From assembly GCA_963711565.1 (NCBI GenBank), contig CAVQEQ010000004.1, positions 928,001 to 992,000 of the forward strand: a DNA stretch of 64,000 nucleotides, in the 5' to 3' direction. This document shows, piece after piece, positions 1 to 64,000 of the stretch. A program made the translations under genes and the position numbers. The stretch is from an uncultured delta proteobacterium (GTDB taxonomy: Bacteria; Desulfobacterota; Binatia; Binatales; Binataceae). The notes beneath the pieces were generated by a model. It had not been told where the DNA came from. It saw only the letters and a program-made list of their open reading frames with translations, and did not search any database. How positions within the stretch are numbered: the first letter of the stretch is position 1; each line of letters opens with the position of its first letter.

Positions 1-481
1 GTCCGTCGCTAAGGCGGTTGACTGCGATATTGTCGGGTGAGGCCTCGAAGATCGTGCGCAGCATCGACTCGCTGGCTCGCAGCCGGAGGTGATCGCGCTC
101 GCGCTCCGCCTGCCAGCGCGCGTTCCACGGCAGCAGGGTCCCGGCGCCGAAGAAAAACAACACGAGCGACGCCACCAGCATGTAGCTGTCGCCGTTGATC
201 ACCGCGATAGACGCCGTGCACGCCAGTATCGACGAAAAGAGGATCAGCGTGATTGCCCGCCAGTTCCGCATCGCGCGCGGCGACAGCGTCGCGGCGAGCG
301 CAGCCAGGCCAAACGACATGCTCGCGATGTGCAGCGGCAGCGTGATCGAAAACGTCGGCGGATACTCCGCGCGATCGAGCATCGTGTATCCAATTTGAAA
401 AAAGATTATCGCCAATGAGCACGCGCGCAGTATCGGCGAAACCAATTCCGGACTGCCGTCGGCGCCCGTCGCGAGCGTCAC
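1..481 (-). CDS. Membrane-anchored PAS-domain sensor protein, N-terminal part (runs off the left edge; start uncertain)
   Basis: Open minus-strand frame missing from the ORF track because it has no stop in the window. Manual translation gives LAIIFFQIGYTMLDR...LILFSSILACTASIAVINGDSYMLVASLVLFFFGAGTLLPWNARWQAERERDHLRLRASESMLRTIFEASPDNIAVNRLSDG: hydrophobic helices followed by a typical PAS entry. GTG at 481 is one candidate start. Confidence 0.7.
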   Translation of the reverse strand, partial: MTLATGADGSPELVSPILRACSLAIIFFQIGYTMLDRAEYPPTFSITLPLHIASMSFGLAALAATLSPRAMRNWRAITLILFSSILACTASIAVINGDSYMLVASLVLFFFGAGTLLPWNARWQAERERDHLRLRASESMLRTIFEASPDNIAVNRLSDG

Positions 482-644
482 CGTTTGGCCGGGACTATTC
501 GCCGGTCCGACTGCGACAGCGTCGGTTATCGGATCGCAGGGAGGGCGGGCGGCCGGCGCAGCCGTGCCGTTGTGTGAGCGCCGCGGGCCAAGTCCCAGGC
601 CCTCGGCGGGCGGATCGATCTGAGGGTCCACACATCAACAGCAA

Positions 645-659
645 GCAAGTCCAATGCCC
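645..659 (-). promoter_or_regulatory. Possible sigma-54 (-24/-12) promoter for the PAS sensor gene
   Basis: Minus strand reads GGGCATTGGACTTGC, i.e. GG-N10-GC ending in TTGC. It differs from the TGGCAC consensus at two positions. Confidence 0.4.
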
Positions 660-786
660 TGATGAGGCATGGCAACGACCTGCTATTGCCGTCCGACGTT
701 GGCTTCTGTCGTCGAATTTCTGCGATGTCGCAGAGGGTGTCCCAGAATGCTTTGGCAGCGAGCGCGACACGGGAACCGAACGCGCG

Positions 787-1944
787 TCAGCCGCTCAGCG
801 CTATCTCGAAATCCTCGATCAGGTCGTCGCTCGATTCGAGGCCTACCGACAGCCGGATCAGGCCGTCGGCGATTCCTGCCCGCGCACGCTCGGCGGCCGA
901 CATTCCAGAGTGCGAAGTCGTCGAGGGCCGCGTGATCAACGTCTCGACGCCGCCGAGACTCGGCGCGCTGATCGGTATCGTCACGCGATCCATGAAGCAG
1001 CCAGCCGCGTCGAGGCCGCCGTCAAGCTCGAAGCTCAGCACGCCGCCGAAGCCGTCGAACAGTTCGCACGCGCGCAGGTGATTCGGATGGCTCTCGAGGC
1101 CGGGATAGTTCACCCGCGCAACCGCGCGATGCTGCTCGAGCCATCGCGCAATCTTCAGCGCGCTCTCGTTCTGATGGCGCACGCGCACCGCCAGCGTTTT
1201 CATCCCGCGATGCAGCAGGAAGCATGCATGAGGATCGAGACTGCCGCCAAGATGGTTCTGCGTGTGCTTGATGCTCTCCACCAGGTCCGCGCGTCCGATC
1301 ACTGCGCCGGCGACGATATCGGTGTGGCCGTTGAGATACTTGGTCCCGCTATGCAGCGACAGGTCGAAGCCGATTTCGGCGGGGCGAAAATTAATCGGGC
1401 TCGCGAAGGTGTTGTCGATGATCGAGACCAGCGCGGTCTCCGCCGCGAAATCCACCGCAGCCTGCAAGTCGCTCACCTGCAGCAGCGGATTCGACATCGC
1501 CTCGAAGTATATGGCCTTGGTGTTCGGGCGAAGCGCCTCGCGCCAGGTGGCAGGCTCGTCGCCGTCAACGAAATCGACCGACAGCCCGTAGCGCGGGAAC
1601 TCCTCGACGAAGAGATCGTGCGTGCCGCCGTAAACGCAGTCCTGCGCGAGCAGGTGCCCGCCGCCGGCGAGGACAGTCAGGAGAGTCGCCGATATCGCCG
1701 CCATCCCGCTCGTCGCGACCAGCGCCGCTTCCGCGTTTTCGAGCGCGGCGAGCTTGGCGTGCAGCACCGCGTGATTGGGAGTGTTGTTGAGCCGGATGTA
1801 GCGCAGGTCGTGATAGCTGGTTTGCCCCGCGTACTCGTAGGTCGAGGATTGAAAGATAGGCATCGTCACCGCGCCGCCGATCAACGGCTCCGGCTCGCCG
1901 GCATGAATCAGCTTGGTGTCGAGTCCTTTGATAAGTCGCGCCAT
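787..1944 (-). CDS. PLP-dependent trans-sulfuration enzyme (cystathionine gamma-synthase/lyase, methionine gamma-lyase family)
   Basis: Motifs PIFQSST, SGMAAI, DNTFASP, HSGTKYLNGH (PLP lysine), SLGGVETL, IRLSVGLE. Start set at ATG 1944 (MARLIKG). Confidence 0.93.
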   Translation of the reverse strand: MARLIKGLDTKLIHAGEPEPLIGGAVTMPIFQSSTYEYAGQTSYHDLRYIRLNNTPNHAVLHAKLAALENAEAALVATSGMAAISATLLTVLAGGGHLLAQDCVYGGTHDLFVEEFPRYGLSVDFVDGDEPATWREALRPNTKAIYFEAMSNPLLQVSDLQAAVDFAAETALVSIIDNTFASPINFRPAEIGFDLSLHSGTKYLNGHTDIVAGAVIGRADLVESIKHTQNHLGGSLDPHACFLLHRGMKTLAVRVRHQNESALKIARWLEQHRAVARVNYPGLESHPNHLRACELFDGFGGVLSFELDGGLDAAGCFMDRVTIPISAPSLGGVETLITRPSTTSHSGMSAAERARAGIADGLIRLSVGLESSDDLIEDFEIALSG

Positions 1945-1960
1945 TGGTTCCGCTCTCCGC

Positions 1961-2004
1961 TGCCACGACATTTATCACCCGGCGCGTCAGGGAAAATAGG
2001 TGTC
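1961..2004. repeat. Direct repeat R1, copy a (44 bp)
   Basis: tgccacgacatttatcacccggcgcgtcagggaaaataggtgtc matches 2600-2643 at 41 of 44 positions. Confidence 0.92.
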
Positions 2005-2067
2005 TCTTCCAGTGGGGCGGGCCGCCGTGCCCGCCGCCGACCGGCTCGAACTTCTTCCCCGGGCAGC

Positions 2068-2568
2068 TCAGCGTCGCCGGGTTGAGGGTTCTGTTTTATG
2101 CAAATAGGTCGTGAACCCATCGGCTGGAGGCGCGATCGAGTTTTGCATCATGATCAAGCTGATTTGTCCCCGATGGTATTCGCCGTGAACTGTCACGTGC
2201 ATCAGCATTTCTTCGCGTGACATGCGGCCCGGCAGGCCATCGGTAAAGGCAAAGTCGATACGCTCGGCCAACTGTGTTTCATCAAGACCTGAAACATAGT
2301 TGAGATACCACTGATCGCTGGTTTTGATCGCCGCGGACAGTTCTTCCAGCGATGGCGCCTGGCCTGGGTTGGGCGTCGTGTATCCGTGCTCGGCTCGCCG
2401 CAAGTTCGCAGCGAAGATGCGGTCGACAGCATAAGTGTGGTTGAGGACTCTGACGGCGATCTCCTTTGCAGGAGAGGCATTGTCAAATTGTCGCATTGCC
2501 GCAAGAATCTCGACGTTGGCCTTTGCCTTGTAGTTGAATACCCGTTCAAGCGTGCTGACTTGATCCAT
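2068..2568 (-). CDS. DinB/YfiT-like metal-binding protein
   Basis: Pattern YKAKAN...LNHTYAVDRIF...MHVTVHGEYHRGQI with three His ligands. Start set at ATG 2568. Confidence 0.88.
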   Translation of the reverse strand: MDQVSTLERVFNYKAKANVEILAAMRQFDNASPAKEIAVRVLNHTYAVDRIFAANLRRAEHGYTTPNPGQAPSLEELSAAIKTSDQWYLNYVSGLDETQLAERIDFAFTDGLPGRMSREEMLMHVTVHGEYHRGQISLIMMQNSIAPPADGFTTYLHKTEPSTRRR

Positions 2569-2599
2569 GTTCTTTCTCCCAATCCAGGTAATCACGCCA

Positions 2600-2643
2600 T
2601 GCCACGACATTTATCATTCGGCGCATCAGGGAAAATAGGTGTC
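2600..2643. repeat. Direct repeat R1, copy b; contains the last five codons and stop (DTYFP*) of the 514 aa membrane gene
   Basis: tgccacgacatttatcattcggcgcatcagggaaaataggtgtc. Confidence 0.92.
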
Positions 2644-4170
2644 GGCGGGCTTGCCATCGACGCCGGCGACGTTGCCCACGACGGGTCCTTCGCCGGGGGT
2701 CGCTACGCGGCCGAAGAGCGCTGCGGTTTGATCGCTATATAGTAGATGCCAGCGCGGGTCGTTCCTGACGAGGTCGGCTCCCTTGGTCTGTACGCCCATC
2801 AGCACGTAGTCGTGCGGATACGCGTCGAGCAGGGCCGCGGAGCCTTCCATCCCATAGAAGAATCTCGCGTAGTCGCCTTCCTGCTTGTCGGAATAAACCA
2901 GCTCGCCGCGCGGGTCGATATAAACCTTGAACGCGTCGCCCATGTGCCACAGCACCCACGAGCCCCATTCAAACTGCGGCAGGATGTTGCCGTGGAGGTG
3001 ATGTTCCTGCATGAAGGCGAGCGCGCCCGTCGGCATCGGCTTCCAGGTCTTGAGGCGATTCGAGAAGGTTCCACCGACGAGCGCGAGCGCAATCGCGCAA
3101 AACGCCATCAGCGCCGCCGGCGGTTCGCGGTCATCGGGCTGCGCGCCAGTCTTGAGCTCGGCGCCGCGCTCCAATGCCAGACTCGCGTGGCGCGCCAGCG
3201 GAATCGCGACTGCGATCACCCCGACGGCTACGTTGCGCGCGGCATAGAAGGCGGCGCCGATAAAGACTATCGCGACCGCGACCAGGGCCGCGTCGCCGAG
3301 CTCGGGAGCTATCGCAACCGCCGCGACGAATCCGGCAAACATCAGCATCGGCGCGACGTACTGCAGCAACTCATTCGGGGAGGTCCGCCAATTCGACAGC
3401 ATCATCGTCAACAGCGGCACCCAATCGGCGATTACTTGTCGAATCAGCGGGTCGCCGACCGAATGCGCGACTCCAGTCCACAAGCCGACGCCGAACGGAT
3501 TGATAAGCGTGGCCGCCGCGCATCCAAGCGTGATCAATGCGAGCCGCCACGCCGCCGCGATGCGGCCGGCGTCGCCTAACCACCCCTGGACGAACATGAC
3601 CGCGGCCGCGATTCCGATTGCGCCGAGTCCGACGATGTAGCCGCCGTGAAAGTTGGCCCACAACGCGAACATCGGGATCAGCGGCCACAGGATCGCGCGC
3701 CCGCGGTAAGCCTCGATCGCGAGCGCCATCATCACGACGCTCATCATCATGAAGGTGAAGAGCTGCGGTCGAAATTGCATCTGGGTCGAGATCGCGACGG
3801 CGCTGAGAATCAGCGTGATCCTTTGCACTCGGGCCGCGGCGCCGGTGGCGGAAATACCGATCGCCAGCGCGATTATCAGGATGCTCGAGCAGATCAGCTT
3901 CAGGAGCTTGAGGCCGAACACGCCGAGATGCGCATAGCAGAAGGCCAGCGCCACCTGCGACAGCCATTCGTGATTGTGCCACGGCATATTGGCCGCGGCG
4001 TAGGAGTAGGTGTCGAAGCGCGGAATATGGCCGGTGCGCAGAGTCGTCTGGCCGGTCAGCATGTGTATCCACAGATCCGGCTCGGCGAAGTTGTCAGCCG
4101 TCGCGAGCGCGATTGAAAGGATCACCGTCCATCGCGACGCGGAAAGCAACGAGTAGCGCTGATTCTTCAA
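2626..4170 (-). CDS. Polytopic membrane protein, probable GT-C fold glycosyltransferase
   Basis: Acidic first loop EPDLWIHMLTG, WHNHEWL, RPQLFT, LWANFHGG, many TM helices, C-terminal soluble domain with YIDPRGELVY. Confidence 0.7.
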   Translation of the reverse strand: MKNQRYSLLSASRWTVILSIALATADNFAEPDLWIHMLTGQTTLRTGHIPRFDTYSYAAANMPWHNHEWLSQVALAFCYAHLGVFGLKLLKLICSSILIIALAIGISATGAAARVQRITLILSAVAISTQMQFRPQLFTFMMMSVVMMALAIEAYRGRAILWPLIPMFALWANFHGGYIVGLGAIGIAAAVMFVQGWLGDAGRIAAAWRLALITLGCAAATLINPFGVGLWTGVAHSVGDPLIRQVIADWVPLLTMMLSNWRTSPNELLQYVAPMLMFAGFVAAVAIAPELGDAALVAVAIVFIGAAFYAARNVAVGVIAVAIPLARHASLALERGAELKTGAQPDDREPPAALMAFCAIALALVGGTFSNRLKTWKPMPTGALAFMQEHHLHGNILPQFEWGSWVLWHMGDAFKVYIDPRGELVYSDKQEGDYARFFYGMEGSAALLDAYPHDYVLMGVQTKGADLVRNDPRWHLLYSDQTAALFGRVATPGEGPVVGNVAGVDGKPADTYFP

Positions 4171-4216
4171 CGACGTGCGAGTGAATCACCGTCGGCGCGC
4201 GTCCGCAATAGCTCAT

Positions 4217-4278
4217 GCTTTCGCCGACTCCATCGCGCCGGTAATCTAGTCGCGTGAAATCTCTGGTAATCTGCGGCG
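4217..4278. repeat. Direct repeat R2, copy a (62 bp); putative promoter and first codons of the GT87 gene
   Basis: gctttcgccgactccatcgcgccggtaatctagtcgcgtgaaatctctggtaatctgcggcg matches 8503-8564 at 57 of 62 positions. Confidence 0.93.
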
Positions 4279-5543
4279 ACTCGGGTGCTGCGTCGAGTCC
4301 GGGCGTCGCTGGAGCGAACGGCTCCCCCTCTCCGAGCCGGGCGCGGGCTTTCGTCGATGCGTTCAGAGAGGCACCCTGGATCACCGCCGATCGCGTCCGC
4401 GGCTACTCGAGGCTCATGTGCGTGTGCTACCTCGCACTGTTTGTCGCCTGGCTGGTGCTCAGACCGGGCGGAGTCATGGCGACGTTGCAGCCGGTCGGTG
4501 GCGACTTTCCGCCGTTCTGGACGGCTTCCTCCCTGGCGCTCCAGGGGCATCCCGCGGCAGTTTACGACCACCGTAAGCTGGACGCCGCCGAAAAGGAGGT
4601 GCTGCGCGACAAAGATCCGGGCTACCAGCCTTTCGTGTACCCGCCCATGTTCCTCGTAATAGTGCTCCCGCTAGCACTGCTTCCGTACAACGGCGCACTG
4701 ACCGCCTGGACACTGGTCGGACTGACGGTCTATCTGACCGTGATGTGGAAGATCGCGCCTCGGCGTGACGCGCTATGGCTGGCGCTCGCGTTTCCCGGCG
4801 CCCTGGTCACGATTCTCGACGGACAGAACGGCCTGGTAACGGTGGCGCTGTTCGGCGGCGGATTGCTGCTGCTCGAACGGCGCCCTTGGGTCGCAGGCGC
4901 GCTATTCGGACTCCTCTGCTACAAGCCGCAGTTCGGAATTCTATTGCCACTAGCTTTTGTAGCAGCGCGGCAGTGGCGAGCTGCTATCGGCGCGGCGCTG
5001 GTGGTCGCCGCGTTCGCCGGGCTCTCGGCGACGCTATTCGGAGTGGAAACCTGGCGGGCATTTCTGGACGGCATCCCGTTGGCGACTCGGAGCATGCTGG
5101 TGCAGGGCGACGTTGGCTTCGGCAAGATTCAAAGCATCTTCGGCGCGGCGAGACTGTGGGGCGCATCCGTCGCTGTGTCTTACGCGATGCAAACCGTGGT
5201 CAGCGTACTCGCTACGGGCGCGGTGCTGTGGGTATGGCTCAAACCCTGTGGGTATCCTGTCAAAGCCGCGGCGTTGGCCACCGGGACCCTGTTGGTCACG
5301 CCGTACCTGCTCGACTACGACCTGGTGTTGCTGGCACTGCCGATCGCGTGGCTGTCGTGGGACGCCGTGCACTCAACATTCCTGCCCTGGGAAAAATCGC
5401 TCCTGTTTTTCGTATGGCTATTTCCACTGTTCGCGCGAGTGCTGAGCTTGCTCGCGCATCTGCCTTTGACGCCATTGGTTCTCGCGATGTTGTTGCTTGC
5501 CATTGTCCGGCGCGGTGTGGCGGCGAAAGCAATGTGCACCTAG
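4254..5543 (+). CDS. GT87/DUF2029 family membrane glycosyltransferase
   Basis: Motifs GGDFPPFW, FVYPP, GQNGL, YKPQFG, TPYLLDYD; polytopic. Confidence 0.88.
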   Translation: MKSLVICGDSGAASSPGVAGANGSPSPSRARAFVDAFREAPWITADRVRGYSRLMCVCYLALFVAWLVLRPGGVMATLQPVGGDFPPFWTASSLALQGHPAAVYDHRKLDAAEKEVLRDKDPGYQPFVYPPMFLVIVLPLALLPYNGALTAWTLVGLTVYLTVMWKIAPRRDALWLALAFPGALVTILDGQNGLVTVALFGGGLLLLERRPWVAGALFGLLCYKPQFGILLPLAFVAARQWRAAIGAALVVAAFAGLSATLFGVETWRAFLDGIPLATRSMLVQGDVGFGKIQSIFGAARLWGASVAVSYAMQTVVSVLATGAVLWVWLKPCGYPVKAAALATGTLLVTPYLLDYDLVLLALPIAWLSWDAVHSTFLPWEKSLLFFVWLFPLFARVLSLLAHLPLTPLVLAMLLLAIVRRGVAAKAMCT

Positions 5544-5610
5544 CAATTCAGAGCTTTCGTGATACAGAACTGTTGGATTGGGTGGCGAAAACTGAAATCA
5601 CCCCGATCTC

Positions 5611-6351
5611 TCAAGATCGTCTTCGTGCGACCAGCAACAGTGAGACTCCGAACGGCACGGAGATATGGCCGCCGAGCGCGTATCGCTCGCTCGAGAACAC
5701 GGTTCGCAGGAGCGAGTTGACAACACCGGAATGGTTCCGGAGGTCGTGTTCGTGCTGCGGACTTGATTTGCGCAGGCGGCCTAGCAGGCGCGCCGCCGCG
5801 ATCGGCGGGAACAGCAGGAAGTTGTAGTAGCTGAGATAATCCACGTCGAATCCGGCGCGCTCGAAAAGCGTGCGGAGCTCGCCTGCCACGTAGCGTCGTT
5901 GATGGTGATGGGTGGCGTCATGCGCGCTCCATAAGAAGGGGAAGGCCGGGACGGTTGCCAGCAGCCAGCCGCCCGGCTTGAGCCGCTGGCGAAGCACGGT
6001 CAGCGTTTCCGCGTCGCGATCAAGATGCTCCAAAACGTCGGTCATCACCACCAGCTCGAAGCTGACATTCTCAAACGGTACTTGCTCTGGCAGTTGGCCC
6101 TGCCGCACTATCGCAGTTTTTCTGGCGCTGGAAAATTTGCATGCCTCGAGGTCGGAGTCCATCGCGTAGACCTCGCCGAAGCGGCCCAACATGGCAAAGT
6201 TGCCGCCGGTGCCGCAGCCCGGCTCCAGAATTCTGGCGCCTGGGGACAAGCCCAGGCGCGAGATCACGCTCGCAACAATCGCCCGGCGGGAACAGAACCA
6301 CCAGTGACTGTCTTCGATTTGCGCCATCAGCGGATAGAGCTCGGAATCCAC
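5611..6351 (-). CDS. Class I SAM-dependent methyltransferase of the type often found beside gtrB
   Basis: EDSHWWF, LEPGCGTG, DVLEH, TVPAFPFLWSAHD, HQRRY. Confidence 0.88.
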   Translation of the reverse strand: MDSELYPLMAQIEDSHWWFCSRRAIVASVISRLGLSPGARILEPGCGTGGNFAMLGRFGEVYAMDSDLEACKFSSARKTAIVRQGQLPEQVPFENVSFELVVMTDVLEHLDRDAETLTVLRQRLKPGGWLLATVPAFPFLWSAHDATHHHQRRYVAGELRTLFERAGFDVDYLSYYNFLLFPPIAAARLLGRLRKSSPQHEHDLRNHSGVVNSLLRTVFSSERYALGGHISVPFGVSLLLVARRRS

Positions 6352-6354
6352 GCG

Positions 6355-7377
6355 TCAGGGGCGATCTTCGTACTGCTCGAAGCCGTGCGCCTCGCGCAAG
6401 AGATAGAGCGGACGATGTTTGACCTCGGTATAGACCCGGCCCAGGTATTCCCCAATAACACCCAGAGTGATGAGCTCAATACCGGCCAGAAACAACACGA
6501 CTACCATCAATGAGGTGTAGCCGGGAACGTTGATTCCGCGCGCGAGCTTGAACACTGCGAGAAAAAGCGCATACGCAAAGGCGAGGATCGAGATGACGAC
6601 TCCGACGTAGCTCCAGATCTTTAGCGGCAACGAACTGAACGAAGTGATTCCGTCGAGCGCAAAATTCCACAGCCGCCAGTACGTCCACGCGCTACCCCCG
6701 GCATTGCGTCGCTCGCGTTCAAAGCTCAGCTCCGTCTGCTTGAAGCCGACCCATGCGAACAGCCCCTTCATGAACCGCGAACGTTCGGGGAGCCGTAGCA
6801 GAGCGTCGACCACTCGTCGGTCGAGCAGACGGAAATCTCCTGCGTTGGGCGGAATCGGAACCTCGGAGACAGCGTCGAACAGACGGTAAAACATGCCGGC
6901 GGTCAGCCGCTTCGCGAGTCCGTCACCAGGGCGCATATGTCGCGTCGCATACACCACGTCGTAGCCAAGACGCCATTGCGCGACCATCTCCTCGATGAGC
7001 TCGGGGGGATCCTGCAGGTCACAGTCGATGGGGATGACCGCCGCGCCGCAGCTATGTTCGATGCCGGCGCTGAGCGCCACCTCTTTGCCGAAATTGCGTG
7101 AGAAGCTCAAGATTTTGAGCTTGGGATCTTGAGCCCGCCGCTCAATTAGGCGGGCCAGGGTTTCATCCGTGCTCCCATCGTCAATGCACACGATTTCGTA
7201 ACTGATCGCCAGACGTTCGAGCACCGCGAGCAGCCGCCGGAAGAACTCATCGAGGTTTGCAGCCTCGTTATAGATCGGAATCACGATTGAGAGTTTGACC
7301 CGCGATTCTCCAAACTGATCCGCGGCTGTGGGTCTCCCGCTCGCAGAATCCTGATCGGTATTCACGCTCTTGCGCAA
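6355..7377 (-). CDS. GT2 polyprenyl-phosphate glycosyltransferase (GtrB/YkoT-like); start uncertain
   Basis: IPIYNE, DDGSTD, SRNFGKE, DCDLQDPP, GDFRLLDR, two C-terminal TM helices, IGEYLGR. Confidence 0.92.
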   Translation of the reverse strand: MRKSVNTDQDSASGRPTAADQFGESRVKLSIVIPIYNEAANLDEFFRRLLAVLERLAISYEIVCIDDGSTDETLARLIERRAQDPKLKILSFSRNFGKEVALSAGIEHSCGAAVIPIDCDLQDPPELIEEMVAQWRLGYDVVYATRHMRPGDGLAKRLTAGMFYRLFDAVSEVPIPPNAGDFRLLDRRVVDALLRLPERSRFMKGLFAWVGFKQTELSFERERRNAGGSAWTYWRLWNFALDGITSFSSLPLKIWSYVGVVISILAFAYALFLAVFKLARGINVPGYTSLMVVVLFLAGIELITLGVIGEYLGRVYTEVKHRPLYLLREAHGFEQYEDRP

Positions 7378-8387
7378 CGAGTCCTCGCCGTACGTACGAT
7401 CAAAATAGAGACTGTCGTAACCGCGACGCCAGCAATCATATCGACCAGGTAATGATGTCCTGCGAATGGAATAGCCACCAACATCAGTGCATTCAGAATA
7501 GCGACCGGCACAAAGCTTCGAAGCGGCGGGCGATTGACGTAGACCACGAGAACGGCGATGACAGTGTGAAATGACGGGAACGAGACGACCCCGGTCATAC
7601 TACCCAGCGCGAACTTCTGCAAACTACCATCGCGTAACGTCAGCAGCACCGCCGACCACCGCGGCATCCCGCCTTTGCCGTATGGACCGAGAGCCGGAAA
7701 GAGTCCCGACAGCGTGATGGTAATTAATCCCGATAGAATTCCAATCCACAGCAGCTCCCGATTTCGGTCCCTGCGTTTGATCGCCGCGAAAAAGGCAGTC
7801 AACAGCAACACCTGGATGATCGTGTTGTGATAGGCGTGTTCCAGTATGGATCTGAGCCATGGGCTCAATGCAGTAATCCAGTCGAAACCCGCATTCCAGT
7901 TAAATCCCAGCGCCGCGTCCGCCCGCGCGAACTGAGAATCCCACAGCGGCATTCGAAGAGTCGCGACCGCGTAGCTAAGAATTTCGAGCGCGACAAAGAA
8001 CCCTATCCACAGCGCGCAATAGTGCGCCGCCTCCGCCACTCGCGGGGCGCGTCGGCTGTAGTCGATCAGGAATCCGAACGCGGCGAACATGGCGACCCCT
8101 TTGACCACCGGCATCAATCCACTGATCTCGAACCCCGCGTGCCAGGCCCATAGCCAGTCGATCGATGCTAGCGTCAGTATTACCGCCCACGCTCTGAGGA
8201 TGTAGTCGGGGTCGTCGAGAAATTTCCGCGACACGTTCGCACTCGTCCGTGATGCGATGTTCAAGGACTCTGCCGCGGTCTCCGGGTATTCGGATATCGC
8301 CGCGGCGGGATCGATATTCGTGCTCTTTTGCAATGACTCTTCGCCTCGCTCCCGAACCTTGGACGCCGACGTGCCGATGGTGAGCAC
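7362..8387 (-). CDS. PAP2-superfamily membrane phosphotransferase (inositol phosphorylceramide synthase/Aur1-like subgroup); start may lie further downstream
   Basis: FPALGP, SFPSFH, GHHYLVDMIAG and several TM helices. Confidence 0.8.
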   Translation of the reverse strand: MLTIGTSASKVRERGEESLQKSTNIDPAAAISEYPETAAESLNIASRTSANVSRKFLDDPDYILRAWAVILTLASIDWLWAWHAGFEISGLMPVVKGVAMFAAFGFLIDYSRRAPRVAEAAHYCALWIGFFVALEILSYAVATLRMPLWDSQFARADAALGFNWNAGFDWITALSPWLRSILEHAYHNTIIQVLLLTAFFAAIKRRDRNRELLWIGILSGLITITLSGLFPALGPYGKGGMPRWSAVLLTLRDGSLQKFALGSMTGVVSFPSFHTVIAVLVVYVNRPPLRSFVPVAILNALMLVAIPFAGHHYLVDMIAGVAVTTVSILIVRTARTRCARA

Positions 8388-8502
8388 TTACTATGCCAGA
8401 ATCGCCCCGGCCAAAAAGCCCTTATCGAACTTTGACCTCCGGCGAGTTCGCCACGGTCTCGATCCTCTCCCATGTTGCATCGACGCAACAAACTCGGCAC
8501 GC

Positions 8503-8564
8503 GCTTTCGCGGACTCAATCGCGCCGGTAATCTAGTCGCGTGAAAGCTCTCGTAATCGGCGGCG
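8503..8564. repeat. Direct repeat R2, copy b; putative promoter and first eight codons of thiO
   Basis: gctttcgcggactcaatcgcgccggtaatctagtcgcgtgaaagctctcgtaatcggcggcg. TAATCT lies 6 nt before the GTG start in both copies. Confidence 0.93.
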
Positions 8565-9682
8565 GCATAATCGGCAGCTCGGTCGCGTGGCGGCTCGCGT
8601 CCGAGGGCGTCCAGGTCTCGGTCTTCGAGCGGGGGCGTCTCGGGCTTGAAGCCTCATGGGCGGCGGCCGGACTCATCGGCCCTCAGGCCGAGGCGCACGA
8701 GCCCGGCGTATTCTTCGATCTCGCGCTGGCCGGCAAGCGCTCTTTCGACGCCGTCGTCGATCGCCTCACGGCCGAGAGCGGCGTCGATCCAGAGTACGAT
8801 CAACACGGCGTGCTGTACGTCGCATTCGACGATAGTGCGCGCGCCGAATTGCAGTCGCGTGCGCGATGGCAGCGTGCGGCCGGCGGCAACGTCGAGGAAC
8901 TGTCGCCGCGCGAGGCTTTCAAACTCGCGCCGGTGCTCTCGGAAAAGATCGTCTTCGCGCTGCACCTGCCCAACAATCGGCGCGTCGAGAATCGCAAGCT
9001 GACCCTTGCCTACATCAACGCGGCGACCCACGCCGGCGCAGACTTCCGTGAAGGCGCCCGCGTCAATTCGATCGCAATCGAAGGCGCGCGCGCCACCGGC
9101 ATCCGCCTCGCCGACGGCTCGCTCGAAAGCGGCAACGTCATCATCAACGCGGCCGGCGCATGGGCCGGCGACATTCGCGGCCTCGAAGACGATCGCATCC
9201 ACGTCTATCCGGTGCGCGGGCAAATCCTGTGCTTCGACGCGCGTCCCGGCCTGATCGGTCCCTCGATTTTTTCCAGCGCTGGAATATTGGTGCCGCGGCG
9301 CGACGGGAGAATCCTCGCCGGCTCGATTTTCGAGGAGGCGGGCTTCAACAAATCCGTCACGCTCGACGGGATGGAGCGAATCCTGCGCGCCGTGCGTGCG
9401 ATGGTCCCGTCGATCGCCTCCATTCCCTTTCGCGAAGCATGGGCTGGACTGCGCCCCGCCAGTGACGACCTGCTGCCGGTGCTGGGCCCGTCGCCGACGG
9501 TCGCGAACGTCCTCTACGCGGCCGGCCACTTCCGCAGCGGCATCCTGCTCTCCGCACTGACCGGCGAAGTGATCGCAGATCTTGTCAAAGGGCGTCAGCC
9601 CCCGATCGATCTCGCGCCATTCTCACCCGCACGCTTCCGCAACGGCGCCGCGCACCCGGTAAAGCTCGCCGACATGATATGA
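8540..9682 (+). CDS. thiO: Glycine oxidase ThiO-like FAD oxidoreductase
   Basis: GGGIIG dinucleotide fold, ASWAAAG, PVRGQ, WAGLRP, GHFRSGILL. Confidence 0.85.
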   Translation: MKALVIGGGIIGSSVAWRLASEGVQVSVFERGRLGLEASWAAAGLIGPQAEAHEPGVFFDLALAGKRSFDAVVDRLTAESGVDPEYDQHGVLYVAFDDSARAELQSRARWQRAAGGNVEELSPREAFKLAPVLSEKIVFALHLPNNRRVENRKLTLAYINAATHAGADFREGARVNSIAIEGARATGIRLADGSLESGNVIINAAGAWAGDIRGLEDDRIHVYPVRGQILCFDARPGLIGPSIFSSAGILVPRRDGRILAGSIFEEAGFNKSVTLDGMERILRAVRAMVPSIASIPFREAWAGLRPASDDLLPVLGPSPTVANVLYAAGHFRSGILLSALTGEVIADLVKGRQPPIDLAPFSPARFRNGAAHPVKLADMI

Positions 9683-10041
9683 GCCGCACCGTCGCACTGG
9701 GATTGATCCGCGACTTATTCTTCCGCGCGAAGATCGACGCGGTCGCCGCCGCCGTCGGCGCCGAAGTCGAGTATGTTTCATCGCTCGACGCCATAGCCGC
9801 GCGATGCGCCGCGACGCACCCCTCGATCATATTCACCGACCTCTCCGACGCGACGTTTCCCGCGCTCGACACACTGAAGCAAATCCGCGCCGCCGCTCCC
9901 GGCGCGCGCGTCATAGGATTCGCCTCGCATGTGGATCTGAAATCCTTGAAAGCCGCGCGCGACGCCGGTTACGAGCTGACGCTCTCGCGCAGCGAATTCA
10001 CCGCCCAACTCCCGGTCTTGCTGAAAGCGTCGACGCGCTGA
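9679..10041 (+). CDS. Stand-alone atypical receiver (CheY-like) domain protein
   Basis: DLFFRAKI, IIFTDL, IGFASHVD, ARDAG. ATGA overlap with the thiO stop. Confidence 0.7.
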   Translation: MSRTVALGLIRDLFFRAKIDAVAAAVGAEVEYVSSLDAIAARCAATHPSIIFTDLSDATFPALDTLKQIRAAAPGARVIGFASHVDLKSLKAARDAGYELTLSRSEFTAQLPVLLKASTR

Positions 10042-10095
10042 CTTTCAGTTATCCCCCTCCGGCGGGCTCGCTAATCGCTGCGCCGGAGCCGTCCT

Positions 10096-10126
10096 CTAAC
10101 CCCTGTCCCTTCTGAGGGGGAACAGG
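10096..10126. repeat. Degenerate extragenic palindrome (CTAACCCC...GGGGAAC type)
   Basis: ctaacccctgtcccttctgagggggaacagg resembles 16530-16558. Confidence 0.45.
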
Positions 10127-10498
10127 AGCGATGCAGCGTATGCATCATCCTGCAATCTCTTCACGCGCAAAGCCAATAAATGCATCTGTGTGCATATATG
10201 TGATATGAAAAGAGAGAGAAAAGTTATTTTCGAGAGACTTGCAATCTTATAGCGACATTGATAAGTACTCGCTCGGTTCACCCAAGCCTGTGGTTTCACC
10301 GAGGTCGCAACGACCTCAATGAGCCAAACGACATAGCCGTTTCCAAATGAAGTGACTGCTCACTTCTTCGAAAAACACGACGAGCAGCCGGAGGTGGATG
10401 TGTGCCCGCGCGTTCAGAGAAAGCGCAGGCGCCGCGGAACAGCCTCGCCCGCGATTGCGCGCAAACGAAATCGAGCGGCAGGGCAAAGGAGTCAGGAT

Positions 10499-11923
10499 GT
10501 GAAGACTCGGACAGCTCTACGAACCATAGCTTTGACAGTGTTTGCGCTCGCGACCGCGACAATAGAATCGCCCGACGCATACGGCGGTCCGGCCAATCGC
10601 GACGCATCGAGGCAAGCCAACTATCCCATCAACCTCGACGGCTTCGGCGCGCCATTGCCGGCGGTCGCGAGCAACGTCTCGGACCTCGGCATCTTCGCCA
10701 CCGGCCAGATCAACTTCAAGGAAATCGAAGATCTCCCTCAACTGGGGCCGCTCTTTAACGGCACCACCTGCACCGGATGCCATTCGCAGCCGTCCACCGG
10801 CGGCGGCGGTCTCTTTATCAACGAGATCCGCGTGCGCAACAACGCCGACCCCGGCCCGGTACACATCTTCGCGGCCGATAATATGTTGCGCAACGGTCCG
10901 CAGACGCAGGGTGGCACGCCGATCTTTGTGGGCGGGATGCAAGCCGAGCCGCTCGGATGCCAAATTACGGTCCCCGGATGCCAACTGTCGGCATGCCAGC
11001 AAGAGGAGGTGATGAAGACCACCTTCGACACCGACTTGCCGACCTGCGATCCGACCAGCGCGAACTTTGCCGGCGGCGGCAACTGCGTCGTAGGACGCTC
11101 CGCACTTCCGCTGTTCGGCGACGGCCTGGTCGAAGCCGTGTCGGATCAGACGTTGATCCAACTGGCGCAGAAGGAGCCACAGTCCGTTCAAGGCGTGGTC
11201 AAAATGGTCACCGAAAACTTCCTGAGCACCCCGCACGTCGCGCGCTTCGGCTGGAAGGACGATCACGTCTTCCTGCGCGGCTTCGCCGGCGACGCGTATC
11301 TGAATGAAATGGGAATCTCGAACCCGGACAATCCGGTCAACACGAGCAGTTGCGCGCTGGGTGTCACCCAATACGGCGTCGCGCTCGAAGATACCGGCAT
11401 CGAAGATACGATCGACCCCGACGGCGAAGCCGATATCGATCGCTTCTCGGACTTCATGCGCGCGCTGGCGCCGCCGCCGACGATTCCGCAGAACGCGTCG
11501 GCGTCGAGGGGCAAGAATCTTTTCAGTCAGCTGGGATGCGCCGGATGCCATGCGCCGTCGCTGACCACCGCCTCCAACCCGGCATCATTCATACCGTCAT
11601 CGACCGGCGGCATCGCGATCAGCTCGACACTAAATAAAGATCTTGCGAATCAGACCTTCCACCCGTACAGCGACTACCTGTTGCACAGCATGGGTGCGCT
11701 GGGTGACGGCATCACGTCCGGCACCGCCGGTCCTACGATGATGCGGACGGCCCCGCTGTGGGGCATCCGCGCCAAATCCGTCTTCCTGCACGACGGTCGC
11801 GCCGGCGATATCCCGGCTGCAATCTCCCTGCACGACGGCCAGGGCAAAGCAGCATCGCAAGCCTTCCAGGCGCTATCAACGTCGCAACAGCAGGACCTGG
11901 TAAACTTCCTCGACACTCTCTAA
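10499..11923 (+). CDS. Secreted di-heme c protein (di-heme oxidoreductase DHOR/DUF1111-like)
   Basis: Signal-like N-terminus from GTG 10499 with AAGGAG upstream, LGPLFN-CTGCH, RFGWK, GCAGCH, YSDYLLH, RTAPLWG, FLHDGRA. Confidence 0.85.
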   Translation: MKTRTALRTIALTVFALATATIESPDAYGGPANRDASRQANYPINLDGFGAPLPAVASNVSDLGIFATGQINFKEIEDLPQLGPLFNGTTCTGCHSQPSTGGGGLFINEIRVRNNADPGPVHIFAADNMLRNGPQTQGGTPIFVGGMQAEPLGCQITVPGCQLSACQQEEVMKTTFDTDLPTCDPTSANFAGGGNCVVGRSALPLFGDGLVEAVSDQTLIQLAQKEPQSVQGVVKMVTENFLSTPHVARFGWKDDHVFLRGFAGDAYLNEMGISNPDNPVNTSSCALGVTQYGVALEDTGIEDTIDPDGEADIDRFSDFMRALAPPPTIPQNASASRGKNLFSQLGCAGCHAPSLTTASNPASFIPSSTGGIAISSTLNKDLANQTFHPYSDYLLHSMGALGDGITSGTAGPTMMRTAPLWGIRAKSVFLHDGRAGDIPAAISLHDGQGKAASQAFQALSTSQQQDLVNFLDTL

Positions 11924-11933
11924 GCACCCACAA

Positions 11934-11967
11934 ATTGCGCGGGGGAGCATTGCTTCCCCGCGCGATT
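11934..11967. terminator. Stem-loop after the di-heme gene
   Basis: attgcgcgggggagca / tgcttccccgcgcgat inverted repeat with G-U pairs; weak U tail. Confidence 0.55.
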
Positions 11968-12030
11968 CATACCTCCGGCCTTCATTTCAATTAAGTTCTT
12001 TGGGTCTCTCGCCAGTGCTATAAATTTTTC

Positions 12031-15000
12031 ATGCCCGCTCCGCTCGACGATTTCCATCCCGCCGTTCGCGCATGGTTCGAGCGGCGTTTCGATGCGCCCT
12101 CGCGCGCGCAGGAGCTCGGATGGCCCGTAATCGGTGCAGCCAACGAGGCGCCTGGCTTCGACGTCCTTCTATGCGCGCCGACCGGCAGCGGCAAGACGCT
12201 CGCCGCGTTCATGTGGGCGATCAACGGGCTGGTGCTCGACGCATCGCGCGTCGCCCTTCGCGACGAAGTCTCGGTGCTCTATGTGTCGCCGCTCAAGGCG
12301 CTCGCCAACGACATCAGGCTGAATCTCGAGGAGCCGCTGCACGGTGTGCGAGACGCCGGCGCCGAAGCGGGGCTCGATCTTTCGCGCATCCGAGCCGGCC
12401 TTCGCACCGGCGACACTTCCGCGAGCGAGCGCACGGCGATGCTCCGGCGGCCGCCGCACATCCTCGTAACGACGCCGGAGTCGTTGTTCATCCTGCTGAC
12501 CTCGCCGAAGTTCCGCGAGAAGCTCGCCAATGTACGCCACGTGATCGTCGATGAACTCCACGCGCTCGCCGGCAACAAGCGCGGGGCGCATCTCGCGTTG
12601 ACGCTGGAGCGCCTCGAGCGCTTCGTGACGAGTCGCGGGAATGCGCGCCCTAATCGAATCGGGCTTTCGGCGACGCTGAATCCAATCGAAAAGCTGGCCG
12701 GATTCCTGGCTGGCTATGATGTAGCTGGTGACAACACGCGCACGCCGCGTCCGATCAAAATAGTTCGCGCCGACGATCGCGTCCGTGCGATGGATTTGCA
12801 GGTCATCGCACCCGGCCCCGAGCTGGGACCGCTCGCGACGCATCCGCATTGGGAGGCGATGTACGACGAAGTCGCGCGCCTCATCGGCGAGCATCGCACG
12901 ACGCTGGTCTTCACTCTGAGCCGCCGCCACGCCGAGCGGGTCGCGCTGAATCTGCAGAAGCGGCTCGGTATCGACGCGGTGATGGCGCATCATGGCAGCC
13001 TCGCGCGCAGCGAGCGGCTGCTTGCCGAGCAACGCCTCAAGCGCGGCGAGTTGAAAGCGATCGTCGCGACCGCGTCGCTTGAACTCGGCATCAACGTCGG
13101 CGCCGTCGAGCTCGTATGCCAGCTCGATACGCCCAAATCTATCTCGGCTGCGATTCAGCGCATCGGCCGCTCGGGGCACAGCCTCGGCGCGACGCCCAAG
13201 GGCCGCTTCTTCGCGCTAACAACCGACGATCTGCTCGAATGCGGCGCGGCTGTGCGGGCGATTCGCCGCGGCCATCTCGACGAAGTGGAAATCCCGATGG
13301 GATGCGTCGATATAGCGGCGCAGCAAATCGTCGCAATCGCCGCCGAGGAAGAGGAAATCACAGACGCCGAGCTGCTGCGCGTGCTGCGGAGTGCCTACAA
13401 CTTCGGCGATCTCGACGCCGCCCGCCTGCGCCATCTGCTCGAACAGCTCGCCGCCGAGTTGCCCGAGCGAATCATGGGCGCGGCGCCGAAAATTTTCTTC
13501 GATCGCGTCAACGCCCGCGTCCGCCCGCGCCGATCCGCGCGGCTGTCGGCAATCACCTCGGGCGGAACGATCCCCGAAGCCGGCAACTACGACGTCGTGA
13601 TCGAGTCCGAGGGTCGCAAGGTCGGCAACGTCGAGGAGGACTTCGCGCAGGAGTCGTCGCGCGGCGACGTGTTCTCGCTCGGCTCGATGCCGTGGCAGAT
13701 TCAGCGCATCTCGCGCGGGCGCCTGATGGTCGAGCCGGCGCCCGGGATGGCGCCGACGCTGCCGTTCTGGCAGACCGAGGCGGGCGGCCGCTCTCAGGCG
13801 CTGTCGGCCGAGATTTGCGATCTGCGTCACGAGATTTGGAATCGCCTCGAGCGTAACGAGTCGGCCGAAGAGTGGCTGATAAGCGAATGCGCGATGTCGG
13901 AGCGCGCGGCGACGCAAGCCGCCGACTACGTGCGTCGTGGCGTGGAAGCGCTCGGCGCGATCCCGGACGCGAAGACCGTCGTCGTCGAGCGTTTTTTCGA
14001 CGGCCTGGGCGGCACGCAAATCGTCATCCACACGCCGTTCGGGATTCGTCTCAACCGCGGACTGGGCCTCGCGATTCGAAAGCGCCTGTGCCAGTCGTTC
14101 GATTTCGAAATCCAGGCGTCCGCGATCGACGACGGCGTCCTGCTGGCGCTGAACTCGCGCCACAGCTTTCCGCTCGACACGCTGTTCAGCATGCTGAAGG
14201 CGCGCAACGCGCGCGACGTACTCGTGCAGGCGCTGCTGGCGGCGCCGATGTTCGAAGTGCGCTTCCGTCATGTGGCGACGCGCGCGCTGGCCGTGATGCG
14301 TTCGTCGCGCGGCAAGAAAGTACCCGCGTGGATTCAGCGCCTGCGATCGCAGGAACTTCTGTCGTCGATTTTTCCCGGCCAGCAAGCATGCTTCGAGAAC
14401 CGGCCCGGCGCGATCGAGCTGCCGGATCATTTTGTGATCGACGAAACGATTCGCGAGTGCCTCGAGGAATCCACCGACCTGCCGCGCACAATCCGGATGC
14501 TCGAAGGAATCGAGAGCGGCGCAATTCGCACCGTCGGCGTTGACGCGATCGCGCCGTCCGTGTTTGCGCATCGCCTGTTGCTCGCGTGGGACTACTCGTT
14601 CCTCGACGACGGCGAGCGCGCCAACCGCCGCTCGCGCACCGTCACGATGAATCGCGGCATGGCCGAGGACGTTTTCCGCAAGGAGGACCTGTCGGAGCTG
14701 CTCTCCTCGGAGGCGGTCGACAGCGTCGTCGCCGAAGTGACGGGCCGTGCTGCGGGACGCAGGCCGCGCTCGCGCGACGAGCTGTACGAATTGATTCGCG
14801 TGCACGGCGCGATGACGTTGGCTGAGGTTGAAGAACGCGTTGGCGAAGGCGCGCGTGTAATGATCGCGGAGCTGGACGCCGAGGGCAGACTCGCGCGCGT
14901 CAGCGTCAGCGGCGAATCAGTGGAGAGAATTATCGCGAGCGAGGACAAAGATATCTTCGCCGCCGCATACGACAACATCGGCGATGGCGAAGCTGCGCGC

Positions 15001-16500
15001 GTCGAACTCGCGCGGCGCGCGATGAAGACTTGCGGGCCGACGACCGCTCGCGAAGTTGCCGCCCGATTGCGTTTCAAAGAGTCGGACATCGAGCAGAGCC
15101 TCGCGGCGCTGGAAGGGCAGGGCGCAGTTTTCCGAGGCCACTTCACGCGCTCCGACACCATCCAGTGGTGCGACCGCTACAACCTCGAACGGATTCATCG
15201 GATGACGCTGGCGCGCGTGCGCGCTGAAATCGAGCCGTGCGCCGATCACGAATACGCCGCGTTCCGGCTGCGATGGATGCATGTCGGCGGCGCTGAGCTT
15301 CCCGCCGATCAGACCGGAGTCGCGGCGGTGCTCGAGCAGCTCTCAGGAATCGCGGCGACGCCCGAGATTTGGGAACACGCGATTCTGCCGGCGCGAATCG
15401 CGGGATACCGGCCTGAGATGCTCGATCTCGTCTGCATGAGCGGTCAGATGAAGTGGGTCGCGATTCCGGGAGAACATATCGAAGGTGCGCATCCTGTGAG
15501 CACGCCGTCGCGGATTACGTTCGTCGCCCGCAAAGCAAACCTGTTCGTGCCGCACGCAGATGCTGCCTCCGAAGAGGCAAAGGAGAATGCGGTGCTGGAG
15601 GCTCTGGGAGCCTTCGGTGCGCAGTACCTGGACGAGGTCGCGGAGCGCGCGAACGTCTCCGAGCGCGATGCGCTTTCTGCTCTGTGGCGGATGGCGGCGG
15701 CGGGGCGCGTCAGCAACGACAGCTTCGCGCCGCTCAGGATGTTCGCCGGCGATCGCGGCGCCGAGCGCGTGCTCGAGTCCGTCGCGCGCCGACCGACGAC
15801 TCGCCATGACGCCGCACTGCGTGCGCGCCTGAAGTCGAGCCTCGCCGGCCGCTGGTCGCTGATTCACGCAAGCGAAGGTGCCGGCGACGCGCGAGAACTC
15901 GCGCTCAAGCTGCTCGAGCGTCACGGAATTCTCGCGCGCGAGATGCTCGGATTCGAATCGACGCATATCTCGTGGAGCGAGATCGCATTCGAGCTGCGGC
16001 GGCTCGAATATGGCGGCACGATTCGGCGCGGATGGTTCGTGCGCTCGCTCTCCGGCGAGCAGTACGCGCTGCCCGAGGCCGTAGAGATGCTGCACGCGGC
16101 GCGGAATCTTATTGCGGCGCGCGAGAAACCCATTGCGCTAAGCGCGATCGATCCCGCCAATCCCTATGGTGTCGTGATTCCGGGATGCGGTATCGCGCGC
16201 GAGGCTGGCAACGTGATCGTGCTGCGCGCCGGTCGCGTAGTCGCGGGATTGCAGGGACGCGCGATGATTACCGGCGGCGATCGCGAGGTGGACGACGAGA
16301 GTTTCGGCGCGGCGGTCGCGGCTCTGATGACGCTGAAGCCGCATATTACGATCGATTCAATCGACGGTGTCGCGGCGCTCGAATCGTCGCGAGTTGGAAT
16401 CCTGGCCGCGATGCGATTCCATTCGGACGGCCGCTCGCTGGTTTTCGACGGCCTGCATGGCCCGGCACCGTCGCGCTCGCGTCAGGTGAACTTAAAGTGA
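12031..16500 (+). CDS. lhr: Lhr-family ATP-dependent DEAD/DEAH helicase (long form)
   Basis: APTGSGKT, SPLKALAND, TTPES, DELH, LSAT, HHGSL, QRIGRSGH; C-terminal GEQYALP and DPANPYG motifs. Confidence 0.95.
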   Translation: MPAPLDDFHPAVRAWFERRFDAPSRAQELGWPVIGAANEAPGFDVLLCAPTGSGKTLAAFMWAINGLVLDASRVALRDEVSVLYVSPLKALANDIRLNLEEPLHGVRDAGAEAGLDLSRIRAGLRTGDTSASERTAMLRRPPHILVTTPESLFILLTSPKFREKLANVRHVIVDELHALAGNKRGAHLALTLERLERFVTSRGNARPNRIGLSATLNPIEKLAGFLAGYDVAGDNTRTPRPIKIVRADDRVRAMDLQVIAPGPELGPLATHPHWEAMYDEVARLIGEHRTTLVFTLSRRHAERVALNLQKRLGIDAVMAHHGSLARSERLLAEQRLKRGELKAIVATASLELGINVGAVELVCQLDTPKSISAAIQRIGRSGHSLGATPKGRFFALTTDDLLECGAAVRAIRRGHLDEVEIPMGCVDIAAQQIVAIAAEEEEITDAELLRVLRSAYNFGDLDAARLRHLLEQLAAELPERIMGAAPKIFFDRVNARVRPRRSARLSAITSGGTIPEAGNYDVVIESEGRKVGNVEEDFAQESSRGDVFSLGSMPWQIQRISRGRLMVEPAPGMAPTLPFWQTEAGGRSQALSAEICDLRHEIWNRLERNESAEEWLISECAMSERAATQAADYVRRGVEALGAIPDAKTVVVERFFDGLGGTQIVIHTPFGIRLNRGLGLAIRKRLCQSFDFEIQASAIDDGVLLALNSRHSFPLDTLFSMLKARNARDVLVQALLAAPMFEVRFRHVATRALAVMRSSRGKKVPAWIQRLRSQELLSSIFPGQQACFENRPGAIELPDHFVIDETIRECLEESTDLPRTIRMLEGIESGAIRTVGVDAIAPSVFAHRLLLAWDYSFLDDGERANRRSRTVTMNRGMAEDVFRKEDLSELLSSEAVDSVVAEVTGRAAGRRPRSRDELYELIRVHGAMTLAEVEERVGEGARVMIAELDAEGRLARVSVSGESVERIIASEDKDIFAAAYDNIGDGEAARVELARRAMKTCGPTTAREVAARLRFKESDIEQSLAALEGQGAVFRGHFTRSDTIQWCDRYNLERIHRMTLARVRAEIEPCADHEYAAFRLRWMHVGGAELPADQTGVAAVLEQLSGIAATPEIWEHAILPARIAGYRPEMLDLVCMSGQMKWVAIPGEHIEGAHPVSTPSRITFVARKANLFVPHADAASEEAKENAVLEALGAFGAQYLDEVAERANVSERDALSALWRMAAAGRVSNDSFAPLRMFAGDRGAERVLESVARRPTTRHDAALRARLKSSLAGRWSLIHASEGAGDARELALKLLERHGILAREMLGFESTHISWSEIAFELRRLEYGGTIRRGWFVRSLSGEQYALPEAVEMLHAARNLIAAREKPIALSAIDPANPYGVVIPGCGIAREAGNVIVLRAGRVVAGLQGRAMITGGDREVDDESFGAAVAALMTLKPHITIDSIDGVAALESSRVGILAAMRFHSDGRSLVFDGLHGPAPSRSRQVNLK

Positions 16501-16522
16501 TGGTTGAAGAAGAGAAAAGAAC

Positions 16523-16558
16523 CTAACCCCTAACCCCTTCCCGCGCGGGAAGGGGAAC
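16523..16558. repeat. Extragenic palindrome or terminator-like hairpin
   Basis: (ctaaccc)x2 leading into the perfect stem ccccttccc-gcgc-gggaagggg, followed by aac. Confidence 0.65.
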
Positions 16559-16736
16559 CGGTCGCAGAGACCCAGCCGACGCCGGCGCCGTCTTCCGCGA
16601 TTTGCCAGTTGCTTGGGCGCGCTCGCGCGCTATTCTGAACACATAGCAAATTAATTGGATTGGCTGGCGCATGGGAGTTGAAAATTCGCGTCCCCTTCCA
16701 CAACCGCGATCGCATCAGGAGGGCAGGGCTCTAGCA

Positions 16737-19495
<2,759 letters not shown>

Positions 19496-19499
<4 letters not shown>

Positions 19500-20182
19500 C
19501 GAAGCATGTCGGCATCGTCGCGGTCAGCTCCGAAGGCGCCGCGCTCTGTTACCGCACGATCTGTCTCGAAGGCGCCGCGCTTCTCGGACTGCATGATCAT
19601 CCGGAGGTCACCCTTCACGGTTTCTCCCTGGGCAGCTATCAGCGCCTCATCGACGATGACCGTTGGGACAGTGTGGGCGAGATGATGCTTGAGTCGGCGG
19701 CGCGGCTCGTCAGGTCGGGAGCGCAATTGCTCATCTGCCCCGACAACACCGTTCACCAGGGACTCGATCTTGTCCGCGAGCGTTCACCTGCGCCGTGGAT
19801 TCACATCGCACAGGAAGTCGCCGGCGAGGCGCAGCAGTGCGGCTTCAAGCGGCTCGCTATTCTAGGTACGCGCTTCCTGATGGAAGGTCCCGTGTATCGA
19901 TCCAAGCTCGCGTCGGTGGGCATCGACCACCGCGTTCCGAACGCCGAACAGCGCGCGCGTATCAATCAGATCATTTACGATGAATTGGTAGGCGCGCGTT
20001 TCCTGCCGGAGTCTCGCGTGTATTTTCAAAACGTTATCCGCGACCTTGCCGACGACGGCTGCGACGCGGTCGCTTTGGCCTGTACCGAGATTCCGCTGCT
20101 CATCAGCGCCGCCGACTCGCCGTTGCCGATTCTCGACTCGACGCGCATTCTCGCTCGCGCCGCGCTGCGTAAGGCGACCTGA
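19496..20182 (+). CDS. Aspartate/glutamate racemase family protein
   Basis: ICPDNTVH, LGTRFLME, LACTEIP. GTG start overlaps the acnA stop. Confidence 0.88.
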
Positions 20183-20218
20183 GCGGGAAACTGTAGATTC
20201 GCACGTGACGCGTTGCGT

Positions 20219-20524
20219 CTATTGCGTCTGGCTGCCGGCCGCGCCGGAGACCGTCGAGGCGCTCGGCGTGGCGGCGGATGGCGCGGCGGGCTTCAATGCG
20301 GTGTCGTAGCTCGCGATGCACTTGTAGAAAGACGGCATTTTCTGCAATCGCGCCTTGCAGCCGTCCTCGGATTTGAACGTCTTGAACTTGATCCACTGCG
20401 ATATGGGCGCAGTCGTATTCATCTTGTAATCGCCCGACGCGTCCTTGACCGGCGGGAAAACCGGCGGCGGCAGCATCAGGTACCAGCTAATTAACACCAT
20501 CGCAGTCGCATAACATTTTCGCAT
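20219..20524 (-). CDS. Small probably secreted protein (WYLMLPP motif, Cys pair, Ala/Ser-rich tail)
   Basis: Short hydrophobic N-terminus, APISQW...F.S...C...C pattern, coding-like codon usage. Confidence 0.65.
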   Translation of the reverse strand: MRKCYATAMVLISWYLMLPPPVFPPVKDASGDYKMNTTAPISQWIKFKTFKSEDGCKARLQKMPSFYKCIASYDTALKPAAPSAATPSASTVSGAAGSQTQ

Positions 20525-20572
20525 CCCCGATCAGTTACCGATTTTCTCCGCTGAATGCGATAGGCGCGCGGC

Positions 20573-21658
20573 TCACGCCGGCTGCGGCGCGACTGCATCG
20601 AGGCGCACCGAAGCGCCGCTCTTGCGGGTAGCGTATCGGCTCAGCAGTCGCACGACCCCGGGCGTGACTTCGTCGATCGCCTCGCGCCGGAAGCCTACTG
20701 CCTCCGGGCCGCGCGCGCGCATCATCCCCATCATCGACAGCCGCAGCAGAGCCGCCACCGCCTGGCAGTAGCGGAAGCGCTCGAACTCCATCGGCGCCAT
20801 CGCATGGTAGAGCGGCAGGTACAAGGCCGCGAAACTCGCGCGCAGCCCATTGCCCGCGAGGTTGTCGCGCATCCATCGCGGATGCTCCATAGCTGACGAC
20901 GACAGGATCACCGCCGTCATCGCGGCATCCAGATGACGGTCGCCGACATCGGTATTCACCCAATCGATCACGCCGGTCACGCTCACGCCATTCACCATCA
21001 CGTTTTGCGGATGGTAGTCCATGTGCACGAGCGAGTCGGGACTGCGGCGAAATTTTGGCGCGCGCTCGGTCACCAGATTGAGCGCCTCGCGCAGGCCTGG
21101 CAACGGACCGTTCTCGACGCGATTGGCGATTATGGCGAGTACTCGATCGAGCAGCGGGGAGACCGAGGTGGCGCCATCGATCGGCGCGTATGCGTGCGGA
21201 ATCTCGCTCAGGCCCGCGCTCGTCGGATCCAATTTATGCAGCCGCGATTGCGTGCGGACGAACGAAAAAAAGGCCATCGAGAAAGTCTTGAACGCACTCG
21301 GAAAGCTGCGTGCGGCGAACAGCGGTCCGCCCGCCAGGCGCTGCATGATGAGAAATGGCGCGCCCAGCCCGCGATGGTCGCCCTCGAAGGCGTATGCGCG
21401 GGGCACGGGATAGCCGGCGGCGAACAGGCGCTCGATGGTGGCGTGTTCGCGATCGCCTTTGGAGTCGGCCGCGGAGCCTTGATAGAAGCGCAACACCATC
21501 GGCACGCCGACCGGGACGGCCGCGAACCGCTGCGAGGCCGTCTCGAGCGTGAACTCGAAGACCGTCGTCTCCCATCCGCTGGCAAGGACGCTCAAGCGCG
21601 CGACCGGCGCACCGAGATAGGCGGATAGACGTTGCGCGATGTCACGAGGGTCGAGCAT
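20573..21658 (-). CDS. Aminoglycoside phosphotransferase/choline kinase family protein
   Basis: PFLIMQRL, HMDYHPQNV (Brenner-like motif), GVIDW. Confidence 0.85.
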   Translation of the reverse strand: MLDPRDIAQRLSAYLGAPVARLSVLASGWETTVFEFTLETASQRFAAVPVGVPMVLRFYQGSAADSKGDREHATIERLFAAGYPVPRAYAFEGDHRGLGAPFLIMQRLAGGPLFAARSFPSAFKTFSMAFFSFVRTQSRLHKLDPTSAGLSEIPHAYAPIDGATSVSPLLDRVLAIIANRVENGPLPGLREALNLVTERAPKFRRSPDSLVHMDYHPQNVMVNGVSVTGVIDWVNTDVGDRHLDAAMTAVILSSSAMEHPRWMRDNLAGNGLRASFAALYLPLYHAMAPMEFERFRYCQAVAALLRLSMMGMMRARGPEAVGFRREAIDEVTPGVVRLLSRYATRKSGASVRLDAVAPQPA

Positions 21659-21745
21659 TAGACAAACGCAGGCGGAGAATCCGCGCGAATCGCAGCGTAG
21701 TACACGCGGGAATCGGGCGCAATTGACCTGACACGCGTGTCAGGT

Positions 21746-22918
21746 CTAGTGCGGCAGTTGCATAGAATGCTGCGTGTCGCTGTCCGGCGCTGGTTGCGCG
21801 GGCGGCGGCGATTCGGGCGCCATCTGGAGCGTCTCGTTGGGGAGAGTCTGGCCGTTTTTCTGGTAGTGCTGCTGCACTATCGAGGAGAGCAGCGGTCCGC
21901 TGCCGTTGCCGAGGTCGATCGCTACTTCAACTGACAACCCCAGCCGCAGCGGCTTGTCATCGGGCACCGGGCCTTCGATCACAATCTTGACGGGCACGCG
22001 CTGCACGACCTTGACCCAGTTGCCGGTCGCATTCTCCGGCGGCAGCAGCGAGAACGCCGCGCCGGTCCCCATGCTGATCGAATCGACGTGCCCAGTGTAG
22101 GTGTAGCCGGGATAGATGTCGGCGACGATCTCCGCCTTCTGGCCGACGCGCACGTCGGTGAGCTGGGTCTCTTTGAAATTCGCGGTGACGTAGAGCTTGC
22201 CCAGCGGGACGATCGCCATCAGCGGTTCGCCCGCCTGCACGCGGTTGCCGGCGTGGGCAGTCTTATGTGTCACGACACCCGCGAACGGCGCCGTCAAACT
22301 GGTGTAGCCGAGGTCGAGCTTGGCCGCTTGCAGAGCCGCCTCGGCCTGCATCACGACCGGACGGTCGTAACGCGATTGATCGTCGGTTTGCGTTCCGAGC
22401 GCGGCCTGGGCCTGGGTCAACTGATGCTCCGCCAGCGATTCATCGGCCATCGCGATGCGCAGTCCGGTGTCGGCCTGATCGTATTGCTCGGCGGAGACCA
22501 CACCTTGTTCCTTCAACGACTTCGCGCGGTCGAAATCGATTTTTGCCTGCTTGAGCTGCGACTGTACCAGCGACACACCTGACCGCGCCGCCTGCACTCC
22601 CGCGTAGAGCTCGTCCACCGATTGCTTGGCGCGATCGAGCTGAGCCTGCGCTTGCTGGACCCTGACGTCGAAGTCGCGCTGATCGAGCGTCAACAGCAGC
22701 TGGCCTTCCTTAACCGTCCAGTTGTCCTCGACGTAAACGTTGGTGACCGTGCCGGCGACGCGCGAGGAAACCAGCGCCACGGTGCCGTCGACATAGGCGT
22801 CGTCGGTACCGACGTGGCCCTCGACGTACCGATAGTAGTGATAACCCGGAATCGCGGCGGCGGCGATCGCAATGATCACCGCTACCAACAGTACCCGGCG
22901 CACTAGCTGCGAGTTCAT
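21746..22918 (-). CDS. HlyD/EmrA family membrane-fusion protein
   Basis: N-terminal TM, TDDAYV, ANFKETQL, FSLLPPENATGNWVKVVQRVPV. Confidence 0.93.
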   Translation of the reverse strand: MNSQLVRRVLLVAVIIAIAAAAIPGYHYYRYVEGHVGTDDAYVDGTVALVSSRVAGTVTNVYVEDNWTVKEGQLLLTLDQRDFDVRVQQAQAQLDRAKQSVDELYAGVQAARSGVSLVQSQLKQAKIDFDRAKSLKEQGVVSAEQYDQADTGLRIAMADESLAEHQLTQAQAALGTQTDDQSRYDRPVVMQAEAALQAAKLDLGYTSLTAPFAGVVTHKTAHAGNRVQAGEPLMAIVPLGKLYVTANFKETQLTDVRVGQKAEIVADIYPGYTYTGHVDSISMGTGAAFSLLPPENATGNWVKVVQRVPVKIVIEGPVPDDKPLRLGLSVEVAIDLGNGSGPLLSSIVQQHYQKNGQTLPNETLQMAPESPPPAQPAPDSDTQHSMQLPH

Positions 22919-23084
22919 AGAATGATTTCAGGGACGGGAAGATCCAGGTGCGTTGCTCGAATAGCTCACTTGCTACAGAGGCTAAGTATGACGAATGCGG
23001 GAGGCTGTCAAACGTACTGGGACGATCGAACACTGCGAGCGCAATTCGCACCACTGCGAGCGCTGACCCGACGGGGCGTGCGGG

Positions 23085-23777
23085 TCAGGGCTCGCGGATC
23101 GTCGCGTTAGGACCCTTCATCACGGTCGCTACCACCTGGCCGGCGAGCGTCATGTTGGCGGTGAAAGTGCCGAAATCCTGGCTTCCGTAAAAGGTTGCGT
23201 CCACCTTTCCGTTCGGGTTGTCGAACAGGATCAACGTCGGCGCGCGCGCGTTGATTATGAATCCGGTGTCGATATCCTCGACCAGCGCCACGTAGCGCTT
23301 ATTAAGCGGACCACTGAGGAAGATTCGCAGATCCGGATCCGCCGGCGACGCGAGCGTGCTGAGGACGCCTCCGACCTGCACCGACACGCTGCCAAAAGGT
23401 GCGGTGGTGGATTGGAGAGAGGCCACGTGGGCACCGATGATTATTTCGACACTCAACAGGTTGCTGCTGGTGTTGGTTTTGGTCGCGACGATTCTGGCCG
23501 GCAGGATGTTGTTGCAGATTACGACGCCGAGCGGGGCGTTGCCCTGAAACGTCCACGACGATCGCGTGTCCGACACGGTCGCGGTAAATGGCGTGCCAAC
23601 GTCGCCGAGAATTTGGTACGCCGACAGCTTCGGTCCGTTGGGCGTATTGCCGACGCTACCGGAAAATCCGGTCTGGTTGTTGCAACCCGCGACTGCAAGG
23701 GCGAGCGCCGTCCCGACCGCGCTAATCGACAAAACGCGCACCATCCGCCGCATAGTTCTTTGCACCATCGCGCTCAT
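23085..23777 (-). CDS. Putative lipoprotein of unknown function
   Basis: Lipobox-like LAVAGC after a basic/hydrophobic leader. The ATG at 23777 overlaps the corrected stop of the upstream gene (ATGA). Confidence 0.7.
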   Translation of the reverse strand: MSAMVQRTMRRMVRVLSISAVGTALALAVAGCNNQTGFSGSVGNTPNGPKLSAYQILGDVGTPFTATVSDTRSSWTFQGNAPLGVVICNNILPARIVATKTNTSSNLLSVEIIIGAHVASLQSTTAPFGSVSVQVGGVLSTLASPADPDLRIFLSGPLNKRYVALVEDIDTGFIINARAPTLILFDNPNGKVDATFYGSQDFGTFTANMTLAGQVVATVMKGPNATIREP

Positions 23778-25947
23778 AGCTGCGGCGCAATCGCGTTGTT
23801 GCAGGTGGCCGGGCACGAGCCGTCGGGATTCGTACAGGTCGTCGGGCAAGTTACGTTGGGTGTCCCTGTCGCAGTAGGCGTCGGCCCGCCAGTCGCCGTC
23901 GCGGTTGGAGTTGGTCCTCCAGTCGGAGTCGCGCTCGGTGTCGGCGCGGCCCGTTGAATACCGGCGCCGGCGGAATCGTGACGGTCATGGCGTCGCCGTC
24001 AGGTGACGATGTAGGCATTGCGGTCGGTGTCACGTCCGGGTCGGGTGTCGGCAGTTGTTCCCTTTGTACCTGGTAAGTGTCGGCGGGGACACAGAACGAA
24101 TAGTTATTGCTCGCGCTCGGATTAGGCATCTGGTTCTGCACGATGCTGCTCATCAACTGCACGTTGTCTTTCGACAAAACCACCGACGTGCCGAGGTTGG
24201 GGTTGCTGACCACGCCTGTCATGCTGCCGTGACCGACGCAATCGATTTCCTGGTCATCGGGAAAAGTCGCCGTCGCTGTGCCGCATGCTGACAGCGGCCC
24301 GGTAACTCCTGACAACACCGCTACGGTGTGACCCGGATATGGATCGGATTTACCCTGGTACTGATCGATGGTCGTCGCGAACAGGTCGAACGTTCTGGGA
24401 AAAGGCATAGTCGGAACGTTCAGGGTAAAACTGAAAGTGCCGGGGGCCGAGCTCATCACATTGACCGGCATAGGCAGGGCACCTTCAATCGTGTTGGTCC
24501 CGCTGTCTTCAGCCAAAACCTCGACCAGCGTGCTCTGTCCCGAATTCGGCGGGATTATCGGGATACTGCCTGTGATGTACCCCGTTGTCATCGCCAGGTT
24601 GCACATGACGAAATCGGTGCTGGTGTTGCTTAGGGTGCATTTGCCGCCATTTTTCTTGCCGGTGGATGAACTCGGAGCTGCCTGGATCACTAAATTGTCG
24701 TAGCCCGGCGCGGTGACCTCCATCACATAGGCTCCGCTTTTGGGGAGCGTCGGAACGTTGTCGAACGCCGCGGGGATCGTGACCGTCCCCGGCAACGGGA
24801 AGTCGCCGGCGTTGTCGGTGTACGCCGATGCTACCGCGACGCATTGTTCTGGATTCTGCAGGCAGCTAGCCCCGTTGTTGCTGTTTGGTGGAATCAGCAA
24901 TTGCAGGGTCGCGCCCACGATCGGCCTCCCGGTGCAACTGTCGGTAACTTGACCCGTGACATCGCCCAGCGTTTGGCTCCCGGTGACCGTGAAGTTGGGG
25001 GCGTTGCTGACTGGTTGCCCCGGATATAACGGCAGCAACCGCTCCGCCGCGTAGGTATTATCTCCGCCGGCCACCGCGAGGTCATACTGCGTTCCAAACC
25101 CGGGCGGTGCCGGGCCACCCGCCGCAGGAAGGAAGAGGGTGTACTGCCCGTTCTTTACCGGGGCGGTGGCAACCGAGGTGTTGGTTCCGATCGCCTCTGC
25201 CGTCACCGCCAACTTGCGGGTTTTGCCCGTGGTGCCGGAGCCCGTGCCCGGTTTGACGGTCACCGATCCCGTGACGATGCCCAGGGCTGAATTTGGAGCC
25301 GTCGCGCTTGGAACCGTGTTTATGGTGACTGTTACCAGGTACGCACCGCCGAACGTCGTCGGCGCTTGATTGACCACCATCTTCACTTGCAGGAGCAACT
25401 GCCCCAGTGTCCCATTTGACGGCGCGACCAGCCCGCCGGAACCGGTGCTCACCACGGTTATGACGTTGCCGTTGTTCAACGTGATCGGGTAATCGATGCA
25501 GCCATCGGCGCGGACTCCGACCGGCGGCGATTGCGGACAGGTGGGGATCAAGAAGCCGGGATTGGTCGGGTCGAGCAGGATCTCGGCGACGCGGTAGGTA
25601 TCGGGCCGCACATCAGCGGTGTTGAAGAGCTGCGGTATGTTTTGCGAGGCGTTCAGATCAATCTGCAGCTCGGCGCGTTGGTCATTGCCTCCAATCCCCG
25701 GCGGCGTCGGGATGGTCTGCCATCGGCCGCTGCCCGGGCCCGCCTTCCCATTGGAATTGATCCGAACCGCCTGCACATTGAGCAGCACGTTTTGAAAACC
25801 CGGCGGCGGCGTGCCAACAAATCCGACTTCGACCGGCGCATTCTTGCTGGCTCGGGCCGTCCCGGCTGCGGCCGGCAGCAGGCAAATTACGATAACGAAA
25901 GGTAGACTCAGGCGGCGAGCAACATGATGCACAAAAAAATCTTTCAC
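23774..25947 (-). CDS. Large secreted beta-rich protein (DUF4382-like N-terminus, carboxypeptidase-regulatory-like repeats, Pro/Thr linker, Cys-rich tail) with an apparent 1-nt deletion near 23950
   Basis: Signal peptide, GDVTGQVTDSCTGRPIVGATL, AYTDNAGDF, VTAPGY. After ...PVFNGP the sensible sequence continues in another frame as APTPSATPTGGPTPTATATGGPTPTATGTPNVTCPTTCTNPDGSCPATCNNAIAPQL*. Confidence 0.7.
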
Positions 25948-26096
25948 TCGGAATCCATCAATGAAGAATTCGGTCAGCGTTTGGGATAACCTAACGGCTG
26001 TGCGAAGGCAAGAATACGTTGGCTCATTTGAACGTCCAATTAATCACGGAGCTTGACTGATCGCCTTCCCGATCCGGAGAATTACCGCTGCCATCG

Positions 26097-27740
26097 ATGA
26101 ACTCCTCCAATCGAAACGTCCGTCGCTGTCTGTTTACGCTCTTGCTCCTGTTCGGTTTCGCTTTTCGAGTGACAACCGCCGCCGCCAGTTTGAAAATCAC
26201 CACAGGTAATCCCGGCCTCGAGCATTTCGACACCGACGGCGGCGTCCAGCTCGACTTCGGACTCACCGACGAAAACGGCAACCCCGTCGGCAACCTTCGT
26301 CCCGACAACGTGAAAGTCTTCGAGGATGGCAAGGAAGCCAAGATCATCGATTTTCGCGGCGTCGGCCAGGGCCGCCCCACCGACATCGTCTTCGTCATCG
26401 ACGTGACCGAATCGATGCAGCCTTATATCGACGCGATCAAGCAGAACATGATCGCCTTCGCCCACGACCTCGCGGCGAACAACCGCGACTATCGCCTTGG
26501 CCTCGTCACCTTCGAGGATTACGTAGTTTCCCAGTATCCCGACTGCAATTGCGAATATCGCACCGCGCTGACGTCCGACGTGAACAAGTTCATCGGATGG
26601 GTGGGCACGTTGCATGCGGGCGGCGGCGGCGACATCCCCGAGGATCAGCTCGACGGGCTCGCCTATGCCTCGACCTTGCCGTTCCGCCCTGAAGCGCAAG
26701 CCATTCTGATCCTCATCACCGACGCTCCATGCCACAAAGCCGGAGACGGCCCCGACCGCAGCGGCGATCAGGCCTACCGCGACCATCATCCGGGCGACAA
26801 CGACGTGACCGAGATGACCGGCGACAAGGTCGCCGAGATGCTGAAGAAAAACGGGCTCACTCTGTACGCGGTGGTGCCGCCGCCGTTCATCGAGCCCGCG
26901 TACCAGCAAATCGTCGATGCGACCCACGGCCGTTCATACAATATCATCACCGAGGAGGGCCGCTTCTCATCGCTGGTACGCGAAATCGGACATTCCATCG
27001 CCACTGAGTACTCGCTGACTTATCGAACGCCGCGGCCGATCGAAGACGGCACCAATCGCAGCGTCCAACTGAAGATCGACTACAACAGCGAGTCTGGCGA
27101 GGCCGACACTGCGTACCAGGTGCGCGGCCTCGGCGGCGCCGCGATTAACGTGCCCGAGGATGAAGGCGCCACGGCCGGGGGAAACGAGACGGGTACTGGG
27201 CTCAAGCAATTCTCGTTCAATTGGTGGAACGGCGTTGTGCCGTTGATTGCGATCCTCGGCCTGTTCGGGCTGTCGCGAATGAGGTTCGGGCTCCCGGCCG
27301 ACGAACTGAAAGCAATCGTCGAGGCGCAGGGCGCTCCCTCGATACGGATGCCGTCCGCGCCGGCACCGGCGGCGCGCCCGATGCCGCGTGCGCCCGCCCG
27401 GCCGCCTCAATCGCCGATCACCGCGCCGCGCGGCGCGGGAAGTACTCAGGGCGCGCGGCTGGTCGCCGTCGATCGCATCGATCCGGTGCCGGCCGAATAT
27501 TCACTGATGAAGGACGAAATAACTATCGGCCGCGGCGAGGACAACAACGTCGTCATTCCGCACGCCAGCGTCTCACGCCAGCACGCGCGCCTGATGCGCC
27601 GCGACGGCGGCTTCGAGCTGATGGATCTGAACTCGACTAACGGCAGCTACGTGGACGATCGCCAGATCCACGGCTCCGCCTTCCTGAGCGCCGGCAGCCA
27701 GGTGCGCCTGGGAGATATCCGGTTTGTGCTGCAGTTGTAA
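26097..27740 (+). CDS. Membrane protein with a VWA domain and a C-terminal FHA domain
   Basis: Signal peptide, DIVFVIDVTESM (MIDAS-like), GGGDIPE, LITDAP, TM helix, Pro-rich linker, IGR...SVSRQHA...DLNSTNGS. Confidence 0.9.
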   Translation: MNSSNRNVRRCLFTLLLLFGFAFRVTTAAASLKITTGNPGLEHFDTDGGVQLDFGLTDENGNPVGNLRPDNVKVFEDGKEAKIIDFRGVGQGRPTDIVFVIDVTESMQPYIDAIKQNMIAFAHDLAANNRDYRLGLVTFEDYVVSQYPDCNCEYRTALTSDVNKFIGWVGTLHAGGGGDIPEDQLDGLAYASTLPFRPEAQAILILITDAPCHKAGDGPDRSGDQAYRDHHPGDNDVTEMTGDKVAEMLKKNGLTLYAVVPPPFIEPAYQQIVDATHGRSYNIITEEGRFSSLVREIGHSIATEYSLTYRTPRPIEDGTNRSVQLKIDYNSESGEADTAYQVRGLGGAAINVPEDEGATAGGNETGTGLKQFSFNWWNGVVPLIAILGLFGLSRMRFGLPADELKAIVEAQGAPSIRMPSAPAPAARPMPRAPARPPQSPITAPRGAGSTQGARLVAVDRIDPVPAEYSLMKDEITIGRGEDNNVVIPHASVSRQHARLMRRDGGFELMDLNSTNGSYVDDRQIHGSAFLSAGSQVRLGDIRFVLQL

Positions 27741-27753
27741 CCCCGGATTGCGG

Positions 27754-27978
27754 TCAGAGCAGCTTCACAAAGTCGCCCTCGGCAATGTTCGCCTGCTTCA
27801 GAATGGACCGCAGCACGTTCACGTTTAGGTCACGGCTCCCGTGGAAGGGAATGACGGCGCGGTGTCCGGTGGCGGGATTCTTGTAAATGCGATGGGAGCC
27901 GGTGCTGTGATGGAGCCGGAACCCGAGGCGCTCGAGGACGCGAATGACCTCTCGCGCCTTGAGGGCGGGAAGTCTCAT
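27754..27978 (-). CDS. hicA: HicA family toxin (mRNA interferase)
   Basis: 74 aa; LERLGF...GSHRIY...IPFH...LRSILKQA. Confidence 0.92.
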   Translation of the reverse strand: MRLPALKAREVIRVLERLGFRLHHSTGSHRIYKNPATGHRAVIPFHGSRDLNVNVLRSILKQANIAEGDFVKLL

Positions 27979-28244
27979 GCACGAGCAAGCAACCTTACCG
28001 CCAGCCTTTCGGTCGTAGCGGCAGGTTGCTCGATCGGAATGTCCTCGCCATCTTTGGCCAGCGATTCGATCAGTCCGCGGATCGCATCGCGCGCCATCGC
28101 TCGCGCCTCCCGCAGAGTGTCCCCCTGCGTCGCGATTCCAAGGACCGGAACCGTCGCGACGTAGCCACCCTCCGGTGCGCGCTCAAACAGCACCGTATAG
28201 CGATAGGCCCTGGCGCGCAGTAGTTCTTTGTGCGGCTTGGTCAT
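27975..28244 (-). CDS. hicB: HicB family antitoxin, short form
   Basis: YTVLFE...GGYVATVPVL...TQGDTLREA...DAI...GEDIP; overlaps the hicA start (ATGA). Confidence 0.9.
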   Translation of the reverse strand: MTKPHKELLRARAYRYTVLFERAPEGGYVATVPVLGIATQGDTLREARAMARDAIRGLIESLAKDGEDIPIEQPAATTERLAVRLLARA

Positions 28245-28280
28245 CGCCTTCAGTCTATAAAGAAATCGGCCATCGTTAAA

Positions 28281-29648
28281 TCAGTGCCCCTCTCGTTCCA
28301 GCGCCTGCGGCGCGAAGAAGGCGTTGTCCACCGTGCCCATGTCGATATACCAGCATTCGTGATCGGGCGCGGTCGGTCCCGGCATATAGACGACCGTGCT
28401 GACTCCTGTCTGCAGATCCTCGTCCACCAGCCCCAACTGGAATATCCGCTTGTACGGGTAGATCGCGACTCTTGCGTCGGGGACCGGCCGGTCGCGAAAA
28501 GTGTTGAAGGTCGCGATTGTCTTCCACAGTTTGCCGTCGCGATCGTACTGATCCGACGCCGTGATGAACCATCCTTCCGAATCGATGTAGAAGATTCGCT
28601 TGGGGATCGTCATGTCGCGGCCCGGCTTCCCGTCCGCTTCGATCACGTACAGATGGCGCATCTCCCAGTCTTCCGGGCAAATCGTTTTGCCGCCGTCGAA
28701 CGGGCACTGCACTTCCGGCGAATGCTGTGCATGCACCGACGCGAGCATCTCCTTCTCTCCCAGGAAGCGGTAGGTGAAATCCTCGATCTTCGCCGAGAAC
28801 CCGAAATACGAATCCGGATCGAGCGTGTTCGCGTATGCACCGGCGCCTGAGCCTCCGCCGGCGCCGCCACCGCCGCCATACGATCCGCCACCGCCGCCGC
28901 CGCCTCCTCCTCCGCCAAATCCCGGCAGCGCCCCGATACTGTCCGAGAGCACGTCCACCGATTCACGCCGCAGCTTGCGCGTCTCCGGATTGTACACCCA
29001 TACGTTGTCGTCGATTTTGGGATCGATATGCCGCTGCCGCACCATCCCGTAGCCGCGCAACGACGACGGCTCCAGGAACGGATAGAAGGCGAACCGGTAT
29101 CGAATCCCGCTGGCGACGCCGTCGGGATCGGTCGGTATCGGCGGCACTTCGATGCGTCCGATATTGTTGTAGAACGCAAAGTGCCCCACCGTGTAGTAGC
29201 TCAGCGGCGTGCCGGTGCTGTGCTTGTCGAAGCTCGCAACCTCGGGAAAGCGCATATCGATATCGTCGCTGTACAGCGGCCGGTAGCTGAAATTCCACAT
29301 CACCTTGGTCGCCATCTGCGGATCGTTCGGATCGAGCAGCGGAAACGGCTGCCCCGCGGTGTAACCCTTCAGCGTGCCGTCGGGCAGGAGCTGCACTTGC
29401 GGCGAGTACTTCTCGGTCGCAACCTTGAATGGCGGCGGCCAATCGAGCTTGTCGCTTGGCACGATCCGAAGCTGCATGCCCTCCTGGACCAGTATGTAGT
29501 TGCCGGGGCTGAGCAGCTCGATGACCTTCTCCGCGTTGTCTTTGGTGATCACATCTCCCGGTTTGACCGCGGCATGCGCCGGCGTCAACCCGCAGATCAA
29601 TGTTGCGAGCAAGGTTCCAGTCACGATTCGAAGCGATGACAGTCTCAT
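28281..29648 (-). CDS. DUF1329 family exported protein (LolA-like fold)
   Basis: Signal peptide, KPGDVITKDN, GQPFP..DPNDP..ATKVMWN, DNVWVYNP..RKLRR, YDRDGKLWK. Confidence 0.85.
   Translation of the reverse strand: MRLSSLRIVTGTLLATLICGLTPAHAAVKPGDVITKDNAEKVIELLSPGNYILVQEGMQLRIVPSDKLDWPPPFKVATEKYSPQVQLLPDGTLKGYTAGQPFPLLDPNDPQMATKVMWNFSYRPLYSDDIDMRFPEVASFDKHSTGTPLSYYTVGHFAFYNNIGRIEVPPIPTDPDGVASGIRYRFAFYPFLEPSSLRGYGMVRQRHIDPKIDDNVWVYNPETRKLRRESVDVLSDSIGALPGFGGGGGGGGGGGSYGGGGGAGGGSGAGAYANTLDPDSYFGFSAKIEDFTYRFLGEKEMLASVHAQHSPEVQCPFDGGKTICPEDWEMRHLYVIEADGKPGRDMTIPKRIFYIDSEGWFITASDQYDRDGKLWKTIATFNTFRDRPVPDARVAIYPYKRIFQLGLVDEDLQTGVSTVVYMPGPTAPDHECWYIDMGTVDNAFFAPQALEREGH
28839..28917 (-). repeat. In-frame GGN triplet tract encoding a poly-Gly loop
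   Basis: Encodes GGGGGGGGGGGSYGGGGGAGGGSGAG. Confidence 0.85.
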
Positions 29649-29790
29649 GGGTCCTCCGATAGTGCGTCGGCGCAGGCCCGGCGCGTCGGCCGCAATCTTA
29701 CAGTAGTTAGGCTGGCGTCGAAAAGCTCCAGCTTGATCGCTCGCCGCCGCGCTCCCTATGATTCGGAAAAGATCGGCCGAGGTCACTCGC

Positions 29791-30237
29791 ATGAAAAAAA
29801 TGATTTCCAGGCTCGCCATTTTCGCGCTCGCGCTCGCGGCGGTCGTAACTATCGCGGACCGCGGCGACGCGCAGATGCACCCGATGATGCTCCCGCTCAC
29901 CACCACGATGGTCATTACCAAGCCCGCGCCCGGCGAGATCTACGGCGACAGGCAGGTGGTCACGATGGGTGTCGGCGCCAAGACCTACAAATTCGTGCTG
30001 AAGGATGCGTACGTCGATGATCCGCGAGGCATAGTCCATTGGCCCGACATCTGGCAGTTGGTCAGGCAATCCAGGCCCAACTTCAACGTCAGCGGCATCG
30101 ACGAGGACACCTTCGCCCAAATGAAGCCGGGCGACACCTTGACCGTGCGCGGGATGTTCTCCCCCAACAATCAGACCTACGAAGTAGTAGGCACAGAGCC
30201 GGGCGGCGGTCCCTCAGCCCCTGGCCAGCACTACTAG
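29791..30237 (+). CDS. Exported protein of unknown function, divergent from the DUF1329 gene
   Basis: Signal peptide MKKMISRLAIFALALAAVV, GAGG upstream, coding-like codon usage. Confidence 0.7.
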   Translation: MKKMISRLAIFALALAAVVTIADRGDAQMHPMMLPLTTTMVITKPAPGEIYGDRQVVTMGVGAKTYKFVLKDAYVDDPRGIVHWPDIWQLVRQSRPNFNVSGIDEDTFAQMKPGDTLTVRGMFSPNNQTYEVVGTEPGGGPSAPGQHY

Positions 30238-30275
30238 AGAATATGGAGAATTTGGAGGTTGGGAATCTTTCCTAG

Positions 30276-30522
30276 CCTCTCCTTGTCCGAGGAGAGGTCG
30301 GCGAAAGCCGCGGAGCGGTGTCGCCGGGAGAGGTGCAACGCGCGACAGCGCAGCCATCCCAACTCGTTTAAGCACAACTCACTGACACTCGTCTGCCGCC
30401 CAAACCGCAGCACCACTTTCTAACTTGCTACACAAGCAAGCGGTTGCTGCGACGGCGAGCGCTGCACCTCACCCGTCGCTCACCTTACGGCTCGCGTCGA
30501 CCTCTCCTCGGACAAGGAGAGG
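30276..30522. repeat. REPIN/MITE-like element with two inverted palindromic arms
   Basis: 30276-30300 is the exact reverse complement of 30498-30522 (25 bp). Each arm holds the hairpin CCTCTCCT-N6-AGGAGAGG. Looser inverted similarity continues inward to GAGGTGCA/TGCACCTC. Confidence 0.85.
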
Positions 30523-30552
30523 TCAGGATTGGATACTGGCAGTTCGCTCGAT

Positions 30553-31012
30553 CTAGCTACCCATAATCTCCGCCAGCTTGCTCTCCCGGTATTCAAAGAT
30601 CTGCGCGAGGCTCCGCTTGACGAACAGGTGATACGCAATCTCGCCCAGCGGCCCCAGGGGCATCGCATACTCGACGCGATCCTTCATCTCGGTCGCGCCT
30701 TTGCCGACGTCTTTGAAAGTATGGCTATGCCGCCATAACGCGTACGGCCCTTTCTCCTGGACGTTCAACAAACTTCTTTGGCGCCTCGACGATTTCGATT
30801 CGCGTCCGCCAATGTACCGGCACGCCATACAACCGAATCTGGTAGTCGATCACGGTCCCGGGATGCATCACTTCAGGCGGCGGCGCGAGAAACTTGAATT
30901 GCAGAAATTGCGGCGTAAGCCGCTGGAGGTTGTGCGAATCGGAGAAGAATTTGAAGGTCTCGGCGAGTGGCCGCGGCACGATCTGAGTGCGCTCGAGAAC
31001 ACGAACTTTCAT
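30553..31012 (-). pseudogene. SRPBCC family protein split by a +1 frameshift at 30764-30765 (probably a sequence error)
   Basis: N-half FFSDSHNLQRLTP...IDYQIRLYGVPVHWRTRI and C-half QEKGPYALWRHSHTF...MKDRVEYAMPLGPLG lie in different frames. Removing one base restores FVDVQEKGPY. Confidence 0.85.
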
Positions 31013-31148
31013 GCCTGTTGATCGTATTGGATTTACGATGGTGAGACACAGGCCAGCACGCGCAAAACAGCGCAAGTTGTGCGGCTATCTCCCCGTAGTG
31101 TAACTTTGTAGGCTCAAATCACCGCAAAAACGCCTCAAAATCGGGTAA

Positions 31149-32846
31149 ATGAAAAAACTGACAGGAGCACAAATCGTTATCGAGAGCCTGATCGCCGAGG
31201 GCGTCGATGTAATCTTCGGCTATCCGGGCGGCGCAATTCTGCCCACTTACGACGCGCTGCTCGACTCGAAAATCAACCACGTTCTCGTCCGCCACGAGCA
31301 GGGCGCCACCCACATGGCCGAGGGCTATGCGCGCGTCAGCGGACGCCCGGGCGTCGTCCTTGTTACCTCCGGCCCCGGCGCGACCAACACCGTCACCGGC
31401 ATCGTCAACGCCTACATGGACTCGACCCCGATGGTCGTCCTCTCCGGCCAGGTCCCGACCACGATGATCGGCAACGACGCTTTCCAGGAGGCGGACTTCG
31501 TCGGCATCACGCGCCCGTGCACCAAGCACAACTTCCTCGTCAAGAACGTCAAGGACATCTCGCGCATCATCAAGGAAGCGTTCTATATCGCCGGCAGCGG
31601 ACGCCCCGGCCCGGTAGTCGTCGATCTGCCCAAGGACGTGCAACAGGCCGAGCACGTTCTTCACCTGCCGGACAAAGTTGACCTGCGCGGATACAAGCCG
31701 ACGATTCGCGGCAACCCGCGCCAAATCGAGCGCGCAATTGAAGCGATTGAGAAAAGCTTGACCCCGCTGTTCTACGTCGGCGGCGGCGTGCAATGGTCCG
31801 GCGCGGCGCCCGAGCTGCGCGAACTGGTTAAAGGACTCGGTATTCCAATTACCGAGACCCTGATGGGACTCGGATCGTACCCGGCCTCCGACTCGCTGCG
31901 GCTCGGGATGCTTGGGATGCATGGTTCGTACGGCACCAACACCGCGGTCTGCAACACCGACTGCCTGATTGCAGTCGGTGCGCGCTTCGACGATCGCGTG
32001 ACCGGCAAGATTTCCGAGTTCGCGCCCAAGGCCGAGACGATCATCCATATCGACATCGACCCGTCGTCCATTTCGAAGAACGTCAAGGTCGATATCCCTA
32101 TTGTCGGCGATATCAAGTCGGTTCTCACCGACATGCTGACTCAGATCAAAGGCCGCGAGAGTATCGCGAAGCGCCGTGCCGATTGGACGAAGTGGCATCA
32201 ACAGATCCTCCAATGGAAGAAGGAGAAGCCGCTCTACGAGAACGGTCATCGCGGCGAGAGCGTTTCCCCGCTCGACGTTATCGCCGAGATGCACAACATC
32301 ACGAAGGGCGACTGCATAGTTGCCACCGACGTCGGCCAGCATCAGATGTGGGTCGCGCAGATGTTCCCCTTCGAGAATCCGCGCTCGTGGCTGACCTCGG
32401 GCGGCTTGGGCACGATGGGCTACGGACTGCCGGCGGGAATCGGCGCGACCTTCGCCGCCCCCGACAAGAAAGTAGTGGTGGTCTCGGGTGACGGCTCGAT
32501 CCAGATGAACATCCAGGAACTGGGGACCGCGGTCCAATACAATGTGGATATCAAAGTTATCATTCTGAATAACTACTTCCTCGGAATGGTTCGCCAATGG
32601 CAAGAGAAGTTCTACGCCGAGCGGTATTCGTACTCAGCGATGTCGGTGCCGAACTTCGTCAAGCTCGCCGACGCGTACGGCGCGCGCGGCTTCCGCATCG
32701 AGAAAGCGAAAGATCTGGTCGCGACGATGAAGGAAGCATTCGCGACGCCCGGACCGGTGCTGATCAACGTCGTGATCCCGAAGGAAGAGGCCGTGATGCC
32801 GATGATTCCGCCGGGCGGCGCTATGTCCGAGATGCTGTTCGCCTGA
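31149..32846 (+). CDS. ilvB: Acetolactate synthase large subunit
   Basis: FGYPGGAILP, RHEQGA, TSGPGATN, DAFQEAD, DVGQHQMW, GDGSIQMNIQEL, LGMVRQWQ. Confidence 0.97.
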   Translation: MKKLTGAQIVIESLIAEGVDVIFGYPGGAILPTYDALLDSKINHVLVRHEQGATHMAEGYARVSGRPGVVLVTSGPGATNTVTGIVNAYMDSTPMVVLSGQVPTTMIGNDAFQEADFVGITRPCTKHNFLVKNVKDISRIIKEAFYIAGSGRPGPVVVDLPKDVQQAEHVLHLPDKVDLRGYKPTIRGNPRQIERAIEAIEKSLTPLFYVGGGVQWSGAAPELRELVKGLGIPITETLMGLGSYPASDSLRLGMLGMHGSYGTNTAVCNTDCLIAVGARFDDRVTGKISEFAPKAETIIHIDIDPSSISKNVKVDIPIVGDIKSVLTDMLTQIKGRESIAKRRADWTKWHQQILQWKKEKPLYENGHRGESVSPLDVIAEMHNITKGDCIVATDVGQHQMWVAQMFPFENPRSWLTSGGLGTMGYGLPAGIGATFAAPDKKVVVVSGDGSIQMNIQELGTAVQYNVDIKVIILNNYFLGMVRQWQEKFYAERYSYSAMSVPNFVKLADAYGARGFRIEKAKDLVATMKEAFATPGPVLINVVIPKEEAVMPMIPPGGAMSEMLFA

Positions 32847-32866
32847 ACCTGGCTGGAGGTGCACCG

Positions 32867-33412
32867 ATGGCGGCGCGCGTACCGTATCTGAATCGCGAGG
32901 ACCTTCCTGAAGCAGACCGCGTGATCTTCGACAACCTCGCCGCCGAGCGCGGCGGCACCGTCGGCAACATTTTCAAGGCACTGGCGCATACGCCAAATCT
33001 GCTCCGCCGCTTCTGCCAGATAGGCAGCGAGCTTCGCAACAAAACCGCGCTCGACCCAAAACTACGCGAGCTCGCGATCTGCACGGTCGGCCGCCTCACC
33101 GATGCGCAATACGAGTTCGTGCATCATTGGAATATCGCGCGCCGCGTCGGCGTCTCGCGCGATCAGCTCGAAGCGCTCGCCGACTGGGAGAAATCGCCGA
33201 AGTTCAGCGAAATCGAGCGCGCGGTCATTCGCTACGCGGTCGAGGCGACCAATAACATCCGCGTGACCGACGCAACCTGGAACACGCTGAAGACCTTCCT
33301 CGACACGCGCCGCCTAATGGAACTCGTGCAGAACGTCGCCTTCTACAACATGGTCGTGCGCGTGCTGCTGCCGGTCGGCGTCGAGCTGGAGCCGGGCACG
33401 ACCAGGCAATAG
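32867..33412 (+). CDS. Carboxymuconolactone decarboxylase/AhpD-like protein
   Basis: NIFKALAHTP, LDPKLRELAI, YEFVHH, FYNMV. GGAGG upstream of ATG 32867. Confidence 0.85.
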   Translation: MAARVPYLNREDLPEADRVIFDNLAAERGGTVGNIFKALAHTPNLLRRFCQIGSELRNKTALDPKLRELAICTVGRLTDAQYEFVHHWNIARRVGVSRDQLEALADWEKSPKFSEIERAVIRYAVEATNNIRVTDATWNTLKTFLDTRRLMELVQNVAFYNMVVRVLLPVGVELEPGTTRQ

Positions 33413-33414
33413 CG

Positions 33415-34083
33415 ATGGTCAAGACCTTTAATTTCTTCAAGCGCAGGCCGGAGCTGAGTGTAGAGCGCTTCCGCGAGTACTGGCTGAATCAACACGCAGC
33501 AGTGGTCCGGGCAATACCTGAGGTGCGAAAGTACGTCGCGTCGATCGCGTTGCCATCGTCGTATCGCGACAATCACGAGCCGCATTGCGACGGTATTTCC
33601 GAGGCGTGGTTCGACGATGAAGAGACGCTTCGGCGGATCGCCGACACGTCGCCGTTGCGCGCCGCGGTCACTGACGACGCCGTGTTTATCGATACGTCCA
33701 AAGCGGGATCGATCATCACCGACGAGATCGTTCAGAAGGAAGGCGCGCCGCCGAAAGATGCGGTCAAGGTTCTATCGCTGCTCACTCGCAAGGCCGGTAT
33801 GGACGTGGCGTCATTCCAGTCATATTGGCGAACGCATCATGGACCGCTGGCCGCGAAGCTCCCGCAGGCGCGACGCTATGTGCAATGCCATGTGCGTCCG
33901 TCCGGGTATGCCGACGGCCGTACGCCGCGTTATGACGGCGTCGCGGAGATGTGGTTCGACGATTTCGAGGCGGTCCGGGCCTCCGGCAATGCCGATGTCT
34001 ATCGAGACGTACGCGGCGACGAGCCGAAGTTCCTCACCGTTCCGTTACCGCGCGTATTCGCATCGGAACACCGAATCGTGTGA
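33415..34083 (+). CDS. Tandem EthD-domain protein
   Basis: Two repeats of R..(L/M)....F..YW...H...DG(I/V).E.WFDD. Confidence 0.85.
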   Translation: MVKTFNFFKRRPELSVERFREYWLNQHAAVVRAIPEVRKYVASIALPSSYRDNHEPHCDGISEAWFDDEETLRRIADTSPLRAAVTDDAVFIDTSKAGSIITDEIVQKEGAPPKDAVKVLSLLTRKAGMDVASFQSYWRTHHGPLAAKLPQARRYVQCHVRPSGYADGRTPRYDGVAEMWFDDFEAVRASGNADVYRDVRGDEPKFLTVPLPRVFASEHRIV

Positions 34084-34442
34084 CGCGGGCGCATCCAGAC
34101 TTCTACGAACAGGGAATCGATCTCTTCAACGAGGGACGCTTCTTCGAATGCCATGAGGCGTGGGAGGAAATCTGGAAGCGCTCCGACGGCGCGGAGAAGC
34201 TTTTCTACCAGGGATTGATCCAGGCCGCCGTCGCGATCCTGCACGCGCAGCGCGGAAACGTCGAAGGTGCGCGCTCGCTGTACGAGAAAGCCTCAGCCAA
34301 GCTCGATCCTATTCCCCACGAACACATGGGCTTGGCAGTGGGCGAGTTGCGCATCGAGCTGAGCCGCTTCATCGATATCGCAACCCGCGCAGACGGCACC
34401 GCGCTACCGAACCCGCCGCGTCTGCGTCGAATCGTGAAGTGA
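34080..34442 (+). CDS. DUF309 domain protein
   Basis: LFNEGRFFECHEAWEEIW...FYQGLIQAAVA. Confidence 0.88.
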   Translation: MTRAHPDFYEQGIDLFNEGRFFECHEAWEEIWKRSDGAEKLFYQGLIQAAVAILHAQRGNVEGARSLYEKASAKLDPIPHEHMGLAVGELRIELSRFIDIATRADGTALPNPPRLRRIVK

Positions 34443-34487
34443 TTCCCGGCGCGTTGATGCGGATTCAATGCGGGAATAGTCTCATCG

Positions 34488-35897
34488 TTGATGATTCGGG
34501 ACGCTCATAAGACGGTCGTTGGTGCGATCGAGGCGGCGCTTTGGCGCGCGGGGGTTCGTACCGGCTCATCGTTGCTGATCGGACTGTCAGGCGGGGCGGA
34601 TTCGGTTGCGCTTACGTACGTCCTGGTCGAGTTGCGCGAGCGGATGGGGTTGGAAATCTCGGCGGCGCATCTCAACCATCGGATTCGCGGCGCTGAATCG
34701 GATCGCGATGAAGATTTCGTTCGGCGGATGTGCGCGCGGCTCGGTATCGAGTTGATCGTCGAGCGCGCTGACGGGCTTGACGCATCGACTTCGAGTGCGA
34801 ACCTCGAGGAACGTGCGCGCGATGCTCGGCGCGAGTTTCTGTTGCGCGTCACGGATCGAATTCAGGCTGATTTCGTTGCCCTAGGGCACCATCGCGACGA
34901 CCAGGCTGAGACTGTGCTGATGCGTTTGATGCGCGGCGCTGGGGCGGCGGGGATGGCAGCGATGGCCGAGCGCGGGCCCGGACGCCTCATTCGGCCGATG
35001 CTGTCGCTATCGCGCGCCGAGATTCGAGACTACCTTGGCGCGCGCGGGATTTCGTTCGTCGAGGATTCATCGAATTCGTCGCGCGACATTTTGCGCAACC
35101 GGATTCGCGCCGAGCTGCTGCCGATGCTCGAGCGCGACTATGCGCCCGGCCTTGGCGAACGGCTGGTGGAATTGGCGGGCGAAATGCGCTCGCTCGACGA
35201 TCTCGTCACGGCAATCGCGGCGCGCGAACTCGACGCGATGCGCGTCGGCGGTGGCGCGCTCGACGTGTCGGGCTTCGGCGCGATTAATCGCGCAGTGCAG
35301 CCCGCCGCGATCCGGCTGTACCTCGCCGAGTGGATGGGATCGTTGCGCAGAATCTCGCGGGCGCATATCGAGGCGGTGCGCGCGCTTATCCTCGAAGGCG
35401 GTCCGAGCAACTCGATCGATCTTCCGGGCGGCTGGCGCGCCGCGCGCGAGTACAATCTTTTTCGGCTGGTGAATGCGCACGAGCGCAAAGCCCGCGCCCC
35501 TGCATTTTCGGCGGCGATTGCGGCGGACGGAATCACAATCATCGAGGCGGTGGGGTTCAAGTTCGAGGCTTCGACGATTGCCGCGGCGGACGCGTCGATG
35601 CCGGACAGCCTGTCTGTCGCGATATTCGACGCTGCGAAAATTGCCGATACGGGCCTGGTCGCGCGCAATTTCATGAATGGCGACAGGATTCATCCGATGG
35701 GGATGCGCGGCACGCGCAAGGTCCACGACGTGTTCGTCGATCGCAAGCTGCCGCGCGCACGGCGCGAGCGCTTTCCGGTGGTCACGGTCGGCGATACGAT
35801 CGCGTGGATCCCGGGCCTCGCACGCGCCGACTGCGCACTCGTCACCAAGGCCACCGAAACCATACTGCGCGTTGAGGCGTCTGCAATCGCCGCTTAG
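34488..35897 (+). CDS. tilS: tRNA(Ile)-lysidine synthetase
   Basis: SGGADS, HLNHRIRG, GHHRDDQAET, RPML, DSSN, RNRIR; lies upstream of ftsH. Confidence 0.96.
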   Translation: MMIRDAHKTVVGAIEAALWRAGVRTGSSLLIGLSGGADSVALTYVLVELRERMGLEISAAHLNHRIRGAESDRDEDFVRRMCARLGIELIVERADGLDASTSSANLEERARDARREFLLRVTDRIQADFVALGHHRDDQAETVLMRLMRGAGAAGMAAMAERGPGRLIRPMLSLSRAEIRDYLGARGISFVEDSSNSSRDILRNRIRAELLPMLERDYAPGLGERLVELAGEMRSLDDLVTAIAARELDAMRVGGGALDVSGFGAINRAVQPAAIRLYLAEWMGSLRRISRAHIEAVRALILEGGPSNSIDLPGGWRAAREYNLFRLVNAHERKARAPAFSAAIAADGITIIEAVGFKFEASTIAAADASMPDSLSVAIFDAAKIADTGLVARNFMNGDRIHPMGMRGTRKVHDVFVDRKLPRARRERFPVVTVGDTIAWIPGLARADCALVTKATETILRVEASAIAA

Positions 35898-35947
35898 CGA
35901 TTACCGCGTTGCGTGGGCCTCAACCTGCGTGATACTTTTTTAATAGC

Positions 35948-37876
<1,929 letters not shown>

Positions 37877-37981
37877 GCGTCTCGCGGGCGCGCTGGCTCA
37901 CGCTACGACTCATTCGGTTCGCAATTGCGAGTCGGCAACCACGCGCGGGTGAGGGGGTGTGAAGGGAGTGGGGCCGGTGCG

Positions 37982-38920
37982 ATGCGACGCTCGCCGATTC
38001 AATCCAAGTCCTCATCCAACGATAGCGGCTCGCGCAAGCGGACCGCTCAATCTCAATCAACGCCCGCAAATCTCAAGCTGGCTGACGGCCGCGTAATCAG
38101 GTTTCCCGCGGTGATGGGCGTGCTCAACGTGACGCCCGACTCCTTCTCCGACGGCGGCAAATATTTGGATCCCGACCGCGCCGTCGAGCATGCGCTCGCG
38201 ATGGAAGCGGCGGGCGCCGACGTGATCGACGTTGGTGGAGAATCGTCGCGTCCGATGGGCGCAGTCGAGATACCTGTCGAGGCCGAGCTTGCGCGCGTGA
38301 TGCCGGTGCTCGAGCGGCTTGGCAAGCGGCTGCGAGTGCCAATCTCGATCGATACGCGGCGGGCAGCGGTCGCGCGCGTCGCGCTCGAGTCGGGCGCGGC
38401 GATAATCAACGATATCACTGCGCTCGGCCACGACTGCGAAATGGCGCCGCTGGCGGCGCGAACCAGGTGCGCGGTGGTGCTGATGCATATGCGCGGCGGT
38501 CCGACCAATCATATCGAGTTCGCGCGCTACCGCGACGTGGTGCGCGAGGTCGTCGAGTACCTCGATGTGCGCGCACGATTCGCCGTCGCGGCGGGAGTTG
38601 CACGCTCGCGAATAATCGTCGATCCGGGACTGGGCTTCGCCAAGACCGCGCAGCATAATCTGAAATTGCTGGCCGCCTTGCCCGACCTCTGTGCGCTCGG
38701 CTATCCCGTATTGGTAGGCGCGTCGCGCAAGACTTTCGTAGCGCGAATCGCAGGCGCAATAGAGCGAGATTTGGAATTCGGCACGGCGGCGGCGAATGCA
38801 CTCGCGATTGCGGCGGGCGCGTCGATCGTTCGCGTACATGACGTGGGCGCGGGCGTCGCCGCGGTGCGAATGGCCGCGGCGATGTCGGGACGGGATCAGC
38901 GGTTCAGGCACCATGCATAA
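37982..38920 (+). CDS. folP: Dihydropteroate synthase (start uncertain)
   Basis: MGVLNVTPDSFSDGG, DPGLGFAK, GASRK, VRVHDV. Confidence 0.96.
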   Translation: MRRSPIQSKSSSNDSGSRKRTAQSQSTPANLKLADGRVIRFPAVMGVLNVTPDSFSDGGKYLDPDRAVEHALAMEAAGADVIDVGGESSRPMGAVEIPVEAELARVMPVLERLGKRLRVPISIDTRRAAVARVALESGAAIINDITALGHDCEMAPLAARTRCAVVLMHMRGGPTNHIEFARYRDVVREVVEYLDVRARFAVAAGVARSRIIVDPGLGFAKTAQHNLKLLAALPDLCALGYPVLVGASRKTFVARIAGAIERDLEFGTAAANALAIAAGASIVRVHDVGAGVAAVRMAAAMSGRDQRFRHHA

Positions 38921-39665
38921 CTACATACCAATGATACCGCAGCCGCGATGGCAGGATGTCGTAGACGTCCTGATCGTCGCGTACGTGATCTACCGGATCG
39001 CGCTTTTGATTCGTGGCACGCGCACGATGCAGATGGTGTTGGGGATGGTGATCGTGGGCGGCGCGTTCGTGGCGTCGCAGGTGCTCGGTCTGTTCACGCT
39101 GAATTGGCTTCTGAATAACTTTCTTGGATCGTTGTTCGTGATCCTGGTGGTAATCTTCCAGGCGGATATTCGGCGCGCGCTGACGCGCGTCGGCGCGCAA
39201 TCCTTCCTGGGCCGCAGCGCGGCGGCGGTCACGCCTGCGGAGGAAATCGCGACGGCGGCGGCATGGCTGTCGGCGCGTAAAATTGGCGCGCTGATCGTGA
39301 TCGAGCAGGACGACGGGCTCGGTGAGTTTGTCGAGAGCGGAAGAATCATTGAGGGCAAGGTCTCGCCGGAACTGCTCGAAACGATTTTCATGAACGGCTC
39401 TCCGCTGCACGATGGCGCGGTAATAATAAATGGCGATCGGGTACTCGCGGCGGCGTGCCTGCTGCCGCTGTCGCAGAATCCCAACGTGAGCCTGTCGCTC
39501 GGCACGCGTCATCGCGCGGCGATTGGCTTGAGCGAGGACAGCGACGCGGTCGTGCTGGTCGTGTCGGAGGAGAGCGGGGCGATTTCGCTTGCGCGCGGCG
39601 GAGTGTTGAGCCGTGGACTGGAGCCGGCCGAGGTTTTGTCCACGCTGAGGAAGCTGCCGGCCTAG
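38913..39665 (+). CDS. cdaA: Diadenylate cyclase CdaA
   Basis: Three TM helices, IFQADIRRAL, LHDGA, GTRHRAA, VSEE. Confidence 0.95.
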   Translation: MHNYIPMIPQPRWQDVVDVLIVAYVIYRIALLIRGTRTMQMVLGMVIVGGAFVASQVLGLFTLNWLLNNFLGSLFVILVVIFQADIRRALTRVGAQSFLGRSAAAVTPAEEIATAAAWLSARKIGALIVIEQDDGLGEFVESGRIIEGKVSPELLETIFMNGSPLHDGAVIINGDRVLAAACLLPLSQNPNVSLSLGTRHRAAIGLSEDSDAVVLVVSEESGAISLARGGVLSRGLEPAEVLSTLRKLPA

Positions 39666-39701
39666 GGGCGCCGAAGCAAAAAGAGCGAAGGACGACGCAC
39701 G

Positions 39702-40685
39702 ATGAAGCTGGGCGATTTCAATTATCTGTTCGCTGCAAGCAGCTCGCGGCGCCTTCGCGGCGGCGATATCGGGTTACGCATCCTGTCCGTGGTGCTCGCG
39801 GTCGGGCTCTGGATATTCGTCAACGCAGGCGAGCGCGGCTCGGTCGAGTCGCTGACGGTGCCCATAAGCTATGCGTCGCTGCCGCAGGGGATGGTGATCG
39901 TGAACCATCCGCCGACGCAGGTGAAGATCGAAGTTACCGGTCCGCGCACGCTGCTGTCGCTGCTCGATCCCGAGCGCCTCACGCTCAAGATCGATCCGGC
40001 CAGTCTGGCTCCGGGACAGTCCGAGATCAAAGTATATCCCGCGATGTTCAACGTCGGACGAAACACCACGGTGACCAGCATCTCGCCGGATCAATTGTCG
40101 CTCGATATCGATCGCCTGGTTACGCGTGACGTGCCGGTCCATCTCGCGGTCGAGAACGAGGTCGCGCCCGGCTACACGATTTCATCGGTGGATATTACGC
40201 CGCCGAGCGTCACCATGATCGGGCCAAGCCGCTCTGTCTTGCCGCTGACGTTGGTCAGTACTGAGCCGCTCGACTTGAAGGGACTCACTGCGGATACCAG
40301 CCGTTCGGTGGAGATTGTGCCGCCCGATCCGACAATGGGCTTGTCCACCGGTCACGTCGACGTGAAGGTCAACGTGGCGGAGGCGATCACCGACCGTGAG
40401 TTTCGCGCGGTGGACGTTGAGGTCAAGGACAGCGATTTCAAGTATCGCGTCGAACCGAAGCAGGCAACGCTGACGATTCGCGGGCCGGCTGTCAAGCTGG
40501 CGGGCCTCGCACCGAAGGGGTTGGCCTACGTCGACGCCAACGGCCTCGCGCCGGGCTCGCATGAATTGCCGCTGCAGGTGACGGTGCCCGACGGCATGCA
40601 GTTGGTGCGCCAGTCGCCCGACAAGGTTAGACTCCGCATGTATCACGAGAAGCTGACAACTGCGGCCGATGAGCATCCATCGTAA
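39702..40685 (+). CDS. cdaR: CdaR/YbbR-like protein
   Basis: N-terminal TM (LAVGLWIFV), repeated V.V.GP beta domains, position between cdaA and glmM. Confidence 0.88.
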   Translation: MKLGDFNYLFAASSSRRLRGGDIGLRILSVVLAVGLWIFVNAGERGSVESLTVPISYASLPQGMVIVNHPPTQVKIEVTGPRTLLSLLDPERLTLKIDPASLAPGQSEIKVYPAMFNVGRNTTVTSISPDQLSLDIDRLVTRDVPVHLAVENEVAPGYTISSVDITPPSVTMIGPSRSVLPLTLVSTEPLDLKGLTADTSRSVEIVPPDPTMGLSTGHVDVKVNVAEAITDREFRAVDVEVKDSDFKYRVEPKQATLTIRGPAVKLAGLAPKGLAYVDANGLAPGSHELPLQVTVPDGMQLVRQSPDKVRLRMYHEKLTTAADEHPS

Positions 40686-42036
40686 ATTGTTCGGCACCGA
40701 CGGCGTCCGCGGCGTCGCCAACGTCGAGCCGATTACGTCGGAGACCGCGCTCAAGCTGGGCCGCGCACTCGCGCATGTGTTCCGCAACAACACCGGGCGT
40801 CATCGCAAAATTCTGATCGGCAAGGATACCCGCCTCTCGGGCTACATGCTCGAGACCGCGATCGAGTCCGGCATCTGCTCGATGGGCGTGGACGTGTGGC
40901 TGGTCGGGCCGCTGCCGACGCCGGCGATCGCGTTTCTGACGCGCAGTATGCGCGCCGACGCGGGCGTGGTGATTTCAGCTTCGCACAATCCCTTCCAGGA
41001 CAACGGGATCAAGTTTTTCTCGCGTGAAGGATTCAAGCTCGACGACGAGACCGAGCGGCGGATCGAAGCGCTGGTGTTCGATGAGGCCGAGATCGGAGAG
41101 AGTCGCGCGCGTCCCGACGATATCGGCAAGGCGGCGCGAATCGACGACGCGCTCGGCCGCTATCTGGTGTTTCTGAAGTCGTGCCTGCCGCGCTCGGTCA
41201 CATTCGACGGCTTGAAGGTCGCGATCGATTGCGCCAACGGCGCTGCCTACAAGGTCGGTCCCGAAGCGCTCGAGGAACTTGGCGCCGAGGTGGTCGCGAT
41301 CGGGGTCGATCCCGACGGCAAGAACATCAATCTGAATTGCGGCGCGACCCATCTCGACGCGATTCGCGAAACAGTTCTGCGCGAGCATTGCCACGTCGGC
41401 ATTGCGCTCGACGGCGACGGCGATCGCGTGATGCTGATCGACGAGCGCGGCGAAGTCTGGGACGGCGACGACGTGATGGCGTTGCTCGGGCGCAAGCTCG
41501 CTGCCGAGGGGCGCCTCAGCGGCAACGCCGTCGTCGCAACCGTGTTGAGCAACTTCGGACTCGAGCTGGCGCTGCGCGACGCGGGCGTGCGGCTGATTCG
41601 CACCGAGGTCGGCGACCCCGCAGTCGCGCGCGAGATGCGTCTCAACTCGTACAACCTGGGCGGCGAGCAGTCGGGCCACTTGATCTTCATGGATCACTCG
41701 ACCACCGGCGACGGGCTGATCAGCGCTCTGCTGGTGCTCGCGCACCTCGCCGAGAGCGGACGGACGCTCAGCGAACTTCGCGCCATGCGCCGTGTGCCGC
41801 AGGTGCTCGAAAACGTGCGCGTGAAGACTCGCGTGCCGCTGGCCGAAATGCCTGACGTTCAACGAATCATCGCCGACGCCGAGAAACGTCTGGCAGGCAC
41901 CGGCCGGTTGCTGGTGCGATATTCGGGAACCGAGATGCTCGCGCGCGTGATGGTCGAAGGCGAAGACGGCGCCCAGATCAAAATGCTGGCGCAAGAGATA
42001 GGCGCCGCAATCCAGAAGTACGCCGGCGCCCCGTGA
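40669..42036 (+). CDS. glmM: Phosphoglucosamine mutase
   Basis: FGTDGVRG, SASHNP, DGDGDR, GGEQSGH, RYSGTE. Confidence 0.96.
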   Translation: MSIHRKLFGTDGVRGVANVEPITSETALKLGRALAHVFRNNTGRHRKILIGKDTRLSGYMLETAIESGICSMGVDVWLVGPLPTPAIAFLTRSMRADAGVVISASHNPFQDNGIKFFSREGFKLDDETERRIEALVFDEAEIGESRARPDDIGKAARIDDALGRYLVFLKSCLPRSVTFDGLKVAIDCANGAAYKVGPEALEELGAEVVAIGVDPDGKNINLNCGATHLDAIRETVLREHCHVGIALDGDGDRVMLIDERGEVWDGDDVMALLGRKLAAEGRLSGNAVVATVLSNFGLELALRDAGVRLIRTEVGDPAVAREMRLNSYNLGGEQSGHLIFMDHSTTGDGLISALLVLAHLAESGRTLSELRAMRRVPQVLENVRVKTRVPLAEMPDVQRIIADAEKRLAGTGRLLVRYSGTEMLARVMVEGEDGAQIKMLAQEIGAAIQKYAGAP

Positions 42037-42039
42037 TCG

Positions 42040-42795
42040 TCATTTTCGCTTCGCGCGCTTGACCCTCGCCGGCTTCGAGCCGAGCGCCTTCAGGTATGCC
42101 TTCACCGTCCGCGTCAGGCCCATGTAGAGCGCGTCACTGACCAGCGCGTGGCCGATCGAAACTTCCTGCAAGCCCTTCACTGCTTTCGCGTAGGCGGGAA
42201 TATTTTTGAGATCGAGATCGTGGCCGGCATTTACGCCGAGTCCGATCGTTCGCGCCAGGAGCGCGGCCTCGCGATGCGCCGCAAGGATTGTTTTGCCTGC
42301 CGGCGTGCCGAACGCTTGCGCGTACGGTCCGGTGTATAACTCGATTCGATCCGCTTCCAGCTTTCGCGCGCGTCTGATCTGATCAGCATCGGGGTCGAGA
42401 AAGAGACTGGTCCGGATGCCCGCCTTCTTGAACCCGGTGAGCAGGTCACCAAGCCAATCTGCAGCTCCGCTCCTCAGGTTCCATCCCGCGTTCGAGGTCA
42501 GCACGCCGGGCGGGTCGGGCACCAGCGTCACCTGCGTCGGCCGCACGCGCATCACGAGGTCGATAAATTCCGCGCCCGGGTATCCTTCGATATTAAACTC
42601 GACCGTCATCATCGCGGCGAGATCGAATACGTCCTGAAACGTGATGTGCCGCGCGTCGGGTCGCGGATGCACCGTGATACCGTGGCATCCTGCGGCGATG
42701 CAGGTGCGCGCCGCCTCGACCAGGTCGGGAATATTTCCGCCGCGCGCATTTCGTAGCGTTGCGATCTTGTTGACGTTGACGCTGAGGCGAATCAT
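42040..42795 (-). CDS. pdxJ: Pyridoxine 5'-phosphate synthase
   Basis: LSVNVNKIATLRNARG, GITVHPRPDARHI, IELYTG, VNAGHDL, EVSIGHAL. Confidence 0.95.
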   Translation of the reverse strand: MIRLSVNVNKIATLRNARGGNIPDLVEAARTCIAAGCHGITVHPRPDARHITFQDVFDLAAMMTVEFNIEGYPGAEFIDLVMRVRPTQVTLVPDPPGVLTSNAGWNLRSGAADWLGDLLTGFKKAGIRTSLFLDPDADQIRRARKLEADRIELYTGPYAQAFGTPAGKTILAAHREAALLARTIGLGVNAGHDLDLKNIPAYAKAVKGLQEVSIGHALVSDALYMGLTRTVKAYLKALGSKPARVKRAKRK

Positions 42796-42876
42796 TTCGA
42801 CCCCTAACTTACCAGACCGACTCCACTCATTCACGGGTAACGTGCTTGGTGTAATATTTTGTTGGAATAACCGCCG

Positions 42877-44436
42877 ATGATTTTGCTCAATGCATCCGAA
42901 AGCCGCGAACTCGATCGCATCAGCCAGGAAAAGTACGGAATTCCGTCTTACTCGCTGATGACGCGAGCGGGCGAGGCGGTTGCCGATGCGCTGATCGAGC
43001 GGTTCCCCGATGCGGCGACTGATTTGCTGGTCGTCGCGGGCAAGGGCAACAACGGCGGCGACGGCTTCGTCGCGGCACGACGCTTGATCCAGGACGGCTT
43101 CGCGGTGCGAGCGGTTCTGCTCGGCCGCGTGGCGGATTTGAAGGGCGACGCGGCGCGCGCGAATGCGGAGTTCCGCGCATGCCGTGGCAAGGTGCTCGAG
43201 GCCTCCACGGAATCGAGCATCGAAGCCGCGCTGAGCAAACGGCCTAGCGCTGTCGTCGACGCGATTTTCGGCACGGGACTGAATGCGGAAGTGAAGGACG
43301 GGCCGCGACGTGCGATCGAGATCGTCAATTCATTCGCGGTGCCGACGGTTGCCGTCGATATCGCGTCGGGCGTGAACTCGGACACGGGTGGGGTCATGGG
43401 CGCGGCAATTCAAGCCTCGCTCACGGTGACCTTCGGCTTCGCGAAGTTCGGCCACGTTTCATATCCCGGTGCGGGGCAATGCGGCGAGTTGAGGATTGTC
43501 GATATCGGCTTTGCTCCGCGCGCGATCGACGAGATCGCGCCGCGCGGACGATTCCTCGAGGGCGCTGACCTGCAGCACCTGATTCGCGCGCGGCCCGTGA
43601 CTTCGAACAAGGGCATGTATGGGCATCCGCTGGTGATAGCCGGCGGCCGTGGCAAGTCCGGCGCCGTGCTGCTCGCCTCGCGCGCCGCGCTTCGAACGGG
43701 TGCGGGTCTGGTTACCGCGGCGATGCCGGAGTCGATCCAGCCGATCGTCGCGGCGGGGCAGGCTGAGCTGATGACGGAGCCGATCGCGGATCGCGACGGC
43801 CATTTTGACGGCGCTCATGCGCCCGACGCGTTGAAGATGTTGCTGAAAGGCAAGAACGCGTTGATCGTGGGGCCGGGAATTGGTGTAACAGATGATACCA
43901 ATCGACTCATCGAATGGCTGATTTCGGACGCATCCGAGCCAGAGCGTCCGATGCTGATCGACGCCGACGGGCTGAACGCGCTCGCCGCCATCGGTTGCGA
44001 GTCTTTGAAGCATGCGCGCGGTCCCATCGTGCTGACGCCTCATCCGGGGGAAGCTGCGCGCCTGCTCGGTGGAACACCCTCGACTATCAACGACGATCGC
44101 GTGACTGCGGCGCGCACATTGGCGGAGCGAACGGGCGCAACCGTGCTCATCAAGGGCGCGCGCTCGGTGATCGCCTCTCCCGACGGCGACATCTACGTGA
44201 ATTCGACCGGGAATCCCGGGATGGCCACGCCGGGGATGGGTGACGCGCTGTCGGGAATGGTCGGCGCGCTACTCGGACAGCATCTCCGCCCGCTCGACGC
44301 GCTCGCGCTCGGCGTTTTTCTCCATGGCTACGCGGCGGATCGCGTCGCGGCGCGGATGGGCCGCGTCGGCTATCTCGCCGGCGACCTGATTGACGAGCTG
44401 CCTGCGGCTCTGGGAGCGTTGATGTTAGACGCGTGA
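42877..44436 (+). CDS. nnr: Bifunctional NAD(P)HX epimerase/dehydratase
   Basis: GKGNNGGDG, DAIFGTG, DIASG, DADGLN, TPHPGE, GMGDALSG. Confidence 0.95.
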   Translation: MILLNASESRELDRISQEKYGIPSYSLMTRAGEAVADALIERFPDAATDLLVVAGKGNNGGDGFVAARRLIQDGFAVRAVLLGRVADLKGDAARANAEFRACRGKVLEASTESSIEAALSKRPSAVVDAIFGTGLNAEVKDGPRRAIEIVNSFAVPTVAVDIASGVNSDTGGVMGAAIQASLTVTFGFAKFGHVSYPGAGQCGELRIVDIGFAPRAIDEIAPRGRFLEGADLQHLIRARPVTSNKGMYGHPLVIAGGRGKSGAVLLASRAALRTGAGLVTAAMPESIQPIVAAGQAELMTEPIADRDGHFDGAHAPDALKMLLKGKNALIVGPGIGVTDDTNRLIEWLISDASEPERPMLIDADGLNALAAIGCESLKHARGPIVLTPHPGEAARLLGGTPSTINDDRVTAARTLAERTGATVLIKGARSVIASPDGDIYVNSTGNPGMATPGMGDALSGMVGALLGQHLRPLDALALGVFLHGYAADRVAARMGRVGYLAGDLIDELPAALGALMLDA

Positions 44437-45908
44437 ACGACCAGCCCAACATAGTATTCGTGATGTCCGATCAGCACCGCGCCGATGTCATGGGCTGCGC
44501 CGGCGACCCTGTCGTGAAGACACCTAATATGGACCGCCTCGCGGGCGAGGGCATCCGCTTCGAGCGAGCGTATTGCCAGGGGCCGTTGTGCATGCCCGCG
44601 CGCGCGTCGATGCTGACCGAGCGTTATGTGCGCGATCACGGCGTATTCGAGAACGGCTCGCAGGTCAGCGACGGCACGCCCACTTTTCTGCAAAAGCTCC
44701 GCGATGCCGGCTATTACACCTGTGAGATCGGCAAGATGCATCTGTGGCCGCACGGGCAGGTTCACGAGAAAAACGTTTCCGCGATGCGCGATCTGCTGGT
44801 CACGTACGGCTTCGACGAGCCGATCGAAACAGTCGGGAAGCTGGCGAGCCGCGCGCACGACACCGTCTACACGGACTACCTGCGCGAGAAGGGCCTGCTC
44901 GACCGCTACCGCGATTTCATCGGTAGTTTCCGTCACGGGGGCAACGCGAAGGGCGCGGCGGCATGGCAGGCTGAACCGTGTCCACTCGCGCTCGAGGATT
45001 ATGCCGACGCATGGCACGGCGCGCGCGCCGCAAAATGGATCGAAGATTACTCGCGGCGCCAGCCGTTTTTCCTCTGGGTGGGATTCCCCGGGCCGCACGA
45101 TCCGTGGGACGCGCAGGCGGAAGCGCTCGAACAATACCGGCACGCGGAAATTCCGCTGCCGCGATCCCTCAATCGTCCCGCGGTTCCGCAGTCGGGCCCC
45201 TTCAACGTGTTTCTGAACGCATTTCTCATGTACAGCGATTCCCCGACCATGACCGACGAGGCGATCACCGAAATGCGCCGCGCCTACTACGCGAATGTCA
45301 CGGTCATCGACACTGGGCTCGGCCGAATCGTCGAGGCGCTGCAAAAAAAGGGAATTCTCGACAATACGTGGATTGTCTATGCAAGCGATCATGGCGAGAT
45401 GATGGGCGAGCACCGGATGGTCACGAAGATGGTTTTCTATGAGCCCTCCGTGCGCGTGCCGATGATCGTTCGGCCTCCCGGTGGCGCGCCCGCGCGAACA
45501 GTTCAGGAGCCGGTACAACTCATGGATCTGGCCGCGACTTTTCGCGAGATCGCGGGCGCCGCGGCGCTCGAGCAGAGTGCCGCCAATTCTCTTGTGCCCT
45601 CACTTGCAGGAGATCGCGAACCGGTCGCCCTCGACGCACTGCCGAGCGAAAATTTCGGCTTCTCGATGTTTCTTACCGATCGGTACAAGCTGGTCGTTTA
45701 CGAAGATACCTGCGAGCCGGGACAACTTTTCGATCTGCTCGAAGACCCGGCCGAGGACCGCAACTTATGCGGCGATCCGAATCATGCCGGCCTGGTCGAG
45801 CGCCTGGTAAAGGACCACGCGCAGCCATTTCTCGCGACTCGGCCGCTGCGCCCGCATCCGACTTTAGTTGACCGCCAGGGTCTGCGCGGCCGCCGGGCTC
45901 CGAAGTAG
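44433..45908 (+). CDS. Cys-type formylglycine-dependent sulfatase (choline-sulfatase-like)
   Basis: PNIVFVMSDQHR, CMPARASMLT (CxPxR), GKMH, PHDP, SDHGEM. Confidence 0.92.
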   Translation: MNDQPNIVFVMSDQHRADVMGCAGDPVVKTPNMDRLAGEGIRFERAYCQGPLCMPARASMLTERYVRDHGVFENGSQVSDGTPTFLQKLRDAGYYTCEIGKMHLWPHGQVHEKNVSAMRDLLVTYGFDEPIETVGKLASRAHDTVYTDYLREKGLLDRYRDFIGSFRHGGNAKGAAAWQAEPCPLALEDYADAWHGARAAKWIEDYSRRQPFFLWVGFPGPHDPWDAQAEALEQYRHAEIPLPRSLNRPAVPQSGPFNVFLNAFLMYSDSPTMTDEAITEMRRAYYANVTVIDTGLGRIVEALQKKGILDNTWIVYASDHGEMMGEHRMVTKMVFYEPSVRVPMIVRPPGGAPARTVQEPVQLMDLAATFREIAGAAALEQSAANSLVPSLAGDREPVALDALPSENFGFSMFLTDRYKLVVYEDTCEPGQLFDLLEDPAEDRNLCGDPNHAGLVERLVKDHAQPFLATRPLRPHPTLVDRQGLRGRRAPK

Positions 45909-45977
45909 TAGTTGGCCCGCGTAGCGGTGGAAGCACTAACTGAGTAGTCGCGCTATAGTAGTTAGTGACTAATCGCG

Positions 45978-46481
45978 ATGGCTAATGCCGCAACAGAATC
46001 GGGTACTGCTCTCGTCACGATGGTGATCGAGAGCCGCTCGCCGCACGAGACTAAATCATGGGGACGGCGGCTCGCCTCGCTGCTCGAAGGCGGGGAACTG
46101 CTCGGCCTGATTGGCGACCTCGGCGCGGGCAAGACAGTCTTCATCAAGGGCCTCGCGCGCGGACTGAGCCTGCGCGAAGAGGACATCCTGAGCCCGACCT
46201 TCACGATGATCCAGGAGCATCACGGGCGCTTCCCGCTCTATCATATCGATCTGTATCGGCTCGAAGAGGCGACACTCGACGACCTCGGTCTTCGCGAATA
46301 TCTGTTTTCCGAGGGCGTTGCGGCGGTCGAATGGTTCGAGCGTCTACGCGGCGGCGCCGACATGGAATACCTGTCGGTGCGAATCAGCTACGCCGGCGCG
46401 AATCTGCGCCGAATCGAATTCAGCGCGGGCGACTCCCGTCACGCGCAGATCATTTCCAAATTGAAACGCAGCTTCGCCTGA
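45978..46481 (+). CDS. tsaE: tRNA threonylcarbamoyladenosine biosynthesis ATPase
   Basis: GDLGAGKT, SPTF, HIDLYRL, VEW. Confidence 0.95.
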   Translation: MANAATESGTALVTMVIESRSPHETKSWGRRLASLLEGGELLGLIGDLGAGKTVFIKGLARGLSLREEDILSPTFTMIQEHHGRFPLYHIDLYRLEEATLDDLGLREYLFSEGVAAVEWFERLRGGADMEYLSVRISYAGANLRRIEFSAGDSRHAQIISKLKRSFA

Positions 46482-46589
46482 TATCAATCGCGGGAACCGC
46501 AAGCACCGCCCGGACTGCATGAAATCGGGTCGGATGTGCTACCGCGCCGCGCAGCCAACAGCTAAGGTGGCGGAAAGGATTCCCCGGTC

Positions 46590-47240
46590 GTGACCAAAGA
46601 CAGTCACTGGTTGGCGCTGGAAGAGCCGTGGCAGGTGGCACTGACACTGGCTTGGGAGGCGCATATCGGCGGCAACGTCGGTGTCGGCGCGGTTCTGACC
46701 GATCCTCGCGGGCGCATCGTTGCGGTCGGACGCAATCGTGTGTCGGACAAGGAAGCGCCGCCAGGACGGCTTCGATCGACGTATATCGCCCACGCCGAGA
46801 TCGATGTTCTGGGACAATTGATGCGTGGCGATTATCGGCATCATACCCTCTGGACGACGCTCGAATCCTGCCCGCTTTGTTGCATGGCCATTGTGATGAG
46901 CAACGTTGGGACCGTCACCTATGCAGCCAGAGATCGGCTCTGGGACGGAATATCCAGGCTCGCGGAACTCAACGAATTCATCGCAAGGCGCTGGCCTGTT
47001 CGGCGTGGTCCGCTCGGCGGCCCTGTTTCCGTGTTCTCTGAATTACTTCCGCTGCTTTGGTTTCTGGAGCACAAGCCGAGTGGAAGCGTCGTTGAGAAGT
47101 ACGAAAGCCAACATCCGCGACTTCTGGCCCTCGCCGAGACGCTTCGCGGCGATGCTCGATTCGCCGATTTGAAGGCGCATCCGCTCGATGTTGTGCTGAA
47201 CCAACTCTGGCCGGACCTCGCAGCGATCGACGCTGAGTAG
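46590..47240 (+). CDS. Zn-dependent nucleoside/tRNA deaminase-fold protein
   Basis: VGAVL, GRN, AHAE, TTLESCPLC (variant of EPCxxC), C-terminal extension. Confidence 0.85.
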   Translation: MTKDSHWLALEEPWQVALTLAWEAHIGGNVGVGAVLTDPRGRIVAVGRNRVSDKEAPPGRLRSTYIAHAEIDVLGQLMRGDYRHHTLWTTLESCPLCCMAIVMSNVGTVTYAARDRLWDGISRLAELNEFIARRWPVRRGPLGGPVSVFSELLPLLWFLEHKPSGSVVEKYESQHPRLLALAETLRGDARFADLKAHPLDVVLNQLWPDLAAIDAE

Positions 47241-47321
47241 CCGTCGGAGGGCTGGTTTGCGTTCCATTTTCCGATCATAATACTCGATCACCCATTTCTA
47301 TGGGCAAATAGGGTCATTTTG

Positions 47322-48569
47322 ATGGGATTGGTCGTTCAAAAATACGGTGGAACGTCGGTCGGCTCGATCGAGCGGATCAAGGCGGTTGCCGATCGCGTCG
47401 TAAGGGCGCGCGACGCCGGCGATCGGATCGTCGTGGTCGTGTCCGCGATGGCCGGTGAGACCAATCGGCTGTTCAAGCTCGCTTCCGAACTCAGCGAGAC
47501 GCCGAGCGCGCGCGAGACTGACGTGCTGGTTGCGACGGGCGAGCAGGTCTCGGCCGCGCTGCTTGCGATTCGGCTGCATTCGATGGGGCATCCGACGGTT
47601 TCTTTTCTCGCTTTTCAAATGAACTTGACGACCGACTCGAATCACGGCCGCGCACGAATCAAATCCGTGCAATGCGATCGCGTGATGAGTGCGCTCGACG
47701 GAGGAAAGATTGTGGTCGTGGCGGGATACCAGGGCGTCAACGTCAACGGCGATATCACGACGCTTGGCCGCGGCGCGTCGGATCTGACTGCGGTCGCGCT
47801 CGCAGCCGCTCTCAAAGCCGACGCGTGCGAAATCTACACCAACGTCAACGGCGTCTATACCGCCGATCCAAACATTTGCCCCAAAGCAAAAAAACTCGGA
47901 CGCATCTCCTATGATGAGATGCTCGAGATGGCGGGACTCGGCGCGAAGGTGCTGCAAACCCGTTCCGTGGAACTTGCCCGCCGTTACAACGTGCCGCTCG
48001 TCGTCCGCTCCAGCTTCGGTGAAGCCGAGGGGACGTGGGTCGGACAAGAGGATCAGTCGATGGAGGACGTGCTCGTCTCGGGCGTAACGCTCGACCAGAA
48101 TCAAAGCAAGATAACGATAGCCGGTGTCGAGGATCGGCCCGGACTCGCAGCGAAGATTTTCAGCCCGATTGCCGATGCGGGAATCGTCGTCGATATGATT
48201 ATCCAGAATGCCAGCGCGGACGGCCGCACCGATATGACGTTTACCATCGGGCGCGAGGACCTTGGGCGCGCGCTCGAAATCGTCGAGCGCACCGCTAAAG
48301 AAATCGGCGCGGCGGGCGTGCGGCATAACGACCAGGTCGCCAAAGTCTCGGTGGTCGGCGTCGGCATGCGCACCCATGCCGGGGTAGCGTCCACTATGTT
48401 CAAGGTGCTGGCGGCGGAACGGATTAATATCGAGATGATTTCGACTTCGGAGATCAAGGTCTCGGTCGTGGTCAATTCGAAATACGGCGAGCTCGCGATG
48501 CGTGCGCTGCACGACGCGTTTATCAACGGCGACGGCGGCCCGAACGCCGCGCCGCGGGAGTCAGTTTGA
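47322..48569 (+). CDS. lysC: Aspartate kinase
   Basis: VQKYGGTSV, VVSAM, TTLGRGASD, ACT domains, ISTSEIKVS. Confidence 0.97.
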   Translation: MGLVVQKYGGTSVGSIERIKAVADRVVRARDAGDRIVVVVSAMAGETNRLFKLASELSETPSARETDVLVATGEQVSAALLAIRLHSMGHPTVSFLAFQMNLTTDSNHGRARIKSVQCDRVMSALDGGKIVVVAGYQGVNVNGDITTLGRGASDLTAVALAAALKADACEIYTNVNGVYTADPNICPKAKKLGRISYDEMLEMAGLGAKVLQTRSVELARRYNVPLVVRSSFGEAEGTWVGQEDQSMEDVLVSGVTLDQNQSKITIAGVEDRPGLAAKIFSPIADAGIVVDMIIQNASADGRTDMTFTIGREDLGRALEIVERTAKEIGAAGVRHNDQVAKVSVVGVGMRTHAGVASTMFKVLAAERINIEMISTSEIKVSVVVNSKYGELAMRALHDAFINGDGGPNAAPRESV

Positions 48570-48574
48570 GTCCG

Positions 48575-50254
48575 ATGGCGGATGCAAAACATATCCAGGT
48601 TTACGACACAACTTTGCGCGACGGTTGTCAGTCTGAGGACGTTTCACTGACGGTCGAGGACAAGGTCACGATTGCAGAGCAGCTCGACGATCTCGGCTTC
48701 GACTATATCGAGGGCGGATGGCCGGGCTCGAACGATCGCGACGCGGCGTTCTTCAAAGAGATCAAGAAAATAAAGATTCGGCACGCGAAGATCGCGGCCT
48801 TCGGCTCGACCCGCCGCTCCGGAGTGCGCGCCTCCGCCGACCGCAATCTGCAATTGTTGCTGCGGACAGGTACTCAGGTCGCGACCGTAGTCGGCAAGAC
48901 CTGGGACATGCACGTCCGCGAGGCGCTCAGAATTCCGCTCAACGAGAATCTGGAAATTCTCAACGACACGGTCGCGTTTCTGAAGAAGAACTTCGATGAA
49001 GCGATTTTCGACGCGGAGCATTTCTTCGACGGCTACTTTCACAATCCCGAGTACGCGCTCGCGTGCCTGAAAGCCGTTGATGACGCCGGCGTCACGTTGA
49101 TCGCGCTATGCGACACCAACGGCGGACGCCTCCCACATGAAATCGAAGCGGCTGTCGCGGCGGCTCGCGCGGCGGTGAATTGCCCGCTCGGAATTCATTG
49201 CCACAACGACTCGGAAGTGGCGGTCGCGAACACGTTGGCGGGTGTGAAGGCGGGCGCGACGCAGGTGCAGGGCACGGTCAACGGTTTCGGCGAGCGATGC
49301 GGCAACGCGAACCTGGTTTCGATCGTCGCGAATTTGCAGCTCAAGCTCGGATACCATTGCGTGCCGCCCGCGAAGCTCAAGACGATGCGCGAGGTCTCGA
49401 CGCTGGTTTACGAGCTCGCCAACATCACGCCGTTCGCGCGCCAGCCGTACGTCGGCCGCAGCGCGTTCGCGCACAAAGGCGGGCTGCACGTATCGGGAAT
49501 CCAGCGCAACACCGCGACCTACGAGCATATCGACCCGGCGTTGCTCGGCAACGGTCGGCGCGTGCTGCTCTCGGAGCTCTCGGGCCGCTCGAATATCGTT
49601 TACAAGGCCAAGGAGTTTGGGCTCGAGATCGATACGGCGAGCGACGACAAGATCGGCGCGCTGCTCGACGAGCTCAAGCGGCTGGAGGGCGCGGGCTACA
49701 CGTTCGACGGCGCGGACGCTTCGTTCGAGCTGCTGATGCTGCGCACTCTGGGCCTCGCGAAAGAACATTTCAACTTCGTCAGCTTCCGCGTGTTCGATGA
49801 CAAATGGCATGAGGATCGCGCGCCGTTCAGCGAGGCGGTGGTAGTGATCGAAGGGCCCGACGGGGTGCGAACGCGCAATTCGTCAATTGGGAACGGCCCC
49901 GTCAATGCGCTCGATTCGGCGCTGCGCCAGGCGCTGGTTCCGTACTATCCGAATCTCGAGGCGATGCAGCTGGTCGATTACAAGGTCCGCGTGCTCGACA
50001 ATGGCGCCGGCACGGAGGCGCGCGTCCGCGTGCTGATCGAATCCACCGACGGCAAGCGCCGATGGGGCACGGTAGGACTGTCGAGCAACGTGGTCGAGGC
50101 GAGTTGGCAGGCGCTGGTTGACTCGGTCGAATACAAGCTGCACAAGGATAACGTGAGGCCGCGCACGAAGTCGGCCGCCGGAAAACACAACGGTGCGCGT
50201 CCGCGGACCGCCAAATCCGCGGAGAACAGTCACGCCGTCCATCCTAAAGCTTGA
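48575..50254 (+). CDS. cimA: Citramalate synthase
   Basis: [47 protein letters not shown]. Confidence 0.93.
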
Positions 50255-50285
50255 AGAGCAGCGGACGGCGAAAGAGGCACGAGCC

Positions 50286-51005
50286 ATGGGTGTTGTCAGC
50301 CGAATGAGGGAAGACATCCAGTCGGTCTTCGACCGCGACCCCGCCGCGCGCAACACGCTCGAAGTGGTGCTCCTGTATCCCGGCCTGCACGCCATCTGGG
50401 CCTATCGCGTCGCACATTGGCTCTGGGAGCACAACTGCAAGTTTCTCGGCCGCCTCGTGAGCGAGATCGCGCGGTTCATCACCGGAATCGAGATTCATCC
50501 GGGCGCGAAAATCGGCCGCCGCCTGTTCATCGATCACGGCATGGGCATCGTGATGGGGGAGACGACGGAAATTGGCGACAACGTCCTGCTCTACCAGGGC
50601 GTCACGCTCGGCGGCACCAGTCTCAAGAAAGAGAAGCGGCATCCAACGCTCGAGGATCACGTGATGGTGAGCGCGGGCGCTTCAGTCATCGGTCCGGTGC
50701 GAATCGGCGAGGGCACCCGCATCGGCGCGGGCGCGGTGGTCGTATCGTCGTCGCCGCCTTGGTCAACGGTCGTCGGAATTCCCGGCAAGGTGATCGAGGG
50801 CGACAACGCACGCCACGACGTGATGGAGCTCGATCACGCCAAGCTCCCCGACCCGGTCGCGCGCGCGATGGGCAATCTGATCGAGAAGCTCAACAAGATG
50901 GGTGTGCGGATGGAGGAGATCGAAGAGCGCCAAGACTGCCTCGAAGACAAAGTCAGCGAGCATCTGCCGCCGACTCCCGATCGCATCCTCGCCAACAAGG
51001 GCTAG
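50286..51005 (+). CDS. cysE: Serine O-acetyltransferase
   Basis: [34 protein letters not shown]. Confidence 0.96.
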
Positions 51006-51072
51006 CGATACGCCAGCCCTCATCGGCGAGAATTTTCTTACTCGCAGAAAATCAAATCTGTCGAGCGTGCTG

Positions 51073-52095
51073 CTACTTCTTCTTCTGATGCGGCGTGCCG
51101 ATGTATGGGAACTCCTTGAGCGTGTCGATGTGCGGTTTGAGGCCGCTCGGCGGACATTCATTTTTTGTCAGGAACGCGAGACGGTAATCGATCACGTCGT
51201 CGGTGAAGACGCGGCCGTTGGGGTACTTCGCGGGCTTCGATGGATTAAACGTCAGCACGTCGGGCAGTGTGCCCTCCTTGTCTATCGCCGCGATCGCCTC
51301 TTCGCGCGTGTAGTTGCCCGTGTGGCCCATCAGATGCACGAACTGATCGATCCAGCGCTTGCGATCGTTCACCGGCTCGCTGGCGTTGTATTCCAGTTTG
51401 GTGTCGTCGGTGTTGAAGAAGCTGCTGACGCTCGGATGACCCGCGCGATCGACATGGAGCAGCTTGCCGTCCTGGCGCACGCTGCATCGCCCCCAGATGT
51501 GAATGACGGGCTTGGGGGCCAGCTCGCTCGTCGGCAGCTCGATCACGGTCGAGAACACGTTGGCCTCGGTATTCGAATCCACGCCGGTCCATGGCGACTT
51601 GCCGCCGAGGGCGCTGAGGTGAGGCTCGGTGAAATTCCGTTTGCCCCGAATATCGAACAGCGCCTTGATTCCGTCGAAGTCGAAAAAGAACGCGTCGCTA
51701 CGAGCACCCGCGAAGAAGGTGTACGCGCCGGACCTGATGATGTTGGGTTTGGGGCCGAAAGATACCTCGGCGTCGGCGATGATCTTGGTTCCCACCGCCT
51801 CGACCGAGCGCGACCCCGCGCCTTTTGCGACGAAGACATTCACGGTCTGCTTGCCGTTTTGCTGCTTCGAGAACACGTAGCTGAACGCGAGATCCGTCAG
51901 GTAGTCGCCGTCGTTGTCGATATTGAGGCGGTAGATGGCGTCGGGATGGAGCGCGTCGGCATTCGGATTTGCATTGAGGATGATCGCCGTCCTCGACGGA
52001 TCGGCGGGCGACTGGAACGCATAGAGATCGCAAAGGTCGAGTCGCTGGTCACCGAGAGGCGGGCCGAGACTGAGGCCGGTAAAATGGTTCGACAT
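51073..52095 (-). CDS. DUF4331 family protein
   Basis: MSNHF, DLCDLYAF, FAGARSDAFFFD, VDRAGHP, YPNGRVFTDDV, FPYIG.PH. Confidence 0.85.
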   Translation of the reverse strand: MSNHFTGLSLGPPLGDQRLDLCDLYAFQSPADPSRTAIILNANPNADALHPDAIYRLNIDNDGDYLTDLAFSYVFSKQQNGKQTVNVFVAKGAGSRSVEAVGTKIIADAEVSFGPKPNIIRSGAYTFFAGARSDAFFFDFDGIKALFDIRGKRNFTEPHLSALGGKSPWTGVDSNTEANVFSTVIELPTSELAPKPVIHIWGRCSVRQDGKLLHVDRAGHPSVSSFFNTDDTKLEYNASEPVNDRKRWIDQFVHLMGHTGNYTREEAIAAIDKEGTLPDVLTFNPSKPAKYPNGRVFTDDVIDYRLAFLTKNECPPSGLKPHIDTLKEFPYIGTPHQKKK

Positions 52096-52191
52096 GGATT
52101 CTCTCCTTTGAAGATTGAAGAGGCGGCTGCGTTGACCCTTGGAATTGTAACAAAAGGTATATTTTATGTCGCCTCACTTTTTTCGACTGCG

Positions 52192-53388
52192 TCAGAGCTT
52201 ATGTCCGAATCCCGCTCCCATCTCGTATTCATTCGGACTCTCGATCATCCGCCCGCTCAAGATTCGCTCGAAACTGAACGGCGTCAGGTCAACCGTCTTG
52301 CTGGCGCCGGTCAGAATCAGCTCGGCCATCGACGCGCCGACCGCGGGCGCGGTTTTGAATCCCGTCCCGCTGAACCCGGCCGCGACGAAGAGGTGCTCGA
52401 CTCCTGGCACTGGCCCCATCACGGCGCGCGCGTCCGGGCTGACGTCGTAGATTCCGGCGTGGCCGCGAGAGTAGGGCGCATCGGCCATCGCGGGAATCCT
52501 CTGCGCGAGGCGCTTGCGCACCGCAGCCACGAAGTCGTCATCGTTGCTCTCGCGGAAATTGTCGGGATTCGCTTCCGCCTCGGGCTTCCATCCACCCAGC
52601 CCCGCCAGCGTCAAATCGTCGCCATGCGGCCGAAAGTAACTGCCCGCGATCGTATCTATGTAGATACAGTGCTTGATTTGAGGGGGGCGCTTGAAGAATG
52701 CGATCTGCGCTCGCTCGCTCTTGATGCCGATCTTCGCGCCCATCGGGGCGAGTAATGCGTCGGTCCACGGTCCGGCGACGACGCATACCGCATCGGCCTC
52801 GTGAAGACGTCCGCTGTTATCGATCACGCCCACCGCGCGGCCGCCGCGATGCGCAATTTTCGCGACTGCTTCGTTCAGAGAGAACTCCGCGCCCAGCTTT
52901 TGCGCCGCGGCCGCAAGCGATTCGGTGGTCGCGACCGGATCCGCGTATCCGCTTTGCGGCTCAAACGCGGCCAGCGCTACGTCATCGACAAAGGTGTTCG
53001 GCTCGCGCTTATGCAGCTCAGCCGCGGTCACAATTTCTGTATCGATGCCGACCCGCTGGAGCATCGCGACGTTCGCACGCAGCCGCGCCGCGTTGCGCTC
53101 GTCAACCACGACCGCGAAACCAGTCTCGATGAAACCGCATCGCCCGCCGACGATCTCGTTCCAATGACGGAAGTATTGATGGCTCTTCCACGCCAGCTCG
53201 GCTTCGGGCGCGAACGTGTAATGCATTCTGACAAGCGCGCCCGATCGTGCCGACATCCCGGCGCAAATCCCGCCCTTGTCGAACACCCGCACTCGCGCGC
53301 CTGCCCGCGCAAGATGGAACGCGAGCGAGCATCCGACCACGCCCGCGCCGATTACTATTATGTTCGCGCTTGAAGATGTCTGCGTCAC
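52192..53388 (-). CDS. FAD-dependent oxidoreductase (sarcosine oxidase beta/DadA family)
   Basis: GAGVVG, SARSGALVRMHY, YDVSPD, GFSGTGFK. Confidence 0.88.
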   Translation of the reverse strand: MTQTSSSANIIVIGAGVVGCSLAFHLARAGARVRVFDKGGICAGMSARSGALVRMHYTFAPEAELAWKSHQYFRHWNEIVGGRCGFIETGFAVVVDERNAARLRANVAMLQRVGIDTEIVTAAELHKREPNTFVDDVALAAFEPQSGYADPVATTESLAAAAQKLGAEFSLNEAVAKIAHRGGRAVGVIDNSGRLHEADAVCVVAGPWTDALLAPMGAKIGIKSERAQIAFFKRPPQIKHCIYIDTIAGSYFRPHGDDLTLAGLGGWKPEAEANPDNFRESNDDDFVAAVRKRLAQRIPAMADAPYSRGHAGIYDVSPDARAVMGPVPGVEHLFVAAGFSGTGFKTAPAVGASMAELILTGASKTVDLTPFSFERILSGRMIESPNEYEMGAGFGHKL

Positions 53389-53464
53389 GCGGCGAACCCC
53401 GTCTTTTGCCGTCGATCGGTGTACGATAAGCTAATCGCCGCATTGCTGGCGAACAAAACTGTAT

Positions 53465-54625
53465 ATGCCGATTTACCTCGATCATAACGCGGGCGCTCCT
53501 CTTCGCGCCGAAGCGGCCGGCGCGATTTCGCGCCTGCTGGCAGAGGCGGGAGGGAATCCCTCGTCGGTGCATCGCGCGGGCCAGCGCTCGCGCCGGATGC
53601 TCGAGACCGCGCGCGCGCAGGTCGCGGCGCTCGTCGGTGCCGAGCCGCGGCAGATGGTGTTTACCAGCGGCGGCACTGAGTCGAACAATCTCGCAATCTT
53701 CGGCGCAATCACGGCGGCGTCGCGGCGCTGTAAAATTATTTCATCCGAAATTGAGCATTCCTCGGTCCTCGCTCCGCTAGCGGAACTCGAGCGCCGCGGC
53801 TTTGAGGTGGTGCGAGTCGTGCCAGACTCCGATGGACGAATTGATCCCGCGCGCGTGCTTGCCGCGGTCGATAGCGAGACTGCACTTATCACGCTTGGAC
53901 TTGCGAACTCCGAAGTCGGCACGATCCAGGATCTGGCGCCGCTCGCATCGACCTCCCACAACAAGGGCGCGCTATTTCATATCGATGCGGCGCAGGCCGT
54001 TGGCCGAATTCCGGTAGATGTGGCAGCTCTCGGCTGCGATCTGATGACGCTCAGCGGTCACAAGCTTGGTGCGCCTGCGGGAATCGGCGCGTTATACGTC
54101 CGCGACGCCGCGCGCATTGCGGCGATCACACTTGGTGGGCCGCATGAAAGCGGGATGCGCGCGGGGACGCCGAATCTGCTTGGCGCGGTGGCGTTTGGCG
54201 CGGCGACTGAGGCTGCGATGAGTGCAATGGACGAGGAGTCGGAGCGAATCAGTTCACTCGCGATGTCGTTGCTGAACAGACTGCGCGAGACGATTCCCGG
54301 CCTTCGCTTGAATGGGCCGCTTATCGGCCGCTTGCCGAACACTCTCAACCTCACGTTTCCGGGCGTGCTCGGCGAGAGCATGCTGATTGCGCTCGACCTC
54401 GAAGGCGTTGAAGTTTCGATGGGCTCGGCGTGTGCGGCGGGCGCCGTCGAGCCGTCGCATGTGCTGCGCGCGATGGGCCGCAGCGTCGCCGACGCGCGCA
54501 GCTCACTCAGAATCAGCCTCGGATGGAATAACACCGTGGAGGAAATCGATGCCGTCGCCAAGATCATCCCGGCGGTGTGGCGGCGAGTCGCGGATGCCGA
54601 GCCTCTTTCGGAGGACGCGCGATGA
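53465..54625 (+). CDS. iscS: Cysteine desulfurase (IscS/NifS-like), partner of MnmA
   Basis: YLDHNA, GNPSSVH, SGGTESNN, SGHK, SMGSAC. Confidence 0.93.
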   Translation: MPIYLDHNAGAPLRAEAAGAISRLLAEAGGNPSSVHRAGQRSRRMLETARAQVAALVGAEPRQMVFTSGGTESNNLAIFGAITAASRRCKIISSEIEHSSVLAPLAELERRGFEVVRVVPDSDGRIDPARVLAAVDSETALITLGLANSEVGTIQDLAPLASTSHNKGALFHIDAAQAVGRIPVDVAALGCDLMTLSGHKLGAPAGIGALYVRDAARIAAITLGGPHESGMRAGTPNLLGAVAFGAATEAAMSAMDEESERISSLAMSLLNRLRETIPGLRLNGPLIGRLPNTLNLTFPGVLGESMLIALDLEGVEVSMGSACAAGAVEPSHVLRAMGRSVADARSSLRISLGWNNTVEEIDAVAKIIPAVWRRVADAEPLSEDAR

Positions 54626-55716
54626 AGCCGCGAGTTCTCGTCGCAATGTCGGGCGGAGTGGACAGTTCCGTCGCGGCGGCGATTCTGCGCGAACAGGATT
54701 ACGACGTCGTCGGTGTCGCGATGCGTCTTGCGCCCGAGCCGTCCACGCCAATCGCGAAGCGGCGCGGCACCTGCTGCTCACATGACGACTTCGAAGATGC
54801 GCGCCGGGTCGCGGAGCGGATGGATTTTTCGTTCTATGTGATCGATTTGCGCGCCGACTTTGCCGCGCGCGTGGTCGATAACTTCGTTTCCGAATATCTC
54901 GGCGGCCGCACGCCGAATCCCTGCGTGATGTGCAATCGCGAGATCAAGTTCGATCGCTTGTGGAGCCGCGCGCGCGCGCTGGACGCCGAGTACGTTGCGA
55001 CCGGGCATTACGCGCGGATAGAGCAAGATGCTGACGGCAGGTTTCATCTGCTGCGCGCGGCCGACGACACCAAGGATCAGTCGTACTTTCTATTCACGCT
55101 TGGGCAGGACGAGCTCTCGCGCACAATTTTTCCGCTCGGCTCGATGACCAAGACTGAGGTTCGCGCGCGCGCCCGAGCGCTGGGGCTGGTGACCGCGGAC
55201 AAGCCGGAGAGCCAGGAAATATGCTTCGTCCCCGACGGCGACTACGCGAGTTTTGTCGAGCGGCGAAGCGATCCAGCCCAACTGCGTCCCGGCTCGATTA
55301 TCGACGGCGAAGGAAAGCGCTTGGCGGATCATGCCGGCGTGCATCTATTCACCGTCGGACAGCGCCGCGGCCTGGGTATCGCGAGTGGCGAGCGGCTGTA
55401 CGTTCGCGAGATTCGAGCCGCGTCTGGCGAGGTCGTAGCCGGGCGCCGCGAGGAGCTCGATTCTTCGGGTTTGATCGCGAATCGAGTCAGCCTGGTCGAT
55501 GATTCGATCGCGTCGGGCGGCGAGTTGAGCGTCGAAGTTAAGATTCGCTATCGGCATCGCGCGCTCCCGGCGACCATGCGCGTCGATTCGGCGCGGCGCG
55601 CCGAGATTCGTTTCGTGTCCAGTGGTCCCGCAGTGACACCCGGACAGGCGTGCGTCTTCTATCGCGGCGAGGAAGTGCTCGGCGGCGGATTTATCGAGCG
55701 GGCGCTGGAGGGCTGA
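54622..55716 (+). CDS. mnmA: tRNA 2-thiouridylase
   Basis: [43 protein letters not shown]. Confidence 0.97.
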
Positions 55717-55718
55717 CG

Positions 55719-57050
55719 GTGGCAACGCGCTTCGCAATCGCAACGCTCGGATGCAAGGTCAATCAGTACGATTCGGCGATTATCGAGTCGCGGCTGCGCG
55801 CGCGCGGAATGGAACGCTGCGAATTCACCGAGCAGGCCGACGTTTACATCGTCAACACCTGCACGATTACTGATCGCGCCGACGCCGAGAGTTTGCGGAT
55901 TGCGCGGCGCGCGCGGCGGCTGAATCCCAATGCGCGCGTGGTCATGACCGGATGCCTGGCGCAAGCGAGCCCCGACCTACTGGCGAAGGCAGCCGAGGTC
56001 GATGTTGTCGTCGGACTCGGCAGGCTCGACGACCTCGAGCGCGCGGCAGCTTCAGGAGCGGGTGAGCGCGTCATGGTTACGAATCTGCGCAAGGAAAAAG
56101 CGCCGATTGAAATGGCCGCGGTCACGCTCGACGGTCGTACGCGCGCGTTCCTCAAATTGCAGGAGGGATGCGATCAGTTCTGCACGTTCTGTATCGTGCC
56201 GTTCTCGCGGGGTACCTCTCGCAGCGTCGAGCCGCGCCGCGTGATGGCTGCGCTCGACGACCTTCACGCGCGCGGTTTCAAGGAAGTCGTTCTGACCGGC
56301 GTGCATCTCGGCGGCTACGGCAAGGATCTCGAGCCGCTGGTCGAGCTGGCGGATCTGCTCGAGATGATCGCGGAGCGATGCCCGCTCGAGCGGGTGCGGA
56401 TAAGCTCGCTCGATCCCGAAGAGTTGAGCGACCGGATCGTGGAAATAATTTCGGGCAGCGAAAAATTCTGCCCGCATCTGCATCTGCCGCTGCAATCGGG
56501 CGACGACGAGACGCTGTCACGGATGCGCCGGCGTTACGAGCGCGACTATTTTCGCGATCGCGTCGAGCGCGTGCTGAGCGCGTGGCCTGATGCCGGGATT
56601 GGCACGGATCTGATTGTCGGCTTTCCTGGTGAGAGTGAGGCTCATTTCGAGTCGTACTTTAAATTTGTCGAATCGATGCCGCTTGCGTACTTCCACGTAT
56701 TTCCGTATTCGGTGCGGGCTGGGACCACGGCGGCCAAGTTTTCCGGTCGCGTGAAACCGGCGGAAATAAAGCGGCGCGCCGCGCTGGTGCGCGAACTGGG
56801 CGAGCGCAAGCGGACCGAATTCGCGCGAAGATTCATCGGCACGAAACTTAAGGTATTACTTGAAGAGCGTGGACCGGATGGCACGCTGCGAGGATACAGC
56901 CGCAATTACCTGCGGGTATCGACGCAGGGCCCCGACGAACTGACTAACCGCGAAGTCGAGGTGGAGGCGTCAACCGTTGAAGGCACCCAACTGGTTGGGG
57001 AGATTGTTCGGCCGCGGGCGGACACAACCGCCTGCGTCAGGGCCTCCTGA
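55719..57050 (+). CDS. mtaB: tRNA t6A methylthiotransferase
   Basis: TLGCKVNQYD, NTCT, GCDQFCTFC, LTGVHLG, HVFPYS. Confidence 0.93.
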   Translation: MATRFAIATLGCKVNQYDSAIIESRLRARGMERCEFTEQADVYIVNTCTITDRADAESLRIARRARRLNPNARVVMTGCLAQASPDLLAKAAEVDVVVGLGRLDDLERAAASGAGERVMVTNLRKEKAPIEMAAVTLDGRTRAFLKLQEGCDQFCTFCIVPFSRGTSRSVEPRRVMAALDDLHARGFKEVVLTGVHLGGYGKDLEPLVELADLLEMIAERCPLERVRISSLDPEELSDRIVEIISGSEKFCPHLHLPLQSGDDETLSRMRRRYERDYFRDRVERVLSAWPDAGIGTDLIVGFPGESEAHFESYFKFVESMPLAYFHVFPYSVRAGTTAAKFSGRVKPAEIKRRAALVRELGERKRTEFARRFIGTKLKVLLEERGPDGTLRGYSRNYLRVSTQGPDELTNREVEVEASTVEGTQLVGEIVRPRADTTACVRAS

Positions 57051-57738
57051 AAGTCCCGGCACCCAACTCGAGCGCGTGCTCGGCTATTCGTTCTCACGGC
57101 CGGAGTTGCTCGAAACCGCGCTGACGCATCCGAGCGCCGCCGTCGGCAGCGACGTGCATTACGAGCGGTTAGAGTTTCTTGGCGACGCGGTGCTCGATCT
57201 TGCGATTGCCGACCTGCTGATGCGGAAGTTCCCGACGGCGAAGGAAGGCCCGCTGTCCAAGCAGCGCGCCTCGATCGTGAACGCCCGCACGCTGGCGCTC
57301 AAGGCGCAGGCGATTGAATTGAACGAGATGATGCGACTGGGCAAAGGCGAAGAAAAAAGCGGCGGGCGCGAGAAGACCTCGATTCTTGCGGCCGTATTCG
57401 AGGCCGTGATCGGTGCAATCTACACCGACGGCGGACTCACGCCCGCGCAGCAAGTGGTCGAGCGCCTATTCGAAAACGACATCGGCGGACCCTCGGCGGA
57501 GCGCGACTACAAAACCGAATTGCAGGAAGTCGCGTACCGGCATTTTCGCACGCAGCCGGTGTACGAACTGATCGGGACCGATGGGCCCGATCACGCCAAG
57601 CGCTTCACCACGCGAATCCGGATCGCGGGGCGCGACCTCGGCGTGGCGGAGGGCGGCAGCAAGAAGCAGAGTGAGCAGGCTGCCGCGCGACTCGCGCTCG
57701 ATCGAATCGAAGAAGAGCGCGGTGAGCGTAATGGGTGA
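56977..57738 (+). CDS. rnc: Ribonuclease III (start uncertain)
   Basis: ALTHPS, ERLEFLGDAVL, EAVIGAIY, DYKTELQE, GPDH, SKKQSEQ. Confidence 0.95.
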   Translation: MKAPNWLGRLFGRGRTQPPASGPPESPGTQLERVLGYSFSRPELLETALTHPSAAVGSDVHYERLEFLGDAVLDLAIADLLMRKFPTAKEGPLSKQRASIVNARTLALKAQAIELNEMMRLGKGEEKSGGREKTSILAAVFEAVIGAIYTDGGLTPAQQVVERLFENDIGGPSAERDYKTELQEVAYRHFRTQPVYELIGTDGPDHAKRFTTRIRIAGRDLGVAEGGSKKQSEQAAARLALDRIEEERGERNG

Positions 57739-58618
57739 GCATCGCGCAGGCTTCGTCGCGGTCGCGGGACGCACCAACGTCGGCAAATCGACGCTGGTGA
57801 ATCTGCTCGTGGGCCACAAGGTCGCGATCGTCACGCCGCGTCCGCAGACCACGCGCCGGAGAATTCTCGGTATCCGCAGCGACGCCGACGCGCAAATCCT
57901 GCTGATCGACACGCCCGGACTGCACGAGGCGAAGAAGCAATTGAATCAGCGCATGGTGCAGACGGCGCGGCGCGCGATCGCGGAGGGCGAAGTCATTCTG
58001 GCCGTGGTGGAAGCGGGCGATCATCTGAATCCCGGAGATCGCGCGGTGCTGATTGACATTCGCGCGCTTGGCCGTCCGACGGTCGTTGCAATCAACAAGG
58101 TGGATCGCGTCCCGCGTGCACAACTGCTGCCGCTGATCGAGGAAATCAACCGGGGATTTCCCGGCGCCGAGATCGTCCCCGTCAGCGCGCGCACCGGCGA
58201 AAACGTTGACGAGCTGTTGGCAACTCTCAAGCGGATGCTGCCGGAGAGCCCGGCGCTGATGGCGGCCGACGAATACACCGATCAGACCGAGCGAATGATC
58301 GCGGAAGAGATCGTTCGCGAGAAAATCTTTCTCAAGATGCGCCAGGAGATTCCGTTCTCGACCGCGGTCAGAGTCGAAAAGTTCGAAGATGAAGCGGAAC
58401 GCAAGCTCAAGCGGATCAGCGCGACGGTGGTGGTCGATCGCGAGTCGCACAAAGGCATGCTGATTGGCGCGGGCGGCGGCACGCTCAAGGAGATCGGCAC
58501 GGCGGCGCGAATCGAGCTCGAGGAAATCCTCGGCGCGCGCGTGTTCCTGGAAATCGTCGTCAAAGTCGAGCGCGACTGGACCCGCGATCCACGCAAGCTC
58601 GCGGAGTTCGGGCTGTGA
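57731..58618 (+). CDS. era: GTPase Era
   Basis: GRTNVGKS, PQTTR, DTPG, NKVD, EIVREK, KH domain. Confidence 0.96.
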   Translation: MGEHRAGFVAVAGRTNVGKSTLVNLLVGHKVAIVTPRPQTTRRRILGIRSDADAQILLIDTPGLHEAKKQLNQRMVQTARRAIAEGEVILAVVEAGDHLNPGDRAVLIDIRALGRPTVVAINKVDRVPRAQLLPLIEEINRGFPGAEIVPVSARTGENVDELLATLKRMLPESPALMAADEYTDQTERMIAEEIVREKIFLKMRQEIPFSTAVRVEKFEDEAERKLKRISATVVVDRESHKGMLIGAGGGTLKEIGTAARIELEEILGARVFLEIVVKVERDWTRDPRKLAEFGL

Positions 58619-60066
58619 CGAATCCGCGCAAAGCGCCGGGCGCCGAGGCGCGGCGAATTGCCGCCGAAGGTCTGCCTGCCGTGGTGCTCGTTGGCCGTGC
58701 GAATGCGGGCAAGTCCACGCTGTTCAATCGAATTGCGAAAGGCGGGCGCGCGATTACCAGTGCGATTCCCGGCACCACGCGCGATCTGAATTTCGCGCGC
58801 GCAAAATACGGTGACCGTGAATTTGTCGTAATCGACAGCGGCGGCCTGGAGCTCGGCGGCCATGAGCGGATGACGGAGCGTATCGTCGCCGAGGCGCTCG
58901 CCGCCGTCGGCGTCGCTGACGTGGTCGTCTTCATGCTCGACGGCAGGGGCGGCCTGAGCGAGGCCGACGCCGAGGCGCTCGCGCTCGTGCGCGAGACCGG
59001 ATGCCCGCTGATCGTTGCGGTCAACAAGATCGATCGGCCGGGCCAGGAGGCCGAGGCGTCCGAATTCTACTCGCTCGGCGCCGACGAATTGTTTTTCATC
59101 TCGGCGGCGCATGGGCGCGGAGTTGACGAGCTGCTCGATCAAGTGGTCGCGCGGCTGCCCGAGCGCGAAGGCGTCGCGGCGGCAGTTCCGGATTTGAGGC
59201 TCGCTCTGATCGGCCGGCCCAACGTCGGGAAATCGTCGCTGCTCAATCGCCTGTCGGGATTCGAGCGCGCGATCGTGGACGACACTCCCGGCACGACGCG
59301 CGATCCGGTGGACGTGCGGTTGACTTCGGGCGGCCGCGACGTGCTGCTGATCGACACTGCGGGAATACGCAGGCCACCACGCGTCGAGGGTGAGCTCGAG
59401 CATCATTCGGTCGGCCGCGCGATCGAAACGATTCGGCGCGCCAACGTCGTGCTGCTGGTGATCGACGCGAGCGAAGGAATCACCGACCAGGACGCGCGGC
59501 TGGCGCGGCTGGTGGACAGCAACGATCGCGCGATGGTGATTGTGTGCAACAAGTGGGACGTTGCGGCGAAGGCGGGGCGCAAGGTCGCCACTTTTGTCCG
59601 CGATGCGCACGAGCGCTACCCGTTCCTCGAGTACGCATCGATGGTATTCACGTCGGCGGTGACGGGCGACGGCGTCAACGGCATCATCCCGGCGGCAACG
59701 CAGGCGGGCGATTCGTGGCGCGCGGTTTTTCAGACGTCGCGGCTGAATCGCACGCTGGCCGAGGCGACCGCCGCGATGGACCCGCCGCAAGTCGATCGGC
59801 GCCGCTTGAACCTGATGTACGTGACGCAGGTCGGCAACGCGCCGCCGCGTCTTCGATTTTTCACCAACGTCGAACGCGGCATCCCGGCGCACTACATTCG
59901 ATTCATTGAAACGCGATTTCGAAAATCGCTGGGACTGGTCGGTACTCCGCTGCGGCTCGATTTTCGGCGCACCGGCCGCTCGTGGGTGCAAGGTGCTCCG
60001 CCGCGACCAACGCGCGGCAAGCCGCGCAACCGTCCCGCGCCGCGAACCAAACCAGCGCGCGCGTAG
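58615..60066 (+). CDS. der: Ribosome biogenesis GTPase Der
   Basis: Two G domains (GRANAGKS, GRPNVGKS), GTTRD twice, NKWD. Confidence 0.96.
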   Translation: MTNPRKAPGAEARRIAAEGLPAVVLVGRANAGKSTLFNRIAKGGRAITSAIPGTTRDLNFARAKYGDREFVVIDSGGLELGGHERMTERIVAEALAAVGVADVVVFMLDGRGGLSEADAEALALVRETGCPLIVAVNKIDRPGQEAEASEFYSLGADELFFISAAHGRGVDELLDQVVARLPEREGVAAAVPDLRLALIGRPNVGKSSLLNRLSGFERAIVDDTPGTTRDPVDVRLTSGGRDVLLIDTAGIRRPPRVEGELEHHSVGRAIETIRRANVVLLVIDASEGITDQDARLARLVDSNDRAMVIVCNKWDVAAKAGRKVATFVRDAHERYPFLEYASMVFTSAVTGDGVNGIIPAATQAGDSWRAVFQTSRLNRTLAEATAAMDPPQVDRRRLNLMYVTQVGNAPPRLRFFTNVERGIPAHYIRFIETRFRKSLGLVGTPLRLDFRRTGRSWVQGAPPRPTRGKPRNRPAPRTKPARA

Positions 60067-60076
60067 GTTATCCGTG

Positions 60077-60331
60077 ATGCGAATTTTCCAACCAATGAGA
60101 GATCCAAAGAAACACACGCCCGCCGTGCTAGCGACCATATTGCTCGCGCTTTTGCTTTTGATCTATTTGGAGAACTTTGTTGTTCCCGCTGATTGGACCC
60201 GGACCCACGACACAATACACGCGCGTATCGTCCTTACTTGCTTACAGCCGCTACTTTTATGGCGGCAGCGGCAGTGGCAGGAAGAACGGGAACGGAAGCG
60301 CGCAAATCAGGACACTACCCGCGTAGGATAA
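60077..60331 (+). CDS. Possible small membrane protein with lower GC
   Basis: ORF with the hydrophobic stretch VLATILLALLLLIYL; codon usage is atypical and no family was recognised. Confidence 0.35.
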   Translation: MRIFQPMRDPKKHTPAVLATILLALLLLIYLENFVVPADWTRTHDTIHARIVLTCLQPLLLWRQRQWQEERERKRANQDTTRVG

Positions 60332-60400
60332 ACGCTTGTGGACCGTCGATCGCGGCGGCGTTTCTTACCCCGCGTGGCGTCCGGTATATTTCAATATACA

Positions 60401-61930
60401 GTGATCCTGATTCTTGATTTCGGCAGCCAGTACACGCAGCTAATCGCGCGCCGCGTGCGCGAAGCGAACGTGTATTGCGAAATCCATCCGTTCAACTTCG
60501 CGCCCGAAAAAATCCGCGCGATGAATCCGCGAGGAATTATTCTGTCCGGTGGACCGGCGAGCCTGTACGAAGAGAATGCGCCAGACATTTCCGACGAAGT
60601 GCTGAATCTCGGCTGCCCGGTGCTGGGAATCTGCTACGGACTATACGTGATCGCGCGGCACATGGGCGCGCACAGTGTAGGCTCGCGTCAACGCGAGTAC
60701 GGACCCGCGACGCTGGTGATCGACGGCGACGACCTGCTGTTCGAGGGACTTAGCGGACGCGAGCATCGCGTATGGATGAGTCACGGCGATCGCGTCGAGG
60801 CGATTCCGGGCGCGCTGTGCGCGATCGCGCACAGTGACAACTCGCCGTACGCGGCGTTCAAGTCGCGCGACGGGCGCATGCGCGGAATCCAGTTTCATCC
60901 CGAGGTCGTGCACACGCCGTGCGGCGCGCAGGTGCTGCGCAACTTCGTGTTGAAAATCTGTGGCGAGCGCGGCGATTGGACGATGGCGAATTTTGTCGAG
61001 ACGAAACTCGCCGAGATTCGCAAGCAGGTCGGCCCGACCGACAAGGTGCTGATGGGATTGTCGGGCGGCGTCAACTCTTCCGTGGCGGCCGCGCTGATTC
61101 ATCGCGCGATCGGCTCACGGCTGCATTGCGTGTTCGTCGACACTGGACTGCTGCGCGCGGGCGAGCGCGAACGGATGGAAAATACGTTCGCCGGCCAGCT
61201 CGGGATCGATCTCAAGGTTACCGATGCGTCCGAGCTTTTTTTGTCGCGGCTGGCGGGCGTGCTCGACCCCGAGCAAAAGCGGCGTATCATCGGCCACACC
61301 TTCATCGACGTGTTCGAATCCGAGGAGGTCGTCAAGGGCGCGCGATTTCTCGGCCAGGGCACGCTCTACCCCGACGTGATCGAATCGGTGTCCTTCAAGG
61401 GTCCATCGGCGGTGATCAAGAGTCATCACAATGTCGGCGGATTGCCGGAGCGGATGCGCCTGGAACTCGTCGAACCGTTGCGCGAGCTGTTCAAGGATGA
61501 GGTCCGCGAAGTCGGCCGGCAGCTTGGGCTGGCGGCTGAAGTCGTTGAGCGGGAGCCCTTTCCCGGACCCGGTCTGGCGGTGCGAATCGTCGGCGAGGTC
61601 ACGCGCGAGCGGCTCGATCTGTTGCGGCGCGCCGACGCGATCGTGATGGAAGAAACCGCTGCCGCCGGCTTCGGACTCAAGCTGTGGCAGGCGTTCGCGG
61701 TGTTGTTGCCGCTCAAGACGGTCGGCGTGATGGGCGACGGGCGCAGCTACGAAAGCGTGATCGCAATTCGCGCGGTCGAGTCAATGGACGGGATGACGGC
61801 GGATTGGGCGCGCCTGGAGCCGGCCTTTCTTGCGCGCGTCTCGAGCCGAATCACCAACGAGGTCAAGGGCGTCAACCGTGTCGTTTACGACATCACGTCG
61901 AAGCCGCCGGCGACGATCGAGTGGGAATGA
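60401..61930 (+). CDS. guaA: GMP synthase (glutamine-hydrolysing)
   Basis: ILDFGSQY, LGICYG, QFHPEV, PP-loop written SGGVNS, IKSHHNVGG, KPPATIEWE. Confidence 0.98.
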   Translation: MILILDFGSQYTQLIARRVREANVYCEIHPFNFAPEKIRAMNPRGIILSGGPASLYEENAPDISDEVLNLGCPVLGICYGLYVIARHMGAHSVGSRQREYGPATLVIDGDDLLFEGLSGREHRVWMSHGDRVEAIPGALCAIAHSDNSPYAAFKSRDGRMRGIQFHPEVVHTPCGAQVLRNFVLKICGERGDWTMANFVETKLAEIRKQVGPTDKVLMGLSGGVNSSVAAALIHRAIGSRLHCVFVDTGLLRAGERERMENTFAGQLGIDLKVTDASELFLSRLAGVLDPEQKRRIIGHTFIDVFESEEVVKGARFLGQGTLYPDVIESVSFKGPSAVIKSHHNVGGLPERMRLELVEPLRELFKDEVREVGRQLGLAAEVVEREPFPGPGLAVRIVGEVTRERLDLLRRADAIVMEETAAAGFGLKLWQAFAVLLPLKTVGVMGDGRSYESVIAIRAVESMDGMTADWARLEPAFLARVSSRITNEVKGVNRVVYDITSKPPATIEWE

Positions 61931-63378
61931 CTGTGCCGGTTCGCACGCGCTTCGCGCCGAGCCCGACCGGCTCGCTCCACATCGGCAACGTTCGCTCGGG
62001 CCTATTCGCCTACCTGTACGCGCGTCACAACCACGGCCAGTTCATCCTGCGCGTCAACGACACCGATCGCGAACGATCGACGAAACAGTCGCTCGAGGAA
62101 ATTCTCGCGGATTTGAAATGGCTCGGGATGGAATGGGACGAGGGTCCGCCCGACGAGGCATACTTTCAGACCAATCGAGTCGAACGCCATCGTGAAGCCG
62201 CGTTGAAACTTTTGCGCGAGCGCAAGGCGTATCCTTGCTACTGCTCGACGGAGGAACTCGACGCCAAGCGCAAGCAGGCCGAGCGCGAGCGTCGCCGGCC
62301 GGTTTACGATCGCAAGTGCCGCGGGCTCGACTGCCCCGCGGACTTGCCGCTGCCCGACAAATCTGCCGGCCGGAACTATACGATTCGGTTCGCAATGCCC
62401 CTCGATGGCGAGACGATCGTCAACGATCTCGTGAAAGGCCGGATGGTCTTTCAGAATAGCGAGCTCGACGACTTCATCATCGTGCGCTCGGACGGCTCGC
62501 CGATTTACAACTTCGCGAGCATCCTCGACGACGTGGATATGCAAATCACGCACATCGTTCGCGGCGACGATCACGTGTCGAATACGCCGCGTCAGATGCA
62601 GATGGCGTACGCGCTCGGCTTCACGCCGCCCGCGTTCGCGCATCTGCCGCAGGTGCTGGGGCCCGACGGATCGCCGCTCTCGAAACGCCACGGCGCAACG
62701 TCGGTGATCGCTTATCGCGAGAACGGTTACTTTCCGGAGGCGATGCTGAACTACCTCGCGCGCCTCGGATGGTCGCACGGCGACCAGGAAATTTTCTCGA
62801 AGGATGAGCTGATCAACTTCTTTGGCTTCGAGGCGTGCGGAAAGTCGGCCGGCGTATTCAACGCCGAGAAATTGCTCTGGCTCAATTTCCATTACCTGAA
62901 GGAGCGGCCGCTACCGCGGCTCGTGGCCGAAATCAAGCCATTCATCGCTCAACGCGGATGGCCGATTCCGGGCGACGACGCGTGGCTCGAAAAGGCCGTC
63001 GCTACTCTGCACGAGCGCGCCAAGACGCTGGTCGAGTTGGTGGACTTCGCGTCGTTCTACTTGAAAGACGACATCGCGACAGATTCCAAGGCGGCGGCGA
63101 AATTCCTGAAGCCCGAAATCGCCGAGCCTCTGCGCGCGTTGGCCGCCGAGATCGAATCCCACGAGGGAGAAGTCTCCGAGGCGTCGGTGCAGGCCGTGTT
63201 CGAATCTGTTCTCGCGCGTTTCAACCTCAAACTCGGACAACTCGCGCAGCCGGTCCGCGTCGCGCTCACCGGCGGCACCGTCAGTCCCGGGATTTACGAG
63301 GTGATCGCGGTCCTGGGTAAACGACGCACCGTCGATCGCCTGAACGCCGCCGTCCGCCTGATCGTGCCGACCGCTTAG
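61927..63378 (+). CDS. gltX: Glutamate-tRNA ligase
   Basis: RFAPSPTG, HIGN, CYC, RGDDH, LSKRHG, LARLGWS. Confidence 0.97.
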   Translation: MTVPVRTRFAPSPTGSLHIGNVRSGLFAYLYARHNHGQFILRVNDTDRERSTKQSLEEILADLKWLGMEWDEGPPDEAYFQTNRVERHREAALKLLRERKAYPCYCSTEELDAKRKQAERERRRPVYDRKCRGLDCPADLPLPDKSAGRNYTIRFAMPLDGETIVNDLVKGRMVFQNSELDDFIIVRSDGSPIYNFASILDDVDMQITHIVRGDDHVSNTPRQMQMAYALGFTPPAFAHLPQVLGPDGSPLSKRHGATSVIAYRENGYFPEAMLNYLARLGWSHGDQEIFSKDELINFFGFEACGKSAGVFNAEKLLWLNFHYLKERPLPRLVAEIKPFIAQRGWPIPGDDAWLEKAVATLHERAKTLVELVDFASFYLKDDIATDSKAAAKFLKPEIAEPLRALAAEIESHEGEVSEASVQAVFESVLARFNLKLGQLAQPVRVALTGGTVSPGIYEVIAVLGKRRTVDRLNAAVRLIVPTA

Positions 63379-63379
63379 A

Positions 63380-63914
63380 TCACTTCGTACTCGTCGGTGG
63401 TAGCACGAGGATCTGCCCGTTCATCTCCGGCTGATGTACCGTACAGTAGAAGTCGAAGATTCCGTCTTTGTGAAATGTGAACACGTAGGACGTTCTTGGT
63501 GAGCGGTGCCAGCTTCAGATGCAACAGTACTGCTGAATCCGGCGCAGTGAGCATGAAGTCGTGCTCGTCGTCAGACTGCAGATTCCAGAACGTGAGCATC
63601 GTCGGCACGTCGCGATGAACCGCGATAAACGTTGGCGAGAATGCGTAAACCTCGCCGAATTTCACCACCGTCTCCTTCGGCCCCGTCTCCTTGATCGCGA
63701 CCGCCTCCGTCAGAATGGTCACCTGCGCCTCCGCGATGCCCGTTTTCGCGACGGACACGATCTTTGACGCGGCCGCATCCGGCAGGTAGAAGTGCTTGTC
63801 CATCGGCGGCATGGACCCAGCACTCGCGACGGCCCTCAACGCGAGCAATATTGCCGGTACGGCTGCTGCCGGAACTCGACGCCAAATTGCGCGAGCCACT
63901 TCCCAGTTACTCAT
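63380..63914 (-). pseudogene. Exported cupredoxin (type 1 copper) protein with a +1 frameshift at 63493-63494 (probably a sequence error)
   Basis: Signal peptide, YAFSP, EHDF. Removing one base gives LTKTSYVFTFHKDGIFDFYCTVHQPEMNGQILVL, which carries the C-x2-H-x3-M ligand loop. Confidence 0.85.
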
Positions 63915-64000
63915 CCAAATAGTACCTTGATTGCATGAGTGTACTCGTACCATACGTAGTCGAGCAGACCGGCCGCGGCGAGCGTTCTTACGACATCTAT

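Follow-up and report, generated by a model that had tools for sequence, protein, structure and literature searches.

In integrative elements, att direct repeats flank accessory genes and the empty site holds a single copy; insertion sequences carry a transposase and terminal inverted repeats and leave a short target duplication. Homology-facilitated illegitimate recombination (HFIR) is reported from Streptococcus pneumoniae, Acinetobacter baylyi, Pseudomonas stutzeri and, rarely, E. coli (PMC3240628). Microhomology of 3-10 bp at most joints is one criterion for HFIR and terminal displacement, the latter represented by C-terminal displacement in Rhs/VgrG genes and T6SS effector-immunity arrays (PMC5361080, PMC8125069). 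Pairs of putative mobile promoters average 92% identity; the survey that described them covered positions -150 to -50, filtered out copies running into coding sequence, and called the mechanism unknown (PMC3575422). For transfer hotspots that lack mobile elements, spread by double homologous recombination in the flanks has been proposed (PMC5635113). Our search, in literature largely without subscription papers, found no paper on the locus described below or on "N-terminal displacement".

The host is a soil bacterium, and the window is the whole stretch of its DNA that was analyzed, 64,000 nt in length. A gapless direct repeat, 4217-4278 and 8503-8564, matches at 57 of 62 bases, with copies 4.3 kb apart that each include a start codon; 37 nt of the repeat are non-coding. 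In eight triplet shuffles of the first 10 kb, the best 62-base window reached 36-38 matches. GTG lies at the same offset in both copies (4254 and 8540), 6 nt 3' of TAATCT, so that alignment and open reading frames bear out the 62-base match, the equal offset, and the hexamer spacing given in a preliminary description of this DNA. That description would have had to be abandoned had the repeat been a dispersed multi-copy element, a candidate that is ruled out by BLASTN of both copies against the 4.84-Mb genome, which returned these two copies only. Nor is the arrangement an assembly artefact, since an 8,886-base contig from an independent study covers 3230-10199, with 129 differences.

Four genes lie between the copies. 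They encode a GT87-family membrane glycosyltransferase (Pfam GT87; 4254..5543, plus strand, 429 aa), a class I SAM methyltransferase (5611..6351, minus), a GT2 of the GtrB/PgfS/ArnC type whose scores for those NCBIfam models fall short of the curated cut-offs (6355..7377, minus), and a PAP2_3 family protein (7362..8387, minus). On the right is thiO (8540..9682, plus), encoding a 380-aa glycine oxidase that begins MKALVIGG and exceeds the TIGR02352 cut-off. On the left is the gene for a 514-aa membrane protein (2626..4170, minus), which yielded no Pfam or NCBIfam match. Look-alikes of this protein in the Atlas are of GT-C type, a lead only.

The empty site that the preliminary description had predicted, with a single repeat copy and the 514-aa gene divergent from thiO, is present in 22 of the 45 relatives with thiO loci (relatives are designated here by G numbers), and in eight relatives PAP2 adjoins thiO with neither repeat nor GT87. 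The left copy is continuous on its left side with the empty-site allele, the stretch from 2599 to 4278 being colinear with that of G025, G033, G007, G020, G003, and G011. The right copy is continuous on its left side with the PAP2-thiO allele, colinear from 7385 to about 9,700-10,050 with that of G009, G021, G028, G034, and G032. Each copy thus has the surroundings of a different allele that already existed, and a target duplication arising in a single step is not required to account for the pair. The alleles are scattered across the lysC and thiO trees. A tandem duplication that placed a promoterless GT87 behind the thiO promoter, followed by deletions that trimmed the duplicate, was already disfavored and seems to us scarcely credible: trimming would need to restore precisely the join of 514-aa gene and promoter that the 22 relatives carry as their plain allele. 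A promoter was reportedly captured by such a course of events in the citrate case of E. coli. The mobile-promoter survey cites documented instances of promoters captured through duplication (PMC3575422).

The preliminary description had treated the four genes as a single insert, which the relatives rule out. The PAP2_3 gene, an alternative neighbor of thiO, is not part of the GT87-methyltransferase-GT2 block, as the eight repeat-free PAP2-thiO alleles indicate; the methyltransferase travels with GT2, and the pair has native homes at other loci with its own starts, as GT87 has elsewhere with its own native start. Within the block, moreover, GT2 itself starts with sequence captured from the 5' end of a PAP2 gene. 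This orphan piece (7354..7389, minus), a third scar, agrees with the G021 PAP2 5' region at 32 of 36 bases and with that of its own PAP2 neighbor (8310-8345) at 28 of 36. About three to four bases are shared at the PAP2-GT2 joint.

GT87, which begins MKSLVICG, has likewise acquired a foreign start. Its residues 1-8 derive from thiO and stand in frame in place of about five native residues, the remainder of the protein being native; the left repeat copy ends with thiO codons 1-8 plus one base. The origin in thiO and subsequent drift of these first residues, as first proposed, are upheld, whereas the suggested extent of some 30 foreign residues is rejected, eight codons only being derived from thiO. 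The thiO-GT87 joint showed no microhomology. In G068 and G069, assemblies that are also frameshifted in neighboring genes, the reading frame that opens at the left GTG is interrupted. A PDB sequence search with GT87 found nothing. The eight codons may be passengers that the protein tolerates.

The repeat unit has the features of a promoter and start for both genes. In the left copy, a predicted -35 hexamer (TTTCGC, 4219-4224) is separated by 17 nt from a predicted -10 hexamer (TAATCT, 4242-4247) ahead of the GTG; the corresponding hexamers of the right copy (8505-8510 and 8528-8533) precede the true thiO start. The predicted hexamers and their 17-nt spacing are kept in all seven left copies against a background of drift in the spacer and in codons 3-8, a pattern consistent with the earlier suggestion that the duplicated segment serves both genes, the unit behaving as a putative conserved promoter and start in each copy. 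A sigma-70 scan, based on the E. coli consensus, reported neither copy. A conserved palindrome, TGTTGC-N6-GCAACA (8473..8490), marks the PAP2-side allele and is possibly a regulator site.

The ancestry of the units was assessed by ranking 48 promoter copies. In five of the seven genomes with both copies, a unit's own partner ranks only 12th to 37th. In this genome, the two 39-base units are mutual first and second best matches (35/39, by a margin of about one base), so that sequence alone does not establish a foreign origin for the 62-bp pair. In the neighborhood, two further scars lie within 2.5 kb of the block, three scars in all falling inside 7 kb, and the orphan pieces at these two scars match other species better than the adjacent copy. 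One is the PAP2 piece. The other is a 44-bp repeat on the minus strand, whose first copy (2600..2643) joins the end of the 514-aa gene to a Cys/Met lyase leader of the short-leader allele type, and whose second (1961..2004), of the long-leader type, precedes the Cys/Met PLP lyase gene (787-1944). The first copy matches the short-leader allele of G022 at 50 of 58 bases and its own partner at 42 of 58. A DinB-family gene lies between the copies (2068..2610, minus); judged against G067, it probably starts near 2568. In G067 the dinB-to-promoter junction occurs without the upstream copy. At this site G007 and G003 have a common downstream junction, with repeats of 106 and 59 bp, respectively, and cargo of differing length. 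The 514-aa genes that occur in tandem in G027 and G069 are not sisters (p-AU 4e-5 and 6e-8). Different-lineage origin of the repeated pieces is indicated for the PAP2 piece, the 44-bp scar, the tandem 514-aa genes, and five of the seven promoter pairs; in this genome and in G001 the partner copies rank first and second.

Across the genome, we identified 23 two-copy direct repeats, two of them inside the window, and searched ten of the other 21 pairs in five genomes. Among these ten, two showed a clean single-copy empty site, one a cargo-to-gene junction without the upstream copy, and one, at a tRNA-like sequence, an integrase remnant inside it; six were uninformative or unlike a simple insertion. 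The scar geometry recurs at an amidohydrolase 5' end and at the rne 3' end. One other scar, with copies 124/125 identical, fits a self-duplication.

The scar with the integrase remnant, together with direct repeats and a single-copy empty site at thiO, raises the question of whether a decayed or trans-mobilized integrative element has been at work, the repeats representing attL and attR of a site-specific recombinase or the termini of a unit that moves by recombination between them. We judge this very improbable. As the preliminary description had noted, no integrase is adjacent; no Pfam phage-integrase match (PF00589) occurs within about 119 kb of the block, at which distance the nearest tyrosine recombinase lies. 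Repeat length is variable (35-62 bp at thiO; 44, 59, and 106 bp at the neighboring site), and content and both junctions differ between genomes, the repeat ends and cargo of the seven carriers revealing no fixed core or ends of the att type. An insertion sequence or composite transposon does not fit either, the duplication being 62 bp long and the four genes encoding enzymes; the 25 longest inverted repeats include none that encloses the block. No excision joint or restored empty site was present in the contigs of eight of the 22 listed runs, contigs that drop rare variants and come from mostly shallow runs. A recA motif is present. ComEC-family matches occur in 46 of 47 genus genomes and also in ten of 14 control genomes, and are hence no indicator of competence.

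We consider it probable, though some way from assured, that the 62-bp repeat is the scar of one-sided recombination between related species and not the end of a mobile element, and that the locus was built stepwise, with selection for promoter-sparing events. The order and route that we infer are as follows. One end of the DNA from a congener would pair with a gene common to donor and recipient, either thiO or that for the 514-aa protein, thiO presumably serving as the right-hand core gene and homology anchor, and the other end would be attached by an illegitimate joint. Where that joint fell just inside a gene start, a stub of promoter plus start would remain, fused to the adjoining cargo gene, and a second promoter copy would then precede the intact gene. 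In this way an existing promoter and start codon were likely handed to the incoming gene, and a GT87 transcript started from the left stub is predicted to be leaderless. Both GT87 and the methyltransferase-GT2 pair would have come from other loci, GT87 being joined to thiO codon 8 and GT2 to a PAP2 5' end, with full PAP2 re-entering later. The coincidence of scars with promoters is likely due to selection, since an event would persist only if core and cargo genes were still expressed after it. Once complete, alleles probably passed from species to species through ordinary recombination in their flanking DNA, and the empty alleles of G067, G025, and G062 may reflect deletion between repeats or replacement.

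The same end structure would result by another route if a donor fragment comprising cargo, promoter, and a trimmed thiO start had been circularized by an illegitimate joint and then integrated through one crossover within the short stretch common to both. This fits the variable repeat lengths and foreign copies, and there is precedent in E. coli, where this route yielded duplications of 109-950 bp and was about ten times commoner than true one-sided recombination (PMC3240628). The crossover would, however, have to fall within about 60 bases at 92% identity, and the GT2 and GT87 joints have lost native 5' sequence, which insertion with deletion explains better than pure addition; we regard the circular route as unlikely.

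Also unlikely, in our estimate, is the preliminary model without PAP2, by which one insertion, through template switching or staggered break repair, duplicated 50-60 bases of the recipient around GT87-methyltransferase-GT2 and later exchanges modified the result. It draws on G001, in which GT87 and GT2 have native 5' ends and the repeat is 52 bp (48/52), on the first or second rank of partner copies in G000 and G001, on the 124/125 scar, and on the failure to find a donor allele for the first step, all seven genomes with GT87 beside thiO carrying the left copy. The right junction of G001 was not seen without the left copy in any relative, and the founding event may indeed have been a true duplication. 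Beyond that event the model cannot extend, as it leaves unexplained the foreign-looking orphan pieces at the two neighboring scars, the PAP2-allele context of the right copy, and the non-sister tandem genes.

One-sided recombination, the reading we prefer, places the locus close to HFIR (PMC3240628). In both, one end would be homologous and the other joined illegitimately, recipient sequence would be lost as the insertion is made, microhomology is short or lacking, and no dedicated enzyme takes part. One side here is continuous with a pre-existing allele and the other is a new joint. HFIR is known from selected laboratory crosses, whereas here the process is deduced from natural alleles and the joints lie at gene starts, creating promoter stubs and fusions. 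With the C-terminal displacement systems, the locus shares one-sided replacements and orphan gene ends (PMC5361080, PMC8125069), as well as non-sister tandem copies, a test used for Rhs genes (PMC5361080); those systems concern toxins, in contrast to the housekeeping and envelope genes found here, and the pieces displaced here are mostly 5' ends with promoters, the stub being predicted to express cargo. The 62-nt, 92% pair before GT87 and thiO also falls within the definition of a putative mobile promoter (at least 50 nt at 80% identity or more, unrelated genes), resembling the surveyed two-copy repeats in number, identity, and promoter-region position, but its copies stand 4.3 kb from each other, and it includes the start codon, lies outside the -150 to -50 interval, and has a traceable allele history (PMC3575422). 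Rapid turnover between core genes without an integrase is shared with element-free hotspots, for which double homologous recombination explains spread but not new junctions or repeats (PMC5635113); the scars here record how junctions originate.

The best reading, then, is of an integrase-free hotspot that grew through successive one-sided exchanges between congeners, each combining a homologous with an illegitimate joint. It is neither a new element nor a new enzyme, but probably a known type of event applied to housekeeping 5' ends. Its value lies in an unusually readable natural record of gene gain, and of the acquisition of expression signals, at such a hotspot: the spread of alleles is understood, whereas for natural genomes there is little documentation of how new junctions and duplicated promoters arise, and three scars in 7 kb with about 45 congener alleles make that step testable. 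The locus also warns that direct repeats around accessory genes are not necessarily attachment sites or true duplications. We suggest tentatively, as a possibility more than an expectation, that this genus could routinely gain genes by one-sided recombination where ordinary genes have their promoters or ends, a process leaving two-species pseudo-repeats of 36-125 bp, giving incoming genes promoters and leaderless starts, and creating either new N-termini or short upstream frames that are coupled to the native start. If true, such "N-terminal displacement" would be a counterpart to Rhs evolution and would account in concrete terms for some of the duplicated promoters of bacterial genomes that lack an explanation.

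The 62-bp segment carrying the start of thiO (8503-8564, with its GTG at 8540) recurs ahead of the GT87 gene (4217-4278, GTG at 4254). Pairwise comparison finds 57 of 62 bases identical, far above the 36-38 matches obtained in shuffled controls, and one contig from an independent study spans the arrangement from 3230 to 10199. The flanking repeat noted in the preliminary description is thus real, and it is not the dispersed multi-copy element considered there, the 4.84-Mb genome holding two copies only. Between the copies lie genes for GT87, a class I methyltransferase, a GtrB-type GT2, and a PAP2_3 protein; the gene to the right scores above the ThiO cut-off.

The repeated unit is predicted from its conservation to be a promoter with a start codon. 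The pattern searched, a TTTCRC-like hexamer separated by 17-18 nt from a TAATCT-like one, precedes thiO in 42 of 46 genomes and is present in all seven left copies (those before GT87), with variable spacer bases. The call rests on conservation because a sigma consensus scan, which uses the E. coli consensus, misses the unit. The GTG lies 6-7 nt beyond the TAATCT-like hexamer in 32 of the 49 pattern-bearing copies, so that leaderless transcripts are predicted. A palindrome at 8473-8490, TGTTGC-N6-GCAACA, is kept in the PAP2-side alleles of 12 genomes (a looser version gives 15 matches in the genome), and its spacing is similar to that of CRP/FNR-family sites. One clade (L048, L050, L051, and L052, the loci of G031, G034, G014, and G002) has a longer thiO leader with tandem GTGAAAA-type start-region repeats.

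Loci of thiO were examined in 45 of the 46 other genomes of the genus, G008 having no orthologue. The anticipated empty site, in which a 514-aa gene is immediately divergent from thiO with a single promoter copy, is present in 22 of these 45 relatives. PAP2 directly precedes thiO in eight, where GT87 and the repeat are both absent, and GT87 adjoins thiO in six, all with the left copy; in five relatives the 514-aa gene has additional paralogues, and in four it is absent. The alleles are dispersed across the lysC tree (best 30 of 45 matches by score) and the thiO tree, a pattern that implies loss or exchange on more than one occasion. The window stays colinear with the empty allele as far as position 4278 exactly, and from 7385 on it follows the PAP2 allele. 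The repeat's left boundary, at the -35 element, thus simply marks the point where the homology of these two alleles ends, and its right boundary is where GT87 is joined on.

By the preliminary description, GT87 homologues might lack the first 30 or so residues. GT87 orthologues elsewhere in the genomes (G002, G067, G017) begin MKVxI and already contain the region aligning to residues 9-30, so thiO supplied only eight codons. These deviate from VKALVIGG in all five fused copies, the motif being exact in 35 of 46 thiO genes; the fused frame is open in G000 (the genome under study), G036, and G029, and disrupted in G068 and G069. A second type of joint, in G001 and G013, leaves a stub of 3-4 thiO codons and retains the native GT87 start. 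There (L031 and L036) the thiO GTG opens an upstream frame of 17-18 codons whose stop overlaps that start, a possible case of translational coupling of GT87 created by the joint. In G069 (L100) the GT87 reading frame passes through the right promoter copy and ends just before thiO.

Nor did the four genes enter as a single block, as had been proposed: PAP2 stands alone beside thiO in the eight relatives, G017 has the methyltransferase-GT2 pair at a different locus, and metagenome contigs lacking both GT87 and thiO also carry it. The native GT2 upstream region is retained in G001; in G036, G013, G068, and one contig GT2 is fused to the promoter and 5' end of PAP2. In the window a PAP2 stub (7354-7389) precedes GT2, a third and older scar, and the complete PAP2 lies beyond it. 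The stub matches PAP2 of G021 at 32/36 positions versus 28/36 for the adjacent PAP2 (8310-8345), suggesting that the complete PAP2 likely entered later, from another lineage. From the protein families, GT2 is predicted to load a sugar onto a lipid carrier, and GT87, perhaps also the 514-aa protein, to transfer it to a surface acceptor.

A second scar lies 1.6 kb from the 62-bp repeat, where 44-bp copies (1961-2004 and 2600-2643) bracket a DinB gene. The first copy in the direction of transcription (2600-2643) runs into a short-leader lyase start like that of G022 (50/58, versus 42/58 to its partner), and G067 has the dinB-to-promoter junction without an upstream copy. Cargo at this site differs among G007, G003, G036, G032, G062, and G067, with RHS-repeat-like frames in G003; G007 and G003 share the downstream junction, with repeats of 106 and 59 bp. 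A GC-rich REP-like repeat at 2007-2041, beside the 44-bp copy, has dozens of copies genome-wide. The 514-aa membrane protein (2626-4170), whose final codons extend into the repeated unit ahead of the lyase gene, has many paralogues in the genus and no match in Pfam or NCBIfam searches; its Atlas look-alikes are GT-C-like and mostly from Binatota. The tandem 514-aa genes of G027 and G069 are rejected as sisters by a tree test whose groups were picked after inspection of the tree; the G027 joint contains a stub of the lyase gene's start.

Self-BLAST (direct repeats of 28-400 bp, copies within 40 kb) found 23 two-copy repeats in the genome, many at starts or stops called by a simple gene predictor. 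Two of these are the pairs of the window, and ten of the remaining 21 were searched in five genomes: two have single-copy empty sites, one at the 3' end of a gene we take to be rne and one at C1:1021826, whose copies (124/125 identical) may be a self-duplication; one has an integrase remnant between its copies; and six were uninformative. At an amidohydrolase start, G007 and G067 have the cargo-to-gene junction without the upstream copy. The 92-bp repeat at C1:157685-160660 (L111), with an integrase remnant between its copies, resembles the upstream region and 5' portion of a gene for serine tRNA. At C3:1316670-1319371 (L121) and C3:1102339-1103763 (L120), duplicated gene starts lend a neighbour's N-terminus to unrelated frames.

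We propose that such scars would form by one-sided recombination between congeners, and that the alleles would later spread via flanking homology. Repeat length varies, an inherited junction is paired with a new one, orphan pieces look foreign, and no tyrosine recombinase lies near the block; all of this fits the proposal. Conspecific contigs show divergence raised in patches (the 514-aa gene, the 5' part of PAP2, and thiO), compatible with exchange between lineages; GT87 is nearly invariant in sequencing run X1. Nearly all genomes of the genus carry ComEC genes, but so do most control genomes. Against the one-sided model, each of the two copies in G000 has the other as its first or second best match (35/39 identical, roughly what orthologous promoters show), and G001 has the appearance of a plain insertion with duplication. 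The 45 relatives' thiO loci yielded no donor allele for the founding step, which may instead have been a true duplication. A donor that recircularised and then integrated would yield the identical product (PMC3240628).

The locus does not qualify as an IS, nor, with its variable repeat ends and no tyrosine recombinase nearby, as an att-flanked island. Its workings would resemble HFIR (PMC3240628) and the terminal displacement known from Rhs and T6SS arrays (PMC5361080, PMC8125069), in the setting of an integrase-free hotspot (PMC5635113). It is similar to the duplicated promoters of PMC3575422, where the mechanism is given as unknown; shorter repeat-bounded indels in Haloquadratum are interpreted as deletions in PMC3119063. 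Displacement at 5' ends with promoter hand-over in housekeeping genes was not described in the literature searched, most subscription papers lying outside its coverage. The type of mechanism is already known, and its action on the 5' ends of housekeeping genes, handing over their promoters, would be an apparently undescribed variant of it.
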